Origin: a virus | IMG/VR virus record: IMGVR_UViG_3300045988_049297 | Reading direction: 5' to 3' (one strand) | DNA: 45,341 bases | Shown: piece after piece, positions 1 through 45,341 of the stretch | Layout of the letters: each line of letters begins with the position of its first letter | Numbering within the stretch: the first letter of the stretch is position 1 | Position numbers and translations under genes: made by a program | The notes under the pieces: model-generated | Told to the model about the DNA's origin: nothing | Databases searched by the model: none | What the model saw: only the letters and a program-made list of their open reading frames with translations

Positions 1-93
1 ATTTTTTTTATAGCGAGAAATGCCGTAGGAATATCTCGGACAGCATTTAAGGCGGTAGTTAGATTGATATATCGACCCATATATTCTTACTTC
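1..93. repeat. Terminal direct repeat, copy 1 (identical to 45249..45341)
   Basis: Bases 1..93 match 45249..45341 base for base (constant offset 45248 checked at several anchors). The unit length is therefore 45248 bp. 1..80 duplicates the 5' end of the gene at 44993..45328. Confidence 0.95.
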
Positions 94-242
94 CTTTTCT
101 TCATCGCTCTCGCCAACACCACGGCGGCGCAGTCCTGAGAGTCTTCGTCCCACCATGCACACCGCTGTTTCTGGCAGGGGCAGAGGGGAATGTCTTCGGG
201 GCAGCTCATAGACAACGGGCAAATTTTCTTCTCATTCTCCAT
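87..242 (-). CDS. Small Cys-rich protein, 51 aa, hypothetical
   Basis: ATG at 242..240, TAA at 89..87; below the ORF-track length cutoff. Hand translation: MENEKKICPLSMSCPEDIPLCPCQKQRCAWWDEDSQDCAAVVLARAMKKRK. It fills the gap before the next start codon (80..78) and overlaps the MazF-like 3' tail by 37 nt. Confidence 0.4.
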   Translation of the reverse strand: MENEKKICPLSMSCPEDIPLCPCQKQRCAWWDEDSQDCAAVVLARAMKKRK

Positions 243-595
243 CGTCTACACCCCCCCCCATAAAAGAAAGCGTTCTTCAAAGCGGTGTCCACATGGCGTA
301 TGATCTCAGGCGGCAGGGTGCAAATGTACTTCCAGTCTTCGGTCACATCAATGACTCGAACCTGTTCACACTCGACCATGCTCGGCTGTAAACTACCCCA
401 AGTGATCGCAACATGGGTCGGCATTTCCAGCCGCTTGAACTTAGTGGTCATGGGAACGACAATGCTGGTGGGCGAAAACTGGTTGCCGACATTGTTCTGC
501 ACGACCACCCACGGACGCTTACCGGCCTGAACATGACCGCTGGCAGGCAGAGGAACATCAATGACAACAACATCGCCACGCTGATAAGGTTTCAT
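206..595 (-). CDS. MazF/PemK (EndoA-like) endoribonuclease toxin homologue
   Basis: From ATG 595: MKPYQRGDVVVIDVPLPASGHVQAGKRPWVVVQNNVGNQFSPTSIVVPMTT..PTHVAI. This follows the Bacillus EndoA/MazF pattern (RGDV, G-x-RP-x-VV-QN-x-GN-x-SPT-x-IV). ATG lies 2 nt after the prim-pol TAA. The ORF-track extension to 667 overlaps prim-pol and is rejected. Confidence 0.8.
   Translation of the reverse strand: MKPYQRGDVVVIDVPLPASGHVQAGKRPWVVVQNNVGNQFSPTSIVVPMTTKFKRLEMPTHVAITWGSLQPSMVECEQVRVIDVTEDWKYICTLPPEIIRHVDTALKNAFFYGGGCRRWRMRRKFARCL
251..259 (-). repeat. G9 homopolymer (C9 on + strand) in the 3' tail of the MazF-like gene
   Basis: Plus strand reads ccccccccc at 251..259, encoding GGG in ..FFYGGGCRRWRMRRKFARCL. 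G8 would give ..YGGGVDDGE-stop and G10 ..YGGGV-stop. Lies 9 nt upstream of the Cys-rich ORF start codon. Confidence 0.95.
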
Positions 596-597
596 AG

Positions 598-1383
598 TTA
601 CCTCCTGTATCTGGTCACGCTGTTGACAATCAACTCGACCTCGGATTGAGGGAGCGGCGGCTTGCAAGCCTGTTGATTGGCATACAGCAGTTCTTTGTAA
701 ATCTCTGCTTTGGTGTATCCTTGGTTGTGAAGCTGACCCGCCAGAGAAGTCAGGCTGAGGTTCCGGCTTCCCGGTGTGATAGGCGGGTATTCAGGCTTCA
801 AATGCAGCTTGCCATTTTCGGGGCGGCGGTAGATGGGGGAATAGATACGCTGAGGGGCGACCGTACCTGAGCTACTTTCCTTCGGCGTGTCGGGAAAATA
901 CTTCTCGATCACATAGTCAATCGCTGACTGGTTTTCAACGATCTCGGAGAAGATCAAAACCTCGCCGGTCATGATGAAGTACCGATTGCTCTTGTAAATC
1001 TCCACGGCGGCACGGTTGTTCTTACCCTTGAAGGGCAGCTCGCCACGAACGAGAATGTGAACCCCTCTCCCGCTTCTGGACTTTTCCGTGTAGGAGTGGC
1101 AACGACCAATAATGTCAGCCGCCAGAGGGTTTAGAAGCCCATCAGTAAAGCCATCGTCAATGTCGATACCTACAACCCCTGTATCGTGAAACACATAGCC
1201 AAGACCGTCATAGTAGCCGTGCTGGACATTGTGTTCAGCGTCAATGTAATTTGACCATGTATCCGGGTTAGATGAAGAAGCCGCCTTTCTGACGGTGGCC
1301 TGCATGGGAACCTTTGACCCGTCCCATACATTGACCCATGCCTTTTCCCCTCGAAGTTCAGCGGGTATATTCAAATAGCTCAT
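598..1383 (-). CDS. Archaeo-eukaryotic-type DNA primase-polymerase (prim-pol) with PriCT-1-like C-terminal domain
   Basis: AEP motifs GVVGIDIDD and SRSGRGVHILV. C-terminal NLSLTSLAGQLHNQGYTKAEIYKELLYANQ..LPQSEVELIVNSV resembles PriCT-1. GAGG RBS 7 nt before ATG 1383. Confidence 0.75.
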   Translation of the reverse strand: MSYLNIPAELRGEKAWVNVWDGSKVPMQATVRKAASSSNPDTWSNYIDAEHNVQHGYYDGLGYVFHDTGVVGIDIDDGFTDGLLNPLAADIIGRCHSYTEKSRSGRGVHILVRGELPFKGKNNRAAVEIYKSNRYFIMTGEVLIFSEIVENQSAIDYVIEKYFPDTPKESSSGTVAPQRIYSPIYRRPENGKLHLKPEYPPITPGSRNLSLTSLAGQLHNQGYTKAEIYKELLYANQQACKPPLPQSEVELIVNSVTRYRR

Positions 1384-1392
1384 AGGCTTACC

Positions 1393-1938
1393 TCAGCTTT
1401 CATACGGACTCGGTAAAGACCAGTCCCATCTATCACCGCCACGGTAGGCGTTGCGGAAGTGGTTTCTCTCGCCATCGCCAGAGAACCATAGGTAATCCGC
1501 AGGGAGGACACGACCGACCTCAACCTGACCTTCTCTCTCTGCATACCAGCGGGCCAGTACATCTATACAAAGAGTAATCAAACCATCATCGACCGGATTT
1601 TTCTCGTTGTACCCTACGAATTGTTTAGGTGTAGTCACAACCGTTATAATGTCGCCGTAGCCATGATCGACACGGTTGAGCGCACACCACACACAAGCGG
1701 CTTTCTCAGCGTCCGAGCTGACCCCTCTGGCTTCTCCCCATAGCATTTTCGCCAGTACAATCACTTCCTCGTCTGTCCACGGCTGAGGTGTCACCTCCGG
1801 TTCTGGCTCCGGGGTGACTACCTCTACCACCTCGACAACGGGAGAAGGTTCTTCAACCTCAACCGTGGGTAATTTCAGACAGAGGACTGCGACAATGGTG
1901 ACGAACCACAGGAAGATTGAAAATCTCAGCCCTCGCAA
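1393..1938 (-). CDS. Membrane-anchored SleB-like cell-wall hydrolase (Hydrolase_2 family)
   Basis: N-terminal TM segment FSIFLWFVTIVAVLCL, a Pro/Glu/Val-rich linker, then MLWGEARGVSS..ACVWCALNRVD..TPKQFVGY typical of SleB-type cortex-lytic enzymes. The start is TTG at 1938; there is no ATG alternative. Confidence 0.7.
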   Translation of the reverse strand: MRGLRFSIFLWFVTIVAVLCLKLPTVEVEEPSPVVEVVEVVTPEPEPEVTPQPWTDEEVIVLAKMLWGEARGVSSDAEKAACVWCALNRVDHGYGDIITVVTTPKQFVGYNEKNPVDDGLITLCIDVLARWYAEREGQVEVGRVLPADYLWFSGDGERNHFRNAYRGGDRWDWSLPSPYES

Positions 1939-2156
1939 GGGGTCTTAGACTTGCTGGACTTGGGCTTTGTCGAGGTTCCAGCGAAATAGAACTTGTTATC
2001 TATGCAGATGGGGAAATCGGGAAAGAGCTTGCTGGCGGTCTGCGTTCCACGGGAACAAATCTGCTCTGCCGCCGCCAACGACATTTCATCTTTCACGAAG
2101 TCCTTTCCAGCAGCCATGATATACGGCACTTTGCCGTCAATGCTTTTCAGCTTCAT
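1926..2156 (-). CDS. Hypothetical protein (76 aa)
   Basis: AAAGGAGAG RBS 6 nt before ATG 2156. Lys/Ser-rich C-terminus. No family recognised. Confidence 0.5.
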   Translation of the reverse strand: MKLKSIDGKVPYIMAAGKDFVKDEMSLAAAEQICSRGTQTASKLFPDFPICIDNKFYFAGTSTKPKSSKSKTPCEG

Positions 2157-2487
2157 TAGGTTCTCTCCTTTCACGGTTCCATGCTTCAACATCAACGCCG
2201 ATACGCTTCAACATCTCCTTGCAGAGCCATGTGTAATCGTCCGGCATTTGATAATACTGGATAAGACGGTCATGCTCGGCAGAGAAAGCGTCATAGAACT
2301 TCCGCAGGCGCTTCTTGCCGAAACCAAGGTGGACATGGAGGGTGTAAAGCATCATGGCGTCAATGTCATCGGCATAGCGCCTGTCGGCTTCCACGATCTG
2401 ACGATTGATTTCCATGTCCATCGCTTTTCTCTCGGCGGCAGTTAAGACCGCACCAAACACCTTGCCGCCAGCTTTCTTGATCCTCAT
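2137..2487 (-). CDS. Hypothetical protein (116 aa)
   Basis: ATGA start/stop overlap with thyX. Contains LHVHLGFGKKRLRKFYDAF. No family recognised. Confidence 0.55.
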   Translation of the reverse strand: MRIKKAGGKVFGAVLTAAERKAMDMEINRQIVEADRRYADDIDAMMLYTLHVHLGFGKKRLRKFYDAFSAEHDRLIQYYQMPDDYTWLCKEMLKRIGVDVEAWNRERREPNEAEKH

Positions 2488-3107
2488 ACCTCAATGTCCT
2501 CGAAGAAGACGGGATAGGTCTGTTTCAGCAGGGTCAGGAGCATATTGGCAACAACCCGCATATCGGGGTGAGCCGCTGCGGGACAGCGCATACGACAGAA
2601 GTGCCGCCACTCTCTGAGGTCAGCGGTCATGACCACCTCGGTTTTCAAGCTGTTCGGTAGAACAGATCGAGCTTCCTGCGGGGTACAACCTTCGTTCAAC
2701 AAATCGAAGTAGGCAAGCTCGGCGTTCTCGCATGACCGCTTCCAGATACGATAGGGGGAGTCGGTGTCGGCAAAAGTGCAAGGACGAATAACGGTGATCT
2801 CGCCGCCGAAGCCCTCCTTGCCGTAATTGCAGTACCGAGTGGACTCCTGACAGAACGCCGCCAGACGGTGACGGACGATCTCATGGCTCACACCCCGGTC
2901 GCAGATGAAGCGGACAGTGAGAGAGCCATGCTCAATGACAGCTTCGTGACCCCGCTTGATAATGCCCCGGACGAACTTCTCTGCGCTTCCGTCCGTGATT
3001 TTGTCTTCGGACTTATAGCAAGTGCGCCCTGCGGCTTCGATGGTGGTCAGAAGGGTCTTATAATCGGGAGCGTTGATAAGCTCCACAGAAGGTTCAATGA
3101 TTTTCAT
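2484..3107 (-). CDS. thyX: FAD-dependent thymidylate synthase ThyX
   Basis: ThyX signature RHR-x7-S-x-RY is present as VRHRLAAFCQESTRY; also GHEAVIEHGS. AAGGGAG RBS 7 nt before ATG 3107, so the ORF-track start at 3209 is rejected. Confidence 0.9.
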   Translation of the reverse strand: MKIIEPSVELINAPDYKTLLTTIEAAGRTCYKSEDKITDGSAEKFVRGIIKRGHEAVIEHGSLTVRFICDRGVSHEIVRHRLAAFCQESTRYCNYGKEGFGGEITVIRPCTFADTDSPYRIWKRSCENAELAYFDLLNEGCTPQEARSVLPNSLKTEVVMTADLREWRHFCRMRCPAAAHPDMRVVANMLLTLLKQTYPVFFEDIEV

Positions 3108-3468
3108 TTTCAGACTCCCTTTCATACCAAGGTTTGAAGTTAACAATCTGTTCGTAGAGGTTGTTTGCTCTGCCATCGAAACAGATTGCACGGTCATCGA
3201 CATGAACAATGGAGGGAACTTTTCTCGCTTGAATTTGCACCATAGGGAACCCGTAGTGTTTCAGCCATTCAGCAATCGCCGTTTGTCCCTCAAAGGACTC
3301 CGCACGAGAAGAACAGATGACCACACATAAACCATCGCTTATGAGTCGTTCAATGACCTCTTTAATCCCTTCTACGGGAGGGTCAGGGATAACGGCAGCA
3401 CCCTTCCACCCGCTTCGGTAGGAATGAATTACGCCATCGAAATCGAAAGAAACTGTTGGAATATACAT
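3094..3468 (-). CDS. Small HAD-superfamily phosphatase / nucleotidase-like protein
   Basis: HAD motif I DxDGV at the N-terminus (VSFDFDGVIHS), later VVICSSR and VHVDD. 124 aa, cap-less size typical of phage 5'-nucleotidase-like HADs. Confidence 0.6.
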   Translation of the reverse strand: MYIPTVSFDFDGVIHSYRSGWKGAAVIPDPPVEGIKEVIERLISDGLCVVICSSRAESFEGQTAIAEWLKHYGFPMVQIQARKVPSIVHVDDRAICFDGRANNLYEQIVNFKPWYERESENENH

Positions 3469-3471
3469 ACT

Positions 3472-4068
3472 TCACACCCCCGCAACATGGCTTGCCAGCA
3501 TATCGGCTTGGTGTGTCCACAGCACATTCGGGTAGTTGCGAACAGCACGGGTGTAGTCATTCCACTCTGACTTGTCGGTGAAAGCGCCCATGTGATAGCG
3601 GATACACATGATTTCTTCCTCGGTCAGTGTGTAGAACTGAGAGAGAAGCATAATGGACTTATCGCCGTGACCTTTCAGAAGGGTGTCGGGGTTGTACTCC
3701 CACGCCCGTTCGTCATAGATTGGTGTACGACCACCATTAAATTCTTCAAAGTGACCTGCTACCGGGTGACGGTACTGGTCGATCTTGCACAGGTCATGGA
3801 ACATACCCACGATGTAGGGAGAGCGGGACTTGTGCCAGATCAGGTGATTGTCCTGCGTGAGCGTCAGGAGGAACTTCGTGACCATGTAGGAGTGTTCCAG
3901 AAGACCTCCCTCGTAGTTGCCGTGGTACTTGGTGGAAGCAGGAGCGGTGAAGAAGCCGTAGGCCATCAGGTACTCCATCAGGTCATCAGAAACAACAGGG
4001 GTTCCGTCAGGCAGCTTCATAAAGTTCAGAAAATCGGTCACTTCGGACTTTGAGAAGCAGTCAGGCAT
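3472..4068 (-). CDS. HD-domain phosphohydrolase
   Basis: HD ligand motifs YHG..GGLLEHS, MFHDLCK, GHGDKS, IRYHMG. AAGGAG RBS 8 nt before ATG 4068, so the ORF-track start at 4158 is rejected. Confidence 0.75.
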   Translation of the reverse strand: MPDCFSKSEVTDFLNFMKLPDGTPVVSDDLMEYLMAYGFFTAPASTKYHGNYEGGLLEHSYMVTKFLLTLTQDNHLIWHKSRSPYIVGMFHDLCKIDQYRHPVAGHFEEFNGGRTPIYDERAWEYNPDTLLKGHGDKSIMLLSQFYTLTEEEIMCIRYHMGAFTDKSEWNDYTRAVRNYPNVLWTHQADMLASHVAGV

Positions 4069-4396
4069 TTTCGTACTCCTTCCTGTGAATACTCTTTTCA
4101 CTGTCGAAGCCGTCAGGGTAACGAGCCAGCAGCTTATCGACATTGTGCTGTGCCACATATTCGAGGGTCACACCCAAGCCGGTCGCCAACTGTGCGACAT
4201 ACCAGAGAACATCGCCCAGCTCGTCAATCATCTTCATCGGGTCGAAAGCATGACCCTGAAACTCGGTCTTTTTCAGAATGTCGATACACTCTCCGGCTTC
4301 GCCGTTCAGACCGTAACAGCCGTTGCGAACCTTATCCCATGAAGTCAGGTCGCCGGAAGTGCGCTCGGCGGCTTTCTGATAATCATTCAGCGTCAT
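4061..4396 (-). CDS. mazG: MazG-like nucleoside triphosphate pyrophosphohydrolase
   Basis: All-alpha NTP-PPase motifs LNGEAGECIDILKK and ELGDVLWYVAQLA. GGAGG RBS 6 nt before ATG 4396. Confidence 0.8.
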   Translation of the reverse strand: MTLNDYQKAAERTSGDLTSWDKVRNGCYGLNGEAGECIDILKKTEFQGHAFDPMKMIDELGDVLWYVAQLATGLGVTLEYVAQHNVDKLLARYPDGFDSEKSIHRKEYENA

Positions 4397-4688
4397 CGGC
4401 AACCTCCATTTCCACCACCGTCATAATGGCGTAGTTGGCGAGGTCAATCAGGGTATCCCGGATAGACTCGTCATTGACCTTCTGCTCACCGCCACGGGAG
4501 AGAGTCTTGAAGCGGCTGAACTTATCTCCCAACCGGATACGAGCCATCGCCATTCCCTCTTCAACGAAGGTCTGGTGGAAGCTGTCACCGTAGTCATGGT
4601 TCTTGCGCTCGTAGAGATCGTTGATCTCCTTGCAGATTTCAGCGTGGCGCTGAACCTTGGAGAGCGAACAAATATAGGCTTCTGCCAT
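4383..4688 (-). CDS. DUF1599-like protein (nucleotide-metabolism associated)
   Basis: KNHDYGDSF followed by RIRLGDKFSRFKTL fits the DUF1599 pattern as I recall it (K-x-x-DYG .. R-x-x-DK-x-x-R). Adjacent to MazG/HD/ThyX. Confidence 0.5.
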   Translation of the reverse strand: MAEAYICSLSKVQRHAEICKEINDLYERKNHDYGDSFHQTFVEEGMAMARIRLGDKFSRFKTLSRGGEQKVNDESIRDTLIDLANYAIMTVVEMEVADDAE

Positions 4689-4732
4689 TGTAGCTTATCC
4701 TCACTTTCAACATAGTTTTCAACATACCATTG

Positions 4733-4767
4733 GCGAGGGAGAGTGTTTTATTTTAGCCCTCCCTCGC
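4733..4767 (-). other. Intergenic 9-bp GC-rich stem-loop downstream of the 4776 gene
   Basis: GCGAGGGAG (4733..4741) pairs with CTCCCTCGC (4759..4767) across a 17-nt loop. No U-tract follows on the minus strand, so it is not a canonical terminator. Confidence 0.3.
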
Positions 4768-4775
4768 GCCCGGTA

Positions 4776-5258
4776 TCAGCCAAGGAGAGCCATCAAATCC
4801 ATCGGGGTCTTAGGAGCGGCCTGAGAAGCCGCAGGAGCGGTTTCAACAGCAGGGGCAGCAAACGTATTGCCAGAGCCGTCCCAGCCCTCAGAGGGGCGTT
4901 TATCCGTCAAACGGACGAAGGTAATGCTCTGTCCGGGCTTCCTCTTGTTTTCCTGAACATCATGCTCCACATCGCACTCGATGAAGTGACCAATCAGGTC
5001 GGTATGGTCGATCTCGGTCAGGTCGAAATTGTTGAGGGCGGTCTTGGCGAAGTAGCTGAAAGCGTTGTATGCACCCTCGTTGGGAGAGCCATCAGATTTC
5101 AGCAGCGAGAAACGCTCGATGTGCTTACTGCCGGTCTGCGTCTGCATATAAACTTCCAGCTTGCCGAAGTCCTCCTTGTACTTCACATCGGTAATCTGAA
5201 AGACATGAGTACCTTCGGGAATGGGGGTGAAACCCTCGGTGAGTCCGATTTTAGCCAT
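4776..5258 (-). CDS. Candidate phage ssDNA-binding protein (DUF669-like), otherwise hypothetical
   Basis: Sits next to the ERF/exonuclease block. Ala/Pro-rich tail ending PMDLMALLG resembles SSB-type tails. The DUF669 assignment is from recollection only. Confidence 0.45.
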   Translation of the reverse strand: MAKIGLTEGFTPIPEGTHVFQITDVKYKEDFGKLEVYMQTQTGSKHIERFSLLKSDGSPNEGAYNAFSYFAKTALNNFDLTEIDHTDLIGHFIECDVEHDVQENKRKPGQSITFVRLTDKRPSEGWDGSGNTFAAPAVETAPAASQAAPKTPMDLMALLG

Positions 5259-5766
5259 TGTTTTTGTCCTCCTTCATGGTGTAGAAATTGAGCTGTTCTG
5301 TGGACTCGCAGGGGAAAATGATACCAACCAACTGGTCTTCGTCATCGGGGTACTTAGCGTACTGCTTGACCAGCAGGGCTTTCGGTACGCTCTTGTCGCT
5401 TTCCAGATCGTAAGCGTACAAGATTTCGCAGAAATCAGATCTCTCGATCAGTGACCAGTCATCATTGGTGATGGGAAGGGTCATGGTGCTGTCCTGCGTA
5501 GCAAAAATACGGACACAATCCTTGATTGCGCCGTCCGGCTTAGGCATGATTGCCTTAACCAGCTCGGCATACTCGGTGCAACCGACCTGAGAGATCAGAC
5601 GACCAATGCCCTCAGGCATTTTCTCGTTACTGTACCCGGTCACGCTGCGGATACCATCGGGAATAAGCATAAGTACGGACGGGGAAGCAAGCCAGCGTTC
5701 GTCCATGTACTCGTAGATAGCGCCGCCATCAGGGGCGAGGGACTTCACAAACTTGGAAAACTTCAT
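5251..5766 (-). CDS. Hypothetical protein (171 aa)
   Basis: GGAGG RBS before ATG 5766. Tightly packed with its neighbours. No family recognised. Confidence 0.6.
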   Translation of the reverse strand: MKFSKFVKSLAPDGGAIYEYMDERWLASPSVLMLIPDGIRSVTGYSNEKMPEGIGRLISQVGCTEYAELVKAIMPKPDGAIKDCVRIFATQDSTMTLPITNDDWSLIERSDFCEILYAYDLESDKSVPKALLVKQYAKYPDDEDQLVGIIFPCESTEQLNFYTMKEDKNNG

Positions 5767-5768
5767 AA

Positions 5769-5996
5769 TTAAACCTCCTCACAATCATCAAATTCGATTT
5801 CAGAATCCGGAAAAACGCACCGTTCATCCTCGGAAGTGAGGACGCCAACGAGACAGTCACAGCTTCCCATTCCTGCGTAATTCGTGAGTCCGCCGAACTC
5901 GTCAGTTGCTTTTTCGATTGCTTCTTCTTCGTTCTTTGCTTCAACGACCATACTGCAAACCACTGTCGTATGACCATAAACACGAAATTTTTTCAT
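5769..5996 (-). CDS. Hypothetical acidic protein (75 aa)
   Basis: TAATG overlap with the exonuclease stop. Acidic, Cys-containing C-terminus. No family recognised. Confidence 0.55.
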   Translation of the reverse strand: MKKFRVYGHTTVVCSMVVEAKNEEEAIEKATDEFGGLTNYAGMGSCDCLVGVLTSEDERCVFPDSEIEFDDCEEV

Positions 5997-7042
5997 TACG
6001 CACCTTCTTTCAAGGCTTTCGGGGAAATGCGGTAGCTGTCCTCAGTGGTCGTGTACTTCGACAGAATACCATCCGCTTTCATAGCGTCCTTGTCGATCTT
6101 CGTGGTGGAAGTACGGCTGACTTCCCAATTATAGGTAGAACCGGCGATAGACACCTTCTTGTCACCGTCACGGAACTGAGCGATTGCGACTTTCTTAATC
6201 ATGTCGGTCAAGACCTTGTACCGCTTCTCGTCCTCTGCCACCTCAGCGGCATGAGCGTCCAGCTTGGCTTTCAGGTCTTCGGCTTCCTTGACCAGCGCCG
6301 CCATATCCGTTTCAGGAGACAGGTTGTTGGTGCGGAGAGCTTTCAGGATTTCAGCGTCCTTGCGCTCGTCAAAGGCGGGGGAAATGCCGCTCTCCACATA
6401 GTCCTTCCACCATTTCAGGGCAGGCTTCACATACTTCTTCTCGAAGTCAGGATACCGCTCGGACACCTTGAAGGGGCGAGTGATGGTATTCTCACCGCTG
6501 CACACAAACTTCTCAGGGTCATCGTAGTCCTTGGGTTCAAGGAAGGAAGCGACCATGATAACCTCGTCCACACCGAGAAGGTAAGCGTACAACGCCGCCT
6601 GCAAAGCATAATACTCAGGAATATCGTCCTTCCAGTCCTCGACACGCTTGGATGTCTTCATTTCAAGGACGGTGGTGGGCTTACCGTCTTTGCCATAGAG
6701 CAAGTAGTCCCACATACCGCCGAGAATGGGGCTTTCCTTGAAGAAATCACCGTAGGTCTGACGGAAGTAGTCTTTGCCCCAAATGTTGGTCGGCGTGACC
6801 AGATTGCTCATGAAGTAGGTCTGCTTCATATACTCGGCCTGCTTAGGCTCGATGGTCTTACCGGCGATGGTGTAGATCGTATCCTCGAACGGCTTCTGAT
6901 AGGTGCGAGTTACTTCGCACCAAATCTCGAACGGCGTAGACCACGGGTTTAGACCGAGGATAGTAGCAAAGCGAGTACCGGTCAGCTTCTTCGGACGCTT
7001 GGGAGGGCTAATCTGAATTTTGTTGCCGTCAAGCCATTCCAT
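5996..7042 (-). CDS. YqaJ-like PD-(D/E)XK recombination exonuclease
   Basis: N-terminal LTGTRFATILGLNPWSTPFEIW and later VLEMKTSK (E-x-K) are typical of YqaJ/lambda-Exo-like viral recombinases. Adjacent to ERF. Confidence 0.8.
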   Translation of the reverse strand: MEWLDGNKIQISPPKRPKKLTGTRFATILGLNPWSTPFEIWCEVTRTYQKPFEDTIYTIAGKTIEPKQAEYMKQTYFMSNLVTPTNIWGKDYFRQTYGDFFKESPILGGMWDYLLYGKDGKPTTVLEMKTSKRVEDWKDDIPEYYALQAALYAYLLGVDEVIMVASFLEPKDYDDPEKFVCSGENTITRPFKVSERYPDFEKKYVKPALKWWKDYVESGISPAFDERKDAEILKALRTNNLSPETDMAALVKEAEDLKAKLDAHAAEVAEDEKRYKVLTDMIKKVAIAQFRDGDKKVSIAGSTYNWEVSRTSTTKIDKDAMKADGILSKYTTTEDSYRISPKALKEGA

Positions 7043-7045
7043 ACT

Positions 7046-7801
7046 TTAGCCCTCCTTCGCCGCTTTCATCTCATAGCCAGCCAGCATATCGTTCACGCCC
7101 TCGATCAGAGCGTCACACTTGTCGGCTTCGATCTTGGAAAAGCCCTCGGTCTTCATGGCGATGGTCTGCACGAACTGTTCCTGCTCTGCGTCAATATCCA
7201 AGAGCTTTTTCAGCAGACCTTTCAGCGTACTGACCTGTTCCTTGGTAGCCGCACCAGCAGGAGCGCCGGTCAGTTCCTTCTTGATTTCCTGACGCTGTGC
7301 AGCGGTCACAGGGAGCTTCTTGGTGACGGTGGGAGCGGGGGCGGGAGTTGTGTCAAACTCGCCGCTGTCGATACTGTCATGCTCCACAATGTCAAGAACG
7401 AGCTGCCACAGGTAGCGGCGAATGTAGGTGATGGAGCTACCGGTCGCCTGCATTTCGTTTGTGACCTGATTGCCAGCGTTGGACACGATGGGGGCGATGG
7501 GGGTGTACGGTGCAACAAAATCAATGAAATCCTCACGGTCATTGACATTGTAGACACGAGCGGTCGCCTTGTCGCCGTACATGGACGGAACCATCATCAG
7601 ACCGATTTCAAGGAAAATCTGCTCGGCCTTGGGAACAATGTCCGCCAGCTCGAAATACTTATATTCGAGCTTCATGTGCTTGCCGCTCTTGTCCACGCCA
7701 GCTTCGAGGAAGCGCACACGGGCAAGCTGCAACTTCTGGAACACATTCATGGTGGAATAATCCACCGCCGCAGTCTCAGCGGCTTTTTTGGTAGTAGCCA
7801 T
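7046..7801 (-). CDS. ERF-family single-strand annealing protein
   Basis: NVFQKLQLARVRF, KYFELADIVPK and GSSITYIRRYLW resemble ERF recombinases. GGAGG RBS 8 nt before ATG 7801, so the ORF-track start at 7921 is rejected. Confidence 0.75.
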   Translation of the reverse strand: MATTKKAAETAAVDYSTMNVFQKLQLARVRFLEAGVDKSGKHMKLEYKYFELADIVPKAEQIFLEIGLMMVPSMYGDKATARVYNVNDREDFIDFVAPYTPIAPIVSNAGNQVTNEMQATGSSITYIRRYLWQLVLDIVEHDSIDSGEFDTTPAPAPTVTKKLPVTAAQRQEIKKELTGAPAGAATKEQVSTLKGLLKKLLDIDAEQEQFVQTIAMKTEGFSKIEADKCDALIEGVNDMLAGYEMKAAKEG

Positions 7802-7803
7802 AT

Positions 7804-9657
7804 TTATACCTCCAACATTTCTAATAATTTTTTCTTGATAGAATTGACTTTGCGGGTATTCCTTCGCCGTCTCTCTCCGAGAAAATCCATAATTCTCTTT
7901 TCGGTTGTAGCGATATACCACTCTCGGTCAATCTCATCAAGGGATAGATGGTTGTCATTGTCCACCAGACAATGATCGGGGATATTGCCGATTTTCTTGT
8001 AGCTTTCGCCTTTCAGAGCATAAAGCGTACCGAACCATTGGCGATCTTTGAACGGGTCTACGGCGTACACACGGTTGACTCTCTGGACTTGTACCTCACG
8101 ATTGCCTATCTTCTGGACAACACCGTCATAAGAAGAACCGGCTTTTGCGATGATCTGAAAATCCATAATATCGGTACTATCCATGATTGTTTCTCGAACA
8201 GGAACGCCTTTCGTGAAATAGTCAATCAGGGCTTTCTTGACAATGACCATCGAATTGTTGATCTGCCATGCACCTTTCGAGGTTGCGCCGTAACTAACAT
8301 ACGAGCCAACTGACTTGACCTTGCCGTTGGTCTTTCGGAGAATGAGGTTATTGACATCTTTAATCCAAACCTCGTCAATCTCGTCCAGTTCCAATTCAAA
8401 CCCCGTGGTTTGCTCCCACGCAGCACAGACGCTATCCACAATGGGAACCTCGTCAGCGTCAATCTCGTACATTAGACCGTCCGTGTTGAAGTTCAGTAGG
8501 ACGATTGACGTACACGCTTGAAGCAACTGAACAAGCAGCATTGTCAGGAAAAGCTGTCCCGATATTCGCATGGAACGGGTTTTCAACGGGTCGTAGAGGT
8601 CGTTATAGCGGTTTTCCTGTGCCCCCGATACGGTGTTAAGCGGGAGCTTCAAGTCCTTCGCCAACTGGTCATTACCGTCATGCTTGGCCTGTATGCGCTC
8701 CTTACGAATGTTGTAGAACACATGAGGGTCAGGTACATTCCGGGAAAGATACTGGAACAATTCCAGCAGCGAGGGGTACAGCGAAGAAACATCTCGGTTT
8801 TGGATAACCCGCTTCGCCGTAGATTTGCCGTGATACCCTTTAACTGAGCCATGAACGCCGCCCCACGCATACCGGCAAGGGAAATCGCCAAACTTGTAGG
8901 TCAGAGCGGTTTTGAAAAGAACTTCGTCAGGGATTGACTTGTCGTGAATGGTGTCGAAGAAATCCAAAATCTCTTGCGGGATAAGGGACACATCTAACCG
9001 TGGAGGATAGGCATAATCTCGACCATCGTTCCACTCTCTACGCCTTGCGTTCAGCATAAGTGCGGTTAGCTTGGCATTGGTGCAAGACAGGGCTTTTTCG
9101 TCCGAGATACCCACTCTACGACCGAGATTGATCTTCGTCTGCAAATACGATTGTCTGAGGTCTACCAATTTCTCAGTAGCGTCAACATCGTGCTTACAGT
9201 AGAAAATCGTTTCGTCCAGTTCTTCATCGGTCAGAGGACGGTCAAGATCAAACGGCACAGAGCTTTCAACCACCGACATTCCTAAATGACCCTCACAGGC
9301 TTTCAGCGAAAGGCCCTCGTACATATCGTCACGAATATCAAACGAGGTCACGAATACGGGATTGTCCCGCATAAGAGGGTGTTGCCAGCCCTGTCCACCA
9401 TCAATGAGGTAGTCACTTAGAGCTTTTACTTCCTGCGGCGTACAATCATCTGCAACAGCTTTTAGAATGAAATTGTCATACGCCTTGTTATTGAAACCAC
9501 AGAGAAGCGGTTGTTCTCGAAGAAACTGCCAGATTGCGTCATTGTCGTTGTGAATGACTGTGTATTCACCTGTGTCTTTGTTCTTGAAGACAAAAAGCCA
9601 ATCGTAGGCAAACACCTCGCAGTCGAAAATGAAAGGTTCAAGGTTCAGCGGTATCAC
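7804..9657 (-). CDS. Family B DNA polymerase with 3'-5' exonuclease domain (start codon uncertain)
   Basis: Exo I FDCEV, Exo II NNKAYDNFIL, Exo III YCKHDVDATEKL, Pol motif A DVSSLYPSLL. Motif C reads NTDG rather than DTD. No good ATG; candidates are GTG 9657, TTG 9663 and ATG 9744, all overlapping the MTase 3' end. Confidence 0.8.
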   Translation of the reverse strand: MIPLNLEPFIFDCEVFAYDWLFVFKNKDTGEYTVIHNDNDAIWQFLREQPLLCGFNNKAYDNFILKAVADDCTPQEVKALSDYLIDGGQGWQHPLMRDNPVFVTSFDIRDDMYEGLSLKACEGHLGMSVVESSVPFDLDRPLTDEELDETIFYCKHDVDATEKLVDLRQSYLQTKINLGRRVGISDEKALSCTNAKLTALMLNARRREWNDGRDYAYPPRLDVSLIPQEILDFFDTIHDKSIPDEVLFKTALTYKFGDFPCRYAWGGVHGSVKGYHGKSTAKRVIQNRDVSSLYPSLLELFQYLSRNVPDPHVFYNIRKERIQAKHDGNDQLAKDLKLPLNTVSGAQENRYNDLYDPLKTRSMRISGQLFLTMLLVQLLQACTSIVLLNFNTDGLMYEIDADEVPIVDSVCAAWEQTTGFELELDEIDEVWIKDVNNLILRKTNGKVKSVGSYVSYGATSKGAWQINNSMVIVKKALIDYFTKGVPVRETIMDSTDIMDFQIIAKAGSSYDGVVQKIGNREVQVQRVNRVYAVDPFKDRQWFGTLYALKGESYKKIGNIPDHCLVDNDNHLSLDEIDREWYIATTEKRIMDFLGERRRRNTRKVNSIKKKLLEMLEV

Positions 9658-11222
9658 CTCCAAAGAGATTATCCAGATACCTTTCGGCAAGGACTTCTTG
9701 AACACCCTCCATGATGTAAAGCATACAAGGGAAAGCCATGCCATTTCCCCACATCTTGTACTCAGCAGAGTCCTTATGAGGAACCAGCGCACACCAATCT
9801 TTCTCGAACCCTTGAAGGGAAGCACACTCGGTAGGGGTGAGCTTTCGAGCCAGATAAATGACTTCACCGTTCTCAGTCTGTGTGGGAACGAAAAGGGTCT
9901 GGTCGTTGTTGCATGAGAGTGTTGCGCTCTTATCTTCCTGTATCAAAGCACCCTTCCCACCGCCCTCACAGCTAGAACGGATTTTCAGGGTGTATGGGAT
10001 TGCTGCAACAGGAGATTGAAGTCCGCTTGATGACGCTTTCAATGTAGGAGATACTGTCTTAGAGAAAGCCACGCTCCCCGCACTCTTACCGGCACCCCCG
10101 TTTGCAATTCCGACATCACCTTTGCATGGAACTAACACCAAATTCTCAGTCCCGCCTCCGTAATTACCACCAGTAGCTTTCAGAGTAACGGCTTGTTTCG
10201 AGGGTACATATTCGTTATAAGAAGCCTGACCAAACGCTTGTGCCTGAATAACACATAACCCGCCTTGATTTTTTGCAGGGCTTTGGTCTGCACAATCGAG
10301 CGTTTTTGCAATATCTACTCGTCTACTCCCGCTATGCGGATTTGCACTTTTCATGCTATTGCTGGCAAGAGAGTCAAAGCTAAAAACCGCTATCGGGACA
10401 TTACCTCCCCCCCGTTCCCATTCGTCCTGAGAGGGTTTGTACGATACCATCTCTGCGGAGGACAACTCGGCTGTCTTGAGGGTGGCTTTCAACTGCGAAT
10501 ACGCTATTGTATTCAGAAGGGCTTGTTTTAACAGTGGGTCTAATTGTTTCCCTCGTTGTTCTGACCTTCTTAAAATCCCTTCGCAAGCCCTCACGCTCAA
10601 ATAGTATCTGTCCGGCACATTGACCTCCAAGATCGAGGACAACGAAGACACGCTTGCGTCTTTGGGGAACTCCCCAACCTTGCGCATCGAGTCCTCTCCA
10701 AGCGATAGAGGAATGATCTCCCAAGACGAATCCAGTGTGCGGCCATTTTTGCCGTCCTTGCTTGTCTTCCGCATATCGAGGAACGCTATCGTTTCCCTCG
10801 CAGATTTTCCAGAGAGTTTCGATGACTGTTCGGAAGTCTTCTCCCTGTGTCGAGCTAAAAGCTCCATAAACATTTTCCCAAATGACGATTTGAGGAAATC
10901 TCCCATTGGTAGCACACCTCATTTCCTGAATAACTCGGATTGCTTCAAAGAATAGAGAAGACTCTTGACCAGCAAGCCCCTTACCATTCCCGGCAATCGA
11001 GAGGTTTTGGCACGGAGAGCCGAAGGTGATAACATCGACCGGCTCGATTTCTGCGCCGTTCATCTTGGTAATATCGCCAAGGTGAACCATCTTGGGAAAA
11101 CGGGACTGTGTGACGGCTTTCGGGAAAGGCTCAATCTCACTCGCCCATGCCGGGATAATACCGACAGCAGAAGCGGCAAGAGGACAAGTCCCGCTGCCAT
11201 CAAACAGACTACCTAGCTTCAC
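9638..11222 (-). CDS. DNA (cytosine-5)-methyltransferase, reading frame broken at a G7 tract
   Basis: The N-terminal frame (11222..10401) has FDGSG, GSPCQ, ENV and QRRKR. The C-terminal frame (to 9638) has RKLTPTECASLQGF and GNGMAFP. Frames meet at ATGGGAACGGGGGGGAGGTAA; removing one G gives ..GRMGTGGGNVPIAV.. as one ~527-aa protein. Confidence 0.85.
10407..10413 (-). repeat. G7 homopolymer at the methyltransferase frame break
   Basis: Plus strand reads ccccccc at 10407..10413. Reading both frames by hand shows 7 G is out of frame and 6 G is in frame. Confidence 0.95.
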
Positions 11223-12619
11223 TTCGACACCTCCTGTTCGATGAATTTACAACCGCACTTGCGGTAAGTGGTGCACCGCTTCTTATAGCTTCGCACGAGG
11301 TACTGGATACCATCGTCCACATAATCGTAGGCAATCGGCTCACCCTTTCCCGTGAAGGTACGAGCGATACGACCAATGCTCTGAGTTATTACAGCATAGT
11401 CCTTCTGCGGTGTGGTCAAATACAAGCGGTCGAGCCGGGGAATATCCAGTCCTTCCTTTGCCAGTGAATAGGTAGCGAACAGATACCGCTTGCGCCCCTG
11501 CCGCATTTCCTCAATGGCCTGTTCTCGGAGAGCCTTGGCTTTCTTCGTGGTCATCTTCCCATCAATCATGACCGCCTGTTTTCTCAGGTCAGCAGGGAGA
11601 TTGTTCATTAGATATTTCAAGTGGCTCAACCGGTCGGAAAGAATGAGGTTAAAATGGTCATAGTTTACAACGAGATCATGCATAATCAGAAGGTTTCGTT
11701 CAAAATTATCAGCGAGATAATTAACCAACTTGGCATAGATGATCGTACCGTCTGTGTCCAAAAACTCACGGCTTAGTCCTTGATGTGTGGCACGGGGTAG
11801 AACGCTGACAGTCATGATCTTGTCTTTTACCGCTTCGTCCGGTACTTGATAGGCAATCCCGCCCAGCAAGGCGTAGGTGGCAGCAATCATACCGTCTGCC
11901 CTGTGAACCGTGGCAGATAGACCGTACTTGTGCCGAGCTGCCAGAGCGTTCAACACCTTTGAGAACTGTGTCATAGCGGTCGGAGTTCCGGCCACGCGGT
12001 GGCACTCGTCCACGATGATACAATCCCAAACATCACGGTACTGGCGCAGATCGAGATTGCACATAGTCTGTACCGTTGCGAAGGTGATTGCCTTACCGAT
12101 TTGAACCCTACCTTCGGTGATCGTGCCGATCAGAGAAGGACTCATGTACTGCTCCGCTCGGCTTTTGCTCTGTACGAGCAAATCCCGTGTATGGGTCAGC
12201 CAGAGTGTCCTTCGACCTGTATCTGCCGCAACAGCAATTCCGATCTGCGTCTTACCGCACCCCGCAGGGGCTTGAAGAATACCATAGTAGGCAGTTATCA
12301 GGGCTTCCTTGGCTTCTACTTGGTAATCATAGAGTGGGATGGTGCAACCGAAGTCTACCTCGGTCGGTGTAGGAAGATTGACCTTCATGTGGCAATCGTC
12401 CATCGCCAGCACATCGTTCAAACACCCGTAGGGGAGAACCAGCGTGTCACCGTCCCATTGGAACAGGTACAACTTCTCAGGAGTATTGCCTGTCCAGAAA
12501 CCCATACGTTTTTTCTTGATGTATTCGGGATTAGAAAGGATGAGCTGCTTCTTGCACCATGTAAGCAACTGCTCAGACGGGTTTTCAATTCGGAGCTGGT
12601 TGCCAACAGTTACTTGCAT
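11219..12619 (-). CDS. SF2 (DEAD/DEAH, ResIII-like) DNA helicase
   Basis: Walker A APAGCGKT, DECH box (IIVDECHRV), motif III SAT, motif VI QSIGRIAR. ATG 12619 is preferred over GTG 12631. Confidence 0.85.
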   Translation of the reverse strand: MQVTVGNQLRIENPSEQLLTWCKKQLILSNPEYIKKKRMGFWTGNTPEKLYLFQWDGDTLVLPYGCLNDVLAMDDCHMKVNLPTPTEVDFGCTIPLYDYQVEAKEALITAYYGILQAPAGCGKTQIGIAVAADTGRRTLWLTHTRDLLVQSKSRAEQYMSPSLIGTITEGRVQIGKAITFATVQTMCNLDLRQYRDVWDCIIVDECHRVAGTPTAMTQFSKVLNALAARHKYGLSATVHRADGMIAATYALLGGIAYQVPDEAVKDKIMTVSVLPRATHQGLSREFLDTDGTIIYAKLVNYLADNFERNLLIMHDLVVNYDHFNLILSDRLSHLKYLMNNLPADLRKQAVMIDGKMTTKKAKALREQAIEEMRQGRKRYLFATYSLAKEGLDIPRLDRLYLTTPQKDYAVITQSIGRIARTFTGKGEPIAYDYVDDGIQYLVRSYKKRCTTYRKCGCKFIEQEVSK

Positions 12620-13017
12620 AGACTCACCCACGCATCAAGGGAAATACACATCATGCGAATATCCCTTTCGTTGAGTTGCTTAACACCTTTCGCGGCCAAA
12701 TTATTGAGTGTATAGAGCGAAATGAAGTATACATCTCCGTCTTTCAGCCTCAGCGCAAACCAGCCGGTGCCGTTACCTGTAGCTTCCCACAGCGTCATTG
12801 CGGATCGCTGATTTTCTTCGATTCGGTTTAGGCGAAAAACATCATTCTCACACACCTTGCAATCGATCGGGTGGGTTTCTCGATTACGAGAGGCAAGTAC
12901 ATCAAACGGCTGGCCTTGCGCGTTTTGAGCGAGATTATGCGCCCAAAAGCCTTTATTGGACAAATATTCACACAACGATTTTTCAAAACCGTTGCCGACT
13001 TTACGGTTGACATTCAT
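12610..13017 (-). CDS. RecU-like PD-(D/E)XK Holliday-junction resolvase
   Basis: GNGFEKSLCEYLSNKGFWAH, then GQPFDVLA .. PIDCKV (D..D/E-x-K core), ~135 aa. AAGGAG RBS before ATG 13017. Confidence 0.6.
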   Translation of the reverse strand: MNVNRKVGNGFEKSLCEYLSNKGFWAHNLAQNAQGQPFDVLASRNRETHPIDCKVCENDVFRLNRIEENQRSAMTLWEATGNGTGWFALRLKDGDVYFISLYTLNNLAAKGVKQLNERDIRMMCISLDAWVSLCK

Positions 13018-13021
13018 TTAA

Positions 13022-13042
13022 ATCACTCCTTTACAAGTGAAT
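13022..13042 (-). repeat. 21-bp direct repeat, copy 1 (ATTCACTTGTAAAGGAGTGAT on minus strand)
   Basis: Identical 21-mer at 13022..13042 and 13476..13496. Here it encodes the C-terminal SLVKE-stop of the Zn-ribbon gene and carries the RBS for the RecU-like gene. Confidence 0.95.
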
Positions 13043-13477
13043 TAGCCATATCGTTGAGCCACACTTTGAGATCGTCTAGTGTGGACAAATTCGCTTGTTT
13101 AAATTTCTCATCCCATTCCTTCTCTGCTGACGAAAATCCGTAAGAAATATAATCCCTTTTTACGGATTTGTACCTCTTGTCAAGCTCACTCATTTCATTT
13201 AGCCACGATTCGGTCTTGTTATCTACGGCGAGGTTTTCAAACCATTTTTTATATGGAGACAAAATGGGTTCCCGCTTTTGGATTCTCTGCTGCAAGCGTG
13301 TATATTTTAAGCGCACAGGATCAGCTTTTAATTTCTCATATTTAGCTTTGTTTCGGATGAGAATGTCTCGGCAATGGGGACAATACTTCCCGCTTGTTTT
13401 GGGGATAAATGCTTTACCACAATCCTTACACGCTATAACTCTAATATCGGTGCTTATTTTCGCTTTCGTTGCATCAT
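13023..13477 (-). CDS. Zn-ribbon protein; no in-frame start for the ribbon part (possible -1 shift or indel)
   Basis: The frame is open from 13484 and encodes ..CKDCGKAFIPKTSGKYCPHCR.., continuous with the 97-aa ORF (GTG 13316). The only good start (AAGGAG + ATGATG at 13477..13472) is in the +1 frame and stops after 7 codons (TAA 13456..13454). Confidence 0.45.
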
Positions 13478-13496
13478 CACTCCTTTACAAGTGAAT
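13476..13496 (-). repeat. 21-bp direct repeat, copy 2
   Basis: Same 21-mer. Here it supplies the AAGGAG RBS and the first ATG of the Zn-ribbon gene. Confidence 0.95.
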
Positions 13497-13557
13497 ATTT
13501 CCGATATATAATCTGATTGAGCATTTTCGCTTGCCGTTGATGGAACTGGTACTTCCG

Positions 13558-13764
13558 TCAGCGGCTTTTTCTTTGCTTCGACTCCAAAAGACCGTACAAC
13601 TTACCGAACAAGCCAAAACACACAAGGCTAACCGCCATATGAATTGCGCCAACACCCAGCGTCATTATCTCTTTCTCGATAGAACCGACTACACCCAGAA
13701 GGTAGAAAAACGAGAGAAATGCGAGTGCTCCAAAAACCTTTTTCACGAAGTGACCTTCTTCCAT
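13558..13764 (-). CDS. Small two-TM membrane protein
   Basis: Hydrophobic segments VFGALAFLSFFYLLGVVG and GAIHMAVSLVCFGLFG. Start is either ATG 13764 or GTG 13746 (GTGA overlap with the upstream stop). Confidence 0.55.
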   Translation of the reverse strand: MEEGHFVKKVFGALAFLSFFYLLGVVGSIEKEIMTLGVGAIHMAVSLVCFGLFGKLYGLLESKQRKSR

Positions 13765-13910
13765 ATGTACTTCTTGCCGTATCGCTGTTCGTACCACTTT
13801 TCAAACTCGGCTCGGTGAGCTTCGTCCTTGAAATATTCTCGAACGCGCTGAGCGACCAGTAGGCTTAATGCGCTTGCCTGAGCCTGTTTTTCGGGGGCAA
13901 AAACACTCAT
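13743..13910 (-). CDS. Small hypothetical protein (55 aa)
   Basis: Not in the ORF track. ATGA overlap with the cro-like stop. Hand translation: MSVFAPEKQAQASALSLLVAQRVREYFKDEAHRAEFEKWYEQRYGKKYIWKKVTS. Confidence 0.5.
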   Translation of the reverse strand: MSVFAPEKQAQASALSLLVAQRVREYFKDEAHRAEFEKWYEQRYGKKYIWKKVTS

Positions 13911-14158
13911 GATACGATTTTCGCCTCGTACTCGTTCAAAATATCGAGCGAGCGACGCAGGATTTCATCTGCTTTCGGGCCAATACGAGTGCCGGACAGC
14001 GTTGCCGACATTTCAAACTTGTCCGTAAGCAGCCCCTCGTCCGACAGGCGATGAATAAGCCACGCATAGGTGAGCGTAAAGTGAGAAATCTTATCCCTAA
14101 TCTGTTCTGCGTAGGAAGAACGATCTCTCATAGACAACGGACGGGAAGTCTCTGCCAT
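13907..14158 (-). CDS. Cro-like early regulator candidate (83 aa)
   Basis: First gene downstream of the operator-controlled minus-strand promoter. AAAGGAGG RBS 7 nt before ATG 14158. The ORF-track start at 14446 lies upstream of the promoter and is rejected. The fold was not recognised with certainty. Confidence 0.5.
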   Translation of the reverse strand: MAETSRPLSMRDRSSYAEQIRDKISHFTLTYAWLIHRLSDEGLLTDKFEMSATLSGTRIGPKADEILRRSLDILNEYEAKIVS

Positions 14159-14360
14159 CGTGCGACCTCCTTTCATGTGGATTGCAACTTTAGTTGTAAA
14201 TAATCCTTGCAATCGGAGGTCGCCTATGCTACAATCAGTTTTGCGAACGACAATAGCATTGGCGATACCCCGATTATGAAGGAGCCTATTTCCTTTTGCG
14301 AGAAGGAAGTTGACCCCTCGGATTACTGTTGCCTTTATTAACTTTCGTTGTTGTAAGTTG

Positions 14361-14389
14361 AGTATAATCCCGTGGACGGGATTTGTCAA
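14361..14389 (-). promoter_or_regulatory. Early lytic promoter (PR-like): TTGACA-17-TATACT with an operator in the spacer
   Basis: Minus strand: TTGACA (14389..14384), 17-nt spacer AATCCCGTCCACGGGAT, TATACT (14366..14361). The spacer is almost entirely the 16-bp palindrome O1. Confidence 0.65.
14367..14382. promoter_or_regulatory. Operator O1: ATCCCGTGGACGGGAT (perfect 7+2+7 palindrome)
   Basis: Perfect dyad TCCCGT-NN-ACGGGA located inside the promoter spacer. Confidence 0.6.
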
Positions 14390-14417
14390 TAGGGCGATAG
14401 TGATTTTCTGAAAAAAA

Positions 14418-14433
14418 TTCCCGTTGACGGGAA
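14418..14433. promoter_or_regulatory. Operator O2: TTCCCGTTGACGGGAA (perfect 7+2+7 palindrome)
   Basis: Same half-site as O1, 51 bp away centre to centre, ending 2 nt upstream of the repressor RBS (GGAGG, 14436..14440). Confidence 0.55.
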
Positions 14434-14447
14434 CGGAGGAAAACACG

Positions 14448-15077
14448 ATGACTTTCTATGAGCGGCTGACCGAACTACGCAGAGAAAAGGGATTAACTCA
14501 GAAACAGATTGTTGATGAACTCGATCTCGGTAAAAATTCTTTTGGGGACTGGAAGAGAGGGGCTATCCCTGTCCGTTCCACTCAGCAACTTCTTGCCAAA
14601 TATTTCGGGGTATCGGTTGATTACCTTATGGGAAAAACTAATAACCCCATTCCTAATACGGAAACGGTAGGCACCTACATTCCGTATGAGAAACAGGGTT
14701 TGCGTCCAGTCATCGGTTTAGCTTCGGCAGGAACAGGGGTGATTGCAGAAGAAATGATTGTTGGTTGGGAAACAGTTGATGACGAATACGATAACGACAA
14801 CTGCTTTTGGCTCGAAGTATCTGGTAACAGCATGGCACCACAGATTGATAATGGCGATAGAGTGCTTATTCAGCGGGACGCAGAAATCGAGAGTGGCTGT
14901 ATTGCCGTGGTCGTGGTAGACGGTACAGACGGGTTTTTAAAACAAATCGAGTTCGGTGAGAACTCCACCTCGCTTCACTCGTTTAATCCGTATTATCCCG
15001 ACATGGAGTTTGTAGATGCCGACCAGAAACGTTTGCACTTTGTCGGTCGCGTCCGGGAAATGAAGCGGAGGTTCTGA
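14448..15077 (+). CDS. CI/LexA-like repressor (XRE HTH + S24 peptidase domain)
   Basis: N-terminal HTH LTQKQIVDELDLGKNSFGDWKRG. C-terminal S24 motifs GNSMAP (Ser) and DGFLKQI (Lys). GGAGG RBS before ATG 14448. Confidence 0.85.
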   Translation: MTFYERLTELRREKGLTQKQIVDELDLGKNSFGDWKRGAIPVRSTQQLLAKYFGVSVDYLMGKTNNPIPNTETVGTYIPYEKQGLRPVIGLASAGTGVIAEEMIVGWETVDDEYDNDNCFWLEVSGNSMAPQIDNGDRVLIQRDAEIESGCIAVVVVDGTDGFLKQIEFGENSTSLHSFNPYYPDMEFVDADQKRLHFVGRVREMKRRF

Positions 15078-15078
15078 T

Positions 15079-16743
15079 ATGCGCCAGAAGTTTAAGATCG
15101 ACCTCTCTATGCTGACCCCGGAAGAACAGCAGCAGTTTCGTGATGACCCTACCACCCTGACCAAAGGTGAAGTTGATGTCGCTTTGTACCTTCGGTTCAG
15201 TTCGGAACGGCAGAAAGAACAGTCCATTGAGGGGCAGCTTCGAGACTGTATTGCGTACTGTAAGCGCAAGAGCTTCCGCATTGTCGCCATTTATGTTGAC
15301 CGTGCTACTACTGCTCGGAAAGATGTAGAGAAGCGAGTCCATTTTCAGGAGATGATTTCCGACAGCGCTCATCATCTCTGGAACTTCGTGGTCGTGTGGA
15401 AGCTCGACCGCTTTGCCAGAAATAGAGAAGACAGCGCCGTGTTCAAAATGCGGCTGCGGAAGAATGGAGTTCGGGTCAAATCCGCAACCGAAACAATCTC
15501 TGATAACCCCGAAGGTATCATCTTAGAGTCTGTACTCGAAGGTATTGCCGAATACTATTCGGCAGACCTCAGCCAGAAAATCACTCGCGGATTGAGAGAG
15601 TCAGCCATGAAGGGTCATTCCGTTGGTGGCCATGTCCCGTTGGGCTACAAAATCGAAGATCATAGACTTGTAATAAATCCGGCAACCGCCCATATCGTAC
15701 AAGAAGCATTTCAACTCTACGCCAATGGCGAGAGCATGGCTGAGATTTGCCGTATCTTCAACGGCAAGGGCTACCGTACCGCCAAAAACTCGGAGTTTAA
15801 CCGAAGCAGTTTTAAATCCATGTTTAAAAATGTGCGGTATATCGGGACATACATCTACAAAGACATAAAGAAAGAAAACGCCATCCCAGCCATCATCGAC
15901 AAAGACCTCTTTGAAACGGTGCAACGGCGGCTTTCTTTGGCTGCTGACGCGCCCGCAAGGGGTAAAGCCAAGGTGGATTACCTCCTATCTGGAAAGCTGT
16001 TCTGCGGGCATTGCGGGGCTACTATGAACGGGGAAAGCGGTACGAGTAAAACCGGAGCTATCCACAACTACTACACCTGCTATTCACGGAAACGGCGAAA
16101 GGGCTGTGATAAGAAGCCATTAAAGAAAGATTTCATTGAACGCATTGTCGCACAGGACGCTATGGCGCTGCTTACCAACGATGTGATTGAGGAACTGGCC
16201 GACATGGCTATGTCGCAGGCGGACAGGGACTTGAAAGAAAACACCCGCATTCCTGAACTATCTACCAGACTCACCGAGATTGAACAAGGTATCAACAACA
16301 TCACTAAGGCCGTTGAAAAAGGAATTGCGTCTGACGCTCTCCTGGATCGCCTGACTGAGTTGGAGAAGGAAAAGAAAGACCTGACCTCTCAGCTTCGGGA
16401 AGAAGAAAAATACATCTACCGAATTGACAGAGATCAGGTGGTATTCTGGCTGACGAAGTTCCAAGGAGGCGATATAGAAGACGAGGATTGCAGGCGGCGC
16501 ATCATCGACCTTCTGGTAAATTCCGTGACGGTATGGGACGAACCTGACGGATATAAAATTACCACCGCATACAACCTCACTTCCTGCAAAACAAAGACTT
16601 TCCGGGTCAGCAACAACGCTGACTCTCCTTCCGGGGAAGGGTTCGGATTTGGGGAGCTATCGTCCACCATTGGACGCATATCCGAACCCTACATTGTGTG
16701 GGGAACGGTATTCGTCCAAACCAAAAGACACTCCTTGTCTTAA
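15079..16743 (+). CDS. int: Large serine recombinase (integrase)
   Basis: Resolvase catalytic domain (VALYLRFSSERQ), recombinase domain, Zn-ribbon CGHCG..YYTCYSRKRRKGC, coiled-coil (LTEIEQGINNITKAVEKG..LTELEKEKKDL). 554 aa. Confidence 0.9.
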   Translation: MRQKFKIDLSMLTPEEQQQFRDDPTTLTKGEVDVALYLRFSSERQKEQSIEGQLRDCIAYCKRKSFRIVAIYVDRATTARKDVEKRVHFQEMISDSAHHLWNFVVVWKLDRFARNREDSAVFKMRLRKNGVRVKSATETISDNPEGIILESVLEGIAEYYSADLSQKITRGLRESAMKGHSVGGHVPLGYKIEDHRLVINPATAHIVQEAFQLYANGESMAEICRIFNGKGYRTAKNSEFNRSSFKSMFKNVRYIGTYIYKDIKKENAIPAIIDKDLFETVQRRLSLAADAPARGKAKVDYLLSGKLFCGHCGATMNGESGTSKTGAIHNYYTCYSRKRRKGCDKKPLKKDFIERIVAQDAMALLTNDVIEELADMAMSQADRDLKENTRIPELSTRLTEIEQGINNITKAVEKGIASDALLDRLTELEKEKKDLTSQLREEEKYIYRIDRDQVVFWLTKFQGGDIEDEDCRRRIIDLLVNSVTVWDEPDGYKITTAYNLTSCKTKTFRVSNNADSPSGEGFGFGELSSTIGRISEPYIVWGTVFVQTKRHSLS

Positions 16744-16762
16744 AACAAGGGGTGTCTTTTTT
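16727..16762 (+). terminator. Rho-independent terminator of the integrase operon
   Basis: GACACTCCTTGT (16727..16738) pairs with ACAAGGGGTGTC (16745..16756), with one G-U pair, followed by TTTTTT (16757..16762). Confidence 0.75.
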
Positions 16763-16766
16763 GTTT

Positions 16767-16875
16767 AGGTGATAAAGGTGAGTAATCGGGCGTTTTTCCT
16801 ATAAACTATCTCTAATACGCGCGTATTAAGGAGAAGTTATAGGGATTTTGACCCGATTACTCACCTTTATCACCT
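16767..16875. repeat. Nested palindromic element, copy A (109 bp)
   Basis: The outer 24-nt arm AGGTGATAAAGGTGAGTAATCGGG (16767..16790) is the perfect reverse complement of 16852..16875. Inner imperfect dyad at 16798..16843 around the perfect 16-mer TAATACGCGCGTATTA (16813..16828). About 83% identical, in direct orientation, to 40433..40541. Confidence 0.9.
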
Positions 16876-16890
16876 TGTACAATTAAATGT

Positions 16891-16921
16891 AAAAATCCCC
16901 GGAAGCTAAAACCCCCGGGGA
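16891..16921 (-). terminator. Rho-independent terminator ending the late (lysis) operon
   Basis: Minus strand: TCCCCGG, 12-nt loop, CCGGGGA, then TTTTT (stems at 16915..16921 and 16896..16902; T-run = 16891..16895). Confidence 0.7.
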
Positions 16922-16937
16922 TGCTATTATATGAATA

Positions 16938-17201
16938 TCATTTATCCGTCAGTTGCTTGATCGACTGATTAAGTCCCGTTGCCGCCCAGCCGGAAACGAT
17001 ACCGACAGCCGCAGCGTCCAGCCAGTTATCGGCCGGGTAACTGGGCACGCCCATCACCCATGCCACCACACCGAGCGCCAGCCCGGTCACGCCGCAGATA
17101 ATGGGAATCCACTTGTCTGCCACATTGGTGGCCTTAACTGCCATGCCTACCAGATACGCGATGGCGGTGATCGCCGCCACAGATGCAATACCAAAATCCA
17201 T
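16938..17201 (-). CDS. Holin
   Basis: 87 aa with TM segments (IASVAAITAIAYLVGMAV, IPIICGVTGLALGVVAWVMGV, AAAVGIVSGWAATGL) and a charged C-terminus. Last gene of the lysis cassette. AAAGGGG RBS before ATG 17201. Confidence 0.75.
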   Translation of the reverse strand: MDFGIASVAAITAIAYLVGMAVKATNVADKWIPIICGVTGLALGVVAWVMGVPSYPADNWLDAAAVGIVSGWAATGLNQSIKQLTDK

Positions 17202-17214
17202 ATGTATACCCCTT

Positions 17215-17529
17215 TCAGTTTTCTGTCGGTAGCTGCAAGAATTTACTGTGAATGTCATCCATCACGCCGTTGACTCCAAGTGCATGATATTGTTTCCAGC
17301 AATTCTCAAAATTCTGTCGGGCATAGATCGGGGCGTAACCCCGATCATGCCATTTGTTGTAATCTGCGATCATCTGCGCCCGCAGCAGGGCCTGTACGCC
17401 CAGTTTGGTCGCCGCAGTGTCCGCACGGTCATGCCTGATCTGCGTCGCCAGATGCCGGATCATGGCCAGCAGCGCCGCGATCAGCAGCGATGGCACGCCC
17501 AGCAGGCATAGCCACTGATATGTAGTCAT
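17215..17529 (-). CDS. Lysis-cassette membrane protein (single N-terminal TM)
   Basis: ATGA overlap with the amidase stop. TM segment WLCLLGVPSLLIAALLAMI followed by a soluble domain. Its role (holin partner or regulator) was not recognised. Confidence 0.55.
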   Translation of the reverse strand: MTTYQWLCLLGVPSLLIAALLAMIRHLATQIRHDRADTAATKLGVQALLRAQMIADYNKWHDRGYAPIYARQNFENCWKQYHALGVNGVMDDIHSKFLQLPTEN

Positions 17530-18389
17530 CGGGCAGCGTCCTCCATCATCCGCTGGCACACGACCAGCGTCCGCATCATATCCATGGACAAGTTCAGCTT
17601 GCCATCGCCTACACCGGCAAGCGCGCCTTTATCCGCAAGCGCCTGCAAGCTGTCGAGCGCCCAGTCGGGTACATTAGTCACCTTGCCGTCCACGATACGG
17701 CCATAGCGCGTATCGCGCATACGCCACATGACGTATAACATCCGCAGCATATCGGCGGACAAGTCCAAATTACCGCCACCGATGCCGGAGATCATACCCG
17801 CGTCCATCATCTCTTTGATCGTGCTGCGTGCCCACGCGGGCACGTCCTCGATTCTGTTGTATCGTACCATATCCTCGTCCTCCTCGTCTGTAGTAGTGTT
17901 TTGCGGCGCAAGCGAAGCCTTGAATGCGTCCCACTGCGCCGGGTCATCCACCCACGGCATGGGGCAGTGCTTGCCCGTCACGTCGTAGTGCCGCACAACG
18001 TGCTCCGTGTCGATGCCATAGCGCTGCATGATCTCCCGCGCCAGCGCCGCGGCGTTTGCCACGGTCTCCGGCTTGATGTAGTAGCTGCCGTCGGCGCGCT
18101 TGCGGCTGCACATCTCAATGCCGATGCTGTTGGCATTGCGGCACTCGGGGTGCCAGTACGCCCGCGCGCCGCAGTGCCACGCCGTGTCGCCCTCGCGCAC
18201 GGACTGCATCGCACCATACTCATCGCAAAAATAGTGCGCGCTGGCCTGCAGGCCGCCCACGCGGTGGTAGTAGTCGCAGTTGTTTTTTGCCGTGTCGCCG
18301 TTGTTTGCCGTGTAGTGCATCACAATGTACCGCACCGGCTGCGTGCGCCCGGTGCGGAAATTGGCCTTGTTGCAAGCAATAAATTCCAT
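17526..18389 (-). CDS. N-acetylmuramoyl-L-alanine amidase endolysin (Amidase_2/PGRP) with two C-terminal repeats
   Basis: MHYTANNG, AHYF, NSIGIEMC, RHYDVTGKHCP. The C-terminus has two ~45-aa repeats (VPAWARSTIKEMMDAGMISGIGGGNLDLSADMLRML and VPDWALDSLQALADKGALAGVGDGKLNLSMDMMRTL), a putative wall-binding module. Confidence 0.9.
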   Translation of the reverse strand: MEFIACNKANFRTGRTQPVRYIVMHYTANNGDTAKNNCDYYHRVGGLQASAHYFCDEYGAMQSVREGDTAWHCGARAYWHPECRNANSIGIEMCSRKRADGSYYIKPETVANAAALAREIMQRYGIDTEHVVRHYDVTGKHCPMPWVDDPAQWDAFKASLAPQNTTTDEEDEDMVRYNRIEDVPAWARSTIKEMMDAGMISGIGGGNLDLSADMLRMLYVMWRMRDTRYGRIVDGKVTNVPDWALDSLQALADKGALAGVGDGKLNLSMDMMRTLVVCQRMMEDAAR

Positions 18390-18401
18390 CTGTGCCTCCT
18401 T

Positions 18402-20321
18402 TTACGTGATCGGTTCATTTATGGTAGCGATAACTGCCGACGCGTCTGTGCAAATCAGACTTACGCGGATGTAATGCTCGCCGGTTGCTGTCACCGTGAC
18501 AATATCTCCGCTGCTGGTAAAACGAAGATTATTCCATGCATACCCGTTGTATAAGTAGCCCGCGCTTATAAACATTGCTGTTGCGCTATATGCCACCGCT
18601 ATGCTGTGCCCATCGTTCGCTGCAGGAAGGCTCACACCCTTGATACGAAGTGTATCGCCAGCTTTCAGGTGGATCAAGCTTGTAGCGTTCATATTTGCGC
18701 CAATCGTCGCCCAGCCCGCTTGCGCTTTGTTCGTACCGCTCCCTGCGCTCAACCTTGTGTCTGCAGAGATTCCGACTGTATCAAGGATGTTTGTAACGGT
18801 CGCAGCGCATGTAATCACGATGTTGCCTGTTACCTTGGCAATTGCGATTGTGTTTCCGGATACTGCCGACGCAGAAACGTCCGTTCCACCCATCGTGACG
18901 GTGATTGCGCCAAGCTTTTTGTATGTGCCGGTCGGGGAGAGCGTCGTGGTGTAGGCCGCACCCTCGGCGATAGTATTCGACGTGTTGGACGATGCACAGT
19001 TGGTGAGATTGCGCGTGATGTTGTAAGTCACAGACGGTGCAGAGGCCGCCGCAGTGATCGTGACCGCTCCCGTTACCTTGGCGATGTTGATTGCACCGCT
19101 GCCGGCCGAGTAAGCAGTGGCCGTGATATCCACGCCTCCCATTTTGACCACTACCGACGTGATCGTCTTTCCGCTTTCCGCCGCGATGGTCGCGGTGTAC
19201 GCCTCGCCGTAATCCACCTGAGACGCGGCGTTGCTGATCGTGCAGCCTGTGAGATTTTTGATGATCGTCTGATACCAGTGCAGCATCTCGGGCGTTCCGT
19301 TGGTCATAGCCGCGCGGTAAGCGTTGATATCTGCCATTGACATTCCACACGTTCCAACCGCGAAATGGACGCATTTGTCACGGAACGCGTCGCCGGAAAC
19401 GGCATTGATCGCTGAAATCAGTCTTTTCCATTCGCTTTCATTCCGTCGGCGGGCGAGTGCGTCTGTCCCGGAACCGGAATAAAAGGTAGTCAGCTCGTAG
19501 TCTTTGTCGATGTCGGACTGGCTCATGCCGAGCAGCCCCTCCAGCACACACGCGAGAGTGCCGGTACGGTCTGCACCCGCTGTGCAGTGAAAATATACCG
19601 GCTCCCGGTGCGTTACGGCGTCGATCACGCAGCGAAGATAGAGCTGCCACGTTGCAACCGGGGTCAGAGAGTAGGACGCTGCCTTGTCGGCAATCGTAAA
19701 CCGCACATCGCTACCAAGCGGGGATTCCGTTGCGACCTCACCGTCGGACGGGTCGCGCCCCTCTCTGCCTCTAAGGTCGATTTCATGCTGCACACCAAGC
19801 TGTCCAACCAGCGCCGCCCGGTCTGCGGCAGAGATGCGCCCGCCGCGAATCAGCAGACCGTATTTCACCGTGCCGCCGTCGCACGCCCAACCGCCAAGAT
19901 CGCGCACGTTCCACGCTTCGGCAGAACCGTCCCGAGTACGAATCCACCTCAATGCGTCCAGCGGTTTGAGCGTTCCGGCCTTTCCGCCCCCGGCGAATGG
20001 CGTGAGAACATTTGGCACTTCGTTGTAGTACGTAACGCCGCCAACCGTTTTTCCGATGGGCTTATAATTGCTTATAACTGCTGTCGCGGGCGCGTATTTT
20101 GCGATCTGCGACGTGCTGTAGTCGCTTGGGTCATAGGTCGCTTTGGCCAGATAATTGCGCACCGCCTCTGGGCACTGATGCCACGCGACCTCCTCCGCGC
20201 CAGTGATGCCGCGCACCGCATCGCCCATCTCCGCGACTTTGTATTTCGTTGCAGTGCCATTTTTCTCGCGGATAGCTGCTGCAATGTCCTGTACGGCGGT
20301 TTCTTCGTAGAGCTTTTTCAT
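18402..20321 (-). CDS. Fibre/receptor-binding-region protein with tyrosine-phosphatase-like (Y_phosphatase3) domain, two Ig-like repeats and a C-terminal beta-rich domain
   Basis: NVRDLGG..LLIRGGRIS..IDLRGREG, and the CX5R P-loop HCTAGADRTG (nt 19560..19589, verified by hand). Two ~70-aa repeats (aa ~355-427 and 437-507). The gene lies between the collagen-like fibre and the endolysin. Confidence 0.75.
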   Translation of the reverse strand: MKKLYEETAVQDIAAAIREKNGTATKYKVAEMGDAVRGITGAEEVAWHQCPEAVRNYLAKATYDPSDYSTSQIAKYAPATAVISNYKPIGKTVGGVTYYNEVPNVLTPFAGGGKAGTLKPLDALRWIRTRDGSAEAWNVRDLGGWACDGGTVKYGLLIRGGRISAADRAALVGQLGVQHEIDLRGREGRDPSDGEVATESPLGSDVRFTIADKAASYSLTPVATWQLYLRCVIDAVTHREPVYFHCTAGADRTGTLACVLEGLLGMSQSDIDKDYELTTFYSGSGTDALARRRNESEWKRLISAINAVSGDAFRDKCVHFAVGTCGMSMADINAYRAAMTNGTPEMLHWYQTIIKNLTGCTISNAASQVDYGEAYTATIAAESGKTITSVVVKMGGVDITATAYSAGSGAINIAKVTGAVTITAAASAPSVTYNITRNLTNCASSNTSNTIAEGAAYTTTLSPTGTYKKLGAITVTMGGTDVSASAVSGNTIAIAKVTGNIVITCAATVTNILDTVGISADTRLSAGSGTNKAQAGWATIGANMNATSLIHLKAGDTLRIKGVSLPAANDGHSIAVAYSATAMFISAGYLYNGYAWNNLRFTSSGDIVTVTATGEHYIRVSLICTDASAVIATINEPIT

Positions 20322-20322
20322 C

Positions 20323-21129
20323 TCAGTAGCTCACCTCCGTGCCATCAGGCAGGGCGGCTATGACGCTGTTGACAATCTCCTGCTTATCAGCTGCCGTCCA
20401 ATAGTCCGTGCCTTTAACGGGCGTGTGACCGTCCTTGCCGGGCACGCCAGCAGGGCCGGTTGCACCAGCCGCCCCCGGTTTGCCATCCGCGCCGGGTGCG
20501 CCGTCCTTGCCCGGAGCGCCAACTGGGCCTTGCGAACCCGCCGGGCCGGGATCGCCCTTATCACCCTTTGGGCCGGGCTCGCCTCTTGGGCCTTGCGAAC
20601 CGTCCGCACCCTTGAGCTCGGCCACGGCGATGAGATTTTGCCACGTGCTGCCGCTGTCCGTGCTATACTGCACGTAGCCGTCCGCCACGCGCAAGTCCAT
20701 GCTTCCCGCGCCGCCTGTCAGTGCCACCTCGTTGATAGCAGCCACCAGCGTGTCCTTTGCCTCCGTCGTCAGGTCGGCAAGGTCGCCGATCTGACGCTGG
20801 ATCGTCTGCAGCGTCATCTGGTCTGTCGGGGTGTAAACGTAGTCTGACGGTTTGGGACGTGCAAATACAGGAAAATTGACCTGCACCTCGGTGTAACCGC
20901 CGTTAGTATCGGAAACCCAAGCGTATACAATTAGTTTTCCGGGAACTTGCAGTAGTTCATCGGGGATCGCCGCTTTTCCGTTTTTAACCTCGACAGTATA
21001 CGGAATATCGGTTACTTTCTCGGTGCTTGTGAAATGTGCTTGTGAAACGGCATCTTCACCGAACTCGATGATTCTGCCGGTATCCCATTGAAACAGTTCT
21101 CCACGTCCATCTGCGAGTTCAAGTGTCAT
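20323..21129 (-). CDS. Collagen-like tail fibre / BppU-N-like baseplate protein
   Basis: N-terminus ELFQWDTGRIIEF resembles the BppU N-domain. 20 uninterrupted G-X-Y triplets (aa 174-233, nt 20428..20610). Confidence 0.65.
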   Translation of the reverse strand: MTLELADGRGELFQWDTGRIIEFGEDAVSQAHFTSTEKVTDIPYTVEVKNGKAAIPDELLQVPGKLIVYAWVSDTNGGYTEVQVNFPVFARPKPSDYVYTPTDQMTLQTIQRQIGDLADLTTEAKDTLVAAINEVALTGGAGSMDLRVADGYVQYSTDSGSTWQNLIAVAELKGADGSQGPRGEPGPKGDKGDPGPAGSQGPVGAPGKDGAPGADGKPGAAGATGPAGVPGKDGHTPVKGTDYWTAADKQEIVNSVIAALPDGTEVSY

Positions 21130-21141
21130 GATATCCCCTCC

Positions 21142-22926
21142 TTATTTGTACCGCCCCACGACGTAATAGCTGATCTGTGGGGCTTTAACGATTGCGTCGG
21201 ATGCTCGCACGCACTGATATGCCGGGGCGTGCGTCAACCTTGTGCCGATATCATTTTCGGTGTTCGTGGCAAGCCAATAGTTTGCGCCTGTAACCGTTGG
21301 CGTCGCAGACACGACAGGGTTCTCAATAAACGGAAACGGATATTGGCGTGCTGCTTTATTTTCTGCGAGACCCATCCACGATGCGGTATACAGTGGGCCC
21401 CATGTCTGCGCGGTCATTGACAGCGAGTCTGAGTCGAAATTTGCCCACATCTCAGCGACACCGCTCGCCCATTTGCGCCACATCCACTTGCCGGTCAAGC
21501 CTTGCTCTACAATGTAATCAACGCCAAGTTTAGACAAAATGTCTCGGATAGATATACCGTTAAGTTTCAAATCTCCGACGATAGTCATGTCACCATTCAG
21601 ATCGACAGGCCACTTGCATTGCACGGTCTTTTCTTTTTCGGCGATGCCTCCAAAGCACACAGACGGTAACGAAAAGTTGATGTTAAGTGGTACTTCTATG
21701 GTCGTAACTATGATTTCCTTGGACGTTTTGCTGCCAAAAGCGTCAGAGACGGCTACTTCCAGCTTTCGAGTGGTATCGGTTCCGACACCCGAAAGGTATA
21801 GTGTTTTTGCGCCTGCGCTTTGATTGGTAACTGCCTGCTTTACAACACTGTCGAGTGATACTGTAAGATTGGCTCGGTTATCCGGCAATGCCATCGCCAG
21901 CGTAAAAGTGATTTTGATGTCCGCTCCGCTTGGGTTTTCTGTCCACGCGCTCTCGGCGTAACTGCCGCGAACATATGCCAGATCATTGATAACAGGGATG
22001 GTATATGCGGACACAGATAGATTCGTGCTATATGTTGCAGTACGTTTTCTGGAATCTGTCACGACAACCTTTACAGGGATGCTTCCGCTATCGGGCAGAC
22101 TGTTTTCCGCGTTAGCGTCAACGACTTTCCCATTTACGGTCATCACAGTGTCGATGATCTTACTCCCCATCACGCCAGCCGCAGTTATACTCGCTTTTAC
22201 TCGGCTTTTGTTCTGAACCCAACCATAAATATTTTTATATCCCGCCGCATCCGACAAACTAACAGACATGGTGGGTACTGTATCGGGGGAAACAGTAATT
22301 TTCGTCCACACGTCAGTAGACCCGATCAGGGTATCTCCGTTATAAGTCATGCATCTAAAATGCATCTGACCTGATTCCGCGCCGGTAAGCAAATTTGCAA
22401 ATGATTTAAGAGGTGTCCACTTAATCGACCGCTCTGCAGTTTTAGTCGCAATCGTGCCGTGGTACCGTATGCCGAAGTTATAAATAATCGTGTGGGTAAA
22501 ATCGTTACTCGCGGGATCAAGTGTAATTGTACCCTCTTGCCCCATTACCAGAGGAGCTATAACGGGCGTCGTCGCACGAGGAATTGTACTTAGAGTCAAC
22601 GTTTGAGATTTTTCAACTACACCCGCGCTGATTCTCGTATCCATCCACGTGTTTACCGTAATCGTACCGGTGCCATCGTTCCTGTGGGGGACAGTGATTG
22701 TGGTATCAACGATTGTCTTAGTTGTGCCTTGGGGGAGAGTATAACTGACACTGTATTGCGTTCCTTGCCCACCGTTGATGTATACATCGTAGTACGCGGT
22801 TCTGGAATAATCATTGTGGCTTGCGCCGGTCTGCGTAGATTCCCACAAAATTCTTACCTGAGATGTATTGTCCTGAATATTTTGACTGATTTGAGATAGT
22901 GTCAGGCTTTGATAAACCGCCATCAA
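21142..22926 (-). CDS. Tail/baseplate structural protein (DUF859-like N-terminus)
   Basis: 594 aa, Thr/Ser/Val-rich beta-type sequence. N-terminus (ILWESTQTGASHNDYSRTAYY..TITVPHRNDGTGTITV) resembles siphoviral DUF859 as I recall it. Position is downstream of the Tal-like gene. Confidence 0.5.
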   Translation of the reverse strand: MMAVYQSLTLSQISQNIQDNTSQVRILWESTQTGASHNDYSRTAYYDVYINGGQGTQYSVSYTLPQGTTKTIVDTTITVPHRNDGTGTITVNTWMDTRISAGVVEKSQTLTLSTIPRATTPVIAPLVMGQEGTITLDPASNDFTHTIIYNFGIRYHGTIATKTAERSIKWTPLKSFANLLTGAESGQMHFRCMTYNGDTLIGSTDVWTKITVSPDTVPTMSVSLSDAAGYKNIYGWVQNKSRVKASITAAGVMGSKIIDTVMTVNGKVVDANAENSLPDSGSIPVKVVVTDSRKRTATYSTNLSVSAYTIPVINDLAYVRGSYAESAWTENPSGADIKITFTLAMALPDNRANLTVSLDSVVKQAVTNQSAGAKTLYLSGVGTDTTRKLEVAVSDAFGSKTSKEIIVTTIEVPLNINFSLPSVCFGGIAEKEKTVQCKWPVDLNGDMTIVGDLKLNGISIRDILSKLGVDYIVEQGLTGKWMWRKWASGVAEMWANFDSDSLSMTAQTWGPLYTASWMGLAENKAARQYPFPFIENPVVSATPTVTGANYWLATNTENDIGTRLTHAPAYQCVRASDAIVKAPQISYYVVGRYK

Positions 22927-24509
22927 TTCACCCCCACAAAACTAACAGATTGGTTCGGCTGTACAACGATGCTCATCGGGCCAAGTCTGAATCTCGACAA
23001 CTCTACCAGTTCAAAACTGTTATTATTCCAGTATGCTAAGAGCATTCCGTTTGCATCATAGAAGCCAATTTTGTCGTTGTATTCCCTGAGCGTAATTTCA
23101 GATACCGAAGAGCCGATTCTTAAAACCGGATGCCCGTCATCATCCATCCCGATATCAATAAAATCGGAGAGGGTTTGGCCGTTCACAGTAACGCGCTCCG
23201 CTGACATTTGACCGGTGGTAATAGCATTTGCATTGATTTGCCCGTCCATCGTCAATGCCACACCGCTAATCGTCTTTCCTCCGTCTTTGGAGTATCCAAG
23301 TCCGTTGATATTCATCAGCCACAGACGGGTATTATCTTCGACAGTTGGGGTATCACGTACCATCCATCCAGTAGGATATCCATTTTCATCATAGAGGACT
23401 TCCCAATATCCGCCCTTTGCACCAATGATGCGCTCGGTCGCGTCCTGCATCGCTTTTGCAAGCCCCGCATACTCGCGCTTAACTTTTTGGATGATGGGGT
23501 TCTCGACAGTATAGTTTGAGTCCGGTGGGCCGTAACAGATAGTGGTAGCACTCATGCCGCCTTTAACTCGCAACTCCTGCGACATAACCAAAACGGGCAG
23601 ACCGCCTCCGTCAAGGTCTGTGCTGTCGATAACGTGTATAATGTCACCGGCTTCAACGGACGGATCGCCACGCCACTTTACTTCTAGTGGCATCAGAGTC
23701 AGACTTTTTATCTGTTCAAACACCGAGACGGCAACCGCTTCTGTCATATATGGATTTGTTGCCGAAATGCTAGTTCCCGTCCCGACAGTAATCGGATTAT
23801 CTTCCGTGCCGGTGACAAGCGCCTGAATTGTGAATCGATCGTCGGCTGTCTTTTTCAAACCATTCTGATATTGCGCGTCAAGCCCTACGGTAATACCCTC
23901 GGTATATTTGCAAAAAACCAACTGACCTGTCGCGTCGAATTTCGCATTCGCACCGATTAGCCCTGCCAACCATCCTAACTGCTGACGGATTGTACCCGCG
24001 TAAGAATTGGAAATTACCATATCCGGGAAAGCAACTTCTGGAGCAGTGATGTTCGCCTGTAGACAGATATCGGTCAGCATCGCATTCGGAGTGGCCGGAA
24101 AACTAATGGTGGGGGTATATTCGTCAGTCAGTGCCGCCATGCGGTCATAACCGGTGATCGTGAGACACAGGTTGCCGCTATTTTCTACGCCGTCAGAGGG
24201 GACGTAAAACACGCCTTTCGGGATGTATACAGTTCCGCCGTCTCCGGGAAGAATGACCCCGACAGAGGGGGCGAAATACGCCCCGTTTAGGGGAAGCGCG
24301 GGAGTTTGCTTATAAATCGTCACTTTGCATTGCGAGGAAAAAGACGCTCCGATCGTTACACCGTCCGATGACCCGCATTGTTCAGTAACAACGATTTCCT
24401 GAATTTCAGAAGCGGCAAGCTCGCTGACACCGTTAAATGTGATTTTACTAGTAATACTTCTTCCCGGCGATTTACACGCTTCATGGAAGGATTCTGTCAC
24501 AGTGTACAT
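22923..24509 (-). CDS. Tail-associated (Tal-like / prophage tail endopeptidase-type) protein
   Basis: 528 aa, second gene after the tape measure, the canonical Tal position. No catalytic motif recognised. Confidence 0.5.
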   Translation of the reverse strand: MYTVTESFHEACKSPGRSITSKITFNGVSELAASEIQEIVVTEQCGSSDGVTIGASFSSQCKVTIYKQTPALPLNGAYFAPSVGVILPGDGGTVYIPKGVFYVPSDGVENSGNLCLTITGYDRMAALTDEYTPTISFPATPNAMLTDICLQANITAPEVAFPDMVISNSYAGTIRQQLGWLAGLIGANAKFDATGQLVFCKYTEGITVGLDAQYQNGLKKTADDRFTIQALVTGTEDNPITVGTGTSISATNPYMTEAVAVSVFEQIKSLTLMPLEVKWRGDPSVEAGDIIHVIDSTDLDGGGLPVLVMSQELRVKGGMSATTICYGPPDSNYTVENPIIQKVKREYAGLAKAMQDATERIIGAKGGYWEVLYDENGYPTGWMVRDTPTVEDNTRLWLMNINGLGYSKDGGKTISGVALTMDGQINANAITTGQMSAERVTVNGQTLSDFIDIGMDDDGHPVLRIGSSVSEITLREYNDKIGFYDANGMLLAYWNNNSFELVELSRFRLGPMSIVVQPNQSVSFVGVN

Positions 24510-24515
24510 GGTGCT

Positions 24516-24887
24516 TCACCTTTCAATAAAATTCATGGAGAGACTATTCCACAGATAGACCCCGTTAATGAGACTATACATAGGAGCAGTCCGGTCGCCC
24601 ACATAAGCAGTCATGCTTCGAGTTTCTCCGGTCAGCGCATCAGGATAGGAAACCGTGAAAAAGGTATCCGTGACGGCGTTTAGCAAAGTGGACATATCCG
24701 CTGCGGTCATTGGAGGCCACGAGAGAGTTAGTTTTCTCTTTACTGCAACTCGATCTCGAAATAGGTCGCCATTCTGATTTCGACCCGTCCCATCAGCGTC
24801 AATGTCTTGAATGCTCCATGACAACTGAGCAGGGTCAGGCAGAGGGACAGAAGTCCCGTCTGCCTTTGCGATTACAAGAATTGCCAT
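24516..24887 (-). CDS. Distal tail protein candidate (short, 123 aa)
   Basis: Immediately downstream of the tape measure gene (Dit position). Shorter than typical Dit proteins. Confidence 0.4.
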   Translation of the reverse strand: MAILVIAKADGTSVPLPDPAQLSWSIQDIDADGTGRNQNGDLFRDRVAVKRKLTLSWPPMTAADMSTLLNAVTDTFFTVSYPDALTGETRSMTAYVGDRTAPMYSLINGVYLWNSLSMNFIER

Positions 24888-24896
24888 AATTTCTCC

Positions 24897-27800
24897 TTAC
24901 GCCAACAGTGGGCTAAATCCGGTTGCGCGGATGGCGGCATTGTTTTCGTCAACCATCTGCCTAAACAATTCTTTACCGTTCATCTGCACAATTACAGTGA
25001 TCGGGCGACCGTTGCCCGAATTCGTTTCACCGCTTGCTCTCTGCACTGCCTCGTACACACCTTGCGATACAGATTCGACAATCTGATCGTTGTTTGCTAC
25101 AGCCGTCTTTCCTCCAATGCGACCAACCATCTCAGCCCCTGCTTCACGCGCGATAAAGAGCTGCCCCTCATCCACAAAACCGCCATTAGCCAATCTCGGA
25201 ATACTGACATAAGAGATGGTACTAATGCCTCCGCCAACGATACTCAGCACTGAATTGACTTTCCCGATGAAGTTATTCAGCGGCCGGATAATGCCATTTA
25301 GCATTCGTTCCAGCAAACTAATCGCGCCATTTACCAACGCTCTAAAGGCTGAATTGATAGCGTCAACCACATTCGACTGGAACCACCCGCCGACTCCCGC
25401 GAATACGCCAGCGATTTTGTCCCAAAGCGAAACGAAAAATTCACCGACCGATGAGCACATCGACCTGAATGCTGTTTGCACTGGGGTGATAATTTTGTTT
25501 TTAAACCAATCCGTCACAACGCCCCACTCAGCTTTAACCTTCGTCCATGAGGTCGTAAAAGAAGCAGCGATTTTAGTTCCGAGCGTTGAGAAGAAAGTAT
25601 CGACCGGAGTGATTACTTTGGTGTTAAACCAATCACCTACGGTTGACCACAGTGCGCAAATGGAATTCCAAGCATTCGTGAAGAACTGGGCGATGTCCGT
25701 GCAAAGATTACTGAAAAAGGTAGAAATACCGTTAACAATGTTGGGAATCAGAGTTCCAAGAAGAGTACCACCCAGATTTGTGATTCCCTCGATGACACCG
25801 GAAACCCAACCCGTGAATCCATTTACAAGTCCATCGATCACACCTGAAAAGATTTTAGAAATACCGGAACCGAAAGTGGCAAAGGATTTCTTAACCAAAT
25901 CCAAATCACCAGTAAATACACCTTTTAAAAATTGTGCGAATCCCGTGAATACTTCCACGACGCCTGTCACCGCAGTGATTACGCCGTCCAGCACGCCAAC
26001 CAGACCGTTAAATAACCCGATTAAAGAACTTCCGACAACTGTGATTACTACTTCGCCGATGAAGTTCATGAGGCTACCGATAGTAGATTTCAGGCCATTC
26101 CAAAAACCGTCAACCCAGCCGAGTTTTTCGCCTAGCTGATTCAGTTTGTCGTTGAGCGCCTGCAAGCGTTCTCCAACTTTCAGCTTTCCAAAGGTGTTTG
26201 CCACTGCCGATTTAATATCGTTCCATCTCTCAATAAGAACTTTGAGAGTAGCAATGACTACTACCAAAATTGCAACAGCAGGAGCCGCAACCTTGGCAAC
26301 CATCCCAAGTACAGACAAAAATCCTTTTACTCCGCCGCCAGCCGCGTTAAATTGTAAGGCAACTCCCGCGATACAACTTGCGAGTTTTGAAAGGATCGCT
26401 TGACCTGCGCCCGAACTAGCAAACGTGGCAAACCCCGCTTGTAACGTAGCAACTGCGGCAGTAACCCTTTTCCCGATTTTCCAACCTGCGAATGCCGCCC
26501 CGATTGCCAGAGCGATCACCAAAAGTGGTTTTAGTTTATCTTTGATCTCATCAACACGAGTTTCTACCGCATCGCCGAGAAAGTCATAGGTGGGGAGATC
26601 GAAGTCAAATCCACCTCCGCCAGCGCCGCCAGCACCGCCACCGCCCGATCCGCCATTGCTGGCCGAGGGAAGTACATTCAACTCGTCAAATCCGGCGATG
26701 TATTTCTTCAACTCTTTAGCCGACCCGGCAGCGCTTCCGAGATTATCTGCCACCGCTCCTGTGCCGGATGCGAGTTTCCCAACGCTTGAATAATCAACAT
26801 CGGTCAAAGTAAAACCGAGAAGATTTGCGATAGCGTTTGCAATCTCTCGAATAGCTTTAACTACGGCAATCGCATAAGGAAGGATGGCGTTTAGAGCCGG
26901 AATGAAGATATTGCCGATTGCCCGCGATGCCTGTGTAATTTGCGCCTGCAAGATACGAAGTTGGTTTGCGGGAGCTTGCAGTGTTCTAGCCATATCGCCC
27001 TGAGCGCTCGTTACCTGAGTCATAATGGCGTAGTATCTCAGCTCGGCCTTTTCCGCCTGCGTCATGTTTGCAACGCTTTCCTTGATACCAAGGTTAAGTG
27101 CTATTTGCTGTAATTCTGCTTGCGATAAATCGTAGCCCAAGCGCCGCAGAGGTTCCAACTCGCCTGCAATACCAGACTGCAACTTCTGCATAGCGTCTTC
27201 GATAGGAATATTTGCATACGAAGAAAGGTCATAACCTAACTGCGTCAGGTTTTTGCTCATGAGCTGCGCTCGTTCCGCCGTATCACCAAAGCCGGTTAGC
27301 AGCGTATTGAAAATACCCTGATTGCGGAGCCACTGTGCAGGGTCAATACCCATGACATCGGATACCTTTTCCGCATATTCTTTTGCTTCATCTGCATACT
27401 GCCCCAAGGCGACTGTGAACAGGTTCAGGTCTTCTTGGTACTTATTAGACTCCGTGACCGCCTGTGCAATGAAATGACTGATTTTGCGGAAAGCGACTGC
27501 GGCAGTAGCAACGTTCAACGCTTTCAATCCGCTCGTGAACTTCCCGGTAGTGGGGGTCGCCTTACTAATCGAAGCGTTGTATTTTTCCGTGCTGGTAATC
27601 AGCTTTTGGATTTTGGACGGGAACGCCGAAAAACCGTTGGACACCTGCTGCATTTCATCGGCAAAAGGCTTCATGGCGGCGGCAAGAGCGGTCATCTGCT
27701 GCGTGAACTTGCCAATGTCCGCCGCTTTCAAATCCTCGATCACCTGCGGCAGCTTGGAAAGCTGATTGATAAAGGTGGTCATATTAGCCTTACCCAACTC

Positions 27801-28181
27801 GGAGAGAGGGCGTAAACCGTTGGCGAGGGAAGTCAGCTTATCACCGTCCGTCCATTTCAGGCCAGCAAGGGCAGTGTTGATTGCCGTTAGCTGGTTAGCG
27901 ATGGAGGAAGAAATCTTCACATTTCCAACCCTGCTCAGAGCGATCAGCGCATTGGCAAGCCGGGTGATCTTCTGCGAAGCGTCACCGCTGTTCAATCCTT
28001 TTAGAGAATTGGAAAGCTCCCGAATACCCTGAGCGGTCTTGCTCAGACCCGTTGCGCCGCCGTTGGTAGCGGTTTTCAAACGATTGAGCGTGTTAATCAG
28101 GTTTTGAAGTCCTGCGACCGCCTGAGTACTGTCATTGACGATCTGAAACTCCAACCCCTGAATCTCCACATTGTCAGCCAT
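24897..28181 (-). CDS. Tape measure protein
   Basis: 1094 aa. Long helical N-terminal half, a Gly run (GGSGGGGAGGAGGGG), TM-like hydrophobic centre, and repeated W/F-periodic segments (..WFNTKVITPV.., ..WFKNKIITPV.., ..WFQSNVVDAI..). Follows the chaperone pair. Confidence 0.9.
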   Translation of the reverse strand: MADNVEIQGLEFQIVNDSTQAVAGLQNLINTLNRLKTATNGGATGLSKTAQGIRELSNSLKGLNSGDASQKITRLANALIALSRVGNVKISSSIANQLTAINTALAGLKWTDGDKLTSLANGLRPLSELGKANMTTFINQLSKLPQVIEDLKAADIGKFTQQMTALAAAMKPFADEMQQVSNGFSAFPSKIQKLITSTEKYNASISKATPTTGKFTSGLKALNVATAAVAFRKISHFIAQAVTESNKYQEDLNLFTVALGQYADEAKEYAEKVSDVMGIDPAQWLRNQGIFNTLLTGFGDTAERAQLMSKNLTQLGYDLSSYANIPIEDAMQKLQSGIAGELEPLRRLGYDLSQAELQQIALNLGIKESVANMTQAEKAELRYYAIMTQVTSAQGDMARTLQAPANQLRILQAQITQASRAIGNIFIPALNAILPYAIAVVKAIREIANAIANLLGFTLTDVDYSSVGKLASGTGAVADNLGSAAGSAKELKKYIAGFDELNVLPSASNGGSGGGGAGGAGGGGFDFDLPTYDFLGDAVETRVDEIKDKLKPLLVIALAIGAAFAGWKIGKRVTAAVATLQAGFATFASSGAGQAILSKLASCIAGVALQFNAAGGGVKGFLSVLGMVAKVAAPAVAILVVVIATLKVLIERWNDIKSAVANTFGKLKVGERLQALNDKLNQLGEKLGWVDGFWNGLKSTIGSLMNFIGEVVITVVGSSLIGLFNGLVGVLDGVITAVTGVVEVFTGFAQFLKGVFTGDLDLVKKSFATFGSGISKIFSGVIDGLVNGFTGWVSGVIEGITNLGGTLLGTLIPNIVNGISTFFSNLCTDIAQFFTNAWNSICALWSTVGDWFNTKVITPVDTFFSTLGTKIAASFTTSWTKVKAEWGVVTDWFKNKIITPVQTAFRSMCSSVGEFFVSLWDKIAGVFAGVGGWFQSNVVDAINSAFRALVNGAISLLERMLNGIIRPLNNFIGKVNSVLSIVGGGISTISYVSIPRLANGGFVDEGQLFIAREAGAEMVGRIGGKTAVANNDQIVESVSQGVYEAVQRASGETNSGNGRPITVIVQMNGKELFRQMVDENNAAIRATGFSPLLA

Positions 28182-28973
28182 TCATGTCACCGCCTTTCTC
28201 TTGAAATTTCTTATTGACCGACACCATAAAGGCTTCCATGTAGGCTTTCGCCTTTTCGTCATGTTCCTCTTGGATGGTTTTTCGTTTCTTGGTATTCGAC
28301 TGCCCGAACAGTTCATACGGGCTATCACGATATGGAACAGGTTTCGTTCCTTTTTTCGCAAGGGAATGAAAAACCGGAGATGCATCAATGAGAGCCTCAT
28401 AAACATATGCACCTTGAAGCCACGCCTCTTGGTTTTGCAAATCTTGTTTAATTCGTGCCGCCCTTCTGTAATATTTCACCAAATCACAGTCCTGCTCCCA
28501 AAATTGTTCGTAGGACATACCAATGGCGAGGTAATACGGAAAAACTTCGTAGAATTTTCCTGTGTAAGCAAAAAGGGCGGCTGGGCGTTGATCGCCGCCG
28601 CCCCCCTCGTTATCGGAAAGGCGGTCGCTTACCAACCGGCTTTCCAGCTCAGGTTTCCCTCGTTATCCTCCTGCTGCTCCGGGTCGTCCAGAAGACTCAG
28701 CAGAGGTTCGTTATACATCTCCACCAGAGCGGAGATCAGCTCGTCCTTATGAGTCAGGCGAGCATAAATGTTGTCGATCACATCCCGCTTCACAAAGCGA
28801 TGGTGAGCGAGAAACGCACCTGCAAACAGCGCCGGGAGCATAGTCATCGGTTTGCGTTCCACTTCTTCGGCAACAAAGCCGCTTTTCTCCATCATCTCGA
28901 CGGACTTGCGGGTATATTCCAGCGTGTAGGTGACGCCGGTAGTAGGGTCATTGATGGTCAACTGCTTTGCCAT
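28174..28973 (-). CDS. Tail assembly chaperone frameshift product (gpGT-like, -1 PRF)
   Basis: The -1 frame after GGGAAAC reads GKPELESRLVSDRLSDNEGGGG.., continuous with the 153-aa ORF that ends at 28174 and overlaps the TMP start by 8 nt. Confidence 0.65.
28629..28973 (-). CDS. Tail assembly chaperone (gpG-like)
   Basis: 114 aa between the major tail and tape measure genes. Ends ..EDNEGNLSWKAGW with the slippery heptamer 22 nt before its stop. Confidence 0.75.
   Translation of the reverse strand: MAKQLTINDPTTGVTYTLEYTRKSVEMMEKSGFVAEEVERKPMTMLPALFAGAFLAHHRFVKRDVIDNIYARLTHKDELISALVEMYNEPLLSLLDDPEQQEDNEGNLSWKAGW
28653..28659 (-). promoter_or_regulatory. Slippery heptamer G GGA AAC (programmed -1 frameshift site)
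   Basis: Codon phasing checked by hand: GAG GGA AAC in the G frame gives the X XXY YYZ form. Confidence 0.7.
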
Positions 28974-29011
28974 GACGAATCCTCCTTGTCAATATGGCGA
29001 TTAGTGGCGTC

Positions 29012-29449
29012 TCAGGTCGCCAAAAAAGTGATGGGGGTAGACGGGGCAATGGTGATGTTCATGTCCACCACTTCATTCACGCCGCCGCCCACGGGGTACA
29101 CGGACAGCTCGCCGTCAAAGGAAAACTTGCCGTTAGAACCATCGGGAGTGACCAAACCGGCGCTCTCCGTGCCGCCAAACCAAACTGCATAACTGGCTTT
29201 CTTGCCTTCGAGAGCTTTGAGAGCCTGAAAATCAGACAGCGTGTAGTTCGCGGTGAAGGACAGACCGTCAAGAGACTGGATACCAGCGATGTAAGTCTGC
29301 ATATCATCACTCAGAGTGGTGGTTTCCAGCATTTCAGGCTCACCGCCGAGGTCGGGAAACTCCTTGATGTCGATCAGCTTGCTCCAAGTATCGCCGGTAT
29401 CACCTTTCTTCATCAGAAAGGTTTTGTAGGTCGAAATAGCCATTTTCAT
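29012..29449 (-). CDS. Major tail (tube) protein
   Basis: 145 aa, immediately upstream of the chaperones. Beta-rich (..SFTANYTLSDFQALKALEGKKASYAVWFGG..) and resembles TP901-1-type tube proteins. Confidence 0.75.
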   Translation of the reverse strand: MKMAISTYKTFLMKKGDTGDTWSKLIDIKEFPDLGGEPEMLETTTLSDDMQTYIAGIQSLDGLSFTANYTLSDFQALKALEGKKASYAVWFGGTESAGLVTPDGSNGKFSFDGELSVYPVGGGVNEVVDMNITIAPSTPITFLAT

Positions 29450-29851
29450 TTACCTCCTGTAAAGAGTAGTTCCGTCTGTTTCGGCTTTGTACCGAGCCAC
29501 CAGACGGTAGATTGTTGCGTTCTCCAAATTGGGAACGGGGGACAGAGAAATACGCCTGAAATTTTTGGCGTACATGAGGTCGTCCACAAACCTCATAATC
29601 TTTCGGCAAACAGATTTCTTGCTGCCTGCCTTATCGGAGTAGACATTCACCTCGTACATCAACGTAGCGAACCTCTCCGTATCTCCGCTATCCATGTGAG
29701 CTTCCGTAGTGTAGTTATCCTGCTCCACCAAGCTCACATAGGGGAAACGGGTAGGGGCATTGACATACTCGCCGCTGACCAAGATACCGGGGAACTGCGC
29801 TCTCAGGGCTTCCACAATCGGCGTGTAGATTTGACTCTCCACATCAATCAT
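29450..29851 (-). CDS. Tail terminator / tail completion protein candidate
   Basis: 133 aa, positioned between the gp10-like gene and the tube gene. Assignment mainly by synteny. Confidence 0.45.
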   Translation of the reverse strand: MIDVESQIYTPIVEALRAQFPGILVSGEYVNAPTRFPYVSLVEQDNYTTEAHMDSGDTERFATLMYEVNVYSDKAGSKKSVCRKIMRFVDDLMYAKNFRRISLSPVPNLENATIYRLVARYKAETDGTTLYRR

Positions 29852-30372
29852 GAAAACACCTCCTTCGCAATTTCCGTGAGTCGGTCTTGCAGCTCCTTTA
29901 CCGTTTCATACATCGGCATATTGGCGGGATTACCGTGGGTAATGACCACGAACCCGCCGTTCTTCTTTTCTTTTAGCACTCCGTTCGTGCCAGGGTCGCC
30001 GTAATAACCCCAAGAGTGTTGCTTGCCGTGACCCTGACCGTATTCACCACGCTTCATGCCGAGTTCGTCCGCTTCCGGGTGATTGTCCGGGTAGGTCACG
30101 CCTGTGCCGAACTCGATGAATAGGGTAGCTCCACCTGTCGCCACCACCGCTCGGACATTGTTCCCACGTGATTCTACCGTCACGGAAACATCATTTGTGC
30201 CGTCATAAACGGCCTGCGAGAACTTGACAGAAGCTCTCCCCATGCCCTCCTGCGCCACCCGGTCTAGAAAGACCGCAGTCCGCTCTTGAAGCCGGTTCTT
30301 CCAGTTTTCGGTTTCCTGTATCAGCCGCTCAATCCCTCTCCCGGAGAGCGGAACATTGATTGTCTGACTCAC
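29848..30372 (-). CDS. HK97 gp10-like head-tail joining protein
   Basis: 174 aa. FIEFGTGV motif and overall layout resemble the HK97 gp10 family. ATGA-type overlaps with its neighbours. Confidence 0.55.
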   Translation of the reverse strand: MSQTINVPLSGRGIERLIQETENWKNRLQERTAVFLDRVAQEGMGRASVKFSQAVYDGTNDVSVTVESRGNNVRAVVATGGATLFIEFGTGVTYPDNHPEADELGMKRGEYGQGHGKQHSWGYYGDPGTNGVLKEKKNGGFVVITHGNPANMPMYETVKELQDRLTEIAKEVFS

Positions 30373-30749
30373 GATACCGTCACCTTACTGACCGCATAGG
30401 AAATAGAGTTGAGGGACTTGGCGACCCGGCGAACCACGTAATCGTAGAGCGGCTTCCCGTCCTTGTCATACTGAGGCTCCTTGTCGATGAACAGTACGGT
30501 GTTCTCGTCAATGGGGCAGCTCAGGTCATCGGTAACGATCACCTTGTCGTACCCTGCGAAATTACCGAACTGCTCCACCTGAGCGGAGCCGGTTGCCGCC
30601 GAGATATTGGCGCTCATCGCCACAGCAGGCTTGTAGAACACGATTTCCTCACCAGTCTCGTTACCATACTCATCCTTGGCAGAAACCTTACGGTCATACA
30701 GCAGATACCAGAAGGGCAATTTGTTGCGGTTCAGAGTCTTCATGCTCAA
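30369..30749 (-). CDS. Head closure / head-tail adaptor candidate
   Basis: 126 aa, assigned by synteny between the gp6-like connector and the gp10-like protein. Confidence 0.4.
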   Translation of the reverse strand: MSMKTLNRNKLPFWYLLYDRKVSAKDEYGNETGEEIVFYKPAVAMSANISAATGSAQVEQFGNFAGYDKVIVTDDLSCPIDENTVLFIDKEPQYDKDGKPLYDYVVRRVAKSLNSISYAVSKVTVS

Positions 30750-31072
30750 CCTCCCATTACGGAAGCAAAGGGAATGATGTCCCTCAGCAGCGTAGGCGGC
30801 ACATCTCCGTCTTCGTAGGAACGGGAGATGCCATTCTCGCTGTGAGCGGTCTGGCCTTCGGCACCCCGTTTGTTCAGCAGATACACCGCAATCTCCACCT
30901 GTACAAAACCGTACCGGTAGGGGACAAGCCGCACATCTGGATCATATGGATATGCCTTGCGGCATACCTTGTCACCAGCAATCGAGAGGTAGGTGGAAAG
31001 AATGCCCTCGTCTGTCTCACCAGTCATGGCTTTCACCATTTTCAACTTCTCAGCGTCCGTCACACTTTCCAC
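30746..31072 (-). CDS. gp6-like head-tail connector protein
   Basis: 108 aa. N-terminus DAEKLKMVKAMTGETDEGILSTYLSIAGDKV is typical of gp6-like connector / DNA-packaging proteins. Confidence 0.55.
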   Translation of the reverse strand: MESVTDAEKLKMVKAMTGETDEGILSTYLSIAGDKVCRKAYPYDPDVRLVPYRYGFVQVEIAVYLLNKRGAEGQTAHSENGISRSYEDGDVPPTLLRDIIPFASVMGG

Positions 31073-31078
31073 CTCCCG

Positions 31079-31342
31079 TCACGCTACCGGTTCCTCAGTT
31101 TTCTCACGAGACTTCTTGATAACCGGAATAGGATTGCTCTCAGACAGATTGAACTTGGTGATGATTTCCTCACGGGTGAGGGCTACGGGGTTGTCGAGGG
31201 TATCAACAACCACCGTACCCATCACAACAGAGGTACTTTCCAGTTCACACCGAGTAATCACCTTGTCCTTTGCGGTAAAGCCTACATTACGGAAGTGATC
31301 TCCCTCCCGTACATACACTTTCCCGTCAGAAACATAGAACAT
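31079..31342 (-). CDS. Hypothetical head-module protein (87 aa)
   Basis: Between the capsid and connector genes. No family recognised. Confidence 0.5.
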   Translation of the reverse strand: MFYVSDGKVYVREGDHFRNVGFTAKDKVITRCELESTSVVMGTVVVDTLDNPVALTREEIITKFNLSESNPIPVIKKSREKTEEPVA

Positions 31343-31353
31343 GGTGAACCTCC

Positions 31354-32391
31354 TTAGCCGTTGGTAATGATCTTCGCCAGCGCAATCGTCTTGGGGTCAG
31401 CCACGATAGACCAGTTGTCAGAAGCCGCAAGCTGAGCGTCCGTGGGGGAAGCGGTGTAGTCGGAAGTGGGCTTGGTAAAGCTGAAACCGTTGGGATGCAT
31501 GGTTTCGCGGATACGAGTCACCAGAGCGTCATAGCCTCCGCCTTTGAGAGCGTCACGGGTCAGCTCGGAAGGAACCTTCACAGGGGCAGGGGCGTACTGA
31601 ATAGCGCCAAGACCAAGAACATAGGTGGTATAGGTCGCCGCTTTAGCACCCTCACCGCTGGTAGCGGCAGTAGTGGGACAGCCATCGTCCACAATAACGG
31701 TCATGCCGTTCACCGTGCCGATACGCAGGGGGCGTTCCACGCCATTTGCGTCCGTGTATTTGAGGAAGTCCAGCAGTTTCAGGCCAGCCATGTTAGTGGC
31801 GACCTTACTGTGCATAAACACAAGCTGGAAAGCGTCCTGATTGTCGCCCACGGCCTTCTGGATAGCGTCACCGATAGTGGTTGCACCCATCTTGTTTGCG
31901 TCACCAACGGTGGTAGAAGCGGAAGACAGGTCGGTGGTGTGGTTCGCCCAACCGGCAAACTCACCGCTGCCAGTCACGCCAAAGACCGCATTGAGGATTT
32001 TCAGCATGATGGACTGGCGCTGCTTCTGCCAATACTTAGACACCTGAGCCACGATCTGCTGCATGGGGTCTGCACCGCTGTTATAGTCAACGATGAAGTC
32101 CTTCTCCTTCCAGCCATGCGCACGACCGAACACGATGCCGTTCTGAGCGCCGCCAGCGGGGTCGGTCAGGGTGATATCGGTTGCGCCATCGTAGTTCTCA
32201 GGAGTACCGCCGATGACCTTGTAGAAGGGCAGGGTGTAGAAGTCAGAGCCGTTGGCGATCAGCCGCGCCAGTTCTGCATTCGGGGCGACAGCGCCACTCT
32301 CAAACATAGCGGTCAAGGTGGGGTCTTTTGCGTTTGCCCAGTTGTAGTTAAACAGCTCAGGGTCAAACGGGAAGCCGAGATAAGAAGCCAT
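31354..32391 (-). CDS. Major capsid protein
   Basis: 345 aa, immediately after the scaffold gene. Assigned by size and position, plus a general resemblance to SPP1-type capsid proteins. Confidence 0.75.
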   Translation of the reverse strand: MASYLGFPFDPELFNYNWANAKDPTLTAMFESGAVAPNAELARLIANGSDFYTLPFYKVIGGTPENYDGATDITLTDPAGGAQNGIVFGRAHGWKEKDFIVDYNSGADPMQQIVAQVSKYWQKQRQSIMLKILNAVFGVTGSGEFAGWANHTTDLSSASTTVGDANKMGATTIGDAIQKAVGDNQDAFQLVFMHSKVATNMAGLKLLDFLKYTDANGVERPLRIGTVNGMTVIVDDGCPTTAATSGEGAKAATYTTYVLGLGAIQYAPAPVKVPSELTRDALKGGGYDALVTRIRETMHPNGFSFTKPTSDYTASPTDAQLAASDNWSIVADPKTIALAKIITNG

Positions 32392-32409
32392 AGTGTTATA
32401 CCTCCATAA

Positions 32410-32970
32410 TTACTTCAAAATTGTCTGCCAGTCAGGATGTTCCTTGACGAACTCCAACTGGGCTTTGGTGTCGAGTTTCAGAAAATCAGCCTTGGTCATC
32501 TCGCCGCCCTTACCACCGGCAGGGGGCTTAGGGGTGTCTTTCAGAACCTTGGCTTTTACATCTTTCTCATACTGTTCCAGAAACTTTTTCTGTGCGGCAA
32601 AGACCTTATCCATTTCACCATTTGCCATAGCGATAGCGGCTTCGGTTGCCAGCGGCTCAGGATAACCCTGTGCGGCGAAACTCGCCTTGTAACTGGAAAC
32701 GGTCTTCTCCTTTTCCAACCCCGCCAGTTTGTTCTTCATTTCCTCGAACATCTGCTCGTTTTCCAGCTTCTTGCGTTCTTCCTCAGAGAGCAGCTCATTG
32801 TGCTTCTTCTTCCAAGACGCAAGCTCGGAAGCAGTCTTGTCAAAGACATCTTTCTTCACATAGCCGGTATAATCAGGGTCGGGAAACTCGTAGTTTGCGA
32901 GGGCTTCCGCTTTCTGCTCTGCGGTCATATTTGCAAAGCCCTCAATGGTGGAAACATCAATCTTTGCCAT
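32410..32970 (-). CDS. Capsid scaffolding protein (DUF4355-like)
   Basis: Highly charged, helical (..LSEEERKKLENEQMFEEMKNKLAGLEKEK..). AAAGGAA RBS 8 nt before ATG 32970, so the ORF-track start at 33003 is rejected. Confidence 0.7.
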   Translation of the reverse strand: MAKIDVSTIEGFANMTAEQKAEALANYEFPDPDYTGYVKKDVFDKTASELASWKKKHNELLSEEERKKLENEQMFEEMKNKLAGLEKEKTVSSYKASFAAQGYPEPLATEAAIAMANGEMDKVFAAQKKFLEQYEKDVKAKVLKDTPKPPAGGKGGEMTKADFLKLDTKAQLEFVKEHPDWQTILK

Positions 32971-33091
32971 ACAATCGTTCCTTTCTGCGCTTTTAGAGTG
33001 CATCTCCGCACTATGCCTTTGTGTTTACGGTTCTCTCCGTTTTGTGATTTAAGGCTTCTCTGCCTATTCAACGCCTTACGGCGATTAAACC

Positions 33092-33134
33092 AAAAGAAAA
33101 AGGGCTACCAATACCTTTTCGGTATCAGTAGCCC
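33092..33134 (-). terminator. Rho-independent terminator (two-tier stem) upstream of the scaffold gene
   Basis: Minus strand: GGGCTACTGATACC-GAAAA-GGTATTGGTAGCCC, then TTTTTCTTTT. Preceded by the conserved box GACAGCCATTAC (33146..33135). Confidence 0.65.
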
Positions 33135-33154
33135 GTAATGGCTGTCCCTATCGC

Positions 33155-33307
33155 CTATGCGATAGGCTGTTCATATTTCTTTTTGCTGCTGACCGCCCAC
33201 ACAACCACTTTCTCGTTCCGCTGTGCAATCTCAACGGTCTTTCCCATAGTCAAGATTTCTTCAATCTTTTTGACCGCCACTGGGGTCAGGCGGATTTCCT
33301 TCTCCAT
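33155..33307 (-). CDS. Small hypothetical protein (50 aa)
   Basis: AAGGAGG RBS 9 nt before ATG 33307. Overlaps the portal 3' end by 47 nt. Sequence: MEKEIRLTPVAVKKIEEILTMGKTVEIAQRNEKVVVWAVSSKKKYEQPIA. Confidence 0.5.
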   Translation of the reverse strand: MEKEIRLTPVAVKKIEEILTMGKTVEIAQRNEKVVVWAVSSKKKYEQPIA

Positions 33308-34688
33308 CAGGATTAACCTCCTTCTGCTTGGTTGTGAGTTCAGCGGCCTTTTTCTCCTGTTCCTCAGCATAATCCATACTCATACGGTACGCGAGCTGCG
33401 GGTCGCTGAACATACCCGAATGTGTAAAGGCCAGAACAGGGGCAATCTTCGGATTGGCAAGCATAGTAGTCAATACTGTTGCTTTCTGAGCGATATTCTC
33501 ATAATTGCGGCGAGTAAAGCGAACCTCTACGTTCGACAGCTTCAATTCCAGATCACTCAGATCGGAACAGATGTGCAGAACCAGCTTCAAGAACTCTTTT
33601 TCAGAGAGCTTGAACATCAACTCGGAGTCTTTTGCTCTGGCTTCCGCCGCCGACCAACCGTCACGCATGATAACCGCAGAACCCGTGTCGCTGGTGGAAG
33701 TACCACCATTGCGGTTCGGCATACCGCAGATCGTCAGCACCGTGTTATAGAGGTGATCGACCAGCGTTTGCGTTTGTGTCTGGTTCAATTCAGAGGTTAT
33801 ATATTTGATTTCAGCTTTGAACTGAGGATCAACATCTCTGAATTTAATTGCGCCATCTTTGCGCAACTTAGCGTAATCATCGGTATCGAGATTAACATTA
33901 TGAAACAGCATGAGTGCTTGCACAAACTGTTCTATACCGTCAAGCCGGTTGCTGTCTACAGTATTGATCGCATCCAGCAGAGGGAGGACGATTTCAAATG
34001 CCCCCAAACGAGCGTTGTTTGCAGGGTATTCAATAATAGGAATACCAAGCGACTGTGCTTCTTCCCGAACAATCATGCTTTGATTTTCAATCTCAAAATA
34101 GCGGTCTTTCGTATAAATGCTGTAAATCACCGCACCGTCCGACCGCTGAATGTATTTCACACCCATTACGGGCGGTTCACCGATGGAATTGGCATACACC
34201 ACGAAAGCAAACCGAGGGTCGAGAGTGTAAATCTCGAAGGGAGCTTCATCGCTTTCCTTCTCAAACACGCTGTCGGGAAGCACCATGCGGTATGCTGTGC
34301 CGCAGATGTGGAACCAATCCGCCAGTTCCTTATCCTTTGCGGCCTTATCTTCGGAAAGACAGTAGCCGTTCAGAATGGTAATCTTGTCGGCAACTGACTT
34401 GTTGTCACTTCGGCTGACATACTGAATGGGTTCACCCATCAGATAACCAACTTTGAAGGACACGATCTCATTGGCACGGTTCTCGACCACCGTATTTTTA
34501 ATTTCCGGGCGAACTTCCTTCTGGCGGTTCAGCACCGGCTGTCTACCCTTGTAGTAAGCGTAGAGGTACTCCATATCCGCCTTGTTCGACCAATGCGTGA
34601 TAAGTGCCTTTCTCAACACTTCCAGAACATTGTCCCGTGTGATCTCTGTCACATCAGTAAAGATTTTCTTACGACCGAAATGACCCAA
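33261..34688 (-). CDS. Portal protein (SPP1 gp6-like)
   Basis: 475 aa downstream of terL. N-terminal ..ADMEYLYAYYKGRQPVLNRQK..NTVVENRANEIVSFKVGYL.. resembles the SPP1-family portal. TTG start with a GGGGAGG RBS. Confidence 0.85.
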   Translation of the reverse strand: MGHFGRKKIFTDVTEITRDNVLEVLRKALITHWSNKADMEYLYAYYKGRQPVLNRQKEVRPEIKNTVVENRANEIVSFKVGYLMGEPIQYVSRSDNKSVADKITILNGYCLSEDKAAKDKELADWFHICGTAYRMVLPDSVFEKESDEAPFEIYTLDPRFAFVVYANSIGEPPVMGVKYIQRSDGAVIYSIYTKDRYFEIENQSMIVREEAQSLGIPIIEYPANNARLGAFEIVLPLLDAINTVDSNRLDGIEQFVQALMLFHNVNLDTDDYAKLRKDGAIKFRDVDPQFKAEIKYITSELNQTQTQTLVDHLYNTVLTICGMPNRNGGTSTSDTGSAVIMRDGWSAAEARAKDSELMFKLSEKEFLKLVLHICSDLSDLELKLSNVEVRFTRRNYENIAQKATVLTTMLANPKIAPVLAFTHSGMFSDPQLAYRMSMDYAEEQEKKAAELTTKQKEVNPDGEGNPPDPSGGQKD

Positions 34689-34726
34689 GGCAGAATACCT
34701 CCCCTCTACCCATTTTCTCTCTTATC

Positions 34727-34755
34727 ATTGTATCAAACTCTCCAATGCTTGTCAA
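34727..34755 (-). promoter_or_regulatory. Near-consensus sigma-70-type promoter between terL and portal: TTGACA-17-TACAAT with TG extension
   Basis: Minus strand: TTGACA (34755..34750), 17-nt spacer ending TGA, TACAAT (34732..34727). Lies in the 113-nt terL-portal gap. Confidence 0.55.
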
Positions 34756-34801
34756 TAGCAAACTTTTAATTATACCATTCGCTACAACGAAAGTAAAGGA
34801 C

Positions 34802-36454
34802 TCAAATAGGCCGTTTGAAAACCTCCACCTTGCCCCCGGACAGCATACGGATTTCGTTCTCCAACAGGGAGAGGGAATCGGGGGCGTCATCGTGCGGAAC
34901 CTTACCGGAGCGGGTGTATGTGGTCACTTCCTTCATGAAGTTCCAATACTGACTGCCCCGCTTGTAGGTAGAAGGGTGCTTGAAGTAGAAATTCTTCTTG
35001 ATGTTGTCGGAAGCGAACTCGATACGAGTCTGCTTATTAGAGATCGTGCGCTTCGTGCGGATACCCACGGAGTACCCACGCTCACGAATGATCTGGTCAA
35101 CATCTCTGGCATAATACTGCCCGGCATTATTGGACTCAAAAACAGCAGAAGCAACTCTATTTTCAATCAGGCACTTGGCGCATTCCGGCTTCGTCACCTC
35201 AGCGGGGGAGTCATCAAAGACCACATCAACGATATACACATCGCTGCCGTAAATCTTCGCCACCGGCATGGAGGTCGAGTCTGAGCCGCTTTCCGCCGTA
35301 TCGCCAACGGCGATGATGGTATCCGGGTCACGGTCTTTCGGTAGCTCGAAAAAATAGTTCAGCTCTTCCTTGTTGAACAACAGACCCTTCGCCTCAAAGG
35401 GTTGCTGCTGGAACTCGCTTTCAAACTGCTCTGCGCTCAGAAGCTCCCGCTGCTCCCGAAAATAGGCGGTGGTAAAGACCTTCTTGCCCTCCCGCTCGTA
35501 TTCATAATTGCTCTCGTCCGTCACGAGATCGAGGGCGGGTATCTCAATCGCTCTCCAAGCCCAGCCCTCCCGCTGTGCGTGTTCCTGCACACGACCGATG
35601 GGGTCATACAGGGAATAGCGAGTGCCGGTAAAGACCATCGGCGTACCTTCAATGGCACGACCCATAATATCGCCAGAGATCACTTCCCACTTGTCATCAA
35701 GCCGCTGGCGGTTCTTCGCTTCCTCACGACCCTCTACACAGTCATCGAGGTAGAGGACATTGGTGGCTTCGGACAAGCCCACCTGTCGAGCGTCAATGGA
35801 ACGACACATGATGGTGGGGAAACGGGACTTGTTTTTCAGGTTCACCGTCTTCGTGTCGGCGTTGGTCTGTACCAGCCGTGCGTCCGGGAACACATCGTAG
35901 AACAGATATTCATTTGGAACGGTCAGGTATTCCAGACAGCCGTTGTAGAAGCTCTTTACAAGGTCATCGCCTGTCCCTTCCATCAGGGTCGAGCGGTCAG
36001 GGAACTTCCCAGAGAGCATATTCACAAAATTGATGCCTGTTTGTGACTTACCCGCTCGCTTTGGCATGGAGATCGTCAAAAGACGCAGCTTCCCGTCCAG
36101 AACATCTTGAAACCCTTGCACCATCGGTCTGAGATAGTGCTTGCGGGGCGCATAAAACCGCTTTTCCGGCTTGCGGTCGAGTTCGATATAGGTCATGAAG
36201 GAGTCAAAATCATGGGGTGCTTCAAAGAGAAGACACCGCCGCCACTGTTCATAGAACTTCGCCCCGCCGCCACGGACTACCTGATCTGCGGAAAGCGCCA
36301 GCAGCTCCTTGTTCACCTTATGTGCCGCCGAGAAATCTTCGGTTTCCCACTCCCGGCACAGAGAAAAGAGGTCGCTGTACGCTCCGTTATCTCCCGGTCT
36401 GCGGTCGATCACGGCTCGGATAGAGCCGGAGAGTTTTTCATAATTCATGTGCAT
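34802..36454 (-). CDS. terL: Terminase large subunit
   Basis: 550 aa. Walker A-like MPKRAGKS, Walker B-like VLYLDD, C-terminal nuclease-type acidic motifs (IIAVGDTAESG, HDDAPDSL). Upstream of the portal gene. Confidence 0.9.
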   Translation of the reverse strand: MHMNYEKLSGSIRAVIDRRPGDNGAYSDLFSLCREWETEDFSAAHKVNKELLALSADQVVRGGGAKFYEQWRRCLLFEAPHDFDSFMTYIELDRKPEKRFYAPRKHYLRPMVQGFQDVLDGKLRLLTISMPKRAGKSQTGINFVNMLSGKFPDRSTLMEGTGDDLVKSFYNGCLEYLTVPNEYLFYDVFPDARLVQTNADTKTVNLKNKSRFPTIMCRSIDARQVGLSEATNVLYLDDCVEGREEAKNRQRLDDKWEVISGDIMGRAIEGTPMVFTGTRYSLYDPIGRVQEHAQREGWAWRAIEIPALDLVTDESNYEYEREGKKVFTTAYFREQRELLSAEQFESEFQQQPFEAKGLLFNKEELNYFFELPKDRDPDTIIAVGDTAESGSDSTSMPVAKIYGSDVYIVDVVFDDSPAEVTKPECAKCLIENRVASAVFESNNAGQYYARDVDQIIRERGYSVGIRTKRTISNKQTRIEFASDNIKKNFYFKHPSTYKRGSQYWNFMKEVTTYTRSGKVPHDDAPDSLSLLENEIRMLSGGKVEVFKRPI

Positions 36455-36464
36455 TTCCTTTCCA

Positions 36465-36505
36465 ACAAAAAAACGAGCTACCGTGTATTTCTACACAGAT
36501 AGCCC
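36465..36505 (-). terminator. Rho-independent terminator 10 nt upstream of the terL start
   Basis: Minus strand: GGGCTATCTGTGTA-GAAA-TACACGGTAGCTC, then GTTTTTTTG (T7 = 36473..36467). Preceded by box GACAGCCATGAC (36517..36506), paralogous to 33135..33146. Confidence 0.6.
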
Positions 36506-36540
36506 GTCATGGCTGTCACTTCTACCCTTGCAGAAGCCGA

Positions 36541-36630
36541 TTATAAAATTTTGGGAATGATAAACGCCAACACCAAAAGGATGAATATCACTTCAATCAC
36601 AAAACCAATAAACTTGAAAAAATATTTCAT
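36541..36630 (-). CDS. 29-aa hydrophobic peptide (candidate small membrane protein)
   Basis: Not in the ORF track. ATGA overlap with the upstream stop. Hand translation: MKYFFKFIGFVIEVIFILLVLAFIIPKIL. Followed by the 36465..36505 terminator. Confidence 0.35.
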   Translation of the reverse strand: MKYFFKFIGFVIEVIFILLVLAFIIPKIL

Positions 36631-37103
36631 TGGGCTATCATCTCACAATCTGACCACGATCCTGCGCTAAGACATTCCCCAATAAAGGTAATCGTGTCTC
36701 CGACTTTTACGGTTTTGAGATTATCTTCTTGGTCTTTCTCGAACTCAGCATAGAAAACAACAATAGTGTTATCAACTTTAGTTTCAAGAGTTAGGGTTGC
36801 TCCACCAGTAAGATTAAATAGGCCGTCGTTCGTCATCCCATCGATCTTAGCCGTGATTTGATAACGATTATGCTTATACATATCATCTGCCACCAGCTCG
36901 TTATCTTTATAGGCTCTATAAATCTCATCGAAGGTGGCCGTACCCACTTCGTTCATTAGAAGCTCTGGTGTAGGAGTAACTTCGATCTTGGAATCTCCAT
37001 TTTCCGTTAAGCTATCGTCTTGCCCGAAGATGGCAATTATCGAACTAATTGCGATAATAATTACGACAATCCAAAGCCAACGCTTTTTCTTCTTTGTCTT
37101 CAT
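36627..37103 (-). CDS. Membrane-anchored OB-fold (tRNA_anti-like-type) protein; candidate exclusion/moron protein
   Basis: N-terminal Lys-rich segment plus TM (WLWIVVIIIAISSIIAIF). C-terminal FDEIYRAYKDNELVADDMYKHNRYQITAKIDG..VGDTITFIGEC resembles the OB-fold family of membrane lipoproteins. The gene is visibly AT-rich. Confidence 0.55.
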   Translation of the reverse strand: MKTKKKKRWLWIVVIIIAISSIIAIFGQDDSLTENGDSKIEVTPTPELLMNEVGTATFDEIYRAYKDNELVADDMYKHNRYQITAKIDGMTNDGLFNLTGGATLTLETKVDNTIVVFYAEFEKDQEDNLKTVKVGDTITFIGECLSAGSWSDCEMIAQ

Positions 37104-37873
37104 TCATCACCAGCTCCCTTCAAAATCGGCTCGTGAACGCCCTTGACCCAATTCATATTCCCGTATTTATACATACCCTCGTACAGAGGACGGTTGCCGA
37201 GAATACTTTTGATGGTGGACACCTGAAACCGCTTGCCAGAACGGGTCTGGTATCCCGCCTTTTCCAGCAGCTCCGTGATACCCAGCATGGAAACGCCGTC
37301 CTCGTGCTTCTCGAAGATGAACTTCACGATAGGAGCTTCCTGCTCGTCAATAGTGAGAACACCATCAACTACCTTGTAGCCGTAAGGACGGCGACCACCG
37401 CTGTATCCACCGCAGGAAGCCTTGATGGAACGACCCTTGCCGGTTCGCAGAGCGATGTTCTTTCTCTCCTGCTCTGCCACGAATTGAAGCAGCGCACGGT
37501 AGATGTTGGCGAACTCGCTGCCCTCTGTGAAGCTCTCCTGCGTACTCAGAAGTTTGATGTTCTTCTTTTCCAGCACATACAGGTAGTAAAAGTACAGCTT
37601 GGTATCACGAGCCACACGATCATTCTTGAATACGATCACCGCTTCATAGGGAGGGTTGCTTACATCATCGCCGTATAGAATGGAGTTCAGGCCGGGACGG
37701 TCATCTTTCGTACCGCTGATTTCATCAATCTTCCAGTCTACGATGTTATAGCCGTTGTCGTTGGCGTAAAGAAGAATAGCCTGCTTCTGAACCTCGATAC
37801 CGTATTTGTCATCATCGGCCTGCCGTTCGGTGGAGACTCGGATATAGCCGATTGCATTTTTGAATGTCATCAT
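37100..37873 (-). CDS. Truncated serine recombinase (catalytic + recombinase domains; no Zn-ribbon or coiled-coil)
   Basis: AIGYIRVSTERQ (catalytic Ser), ..VIVFKNDRVARD.., GGRRPYGYKV. Ends ..VKGVHEPILKGAGDE, where large serine recombinases normally continue into the Zn-ribbon. ATG 37873 follows the promoter at 37893..37921. Confidence 0.75.
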   Translation of the reverse strand: MMTFKNAIGYIRVSTERQADDDKYGIEVQKQAILLYANDNGYNIVDWKIDEISGTKDDRPGLNSILYGDDVSNPPYEAVIVFKNDRVARDTKLYFYYLYVLEKKNIKLLSTQESFTEGSEFANIYRALLQFVAEQERKNIALRTGKGRSIKASCGGYSGGRRPYGYKVVDGVLTIDEQEAPIVKFIFEKHEDGVSMLGITELLEKAGYQTRSGKRFQVSTIKSILGNRPLYEGMYKYGNMNWVKGVHEPILKGAGDE

Positions 37874-37892
37874 AAGATCACCCCTTGCGTAT

Positions 37893-37921
37893 AAGATAGC
37901 ATAGGTAAATGTAATTGTCAA
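37893..37921 (-). promoter_or_regulatory. Island promoter 1: TTGACA-17-TATCTT
   Basis: Minus strand: TTGACA (37921..37916), spacer ATTACATTTACCTATGC, TATCTT (37898..37893). The -35 is flanked by direct TTACCTAT repeats (plus-strand ataggtaa at 37901..37908 and 37921..37928). Shares ATGCTATCTT with promoter 39508..39536. Confidence 0.5.
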
Positions 37922-38049
37922 TAGGTAAGTGTAAATAAGCCTTTTTATTTTTTGCGGGTATTTTTCAGCTCACCCCGCCCTCGCCGCCGCTGGCATATCC
38001 CCCGGCCCCATCACCCATTCACGCCGCCCCGATCGGGCCGGAAAAGCGC

Positions 38050-38082
38050 AAAAAATAACCGCCCCGGTGCTATCCGGGGCGG
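38050..38082 (-). terminator. Rho-independent terminator after the four-gene cassette
   Basis: Minus strand: CCGCCCCGG-ATAGCA-CCGGGGCGG, then TTATTTTTT (stems at 38074..38082 and 38059..38067). Confidence 0.75.
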
Positions 38083-38159
38083 CGTTCACTTATTCAGTTT
38101 TAGTATGTCAATCAAAATTTGCACCGGCAGGAAAAGCAGCAGAAGAATAATATACAATC

Positions 38160-38483
38160 TTATCCAACCTCCACAATTTTCAAAACATGATAGCGCCCTA
38201 ACACGGTATAAATAGCTGACTTATTCGGCGCGTATAGCTCCATAATTCCATAGTAGCGAGTTTTCACCCAATACACCCGGCAAAACTCACGCAAGGAAAA
38301 CGCCCACCCGCCAATTTTAACAACAGGAGTTTGCAACGTTTTTATTGTTGCGAATTGCCTATAATATTCCTTTATGGCGTTTTTATCGCCGTTTTCGTAT
38401 GCCGCAATGGCTACAGCAACGCGGGATTTTAACGCGCTTTCAATCGGCACGGGCTCCCAATTCACAAATCGCCAATAATTCAT
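38160..38483 (-). CDS. Hypothetical protein (107 aa), island cassette gene 4
   Basis: Compact operon arrangement. AT-richer than the phage backbone. No family recognised. Confidence 0.55.
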   Translation of the reverse strand: MNYWRFVNWEPVPIESALKSRVAVAIAAYENGDKNAIKEYYRQFATIKTLQTPVVKIGGWAFSLREFCRVYWVKTRYYGIMELYAPNKSAIYTVLGRYHVLKIVEVG

Positions 38484-38485
38484 AA

Positions 38486-38743
38486 TTAAACCCCCATTCT
38501 AATACATTCATCAAGCGGGATTTTGTACCCGTCAACCCTAAAAAATGCGCTGTCTTTATCGTTTGCGGGGTAATAGATTTTACACCGATGAAAACGCCGA
38601 GCGGCTTTCCCGCCGTACCAACAACCCGAAACACAATAAACAAAATCATTTACACCGCATTCAATGCCCTTTATTTCAAGCCCATTCAAGCCGCTGTAAT
38701 AGGCGATACTTTCCCGGCTTTCGCAATACTCGCGTTTATTCAT
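38486..38743 (-). CDS. Hypothetical Cys-containing protein (85 aa), island cassette gene 3
   Basis: Overlaps the upstream gene by 8 nt. No family recognised. Confidence 0.55.
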   Translation of the reverse strand: MNKREYCESRESIAYYSGLNGLEIKGIECGVNDFVYCVSGCWYGGKAARRFHRCKIYYPANDKDSAFFRVDGYKIPLDECIRMGV

Positions 38744-39080
38744 GGCGTGTTACCTCATCAATAAATGCCCTTGCAAGCTGTTTAAGCTGTTCCCGCTGTT
38801 CCTTCCACGCAAGCGAATAATTATAGCGGATTTTTTCCGCGTCCGTTTCGTACCGTTCCCGCAATTCATAGGACGGGCGAATATTTCCGAATGGGGCATA
38901 TCCGGTCACAATGGCAACCCCGCCGCCCATATCGTAAATATCAGCCGCCCACCCCTCGCGGCGTACCGTGTACGCAACCGGGCTTTCATAATTCAAAAGG
39001 TTTTGCAATCCGCAATAGGGCACGCAAATAATATCATTGTAATTCGCCCGGATTGCCTTTTGTGTTGTCTTGAATTTCAT
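38736..39080 (-). CDS. Hypothetical protein (114 aa), island cassette gene 2
   Basis: VPYCGLQNLLNYESPVAYT..GWAADIY..VTGYAPFGN resembles a family I recall from Firmicutes plasmids, ICEs and phages with unknown function. This is unverified. Confidence 0.55.
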   Translation of the reverse strand: MKFKTTQKAIRANYNDIICVPYCGLQNLLNYESPVAYTVRREGWAADIYDMGGGVAIVTGYAPFGNIRPSYELRERYETDAEKIRYNYSLAWKEQREQLKQLARAFIDEVTRHE

Positions 39081-39094
39081 TTAACACACCCCTT

Positions 39095-39454
39095 TCAATA
39101 ATTCATGTTGCTAGCTGCACGGCGGTTATACATGGCTCTTAAACTTTCGGCGGGGGTCATATCCGCCGCCATACTGTAACGGGGCGTTTCTTCCACCGAA
39201 AGCGCGTCCCACCATGCTTTCCCACCACCATTTATATTATAGAATGAAAGAAAGCTATTTACATGGCGCATTGTAGTAACAGAATAACCGCCCCACATAC
39301 GAACGAACCGCCCCGCCGCCGTGATACGGCAAACAAAAGTATTATAGGACTGTAAAACTTTTTCGCCGTTTTCCGTTTCAATGATTTTCGCCTTTCCGTA
39401 AAAACTCTTTGCCCGATCAGAACCGCAAACGGGTAAATCAAAAATTTTTTTCAT
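39095..39454 (-). CDS. Hypothetical protein (119 aa), island cassette gene 1
   Basis: AAAGGGG RBS 9 nt before ATG 39454. KAKIIETENGEKVLQSYNTFV..YSVTTMRHVNSF pattern recalled from mobile-element proteins. This is unverified. Confidence 0.55.
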   Translation of the reverse strand: MKKIFDLPVCGSDRAKSFYGKAKIIETENGEKVLQSYNTFVCRITAAGRFVRMWGGYSVTTMRHVNSFLSFYNINGGGKAWWDALSVEETPRYSMAADMTPAESLRAMYNRRAASNMNY

Positions 39455-39507
39455 GATATAAGCCCCTTTCAAAATTCAATTTGCATTTACTGCCTTTCGG
39501 TAAATAC

Positions 39508-39536
39508 AAGATAGCATATTTGTATTTACCTGTCAA
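39508..39536 (-). promoter_or_regulatory. Island promoter 2: TTGACA-17-TATCTT with a 10-bp inverted repeat around the -10
   Basis: Minus strand: TTGACA (39536..39531), spacer GGTAAATACAAATATGC, TATCTT (39513..39508). GGTAAATACA and TGTATTTACC (39499..39508 and 39521..39530) bracket the -10. Confidence 0.55.
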
Positions 39537-39722
39537 GTGTAAACGCAAAAGAAAATCAAGATTTTTTGTAAATGGGGGCGCTATACATTATAAAGGGCAA
39601 AAACGCGGCCCCGATCAGGCCGGGCACCGACAGCGCCCACGCGGCCCCGGTAGAACCCGCCGCCGATCAGCCGGGGAAAGGAAAAGCCGCCGACCTCGTG
39701 GGGAGATCGGCAGCTCTGTCAA

Positions 39723-39857
39723 AGTCGCTGACCCTCGCCGGAAAGTCGTAAAGTCGTTCGGGCGAAAGTCGCAAAAGTCGTGGAAAAGTCGTAAAGTCGC
39801 TCGGCATAGTCGTAAGCTATAGTCGCAAAAGTCGCTCAATCCTCCGAGTCATAGTCG
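39723..39857 (-). repeat. Array of 11 same-orientation heptamers A(A/T)AGTCG(C/T) (minus strand CGACT(T/A)T) at the 3' end of terS
   Basis: AGTCG cores at 39723, 39744, 39752, 39767, 39776, 39787, 39795, 39808, 39821, 39830 and 39853 (spacing 8-23 nt). Two more at 40406 and 40425 flank the terS start. One inverted copy at 40080..40086. Confidence 0.9.
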
Positions 39858-40405
39858 CCGGATGCACCAACCACATCTTCGAGATACTTCTTCTCCAAGT
39901 CCTCAGCGGGAACCTGATCTCCGAGCTGCTGGTTGGGTGTCAACACGACCTCCTGCTTGTCCGCATAGCCCATGTTGTTCTTCATCAGGAAGATACCGGC
40001 GACCGGATTGATCTTCCCGTTCTGCATATAGTTTTCCATCTGAGCGTTCAAAAAATAATACGCCTTTTTTAGTGTGGTACGACTTTCGGTGGGGATATAG
40101 GCGCTATCCACACCATTACACCAACACCACAGAGTTTTTCTATCAACCCCGAACGCCAATGCCATACCAGCAACAGAGGGTTTCATATCATCTTCGGCAC
40201 AAATCCGAAAGTAATTCCCAATACGCTCAGTCACAGCTTCCGGTTTGGTCATATCCACAGCAGGCCAGTCCCACATTTTCAGATCGTGTTCAATAAACTT
40301 CCGATTATCTCCCGGTTGAAGCTGTGCGGTACTATCGGGCCGCTTATTACCGCCAGTACCTTTCGGTCTGCCACGACCGCGCTTTTCCACAATTTCATCT
40401 GCCAT
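39836..40405 (-). CDS. terS: Terminase small subunit (gp3 DNA-packaging-protein type)
   Basis: N-terminal GRGRPKGTGG, HTH-like PSVAGMALAFGVDRKTLWCW, ..KINPVAGIFLMKNNMGYADKQEV.. This matches the gp3-type small terminase pattern as I recall it. Acidic C-terminus. Confidence 0.7.
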   Translation of the reverse strand: MADEIVEKRGRGRPKGTGGNKRPDSTAQLQPGDNRKFIEHDLKMWDWPAVDMTKPEAVTERIGNYFRICAEDDMKPSVAGMALAFGVDRKTLWCWCNGVDSAYIPTESRTTLKKAYYFLNAQMENYMQNGKINPVAGIFLMKNNMGYADKQEVVLTPNQQLGDQVPAEDLEKKYLEDVVGASGDYDSED

Positions 40406-40432
40406 AGTCGTTTTCTCCTTTCAAAGTCGCCA

Positions 40433-40541
40433 AGGTGATAAAGGTGAGTAATCGGGTGCATTTCCCTATAACTATTTCTATATACGCGCGTATAAGAGAG
40501 AGTTATAGGCATTTATGCCCGATTACTCACCTAACTCACCT
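40433..40541. repeat. Nested palindromic element, copy B
   Basis: Same 24-nt left arm as copy A (40433..40456). Inner dyad at 40465..40509 around TATACGCGCGTATA (40481..40494). Right arm CCCGATTACTCACCT + AACTCACCT (40518..40541). About 92 of ~111 hand-aligned columns match copy A in direct orientation. Confidence 0.9.
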
Positions 40542-40557
40542 AAAATACGAAAAACAA

Positions 40558-40584
40558 TTTTTCAAAACGCGCCAATTTGAAAAA
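40558..40584. repeat. AT-rich dyad TTTTTCAAA-N9-TTTGAAAAA
   Basis: Arms at 40558..40566 and 40576..40584, within a very AT-rich ~60-bp stretch between two sets of TCACCT iterons. Confidence 0.8.
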
Positions 40585-40600
40585 AGTCTTTGCAAAAACA

Positions 40601-40625
40601 CTCACCTTTATCACCTTTATCACCT
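40601..40625. repeat. Three tandem 9-bp iterons (TCACCTTTA x2 + TCACCT)
   Basis: TCACCT at 40602, 40611 and 40620, with exact 9-bp phasing. Overlaps the stop codon of the XRE-family gene. Confidence 0.9.
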
Positions 40626-40845
40626 AACGGCGGCGTCCGATATATTCATCAATGCTAATCCGCAATGCGTCCGCAAGCAGCTCGATAGTATCAATTCGCC
40701 CATTTCGCGCTGTGCCACGTTCCAGTGCGTAGATCGTGGTTGCGGGCACACCTGAAATCCGCGACAGTTGTGTTGCTGACATCTTAGCCCTATTACGTGC
40801 TTTACGCATACTCTCGCCCTTTGTCATTACCATTTTGTGCTTCAC
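40624..40845 (-). CDS. XRE-family HTH transcriptional regulator
   Basis: MSATQLSRISGVPATTIYALERG is a canonical Cro/CI-type HTH. The start is uncertain (GTG 40845, or ATG 40809 giving MRKARNRAKMSATQ..). Confidence 0.8.
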   Translation of the reverse strand: MKHKMVMTKGESMRKARNRAKMSATQLSRISGVPATTIYALERGTARNGRIDTIELLADALRISIDEYIGRRR

Positions 40846-41147
40846 CCTTTCGGAACAAGATGAATATCTTTGTCTACACGTTTTCTTGTGTCGGCATCAT
40901 CCAGCTTGCAATCTCCCATGATTTCATGCACGGCATCATGCAGAACGGACAGTCTTCGTGCATCTTCTTCGACGGAAATAGACTTGATGTATTCAACAAT
41001 CAGCTTCGCGTCATTAAGTGTCCAATGCGGGATTCGTCCATTGCCAAACAGCCGCCTCCCAATGGCATTAACCGTTGCCGGTGAAAGCCCAAGCTCGTAA
41101 GCGATTTCTGCGTTTGTATAAATAACTTCACCTTTTGCGTTAATCAT
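40842..41147 (-). CDS. HTH DNA-binding protein (candidate late-gene or switch regulator)
   Basis: N-terminal HTH-like TNAEIAYELGLSPATVNAIGRRL. 101 aa. Preceded by a 220-nt intergenic region. Confidence 0.55.
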   Translation of the reverse strand: MINAKGEVIYTNAEIAYELGLSPATVNAIGRRLFGNGRIPHWTLNDAKLIVEYIKSISVEEDARRLSVLHDAVHEIMGDCKLDDADTRKRVDKDIHLVPKG

Positions 41148-41367
41148 TTTCTTTCCTTTCTCCGTGCTTCATCAGCGTTCTTCATGTAGATAACCATCGC
41201 ACATCGCAAAATTCTTTATATATTGGCTTTTCTCGCCAATAATACATCTCGAAGCTGACTTGCTTGACAAACTACACACACGATGCCAACCGTTTTCGGA
41301 CAGGATGGCGCGTGCGTTAATACAAGTATCACAAAGCATTATTTTCGCACCCCCGCCCGCGTCTCAG

Positions 41368-41814
41368 TCAGCACCCCCCCGCATCTTTCGGCTTAAAAAT
41401 CACGACCATGTTCGGGAACGGCGCGCTGTTTTTGCTGCCGCCGAATTTCAGTCGCCCACGCACGAACCGTGTCTCGACGTTCGGCTGCTTATAGATATAC
41501 GTGTGGAACCATCGCGTGTCCGTCCGCGCGGGCAGCAGCATGACGATGGTGTTGTTATTCACGGCGTTCTCGTAGCTGGCCTTTTGCACCCACTTGTCGA
41601 TCTTCCGACCGTATGGTGGGTTGCACCACACCGCGCCCGTCCAGGGCTGTTTCAGTCCATCCTGCTCTCGCGTATAGTAACGGGGGCATTTGTGGTTTTG
41701 TGCGTCTGCGGCGGCATCCAGCGTAAAGCCGAATTCCGCGTCAAGCATGTCAAAAAAGTCCTGTGGGGTCTCCCACAAATCAGTTTTGCTGGAAAACAAA
41801 ACGTCTTTATTCAT
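41368..41814 (-). CDS. Phage-type DNA N6-adenine methyltransferase (Dam-like)
   Basis: LWETPQDFFDMLDAEFGFTLDAAA and the catalytic NPPYG (VWCNPPYGRKI) are typical of the phage Dam family. ATG 41814 is preferred. Confidence 0.85.
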   Translation of the reverse strand: MNKDVLFSSKTDLWETPQDFFDMLDAEFGFTLDAAADAQNHKCPRYYTREQDGLKQPWTGAVWCNPPYGRKIDKWVQKASYENAVNNNTIVMLLPARTDTRWFHTYIYKQPNVETRFVRGRLKFGGSKNSAPFPNMVVIFKPKDAGGC

Positions 41815-41816
41815 CC

Positions 41817-42140
41817 TCACACCCCCGCGTCCCACCGCGCCTGCTGCATAAACGACAACTGCTGGCGCAGGTCGTCGATCATCCTATCTTTACGCGCGAG
41901 TATCTCTTCATAAATTGCGCAGTTCTTATTCAGTTCCAAAAAATTGGATTCAAATTTAAGGTGCTGGACGTGTTCTTCACGCGCATATTTTAAGAGTATC
42001 TGTACTGCACATCGAGCAGCCGGTGAAAAATCAGTACAAGAGTACGGCCGATCCAAAAGCTCCTGTACGTTTTTGATTTCTTCTGCATCCGGCGTAAATT
42101 CAAACTCTTGTGTGTAGTTTCCCCATTTTTCGTTACCCAT
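41817..42140 (-). CDS. Hypothetical protein (107 aa)
   Basis: GGAAAGG RBS before ATG 42140. No family recognised. Confidence 0.5.
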   Translation of the reverse strand: MGNEKWGNYTQEFEFTPDAEEIKNVQELLDRPYSCTDFSPAARCAVQILLKYAREEHVQHLKFESNFLELNKNCAIYEEILARKDRMIDDLRQQLSFMQQARWDAGV

Positions 42141-42318
42141 AACACCTTTCCTTCCTTTCAAAGTTGTGGAGGGAGATCATCTTTTCACGGGTGAGTTTGT
42201 CAACCACTCGACCGATCTCAGAGTAGCCGCAGACCGCCGCCAGCCGTTCAAGGTTGCCCTTGGTCTGTGCCGTGACTACGATGGAAATACGGCGAAGGTT
42301 CTTTTTCTCAGTTTTCAT
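42133..42318 (-). CDS. Ribbon-helix-helix (CopG/Arc-like) protein candidate (61 aa)
   Basis: GGAGG RBS before ATG 42318. RISIVVTAQTKGNLERLAAVCGYSEIGRVVDKLTRE has a strand-helix-helix layout. Confidence 0.5.
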   Translation of the reverse strand: MKTEKKNLRRISIVVTAQTKGNLERLAAVCGYSEIGRVVDKLTREKMISLHNFERKERCYG

Positions 42319-42613
42319 CACTTTCCTCCGTGAACACGGTTCCCTCGAACCCTTCCGCTCTGCCGAGAAGTCTCCACAGCCCTTCTTCCTGTTCACCACA
42401 GCAGGGACAGGACTTGGCGGCGATTTTTCCGAGCTTCTGAGGAAAGTCCTCGTCTTCCTCAACATACAGAAGGTGTTCACATTTACGGCACATGAAGACG
42501 GTGAACATTGAGGGTAGTGGGATAGGCCGCTTTCGTCCACAACGATGACAGACCCACTCGTGCTTCCAGTCTTCACGAGTCATTTCATTGCCACATACAC
42601 ACTTTTTACTCAT
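42308..42613 (-). CDS. Zn-ribbon protein (101 aa, four CxxC-type pairs)
   Basis: GGAGG RBS before ATG 42613. CVCG..CHRCG..CRKC..CPCCG. Confidence 0.55.
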   Translation of the reverse strand: MSKKCVCGNEMTREDWKHEWVCHRCGRKRPIPLPSMFTVFMCRKCEHLLYVEEDEDFPQKLGKIAAKSCPCCGEQEEGLWRLLGRAEGFEGTVFTEESDEN

Positions 42614-42803
42614 GTTTATCCTCCATTCGGTCACAATCGTCAGAGATTGCACAATCCTTGCAACCCTCGTAGTAGAAACAGTCCCGGCAACAGGAAATGA
42701 CAGGCATACACCGCTCAGCGTATTCTTCACGGTTGGCAGCGGGGCAAGTGCCATCAACGCAGGCAACACCCACATAATCGGAACAGTATTCAGGTTTCAT
42801 CAT
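42606..42803 (-). CDS. Small Cys-rich protein (65 aa, 10 Cys)
   Basis: MMKPEYCSDYVGVACVDGTCPAANREEYAERCMPVISCCRDCFYYEGCKDCAISDDCD.. No family recognised. Confidence 0.5.
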   Translation of the reverse strand: MMKPEYCSDYVGVACVDGTCPAANREEYAERCMPVISCCRDCFYYEGCKDCAISDDCDRMEDKHE

Positions 42804-43155
42804 CGCTGTCCCCTTCTGTCAAAGCTCTTGCGAGATCGTCAATCATCTGGTGCATGACTCTATCGCCAATATCATCTTCGTTCTGACACCAGAAGGAGAA
42901 TTTCAGGTGTAGCAGCTCATGCACCAGCGTCTTTTCAAAATTGAACGGCACAATGCGGTCGCCGTAGCAGGCAGGGTTGATGATCTCAATACGAGCGATC
43001 TTAATTGCTTCTGACCACTCGGTACAGCCTGCGGTATTACGCACCATCATTTCTTCGGGGTGAAGGTGGGTCAACAGCTTTATCCGCCACTCCTGCAAGC
43101 AGAGTTTCTGTTTCCACTTTTCCAGCAGGGCGAGTTCATCATTGGTGGCAATCAT
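42790..43155 (-). CDS. Putative HExxH metallopeptidase-like protein (121 aa)
   Basis: TLVHELLHL zincin-type motif. ATGA overlap with the upstream gene. Confidence 0.45.
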   Translation of the reverse strand: MIATNDELALLEKWKQKLCLQEWRIKLLTHLHPEEMMVRNTAGCTEWSEAIKIARIEIINPACYGDRIVPFNFEKTLVHELLHLKFSFWCQNEDDIGDRVMHQMIDDLARALTEGDSDDET

Positions 43156-43316
43156 ACTGTCACCTCTTGTTTACGAGGGAGCTTCACGGTGTTACCATCT
43201 TTCAGATCATCAGTGCCGAGTTGATAGGACACCAACTGCATACCGTGAGCCGTGACCTCTACACCATTGAAGAACCCCGCAATAATGCCATCGGGAATAT
43301 CAAGAGTAATTTTCAT
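43152..43316 (-). CDS. Small hypothetical protein (54 aa)
   Basis: Begins MKITLDIPDG at ATG 43316 (TAATG overlap with the upstream stop). Confidence 0.45.
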   Translation of the reverse strand: MKITLDIPDGIIAGFFNGVEVTAHGMQLVSYQLGTDDLKDGNTVKLPRKQEVTV

Positions 43317-43492
43317 TACGAACGCTCCTTCACAATGCGGATTTTTCTCAGGCGCTTGCCGCACCGCTTACAGACTTCATAATTGCTCTGCCAACGATGA
43401 GAACCATTACGGTACTTGACCTGAATGTGAACATACGGGTCTACCGAGTGAATACCGAAGCGGCAGAGGATAGAGTTACATGAACGGTTCAT
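43316..43492 (-). CDS. Small Zn-finger-like protein (58 aa)
   Basis: MNRSCNSILCRFGIH..CKRCG. TAATG overlap with the helicase stop. Confidence 0.45.
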   Translation of the reverse strand: MNRSCNSILCRFGIHSVDPYVHIQVKYRNGSHRWQSNYEVCKRCGKRLRKIRIVKERS

Positions 43493-45000
43493 TAGGACGC
43501 TCCTTTCAGTCTGAGGTTCTTGTAGACGGGGTAGCCCTGATACACGACCTTGCCGCCGTGCCACTCAGGGTGCGTTTCCATGTCGGCATTGAACCGCTTG
43601 GCAGAACAGGCAAAGTACCCGTTGGACTTGCACCAAATCTTGTATGCGTCAAACAGAGACTTCGAGCGGGTGTTGACCCCCTCAGCTTGCTCACAGCGTT
43701 CTTCGAGGAACTGCAAGCACAGATCGTTGTCACGCTCGTACTGGTTGACTACCTTCCGCATGGCGGGGGACATTTTCAGACCGAACCGCTTGTACTTGAA
43801 GTATCCGGCGACCAGCCAAGCGAAAATGCCCTGCATAGCTTCCTGTGTCTGGAACTCATTTTTCAGGTTCTTGTCCTGCTCCGCTTCGGTGAAGTGGCGG
43901 TTAAACTCAATGACCCGTACACGGTCGGAAGCGAACAGGGACTTATCGCTGACGGTGGGAAGATCGTTACAGGAAAGCCAAAGGGTGAACTGCGGCAGGA
44001 AGGTCGTGGCAGTCTCATAGAGGTTCCGAGCCTTGATTTCCTCGCCGCCTGTGAGCTGCTTGATCGTTTCCTCGTCCAGCTTGCCATACTGGTTGCTCTC
44101 TGCCATCGTGACGAACCGCTTGCCTTTCAGGGAAGCCAGCATGGGGTTCGCTGCTTCGGCGTTCTTCGACCGTTCTGCCTTGCAGATGATTGACACGGGG
44201 GACACGGACGCATAGTCACCGAGAAGGTGGTGAATTGCCGAGAGCATGGTGGACTTACCGTTGCGAGTGGTCTTGCCGTGGAGAATGAACATACATTCCT
44301 CGTTCGCCATACCCAGCATGGAGTACCCCAGCGCCTTTTGAAGATAATCAGCCTTGTCTTCGTCATTACAAGTGACTTCCGCAACAAACTTCTCCCAGCG
44401 GCGGCACCGTGCGTCCTGCAAGGTGTAGTTGAAGTTGGTCTGCATAGTCAGGAAGTCTTTCCAATCATGTTCCCGGAACTCCATTTTTTCGAGGTCGAAA
44501 GTGCCGTTCTTGCAGTTGATAAGGTAGGGGTTTGCGTCAAACTCCGCCGAAGCGATAGGAAGCACACTGGCAGCGTCCTTCATCAGCCGATCACGGAAGC
44601 GCCGGTCGCCCATCTTCACGATGAACTTCATGTACTCGGAACGCCGTTCTTCGTTGGCAATCTCACCGCAGTAGAGAGCCATCAGGCGGCAGAACTCTTT
44701 GATCTTTTCCGCTACCAGCAGAGAACCCGTGTCCTTGCGCCATGCGCCCTCGGAGTAGGTGAACCAGCTTTTCGCTTCGGGGCAGTAGCGGGTATCATTC
44801 TTGTAGCACTCGGAGAACAGCTCCGCCATGCCGGACTCGTCCCACGAATACCCCGTGCCGCTGATCGGGTGGCTATGCTCAGGCTGTGCTTCCTTAATCT
44901 GAAACATCACTCTGGACTGAGCTTCGTCCATGATGTAGCGACCGTTGGAGAGCTGAAAAAGAGCCTGTTCTTCGGGGGCGGTCATAATTTCATCAGCCAT
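43492..45000 (-). CDS. D5_N / P4-family SF3 replicative helicase (primase C-terminal-type)
   Basis: D5_N-like ANPYLINCKNGTFDL, Walker A HGKTTRNGKST, Walker B-like RFVTMAES, SCNDLP. C-terminal winged-helix-like KSLFDAYKIWCKSNGY. AAGAGG RBS before ATG 45000. Confidence 0.85.
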   Translation of the reverse strand: MADEIMTAPEEQALFQLSNGRYIMDEAQSRVMFQIKEAQPEHSHPISGTGYSWDESGMAELFSECYKNDTRYCPEAKSWFTYSEGAWRKDTGSLLVAEKIKEFCRLMALYCGEIANEERRSEYMKFIVKMGDRRFRDRLMKDAASVLPIASAEFDANPYLINCKNGTFDLEKMEFREHDWKDFLTMQTNFNYTLQDARCRRWEKFVAEVTCNDEDKADYLQKALGYSMLGMANEECMFILHGKTTRNGKSTMLSAIHHLLGDYASVSPVSIICKAERSKNAEAANPMLASLKGKRFVTMAESNQYGKLDEETIKQLTGGEEIKARNLYETATTFLPQFTLWLSCNDLPTVSDKSLFASDRVRVIEFNRHFTEAEQDKNLKNEFQTQEAMQGIFAWLVAGYFKYKRFGLKMSPAMRKVVNQYERDNDLCLQFLEERCEQAEGVNTRSKSLFDAYKIWCKSNGYFACSAKRFNADMETHPEWHGGKVVYQGYPVYKNLRLKGAS

Positions 45001-45328
45001 TTTTAACACCTCTTTTCATCTTTGGCGGCTTCGGTAAAGGTGTCCAAGCTAAGACCTTTACTTTCTGCCCTTGTGCCACCTCACCACCCCAATTTCCGTT
45101 GAACTGGTATCCGATACCGAAGGCCTGATACATTTGGTTATACTCTCCGAAACGGAAATACTCGTACCAGCAAAGTACATTTTCGCCATTCGGAGGTAAT
45201 GCTTCATTTGCCAAAGTCCAAGTTACAGGAATGGTTTCCACGATAGGTATTTTTTTTATAGCGAGAAATGCCGTAGGAATATCTCGGACAGCATTTAAGG
45301 CGGTAGTTAGATTGATATATCGACCCAT
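44993..45328 (-). CDS. DUF551-like protein (111 aa)
   Basis: W-x-x-x-x-E-x-LPP-x-G-x-x-VL pattern (WTLANEALPPNGENVLCWY) as in DUF551 phage proteins. Its start lies inside the terminal repeat. Confidence 0.5.
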   Translation of the reverse strand: MGRYINLTTALNAVRDIPTAFLAIKKIPIVETIPVTWTLANEALPPNGENVLCWYEYFRFGEYNQMYQAFGIGYQFNGNWGGEVAQGQKVKVLAWTPLPKPPKMKRGVKNG

Positions 45329-45341
45329 ATATTCTTACTTC
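45249..45341. repeat. Terminal direct repeat, copy 2
   Basis: Identical to 1..93. Confidence 0.95.

Follow-up and report, generated by a model that had tools for sequence, protein, structure and literature searches.

A 109-bp nested palindrome stands between the integrase and the lysis genes of a virus genome from IMG/VR and recurs at the other end of the late genes, which raises the question of what reads such an element and why the phage carries it twice. The most likely answer is that the palindrome and its twin are two copies of the phage replication origin and that this origin would be of a known kind. Specifically, we propose, at a probability of roughly 0.6, that both palindromes are cognate binding and loading sites of the SF3 helicase of the phage, working together with its primase. 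The origin type is already known; what is new is the duplicated, co-evolving pair. A literature search found no paper on this phage family or on the element.

Genomic setting and anatomy of the two palindromes

The window, which is the whole stretch of 45,341 nt analyzed here, bears a perfect 93-bp direct terminal repeat (1-93 and 45249-45341) and is therefore taken as a circular or complete assembly; most likely the repeat reflects overlapping ends of a circular assembly, and the complete genome would measure about 45.2 kb. The minus strand holds nearly all genes, with the exception of the large serine integrase and a cI-like repressor (14424-15077). Because of this one-sided gene arrangement GC skew is uninformative about the origin, and over the window it tracks gene orientation without any origin signal. 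The main features are collected in Table 1. Primase (Pri) and helicase (Rep) are separate genes in this phage, as they are in most SaPIs, and between the helicase and copy B of the element lie accessory genes spanning 2.9 kb. Additionally, the replication genes include a DNA polymerase, a DEAD-type helicase, a YqaJ exonuclease, an Erf-like annealing protein and a Hjc/RecU-like resolvase.

Apart from these, three further regions of the window were recorded. A small-gene island of about 3.4 kb (36627-39839) between terS and terL encodes a serine recombinase of 273 aa that lacks a zinc ribbon (37100-37921), along with an OB-fold protein. The gene-poor stretch beside the cI-like repressor contains a perfect 21-nt direct repeat, ATCACTCCTTTACAAGTGAAT, at 13022-13042 and 13476-13496, with a 76% copy at 11449-11469, and these repeats are candidate operators of the lysis/lysogeny switch. 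Finally, three GC-rich repeats spaced by 63-72 bp in the tail-fibre region (20437-20606, a stretch of 58-60% G+C) may represent a collagen-like repeat.

Table 1. Position, strand and character of the palindromic elements and of the genes discussed with them (coordinates of the window).
Feature	Position	Strand	Remarks
Copy A, palindromic iteron element, 109 bp	16767-16875	.	two AGGTGA + TAATCGGG per side, inward-pointing; 61-bp core, 66% A+T
Copy A, left arm	16767-16790	+	iterons 16767-16772 and 16776-16781, then GTAATCGGG
Copy A, AT-rich core	16791-16851	.	imperfect inner dyad CCTATAAAC...TACGCGCGTA...GTTATAGG; candidate unwinding region
Copy A, right arm	16852-16875	-	iterons TCACCT 16861-16866 and 16870-16875
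Copy B, 109-bp element as in A	40433-40541	.	27-bp gap to the terS start codon
Spacer of the B module, 58 bp, very AT-rich	40542-40599	.	72.4% A+T; kept in relatives
Direct iteron cluster, three units	40600-40626	-	TCACCT at 40602, 40611 and 40620 on the + strand
D5/P4-type SF3 initiator-helicase	43492-45009	-	D5_N, DUF5906, Pox_D5; proposed iteron-binding protein
Primase, helicase partner	598-1383	-	prim-pol N-terminal part + PriCT_1
Terminase small subunit, terS (GP3_package)	39836-40405	-	opens the late block; neighbours B, without covariation
Large serine integrase, int	15079-16743	+	neighbours A, without covariation
Hol44-family holin	16938-17258	-	adjoins copy A
Probable attP core	16634-16676	+	tmRNA 3'-end mimic GGTTCG...TCCACCA in the last int codons

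The arms of copy A follow the layout AGGTGA-N3-AGGTGA-G-TAATCGGG. The geometry given by the original prediction was reproduced throughout: the 24-nt outer arms are perfect (100% complementary), the inner dyad (16798-16822 and 16819-16843, 80% complementary) is centred on TAATACGCGCGTATTA, and the second copy, expected to match at about 83%, does so with 83% identity in direct register and fits better that way than in inverted orientation (80%). Likewise, copy A does lie between the predicted terminators of int (16723-16760, plus strand) and of the lysis genes (16922-16895, minus strand), just past the holin. Since copy B lies immediately before terS and copy A between the int and holin terminators, the two copies bracket the late block, as had been stated.

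In both copies, two hexamers per side, opposed to each other, flank the AT-rich core. With 65.6% A+T the core reaches the 97.7th percentile of 61-bp windows of the genome (49.5% A+T overall), and the spacer beside copy B reaches the 99.9th percentile. The only sites in the 45 kb with the arrangement AGGTGA-N3-AGGTGA are copy A, copy B and a cluster next to B in which TCACCT occurs three times in direct orientation (40602-40625); this cluster was absent from the original description of the element. The motif TCACCTWWA was observed seven times against 0.98 expected, a count reached in no shuffle. The B module holds seven iterons and copy A four, the published range for SaPIs being six to twelve.

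Distribution in relatives and coupled change with the helicase

The arm CCCGATTACTCACCT matched at least 119 IMG/VR contig stretches, nearly all of them from the human gut, with an arm spacing of 76-77 bp. A pattern scan of 185,579 species genomes gave six full copies among the 120 matches listed, five of them in Dysosmobacter, Oscillibacter, Brotocaccenecus and a Clostridiales, and the sixth on a 2.2-kb contig binned as Bacteroidaceae. The copy counts of both scans are lower bounds. A widespread host element of the REP type had been named as the finding that would overturn a phage function, and all six of these copies, among the matches listed, stand in phage gene contexts. A host REP or MITE family was accordingly discarded, the element having in addition two fixed contexts per phage, a B-type before terS and an A-type in the lysis/int region. 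In relatives the B-type element stops 23-28 bp short of terS, and this gap hardly varies: it is 26-28 bp in 62 of the 71 loci with the element, and 23-26 bp by a second measure. The A-type element either lies 26-39 bp past the int stop codon or precedes a holin-like gene by about 25 nt, int then being about 1.76 kb off. Conservation of both copies in related phages, proposed earlier as a check, was found in 13 further contigs, including an isolate genome contig of D. segnis BX15; the copies are 19.8-23.9 kb apart and in direct orientation in 12 of the 13.

The arms of copy A are invariant over 48 unique variants of the family, and the hexamers stay constant while the trinucleotide spacers beside them vary freely. 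Two to five direct iterons accompany copy B in relatives (none at one locus, by the counting pattern used). Chimeric A/B elements (L090, L013/L148 and L045) and flipped copies (L035 and L059) were also present, and they would fit occasional gene conversion between A and B. At the outer edge of the direct iteron cluster (40624-40626 in the window, and in relatives) at least four unrelated upstream genes end exactly, which marks this edge as a recurrent mosaic breakpoint. In one sister lineage, with TAGTGA hexamers, an extra GC-rich hairpin, CCTTGTGGCGCAAGG, occupies the left half of the element upstream of terS (L324, L361 and similar loci) and extends the element to about 170 bp in both copies.

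The helicase of the window carries the Pfam domains D5_N, DUF5906 and Pox_D5, and its best solved homologue is the SaPI5 primase-helicase 7OLA (phmmer, residues 158-482, E-value = 9.5e-13). An AlphaFold model had a mean pLDDT of 66, with the ATPase core below 50, and Foldseek matched it to the ASFV PrimPol, to the SaPI5 protein and to MPXV E5. The protein is thus of the self-loading SF3/D5 initiator type. Its C-terminal part (380-505) was modelled as helices and a beta hairpin (pLDDT about 60-90) and may form a winged helix.

Across about 200 related gut (Oscillospiraceae) phage contigs, iteron type partitions perfectly with helicase and primase. Phages with AGGTGA arms encode helicases 96.1-99.8% identical to that of the window (n = 102), against 88.2% or less for those with other arms, and primases 84.9-100% identical, against 77.8% or less; neither pair of ranges overlaps. 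The ranges do overlap for TerS (59-95% against 34-78%), for Int (40-95% against 77%), and for TerL and portal. Eleven helicase lineages could be distinguished, each with a hexamer of its own, the sister lineages using TAGTGA, TAGGGGGT, AGTAGGG, GGTAGTT, TGATACGG and others. Between lineages, substitutions in the helicase fall in the N-terminal 50 or so and the C-terminal 100 or so residues, and the ATPase core is almost invariant. These correlations suggest that the iteron sequence is specific to the cognate helicase.

Module swaps point in the same direction. Relative L252 has a TerS 88% identical to that of the window and the end of a window-type primase, with the helicase swapped for a D5-like one of 20% identity. 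Its region 244-2480 consists of a 45-codon stump of the window-type helicase, a MerR-like gene, the unrelated D5-like helicase and a new iteron region, in which TGATACGG iterons surround a 112-bp AT-rich palindrome before terS, the architecture being unchanged. Relatives of this second helicase each have their own hexamer directly after the stop codon, and iterons directly follow the helicase stop in L252 and L447-L453. Conversely, L391 combines a TerS of 34% identity with a helicase of 84% and TAGTGA-type arms. L494 carries tandem palindromes between helicase and terS (11498-11866), with near-identical cores and different hexamers (GGTAGTT versus AGTGTCT), and a remnant of another helicase C-terminus separates the two by preceding the second. 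In L499 the inner dyad of the window is flanked by AGTAGGG, 10 bp past the stop of a 69%-identical helicase, and in L497 the helicase stop is followed after 45 bp by the palindrome, then by two genes and only then by terS; over L494, L497 and L499 the distance from stop codon to palindrome is 10-45 bp. In the close relatives L116 and L120/L274 the gap is about 450-590 bp. Helicase and origin thus appear to be exchanged as one cassette, with breakpoints at the edges of the element.

The covariation is that of the whole replication module: helicase and primase are separated only in L252, where 27 primase residues are visible, and another conserved early protein may be the partner of the hexamers. 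One relative with an 82%-identical helicase (L496) showed no palindrome or iterons between helicase and terS (3518-4040). Just after its terS lie GCAGAAAG repeats.

Competing explanations

The strongest rival, on account of the constant spacing of about 25 nt to start codons, is a role in late transcription, in which an early-encoded activator, repressor or antiterminator would act on the hexamers before the packaging genes (B) and the lysis genes (A), perhaps looping or insulating the late block. Some late activators of Gram-positive phages work on direct repeats upstream of terS (TP901-1 Alt, RinA/Ltr family). In several lineages both copies lie about 20-25 nt before a start codon (terS or the holin-like gene), as would also be expected under a transcriptional or translational role. 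Both copies are co-polar with late transcription in 12 of the 13 two-copy contigs, and no terminator was predicted between the early genes and terS. We nevertheless regard such a role as unlikely. No conserved regulator gene accompanies the element, the genes ending at the iteron cluster being of at least four unrelated kinds, and two genes next to copy B, XRE (73 aa) and HTH (101 aa), are found in only a subset of relatives. Moreover, copy A of the window follows two terminators and precedes no gene, the element of L497 stands next to the helicase rather than terS, and no sigma-70-like promoter was predicted on the terS strand. The suggestion that the copies are looping operators insulating the late operon gained no evidence, and a conserved regulator did not come to light.

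Packaging is an improbable function. The small terminase would recognize pac or cos sites, B being the main one and A a secondary one, and the position of B immediately upstream of terS in more than 140 loci would suit it, as would the combination of a dyad with flanking hexamer repeats, a layout akin to those of P1 pac and lambda cosN/cosB. The recognition sequence, however, does not follow TerS: a TerS of 88% identity coexists with unrelated iterons in L252 and one of 34% with TAGTGA-type arms in L391, and invariant arms accompany TerS proteins of 59-95% identity. The element of L497 even lies apart from terS, and a second site half a genome away would have no obvious use.

There is similarly little probability that the elements are conserved linkers at module boundaries, kept through homologous recombination between phages and bound by no dedicated protein. 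Mosaic breakpoints exactly at the element edges, the chimeric A/B elements and the lysis cassettes, which stand on one side of A or the other depending on the lineage, are all compatible with linkers. Such linkers would leave three observations unaccounted for, namely the invariance of the hexamers beside freely varying trinucleotides, their change in step with the helicase lineage, and the recurrence of one architecture with unrelated sequences.

It is very improbable that the element acts as a structured RNA of the late transcript, such as a hairpin processed by RNase III. The element is predicted to fold into a strong hairpin on either strand (z-scores -8 to -11), and in several contexts a start codon follows after about 25 nt, but the pairing is not kept through variation. 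The trinucleotides between iterons are complementary in only 8-10% of the 48 unique variants, with T opposite T in the spacers, and the direct iterons, which lie outside the hairpin, change together with the arms. A search of the element against Rfam gave no match.

Equally doubtful in the extreme are site-specific recombination sites, be it attP or a res/hix-like site for one of the two serine recombinases. Copy A adjoins int, the inner dyad, at about 46 bp, is as long as a site for a serine integrase would be, and in some relatives the halves of the element are exchanged at the centre. Nonetheless, the element is intact beside the host junction in prophages L148, L165, L171 and L005. The end of the host tmRNA gene lies about 110 bp from the element in L148 and L165, as does the end of a tRNA-Arg gene in L005, and in L171 the intact element is about 100 bp inside the tmRNA junction. 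Homology between the window and these prophages runs from the tRNA-like 3' end GGTTCG...TCCACCA, at about 16634-16669 of the window, through the last 27 or so int codons and the terminator into the intact element. From this starting point of homology, the att core is placed within the 3'-terminal part of int, some 100 bp away from copy A. The element is thus not attP, being unsplit in prophages with the real junction (tmRNA or tRNA) about 100 bp away, and the doubt already voiced about copy A as an attP was justified. No half elements occurred among the roughly 115 copies listed, and no contig among the relatives examined joined the flanks of A and B in recombined form. The res-like alternative fares no better. 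Close homologues of the 273-aa recombinase are encoded by only 21 of the 54 element-bearing relatives with both terS and terL (19 at 97-99% and two at 88-89% identity), and another 25 lack any homologue between terS and terL; the gene is missing or replaced in most relatives, and Int varies between 40 and 95% identity while the arms stay invariant. Lastly, AGGTGA/TCACCT resembles the core of a Shine-Dalgarno/anti-Shine-Dalgarno pair, a mimicry rejected because the hexamers of the other lineages are unrelated to it.

The origin model, the second copy and known systems

The replication origin returns as the preferred reading. Copy B together with its spacer and direct iterons is most likely the origin used by the replication module, as the anatomy of the element is that of a SaPI origin and the best solved homologue of the helicase is a SaPI protein. 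SaPI origins have penta- or hexanucleotide iterons immediately downstream of rep around a central AT-rich region, with at least two iterons per side in opposite directions that are bound by the C-terminal winged helix of the self-loading helicase (PMC9371898). The phage resembles this Pri-Rep-ori arrangement in its self-loading D5/SF3-type initiator, in the gene order primase, helicase, origin, in at least two opposed hexanucleotide iterons on each side of an AT-rich centre, and in an iteron sequence specific to the helicase lineage. By analogy, the C-terminal DNA-binding domain of the helicase would recognize the AGGTGA hexamers, and through the two inward-pointing pairs helicase hexamers would come to flank the AT-rich, cruciform-prone core; this core would melt, and replication would start at the element. 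The phage differs from SaPIs in having two copies per genome instead of one, accessory genes between helicase and origin in the window, a core with a conserved inner dyad in place of plain AT-rich DNA, and a replicon that is a complete temperate Oscillospiraceae phage rather than a satellite. The inner dyad is conserved in sequence, beyond its AT-richness, and this feature is unaccounted for by the origin model.

Copy A changes its hexamers in step with copy B in three lineages, those with AGGTGA, AGGTGACCCATTT (L441/L442, on the same contig) and TAGTGA (L329/L347 and L364/L374). We therefore infer that it is a second cognate site for the same initiator, located in the lysis/att region about half a genome from B, and two matched copies so far apart are unusual. 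Plausibly it is a complete site: in L497 and L499 the palindrome is essentially the sole non-coding DNA after the helicase gene, so copy A is not obviously incomplete. In more remote lineages, searches for a second copy with the arms of L252 returned its own contig only, those with the arms of L453 one copy and chance matches, and those with the arms of L499 chance matches only.

The original prediction had listed, among other options, paired cis sites for an SF3 primase-helicase by analogy with ori and crr of phage P4, and this is the best supported of its alternatives, since iteron type tracks the helicase lineage alone. In P4 the alpha protein reportedly binds short iterons both at ori and at the distant crr. 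P4 crr consists of two 120-bp direct repeats 4.5 kb from ori. The likeness extends to a P4-family primase/helicase (relatives are annotated as 'P4 family') and to short iterons at a putative origin and at a distant second site, seen in three lineages and 13 two-copy contigs; here, unlike in P4, the palindrome is repeated in full at the second site, at a distance of about 22-24 kb. The TCACC core that had been likened to the P4 iteron is probably a coincidence, as sister lineages carry other hexamers. A further parallel comes from the Sfi21-type phages of Streptococcus thermophilus, which have a repeat-rich non-coding origin just downstream of a P4-like primase/helicase gene. That origin is present in a single copy, and its sequence is unrelated to the element of this phage.

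Phage SPP1 also has two distant origins, oriL and oriR, with one organization and one initiator, oriR being in the late region; initiator bound at oriR has been proposed to stall the fork and to bring about the switch from theta to concatemeric replication through an exonuclease, an annealing protein and a Holliday-junction resolvase (PMC6316719, PMC3485210). The phage studied here encodes the corresponding YqaJ, Erf-like and Hjc/RecU-like proteins and likewise has two distant matched sites, one of them in the late region. In SPP1, gp38, a loader and a DnaB-type helicase take the place of the self-loading SF3 helicase, the origins are direct repeats with a DNA unwinding element rather than inverted pairs, and oriL lies inside the initiator gene.

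Copy A could accordingly act as a second origin, as a long-range partner of B in the manner of P4 crr to ori, or as an initiator-bound fork barrier for the theta-to-concatemer switch, as proposed for SPP1 oriR. As a tentative extension of these options, a large family of temperate phages of human-gut Oscillospiraceae might possess a pair of complete SaPI-type origins evolving jointly with their self-loading helicase, copy A having a dedicated job beyond the reach of a single origin, such as a fork trap leading to concatemers or firing in situ at the prophage edge. The late block has this second copy at its far end, and the prophage end follows within 0.1-2 kb. If firing in situ were true, neighbouring host DNA would be amplified and mobilized. 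Integration into the host tmRNA gene (tRNA-Arg in another int lineage) would in addition move the last 27 or so int codons and the terminator to the other prophage end. Since the att core lies within int, the C-terminus of Int would then differ between the prophage and the free phage.

For uncultured phages, a palindrome with lineage-specific hexamers beside a D5-type helicase gene would offer a rule for recognizing origins from sequence only, and the same rule would define replicon specificity groups. It would also give phage mosaicism a defined swap unit, the helicase with its origin. At least two cultured lysogens, Dysosmobacter segnis BX15 and Brotocaccenecus cirricatena CLA-AA-H272, are at hand, making the job of the co-evolving second copy testable.

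What the first reader, a model, noticed from the sequence alone, without database searches (positions are those of the whole stretch)
36465..39835. 3.4-kb accessory island splits terS from terL and carries its own promoters and terminators
terS (39836..40405) and terL (34802..36454) are normally adjacent. Here they are separated by two units:
1. A four-gene cassette of unknown proteins, with its own TTGACA-17-TATCTT promoter and a strong terminator.
2. A second unit with the same promoter type, a truncated serine recombinase, an AT-rich OB-fold membrane protein and a 29-aa hydrophobic peptide, ending in another terminator 10 nt before terL.

The island is visibly more AT-rich than the backbone, and I saw no promoter for terL itself. 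It looks like a laterally acquired moron, anti-defence or exclusion island, or a decayed hitchhiking element, in an unusual and risky position for the phage.
Basis: partly seen in the sequence, partly recalled or inferred. Interest (0 to 1): 0.7.

Follow-up and report, generated by a model that had tools for sequence, protein, structure and literature searches.

The report
Self-regulated accessory gene slot between terminase genes
The 3.4 kb between the two DNA-packaging genes is not a recent insertion but a fixed, fast-changing accessory-gene slot shared by a whole lineage of gut Clostridia phages, with two small operons that appear to be controlled by the slot's own regulator, here an uncharacterised short serine recombinase.

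Summary
The reading of it as an insertion or a decayed element does not hold.

- **The split is shared by the lineage.** In all 67 close relatives that carry both genes (terL at least 97% identical), terS and terL lie 2.9-5.3 kb apart. The split also occurs in distant prophages (terL down to about 62-68%) and in the cultured Clostridium phage Maintenon (terL 37%). No relative has the two genes adjacent.
- **The contents turn over fast.** The relative whose terL and portal are 100% identical carries a different island.
- **The recombinase is not truncated.** It belongs to a large family of about 250-aa serine recombinases (catalytic domain plus 'Recombinase' domain, no zinc ribbon). It is under strong purifying selection (dN/dS 0.02-0.11) and is conserved upstream of terL at 42-72% identity.
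- **The two promoters are coupled.** They carry matching operator-like palindromes, and the operator type co-varies perfectly (63 of 63 loci) with the first gene of the second unit, while the genes between the promoters are shuffled.

Most likely this is a conserved, terminator-insulated accessory slot. One operon is autoregulated and encodes the recombinase/regulator plus membrane proteins (Sie-like). It represses a cassette of early small proteins (DUF8033 and others). The protein functions remain inferred.

The parts
39836..40405 (-). terS (small terminase, 189 aa), the upstream border of the slot
   Evidence: PF16677 GP3_package E 1.9e-10; phrog_606
39721..39834 (-). Array of 10 direct CGACT[T/A]T heptamers just after the terS stop; probable TerS/pac recognition site
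   Evidence: 8 exact CGACTTT copies within 114 nt. The array is present in nearly all close loci. The motif changes to GCAGAA[A/G]G where terS is only 31-37% identical.
39606..39622 (-). Terminator-like hairpin plus T-run inside a GC-rich stretch (about 39600-39720), before promoter P_A
   Evidence: repeat family D1
39486..39543 (-). Promoter P_A (TTGACA 39536-39531, TATCTT 39513-39508), overlapped by two TTTAC-N9-GTAAA palindromes (operator-like)
   Evidence: The operator type co-varies with the type of the second unit.
39095..39451 (-). Unit A gene 1: DUF8033 (PF26096) protein, about 118 aa
   Evidence: phrog_4264. PF26096 is recorded for all homologues. AF2 pLDDT 80; Foldseek hits to viral DUF8033 proteins including Staphylococcus phage A3R TreP. 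No PDB match.
38736..39080 (-). Unit A gene 2, 114 aa, unknown
   Evidence: 998 homologues, none named. AF2 model poor, pLDDT 59.
38486..38743 (-). Unit A gene 3, 85 aa, phrog_17101, unknown
38160..38483 (-). Unit A gene 4, 107 aa, unknown; present in only 6 of 67 related loci
38058..38083 (-). Strong intrinsic terminator ending unit A
   Evidence: 10-bp stem, 9 G-C pairs, T-run
37940..38040 (-). Conserved element rich in G-runs (GGGGGATAT...GGGCGGGGTGAG...CCCGCAAAAAATAAAAAGG), function unknown. Sequence specific to each regulatory type starts immediately after it.
   Evidence: Shared by all three regulatory types, by distant loci and by the chromosomal remnant L108.
37893..37940 (-). Promoter P_B (TTGACA 37921-37916, TATCTT 37898-37893) with TTAC(A/C)(T/C)TTACCTAT operator-like repeats
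37100..37873 (-). Short serine recombinase (257 aa: catalytic domain, E-helix and 'Recombinase' domain; no zinc ribbon or coiled coil); candidate regulator of P_A and P_B
36627..37103 (-). Membrane-anchored OB-fold protein (Sie-like), the cargo of unit B
   Evidence: PF12869 E 3.7e-7; phrog_8545 E 4.4e-13. Replaced by other membrane proteins or lipoproteins in relatives.
36541..36630 (-). 29-aa hydrophobic peptide gene
   Evidence: Conserved as two allelic forms of the same length, after two different cargo genes.
36466..36537 (-). Leader of terL: hairpin 36537-36518, terminator hairpin 36508-36473, T-run 36472-36466
   Evidence: z-score -4.9. 6 of 11 pairs show compensatory changes across 14 sequences. 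Conserved whatever the cargo.
34802..36454 (-). terL (large terminase, 550 aa), the downstream border of the slot
   Evidence: phrog_38, TIGR01630

Best explanation
The interval between terS and terL is a fixed accessory-gene slot of this phage lineage. It was inherited as a slot, and its contents are exchanged by recombination.

**Layout in this genome**
- Unit B: promoter P_B, the short serine recombinase, the Sie-like membrane protein and the 29-aa peptide.
- Unit A: promoter P_A and four small cytoplasmic proteins, including a DUF8033 protein.

**Proposed working**
1. The first product of unit B binds palindromic operators that overlap both P_B and P_A. In this genome that product is the recombinase itself; in other types it is a small helix-turn-helix (HTH) protein followed by a small resolvase.
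2. Unit B is therefore autoregulated and stays on in the lysogen, supplying an envelope protein for superinfection exclusion or a similar function.
3. Unit A fires only while the regulator is absent or scarce, that is, just after DNA entry, and is then shut off.
4. Three intrinsic terminators insulate the units, so their transcription does not run into terL.
5. terL itself is reached by late transcription that starts upstream of terS and reads through these terminators (antitermination).

**What is shown and what is inferred**
- Shown: the anatomy, the conservation of the slot, the turnover of its contents, the matching of operators to regulators, and selection on the recombinase.
- Inferred: who binds the operators, the timing of expression, the exclusion and early-function roles, and the read-through.
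For: **The slot is conserved**
- terS and terL are 2.9-5.3 kb apart in 67 of 67 close loci.
- They are also apart in distant prophages of Oscillospiraceae, Lachnospiraceae and other families.
- They are 2.65 kb apart in phage Maintenon.

**The contents turn over**
- 47 ORF clusters occur in the slot.
- L003 has terL and portal 100% identical to the window but a different island.

**The two promoters are coupled**
- The P_A type, the P_B type and the type of the first unit-B gene agree in 63 of 63 classifiable loci. The three types number 28, 27 and 9 loci by first unit-B gene, 64 in all, one of which lacks a classifiable P_A (L012).
- The same unit-A gene sets occur under different types.
- HTH subgroups match operator types exactly.
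- Lineages with diverged recombinases have their own motif, shared by both promoters: L104 uses TTCGCAAAAAC; L110 and L113 use others.
- The window's motif occurs only at these two promoters.

**The recombinase is functional**
- The catalytic motifs R-V-S-T and D-R-x-x-R-D are kept at 42% identity.
- dN/dS is 0.02-0.11.
- The family is about 250 aa throughout.
- The phage has a separate 554-aa integrase, 27% identical to it.

**The cargo is always a membrane protein or lipoprotein**
- Sie-like OB-fold protein, a lipobox protein, or a glycine-zipper protein.

**The terminator before terL is conserved, with covariation**.

**A chromosomal remnant** keeps only unit B plus the terL leader, intact, in 306 member sequences.
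Against: - There are no expression data, so activity in the lysogen or early in infection is inferred from sequence only.
- Binding of the recombinase to the operators is not shown. A regulator encoded outside the retrieved flanks cannot be excluded.
- The loci are related and are not independent samples.
- The 'Sie-like' label rests on a PHROG annotation and a weak Pfam match.
- Unit A proteins match no anti-defence, defence or solved-structure family.
- No antiterminator was identified.
- The model leaves the catalytic activity of the recombinase without a substrate.
Confidence: 0.6

Rival explanations
1. Cassette-exchange platform. The serine recombinase acts on sites at or next to P_A and P_B (the operator palindromes or the G-run element) to excise, invert or swap unit A or the cargo. 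The slot would then be a small integron-like system, and the operator matching would reflect recombination-site specificity as much as regulation.
For: - Catalytic residues are conserved under purifying selection.
- A serine recombinase (short type or small resolvase) is present in all 67 close loci.
- P_A and P_B are 32-nt direct repeats, 75% identical, flanking unit A.
- Unit A lies in the opposite orientation in some relatives.
- Type-specific sequence begins at one sharp point after the conserved G-run element.
- The palindromes of about 29 bp have the size of serine-recombinase dimer sites (size comparison from general knowledge of res and hix sites).
Against: - No locus with an empty, precisely excised or inverted unit A was found among the 67 close relatives.
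- No inverted repeats flank unit A where it is reversed.
- The palindrome spacer is 9 bp, an odd number, which does not fit a central 2-bp crossover.
- Some distant loci have the HTH regulator and no recombinase.
- Directly repeated active sites would make unit A unstable, yet it is widespread.
Confidence: 0.15
2. Genome cyclisation or multimer resolution near pac, by analogy with Cre-lox of phage P1. The recombinase acts on a site 0.3-2 kb from the packaging start, so that first-headful, terminally redundant genomes carry two copies and can be circularised without host recombination.
For: - The recombinase gene is held between a pac-like TerS-specific repeat array and terL across deep divergence.
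- Two unrelated serine recombinase types alternate at the same place.
- P1 precedent: lox lies close to pac (general knowledge, not tested here).
Against: - The packaging start, its direction and the terminal redundancy are unknown.
- No recombination site has been identified.
- Some relatives lack any recombinase in the slot.
- The chromosomal remnant keeps the gene without any phage genome to resolve.
Confidence: 0.1
3. One reading: a recently acquired island or a decayed hitchhiking element inserted between terS and terL of this particular phage.
For: - GC is lower than in the backbone.
- The region has its own promoters and terminators.
- The recombinase is short compared with large serine integrases.
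Against: - There is no relative with adjacent terS-terL; the split reaches phages with terL only 35-37% identical.
- The recombinase is full length for its family and under purifying selection.
- The flanking non-coding elements are conserved across the clade.
Confidence: 0.05

Closest known systems
Morons of lambdoid phages (HK97/HK022-type: gene plus own promoter and terminator inside the late operon)
   Same: - Independent sigma-70-type promoter and intrinsic terminator.
- Set between conserved late genes on the same strand.
- Lower GC than the backbone.
- Differs between otherwise near-identical phages.
- Membrane or exclusion-type cargo.
   Different: - A permanent slot that is never empty.
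- Two coupled operons with a dedicated regulator and matched operators in at least three specificity types.
- Contains a serine recombinase.
- Lies between terS and terL.
- Prophage expression was not tested.
Accessory or defence hotspots of P2-like phages and P4 satellites (fixed positions with rapidly exchanged contents)
   Same: Conserved flanking genes, a fixed position, and high turnover of cargo among close relatives.
   Different: - No cargo matches a known defence system (PADLOC).
- The slot carries its own regulatory cassette.
Tn3/gamma-delta resolvase at res (a serine recombinase that also represses the promoters it overlaps)
   Same: - A serine recombinase gene sits directly behind a promoter overlapped by palindromic sites of about 28-30 bp.
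- A second promoter carries the same sites.
   Different: - The DNA-binding part is the 'Recombinase' domain of large serine recombinases, not an HTH_7 domain.
- There is no transposase.
- The two site clusters are 1.6 kb apart in tandem.
- Neither binding nor recombination has been shown.
Large serine integrases (A118, phiC31, Bxb1, TP901-1)
   Same: The catalytic domain and the Recombinase domain align: TP901-1 at E 3e-11, and A118 chain residues 7-108.
   Different: - The protein ends at the boundary of the Recombinase domain, with no zinc ribbon or coiled coil.
- It is only 27% identical to the phage's own 554-aa integrase.
- The whole family is about 250 aa.
Establishment genes under a dedicated repressor in plasmid leading regions (zygotic induction)
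   Same: A strong promoter with several operators for a regulator encoded on the same element predicts a burst of expression on entry, followed by shut-off.
   Different: - A phage that delivers double-stranded DNA.
- No homology to ArdA, PsiB, Ssb or other known families.
- The timing is inferred only.

Membership tests
Moron | Gene(s) set between conserved late or structural genes and differing between close relatives | tested here: met
   The slot lies between terS and terL, and its contents differ among phages whose terL is 97-100% identical.
Moron | Own promoter and own terminator | tested here: met
   Consensus-level matches only: two TTGACA-17-TATCTT sites and three hairpin-plus-T-run sites.
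Moron | Expressed from the repressed prophage | not testable with these tools
   Needs RNA-seq or reporter assays in a lysogen.
Moron | An addition relative to relatives that lack it (an empty site exists) | tested here: not met
   No relative with adjacent terS-terL among 67 close loci, more than 15 distant loci, or phage Maintenon.
Large serine recombinase / integrase | Catalytic N-terminal domain with the serine nucleophile | tested here: met
   PF00239 E 8e-25; YIRVST and DRVARD motifs conserved.
Large serine recombinase / integrase | Recombinase domain (PF07508) | tested here: met
   E 5e-10, profile positions 1-86 of 102; aligns to A118 integrase.
Large serine recombinase / integrase | Zinc-ribbon domain with coiled coil; length about 450-700 aa | tested here: not met
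   The protein is 257 aa and ends at HEPIL. Homologues down to about 35% identity are mostly 240-290 aa.
Small serine recombinase (resolvase/invertase) | Catalytic domain plus a C-terminal HTH_7 domain, about 180-210 aa | tested here: not met
   The C-terminal part is PF07508, not HTH_7. The alternative gene at this place in other loci (cluster C4) does fit: PF00239 plus a weak HTH_7 match.
Superinfection exclusion, Sie-like (phrog_8545) / PF12869 tRNA_anti-like | Profile match and an N-terminal membrane anchor | tested here: met
   phrog_8545 E 4.4e-13; PF12869 30.3 bits against a cut-off of 23.5; N-terminal WLWIVVIIIAISSIIAIFG.
Superinfection exclusion, Sie-like (phrog_8545) / PF12869 tRNA_anti-like | Blocks infection by other phages | not testable with these tools
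   Needs a plating assay.
Known anti-phage defence systems (PADLOC) | Match to any model | tested here: not met
   No hit for six island proteins or for four alternative cargo and unit-A proteins.
DUF8033 (PF26096) | Sequence and fold match | tested here: met
   PF26096 is recorded for all 120 listed homologues. Foldseek probability 1.00 to DUF8033 proteins, with weak E-values of 2e-3 and above.
P22 gp3-type small terminase | PF16677 above the gathering score | tested here: met
   41.3 bits against 29.4.

The most novel reading that the evidence does not exclude
The roughly 250-aa serine recombinases (catalytic domain plus Recombinase domain, no zinc ribbon) would be a distinct, uncharacterised class acting as dual repressor-recombinases. 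They would bind type-specific palindromes at both promoters and, together with the conserved G-run element, drive site-specific exchange of gene cassettes in a phage-borne, integron-like slot next to the packaging site.
Probability: 0.15. Interest if true: 0.8.

Novelty: new variant of a known kind. Interest (0 to 1): 0.5.

Why it matters
- **Annotation.** In a widespread lineage of human-gut Clostridia phages (517 viral contigs with a terL relative), terS and terL are not neighbours. This matters for annotation and for genome-end prediction.
- **A defined hotspot.** The work defines a compact, fast-changing accessory slot with clear borders and its own regulatory cassette in several specificity types. 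That makes it a natural place to look for new exclusion, host-takeover or anti-defence genes.
- **A neglected protein family.** It points to a large family of short serine recombinases, about 100 clusters at 50% identity, with no close homologue in cultured phages.
- **An experimental entry point.** The family's role can be tested directly, because a cultured lysogen exists: Dysosmobacter segnis BX15 (locus L084).

Tried and rejected
- **Truncated pseudogene of the phage's integrase:** rejected (27% identity; short family; dN/dS 0.02-0.11).
- **The short recombinase as the phage integrase:** unlikely, because a 554-aa large serine recombinase sits next to the CI-like repressor.
- **Invertible promoter (inverton) at P_B:** the only inverted repeat (37945-37956 with 38047-38058) is a T-run paired with an A-run and does not enclose the promoter.
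- **Control by the phage's main repressor or by the HTH gene upstream of terS:** the operator motif is absent from the rest of the window, and that HTH gene shows no association with operator type.
- **Regulator encoded in unit A or among the cargo genes:** no such gene is common to all loci of the window's type.
- **Known RNA families:** none for the terL leader, the G-run element or the intergenic regions. The G-run region shows no significant RNA fold, z -1.3.
- **Structure search of the DUF8033 protein:** no PDB match. The 114-aa protein modelled too poorly to search, pLDDT 59.
- **Pfam, PHROGs, NCBIfam and PADLOC scans** of unit A and of the alternative cargo proteins gave only unknown-function families.
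- **Literature searches** (DUF8033, PF26096, serine recombinase between terminase genes, short serine recombinases) found nothing specific.

Full report
**1.

On the minus strand the window encodes the following:
- terS, 39836-40405 (PF16677 GP3_package, above the gathering score).
- Four small ORFs: 39095-39472, 38736-39080, 38486-38743 and 38160-38483.
- A 273-codon serine recombinase ORF, 37100-37921 (Resolvase plus Recombinase domains).
- A 158-aa membrane-anchored OB-fold protein, 36627-37103 (PF12869; phrog_8545 'superinfection exclusion Sie-like').
- A 29-codon hydrophobic ORF, 36541-36630.
- terL, 34802-36454.

The promoter pattern TTGACA-17-TATCTT occurs exactly twice in 45 kb, at 39536-39508 and 37921-37893, against 0.17 expected by chance.

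Hairpin-plus-T-run terminators lie at 39622-39606 and 38083-38058. A third stem-loop (36508-36473) with a T-run ends 12 nt before the terL start; the leader it belongs to, with its two hairpins, folds with z = -4.9.

The island is 46.3% GC against 50.8% for the rest of the window, within the lowest 1% of 3.4-kb windows. The difference is uneven: the Sie-like gene is 40.9% GC and the recombinase 50.3%.

**2. The window is a whole temperate phage genome with its own integrase**

A CI-like repressor (14424-15077) sits next to a 554-aa large serine recombinase (15079-16743). Lysis, tail, head and replication modules fill the rest. The short recombinase in the island is only 27% identical to that integrase.

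**3. The split between terS and terL is a property of the lineage, not an insertion**

- A scan of viral contigs found 517 terL relatives. The best 80 have terL 97-100% identical.
- In every locus that holds both genes (67 including the window), terS and terL are 2.9-5.3 kb apart.
- The same holds in prophages of Oscillospiraceae, Lachnospiraceae, Butyricicoccus and others with terL 62-85% identical.
- It also holds in contigs retrieved through recombinase homologues.
- In the cultured Clostridium phage Maintenon (terL 37% identical), terS and terL are 2.65 kb apart, with small ORFs and two tRNAs between them.
- The nearest cultured host is Dysosmobacter segnis BX15 (locus L084).
- No relative with adjacent terS-terL was found.

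**4. The contents are mosaic**

ORFs in the slot fall into 47 clusters. The order is constant:
1. terS.
2. The heptamer array and a GC-rich stretch.
3. Promoter P_A.
4. Unit A: several alternative sets of small genes.
5. A terminator.
6. A conserved element rich in G-runs.
7. Promoter P_B.
8. Unit B.
9. An 85-nt leader.
10. terL.

Unit B begins with one of three arrangements:
- the short recombinase;
- an 86-aa helix-turn-helix (HTH) protein plus a roughly 200-aa resolvase;
- two HTH proteins, a BRO-like protein and a resolvase.

Unit B ends with one of several membrane proteins: the Sie-like OB-fold protein, a lipobox protein, or a glycine-zipper protein.

L003 has terL, portal and the 29-aa peptide 100% identical to the window, yet carries a 4.7-kb island of another type.

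**5. The recombinase is not truncated**

- Homologues at 42-72% identity, at the same place upstream of terL in distant prophages, are 248-278 aa. They end at the same HEPIL motif and keep the catalytic motifs R-V-S-T and D-R-x-x-R-D.
- The 120 closest database clusters are 250-366 aa, nearly all 250-305, with the same two Pfam domains. One 257-aa cluster alone has 1620 members.
- Among representatives at 50% identity, hits down to about 35% identity are mostly 240-290 aa. Proteins the size of large serine integrases appear only near E = 1e-30.
- Against 24 close copies and L089, dN/dS is 0.02-0.11 with dS 0.08-0.39.
- The protein aligns to the TP901-1 catalytic domain and to the Recombinase domain of A118 integrase, and stops where the zinc-ribbon domain would begin.
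- No annotated phage in GenBank has a close homologue.

**6. The two units form one regulatory system**

Each locus has two strong promoters, and their spacer sequences match each other:

| Type | First gene of unit B | P_A | P_B |
|---|---|---|---|
| I | short recombinase | GTAAATGCAA | TTACATTTACC |
| II | HTH protein (subgroup 0) | CAATAAAACRCTTGAT | CAATAAAACRCTTGAT |
| III | HTH protein (subgroup 2) | AAGTTAAAACTT | AAGTTAAAACTT |

- The P_A type, the P_B type and the first gene of unit B agree in 63 of 63 classifiable loci. The three types number 28, 27 and 9 loci by first unit-B gene, 64 in all, one of which lacks a classifiable P_A (L012). The same unit-A gene sets occur under different types.
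- The HTH subgroups (34-44% identical to each other) map one-to-one onto operator types.
- P_A carries three or four operator copies overlapping the -35 element, the spacer and the +1 position.
- In the window, the palindrome TTTAC-N9-GTAAA occurs twice, both times in P_A. The motif TRYATTTACC occurs three times, all in P_A or P_B, against 0.26 expected.
- Lineages with diverged short recombinases have their own motif shared by both promoters: L104 (63% identity) uses TTCGCAAAAAC; L110 and L113 use others.
- Within the slot, the recombinase is the only gene common to all type I loci.

I infer that the first product of unit B represses both promoters. In this genome that product is the recombinase, in the way resolvases repress at res. 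The inference is not proven, and the loci are related rather than independent.

**7. Non-coding elements**

- **Heptamer array.** Ten direct CGACT[T/A]T heptamers follow terS (39721-39834) and are present in nearly all close loci. Where terS is only 31-37% identical, the array is instead made of GCAGAA[A/G]G. This fits a TerS recognition (pac) site.
- **terL leader.** The 85-nt leader is conserved whatever the cargo, with compensatory changes in both hairpins. In the terminator stem, 6 of 11 pairs show compensatory changes. Since there is no room for a promoter behind it, terL must be reached by read-through of late transcription.
- **G-run element.** The element at 38040-37940 is shared by all three types and by distant loci. 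Type-specific sequence begins right after it. Its role is unknown.

**8. Protein functions remain largely unknown**

- The first unit-A protein is a DUF8033 protein. One structural neighbour is TreP of Staphylococcus phage A3R.
- The other unit-A proteins match no Pfam, NCBIfam, PADLOC or PDB entry.
- The 29-aa peptide exists in two allelic forms of equal length, after two different cargo genes, so it is probably real.

**9. A chromosomal remnant**

L108 keeps only the G-run element, P_B, a 75%-identical recombinase, two small genes, the double hairpin and 17 codons resembling the terL 5' end. It lies between housekeeping genes, and its recombinase cluster has 306 member sequences. Unit B can therefore persist without the phage.

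**10. Verdict**

The finding is real and well described, but it is a clade-wide, self-regulated accessory slot rather than a risky insertion or a decayed element. The moron and exclusion reading is plausible for unit B. The anti-defence reading of unit A is untested.

The more novel possibilities concern the recombinase: cassette exchange, or genome cyclisation near pac. They remain open and can be tested.

Noticed in passing
window 39721-39834 (-): Ten direct CGACT[T/A]T heptamers immediately after the terS stop. In loci with a distant terS family the array is made of GCAGAA[A/G]G instead. Probable TerS/pac recognition site.
   Followed up: partly
window 36466-36537 (-); also L085-L108: A conserved two-hairpin leader ending in a terminator-like stem and T-run sits directly before the terL ribosome-binding site. 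It shows compensatory base changes across phages with terL down to about 62% identity. No Rfam family matches.
   Followed up: partly
window 37940-38040 (-): Conserved non-coding element rich in G-runs (GGGGGATAT...GGGCGGGGTGAG...CCCGCAAAAAATAAAAAGG) upstream of P_B. It is shared by all regulatory types and by distant relatives, could form a G-quadruplex, and marks the sharp border of type-specific sequence.
   Followed up: partly
window 40433-40541 and 40600-40617: A 47-nt-arm imperfect palindrome lies directly upstream of terS, with a third copy of AAGGTGATAAAGGTGAGT nearby. As RNA it folds with z = -5.2. It may be the control region of the late operon.
   Followed up: partly
L108 6800-8440: Chromosomal remnant between a rhamnosidase gene and a polysaccharide deacetylase gene. 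It keeps only the G-run element, P_B, the short recombinase, two small genes, the double hairpin and a 17-codon stub resembling the terL 5' end. The recombinase cluster has 306 member sequences.
   Followed up: partly
L015, L022, L004, L068 (just downstream of the P_A operators): An optional leader insert of about 100 nt (caccttgaaaattaaatccccgtaca...ggccggtgaaataggctttcagcgtatcaaggc) is shared between loci of different regulatory types. No Rfam match.
   Followed up: partly
L110-L116: In relatives whose recombinase is 72-80% identical, unit A lies on the opposite strand, transcribed divergently from the recombinase, with the shared operator motif at both promoters.
   Followed up: partly
window 14424-16743 (+): The lysogeny module: a CI-like repressor followed by a 554-aa large serine integrase. 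It is the only + strand block, set among minus-strand genes.
   Followed up: partly
window 1-1383 and 43492-45341: Primase-family ORFs lie at both ends of the window (598-1383 and 43492-45009). Together with the complete set of phage modules, this suggests the window is a circularly permuted whole genome.
   Followed up: no
L024, L027 (directly after terS): In two relatives an HNH/NUMOD4 homing-endonuclease gene is inserted between terS and the repeat array.
   Followed up: no

Follow-up and report, generated by a model that had tools for sequence, protein, structure and literature searches.

A conserved, unidirectional heptamer array after the small-terminase gene of Oscillospiraceae phages, a candidate packaging recognition site

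The window analysed here is the whole of a 45,341-nucleotide stretch of viral DNA (IMG/VR record IMGVR_UViG_3300045988_049297), and because an exact 93-nt direct repeat joins its two ends (1-93 = 45249-45341), it is a complete genome of about 45.2 kb that was assembled as a circle. The minus strand carries nearly all of the genes. The phage is temperate and belongs to the Oscillospiraceae host group; the same integrase is found in a 45,327-bp JGI contig, and related prophages reside in Oscillospiraceae genomes, such as that of Dysosmobacter segnis and MAGs of Faecousia and Ruminococcus. Besides the genes listed below, the genome encodes Erf and YqaJ recombination proteins, a C5 methylase and a Dam-family methylase. 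The gap between terS and terL is a 3.4-kb cargo island that holds small ORFs, a 273-aa serine-recombinase-like protein and a Sie-like protein, and relatives have the same layout. The features of the locus and its surroundings are as follows.

15079-16743: large serine integrase, next to a LexA-like repressor
34802-36454: TerL (phrog_38, E 2.8e-45)
36627-39600: hypervariable cargo (moron) island, between the terS array and terL
37100-37921, minus strand: 273-aa serine-recombinase-like protein with Resolvase and Recombinase domains and no zinc ribbon, just upstream of terL
39508-39536, minus strand: sigma-70-like cargo promoter (TTGACA-17-TATCTT), overlapped by a palindromic operator (GGTAAATACAA/TTGTATTTACC)
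39581..39596, minus strand: conserved box CCTTTATAATGTATAG, the junction beyond which relatives diverge completely into different cargo genes
39596..39622, minus strand: terminator T2, second of a tandem pair, within a GC-rich stretch
39675..39716, minus strand: terminator T1, a GC-rich hairpin of about 15 bp plus a U-run, 6 nt past the last heptamer
39721..39858, minus strand: array of 11 heptamers, all in one direction, that read RCGACTWT on the sense strand of terS; kept in relatives
39836..40405, minus strand: terS, small terminase of 189 aa, P22 gp3 (PF16677) family by profile match
40079..40086, plus strand: single inverted heptamer inside terS, present in only about 9 of 80 relatives
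40112-40183, minus strand: HTH of TerS (residues ~75-98)
40358-40384, minus strand: AT-hook-like KRGRGRPKG in the disordered N-terminal arm of TerS (residues 8-16)
40404..40430, minus strand: two further heptamers, flanking the Shine-Dalgarno sequence GGCGACTTTGAAAGGAGAAAACGACTATG of the first gene of the unit
40432-40625: second repeat system, between an HTH_3 gene and terS, flanking a 47-nt imperfect palindrome with a TATA-rich centre
43492-45009: D5-like primase-helicase

The assignment of terS comes from the PF16677 GP3_package profile (E 1.9e-10; 41.3 bits against a curated cut-off of 29.4) and from matches to phrog_606 and phrog_309, both annotated as 'terminase small subunit'. The AF2 model of the protein is confident for residues 31-130, where it has two helices (33-45 and 55-71), then an HTH (78-84 and 89-96) and a long helix (106-128), while the first 29 residues (with KRGRGRPKG) and the acidic C-terminus are disordered. 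A PDB sequence search with the TerS profile gave no significant match, and the best Foldseek matches of the model, the P22 gp3 nonamer 3P9A and 2AO9, were weak (E ~0.5-1, TM 0.37-0.50). The KRGRGRPKG AT-hook is deleted in some relatives that still carry the array, and related motifs, G(K/R)PRGG or RGRP, are seen again in array-bearing TerS proteins that are very divergent.

An earlier note on this DNA had described eleven copies of AWAGTCGY around the terS stop, two more at the start of the gene and a single inverted copy within it, and every one of these is present. The eleven copies lie on the plus strand within 39721-39858, at 39721, 39742, 39750, 39765, 39774, 39785, 39793, 39806, 39819, 39828 and 39851, with successive spacings of 21, 8, 15, 9, 11, 8, 13, 13, 9 and 23; in the direction of terS, the core 7-base word is CGACT(T/A)T. 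Ten copies are 3' of the terS stop and one is in the last terS codons: the copy at 39828-39835 abuts the stop codon at 39836-39838 (TGA|GCGACTTT), and that at 39851-39858 is read as the G-D-Y codons of terS. The pair at the start of the gene, also on the plus strand, occupies 40404-40411, overlapping the ATG at 40403-40405, and 40423-40430; the inverted copy is at 40079-40086. The claim that the clustering is strongly non-random holds, with 17 occurrences of AWAGTCGY in 45,341 bases against 5.5 +/- 2.2 in shuffled sequence and none of 100 shuffles reaching 17. Only three copies occur elsewhere in the genome besides the array, the terS-start pair and the inverted copy. The background rate assumed in the note for the 5-mer core needs correction, as the rest of the genome has only about half as many AGTCG as a Markov model predicts, which makes the cluster still more striking. 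CGACT is only about 2-fold depleted genome-wide and the full heptamer is without clear depletion; the avoidance of GGWCC and CCWGG is far larger. The Arg/Lys-rich ORF at 39481-39822(+) does arise merely from the repeats, as suggested before.

The pair of copies at the start of terS stands on either side of the Shine-Dalgarno sequence. In relatives with a small extra ORF before terS, the same leader, heptamers included, serves that ORF, so these copies are part of the transcription unit's leader and are not a feature of terS itself. In relatives with other versions of the upstream region, the leader copies are absent or only the ATG copy is found, and the downstream array is still present. The inverted copy inside terS is probably a chance occurrence. 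It consists of GAAAGTCGT in E-S-R codons and, in a by-eye alignment, its position in the protein roughly corresponds to that of the P22 pac sequence GAAGTCGTT in E-V-V codons; the match in placement is probably a coincidence, because the copy is not conserved in relatives. On the other side of the array, the stem of terminator T1 shows compensatory changes among relatives.

The array was followed through a close set of 80 IMG/VR loci plus one GenBank fragment, with TerS 69-97% identical to that of the window. It stands right after the terS stop in about 75 of the 80 close relatives, with 5-14 copies in 41 distinct architectures, and it stays with terS while the genes upstream and downstream vary. 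Copy number shifts by whole units between near-identical phages. The spacers differ (GGCTG, CCA, GCCGA and others) and the word is kept: in a column test unconditioned on motif matches, the non-consensus rate is 3.2% in heptamer columns and 6.7% in spacers. (A first test of heptamer versus spacer variability was conditioned on motif matches and was discarded.) A Rayleigh scan of the copy positions peaks at 10.5-11 bp, with a mean R of 0.50-0.56 against 0.39-0.42 for permuted spacings, the z-scores being inflated because the architectures share ancestry. In four relatives (L013, L036, L079 and L086), a 197-aa HNH homing endonuclease gene of the NUMOD4 type is inserted exactly after the terS stop, and a fifth (L083) has a degenerate remnant. 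This insertion at the start of the array spans three different TerS sub-clades, and its bearers keep about five sparser heptamers, several of which fall within the 3' end of the inserted HNH gene. At a greater distance, the cultured Clostridium phage Maintenon (TerS 27% and TerL 37% identical) lacks the CGACTWT array and has two copies of another 14-mer after terS.

A search of Rfam with 38500-41500 returned two sub-threshold chance matches only, and a description of the array was found neither in Rfam nor in the literature searched. The array is thus a real and conserved element, apparently new to the literature, whose binding partner we infer.

IMG/VR was also scanned with a pattern of three spaced copies of the word, which extended the survey well beyond these relatives. 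Among the matches listed, arrays adjoin TerS-like genes that are only 29-59% identical to the window TerS. Of the listed loci, 44 have a TerS-like gene in range, and in every one of them the array follows this gene, downstream and co-oriented. The distance from array to TerS-like gene is -94 to +590 nt in most of the listed loci. A group of 55-60 kb phages (L262, L286, L288, L295, L298, L301, L333 and L334) has its array, 6-12 copies of ACGACTATT over about 400 bp, 5.9-7.4 kb from the TerS-like gene, at the end of the replication operon. The order there is a 250-aa TerS-like protein with an N-terminal AT-hook, an O-like initiator, DnaB, phrog_1709, the array, GC-rich hairpins and a moron island. 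Position-weight matrices from three sets carry information only in R-CGACTWT-S, with spacers unrelated between groups. The 175 distinct arrays have a median span of 113 bp and a mean of about 14.5 bp per copy, and spacings cluster at 7-9, 11, 13, 15, 21 and 23 bp; the commonest copy number is five, which is the detection minimum, and a second peak lies at 9-12. Three pattern matches were rejected as chance: L265 and L296 are unrelated coding or AT-rich tandem repeats, and L284 consists of ACCGACTTT repeats inside a replisome-organiser gene.

Two aspects of the wider survey bear on the level at which the word acts. The copy at the 3' end of terS is read in different frames by lineage, as GGC GAC TAT (G-D-Y) or as GCG ACT ATC (A-T-I), and conservation of the word across reading frames implies that selection acts on nucleic acid. 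In addition, the arrays of L279/L294, L258/L311 and L287 lie beyond a terminator, 180-370 nt from the stop codon, which makes an obligatory role in the 3'-UTR unlikely and favours DNA over RNA.

If the HTH of TerS reads the heptamer, then the two should change together, and the earlier note had proposed to look for such co-variation. It is not seen: the word is invariant across entirely different HTH sequences. Three comparisons were made, with the two types (B1 and B2) of a sister clade, with chimeric TerS proteins and with far relatives, and all were negative. The far array-bearing TerS proteins have unrelated HTH sequences (RKTLWCW, RRRLWEI, NRQWLYAV, ISTVKDWEYG and TQTVLDWQKG). The sister TerS clade is about 55% identical and branches inside the array-bearing diversity, and its loci are free of CGACTWT clusters over +/-10 kb. 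Its type B1 (L104-L121 and L184-L201) instead has 2-6 copies of a 17-bp tandem repeat, AAAAATTTGACCGAAGC, starting 3-4 nt after the terS stop, the last unit of which overlaps or supplies the 5' arm of the terminator hairpin. Type B2 has one to three copies of GCACAAAGGC after the stop; this was rejected as a true array, being the end of a convergent 260-aa gene, and the B1 word was not found within +/-10 kb in B2 phages. No TerS residue separates B1 from B2 phages, so that TerS proteins without a distinguishing residue occur with the 17-bp repeat or with none, and B2 is also found with a completely different N-terminal two-thirds of TerS. Among the chimeras, L090 and L099 have the recognition helix of the sister clade, yet CGACTWT arrays, and L095 and L127 have a window-like helix, yet the B1-type word. 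Considering both the TerS proteins of the sister clade and these swaps, the type of repeat is not tied to the HTH of TerS. In L095, L127 and L128, copies of AAATTTGACC at irregular spacings were also noticed, and the 17-bp repeat and AAATTTGACC may form a second class of word with the same placement. A pan-gene association of repeat type with flanking genes (+/-10 kb) was confounded by phylogeny and was set aside.

How, then, should the array be interpreted? The constancy of the word, the co-orientation, the placement at the 3' end of terS and the helical phasing together argue for a dsDNA site of a directional process linked to the terminase. The relatives of TerL include phages of groups known as headful packagers, and a pac site near terS is therefore to be expected. 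Packaging recognition was the leading proposal of the earlier note. Linkage to terS, co-orientation in 44 of 44 loci and the phasing speak for it, and the failed HTH co-variation and the array-less sister clade speak against it. We give a probability of roughly 0.4 to the reading that the array is a cis-acting, double-stranded, multi-site docking region, that is, a pac recognition site, for a ring of TerS; we infer both that TerS is the binder and that packaging would start here. Confidence is held down by the failed co-variation, the array-less sister clade and the distant array of the 55-60 kb group. The irregular spacing of 7-23 bp is ill-suited to a symmetric ring, and the roughly five sparse copies left after the HNH insertion also count against packaging recognition. 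Contig ends were tried as a proxy for physical ends and discarded: 3 of about 20 truncated contigs end in the array/terminator region, a weak and unconvincing enrichment.

In the packaging model, TerS made from the adjacent gene would assemble as a ring of about 8-12 subunits, several of which would engage successive CGACTWT words on roughly one helix face, at about two words per ~22 bp. Either the array of about 110-130 bp would be wrapped round the ring, or a sliding ring would be arrested repeatedly by the words. The complex would then recruit TerL, leading to a cut nearby and to one-directional headful packaging, presumably towards terL at lower coordinates; the two leader copies around the ribosome-binding site might allow feedback by TerS on its own operon. 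The phasing of 10.5-11 bp is that expected of one-face binding on B-DNA, and the copy numbers of 9-12, the 113-bp span and the ~14.5 bp per copy are compatible with a ring of 8-12 subunits. TerS rings are known with 8-12 subunits and a circumference of about 300 A (PMC4737164, PMC11331095). Since the word is constant while the HTH helix changes, a conserved part of TerS other than that helix would have to provide the recognition. Terminal arms are one example, as in HK97, where the structure of the TerS-DNA complex shows N- and C-terminal segments of adjacent protomers reading the DNA while the ring slides (PMC11331095). A more specific and more tentative proposal, possible though somewhat doubtful, is that the heptamer track is a landing strip with about one word per subunit for a pac-type TerS ring, read by conserved terminal arms instead of the HTH helix and common to a very broad TerS superfamily of gut Clostridia phages.

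Several characterized packaging sites resemble the array in part. The pac region of SPP1/SF6 (pacL boxes a and b, pacC, and pacR box c, bound by G1P) likewise has short direct repeats around or within the start of the terS region, and an HTH-bearing TerS ring is proposed to wrap about 100 bp of bendable DNA there before headful packaging (PMC4737164). The SPP1 boxes, however, are few and lie at the 5' end of the gene, compared to 9-14 identical heptamers at the 3' end here; SPP1 TerS belongs to Terminase_2 and not to PF16677, and binding by the SPP1/SF6 protein proved weak and non-specific. The pac site of P1 contains seven TGATCA/G hexamers in 162 bp. It is thus similar in having many copies of a very short word within about 150 bp beside packaging genes, but its hexamers form two clusters that flank the cut and act as Dam-methylation switches, whereas the array here is one unidirectional cluster of a word without GATC, and the PacA/PacB terminase of P1 is unrelated to that of the window. 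A search for GATC clustering in the GC-rich stretch, with a P1-like Dam switch in mind, turned up nothing exceptional. In lambda cosB (R3, R2 and R1; gpNu1 and IHF), repeated TerS sites beside the terminase genes position TerL, but there are three 16-bp sites in mixed orientation and packaging is of the cos type; lambda TerS binding is strong and saturable, whereas the pac-type TerS proteins studied so far show weak, non-specific DNA binding (2022 review, PMC9611059).

P22 gp3 shares the protein family, PF16677, and its 22-bp pac site inside gene 3, AGAGAAGATTTATCTGAAGTCG, ends in GAAGTCG and so matches 6 of the 7 bases of AAAGTCG (PMC9611059). The P22 site is a single, asymmetric, intragenic one with the word on the coding strand, whereas in the window the copies are many and follow the gene, and its coding strand carries the complement of the word; because it is a single copy on the opposite strand relative to the gene, the resemblance is a lead only and may be due to chance. 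The HK97 complex is instructive in that its ring reads DNA through the terminal segments and not a classical HTH, sliding while it monitors sequence (PMC11331095). HK97 is nevertheless a cos phage with one specific site and no repeat array. Outside packaging, the heptads of the omega repressor (pSM19035), the tetramer boxes of ParG and the centromere iterons of ParR are sets of 7-11 short direct repeats bound cooperatively by small oligomers. The binders there are plasmid-encoded ribbon-helix-helix partition or repressor proteins, and no ParA/ParR-type gene was present among the window genes scanned. The array differs from the SPP1, P1 and lambda sites in copy number, in being strictly unidirectional, in lying 3' of terS and in keeping one word throughout a TerS superfamily.

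Might some molecule other than TerS read the array? One unlikely though reasonable answer is that the heptamers bind another phage or host protein for regulation or insulation, for instance as a roadblock or boundary between the early/replication operon, of which terS is the last gene, and the variable moron island plus late genes. Such a protein would explain why the type of array goes with the downstream module instead of with the DNA-binding domain of TerS, why in both genome contexts a co-directional operon ends in the array and a moron island comes next, and why the ribosome-binding site of the unit's first gene lies between two copies. However, a search for a protein family common to all array-bearing groups produced none but the TerS-like family as a candidate binder (a 117-aa coiled-coil family occurs in only 8 of 14 groups), in a comparison that is partly circular because most groups were defined through a TerS match, and the orientation relative to the TerS-like gene is constant in 44 of 44 of the loci listed. 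It is quite improbable, in our view, that the element acts as RNA, with CGACUWU in the terS mRNA bound by an oligomeric protein by the logic of TRAP or HutP and controlling termination, mRNA stability or translation. Every copy is on the sense strand, in the window the array separates the stop codon from the tandem terminators, the Shine-Dalgarno sequence has a leader copy on either side, the last 17-nt repeat of the sister clade overlaps the 5' arm of a terminator, and variable spacings, 7 nt included, would suit a single-stranded ligand. Nevertheless, the arrays of the L279, L294, L258, L311 and L287 lineages lie 180-370 nt past the stop and on the far side of a terminator, a phasing of 10.5-11 bp is meaningless for RNA, and the fold of the array RNA is not unusual (z = -1.4). 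TRAP/HutP arrays, moreover, are NAG triplets with fixed spacers of 2-4 nt as opposed to a heptamer at spacings of 7-23 nt, no TRAP- or HutP-like protein was seen among the annotated neighbours, and the Rfam search gave no match above threshold.

The directionality of the array also recalls Chi, and its word might be an oriented signal for a host nuclease of the AddAB/RecBCD type, placed beside the pac cut so as to protect the unpackaged end of the concatemer. Chi sites are typically 7 nt long, the array is strictly unidirectional with its orientation tied to the packaging module, and the word is independent of TerS sequence. We nonetheless regard this as very unlikely: the rest of the phage genome shows no enrichment of the word (5 observed against ~11 expected), the phage has its own Erf/YqaJ recombination system, and the array-bearing phages range from AT-rich to GC-rich (by reading the sequence), suggesting hosts too diverse for one Chi. 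An iteron-type replication origin bound by a phage initiator, an alternative raised in the earlier note, is unsupported and highly improbable. There are direct repeats with a super-period of ~22 bp followed by a GC-rich and then an AT-rich stretch, and the array of the 55-60 kb group comes about 1.4 kb after the genes for an O-like initiator and DnaB. The same word, however, accompanies unrelated replication modules and so is not specific to an initiator, with a D5-like primase-helicase here and O-like plus DnaB elsewhere, and the two terminators T1 and T2 account for the GC-rich stretch; the AT-rich stretch (39460-39600) lies beyond the array with both terminators in between, and contains a promoter. 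A better candidate origin appears to be the iteron-plus-palindrome element at 40432-40625, where three copies of GGTGATAAA and one of GGTGAGTTAGGTGA are direct and one of TCACCTTTATCACC is inverted. It occurs in three versions in relatives, which track the identity of the D5-like primase-helicase (100% vs 83-88%), and it looks like a SaPI/P4-type origin, with two iteron sets around an AT-rich core; the P4 iteron word TGTTCACC was not found in the literature searched. The array may also be a titration site for a regulator. Finally, the changes of copy number by whole units between near-identical phages would be natural for a functionless, microsatellite-like expansion seeded by the 3' end of terS, but the word is kept down to ~30% TerS identity, amid unrelated spacers and in different reading frames, and this possibility is disfavoured as scarcely credible.

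Known pac sites consist of one site or a handful of weak boxes, mostly with non-specific TerS binding in vitro, and reviews still call unresolved how pac-type TerS finds viral DNA (PMC9611059, PMC11331095). A conserved, directional, multi-copy word beside terS in hundreds of uncultured gut phages would offer a concrete DNA substrate, with a testable prediction on copies versus subunits, and at least one cultured lysogen exists, Dysosmobacter segnis BX15, with its prophage (L085) on contig NZ_JACOQI010000020.1. If the landing-strip proposal is true, this would be the first natural pac site to show the number of engaged subunits, and a substrate for deciding between wrapping and sliding models. 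Should TerS not be the binder, the array would still be a widespread, unannotated cis-signal at the boundary between the early operon and the hypervariable moron island in phages of Oscillospiraceae.

Two further observations concern the genome at large. Identity of the 273-aa recombinase-like protein just upstream of terL reaches 98-100% among relatives with TerS identity of only ~75%, and distant clades have this protein too, at 47-73% identity. Furthermore, GGWCC and CCWGG are strongly avoided in the whole window (0 vs ~84 expected per word for the former, 3 vs ~60 expected for the latter), which points to host restriction pressure of the AvaII/Sau96I type plus the EcoRII type.
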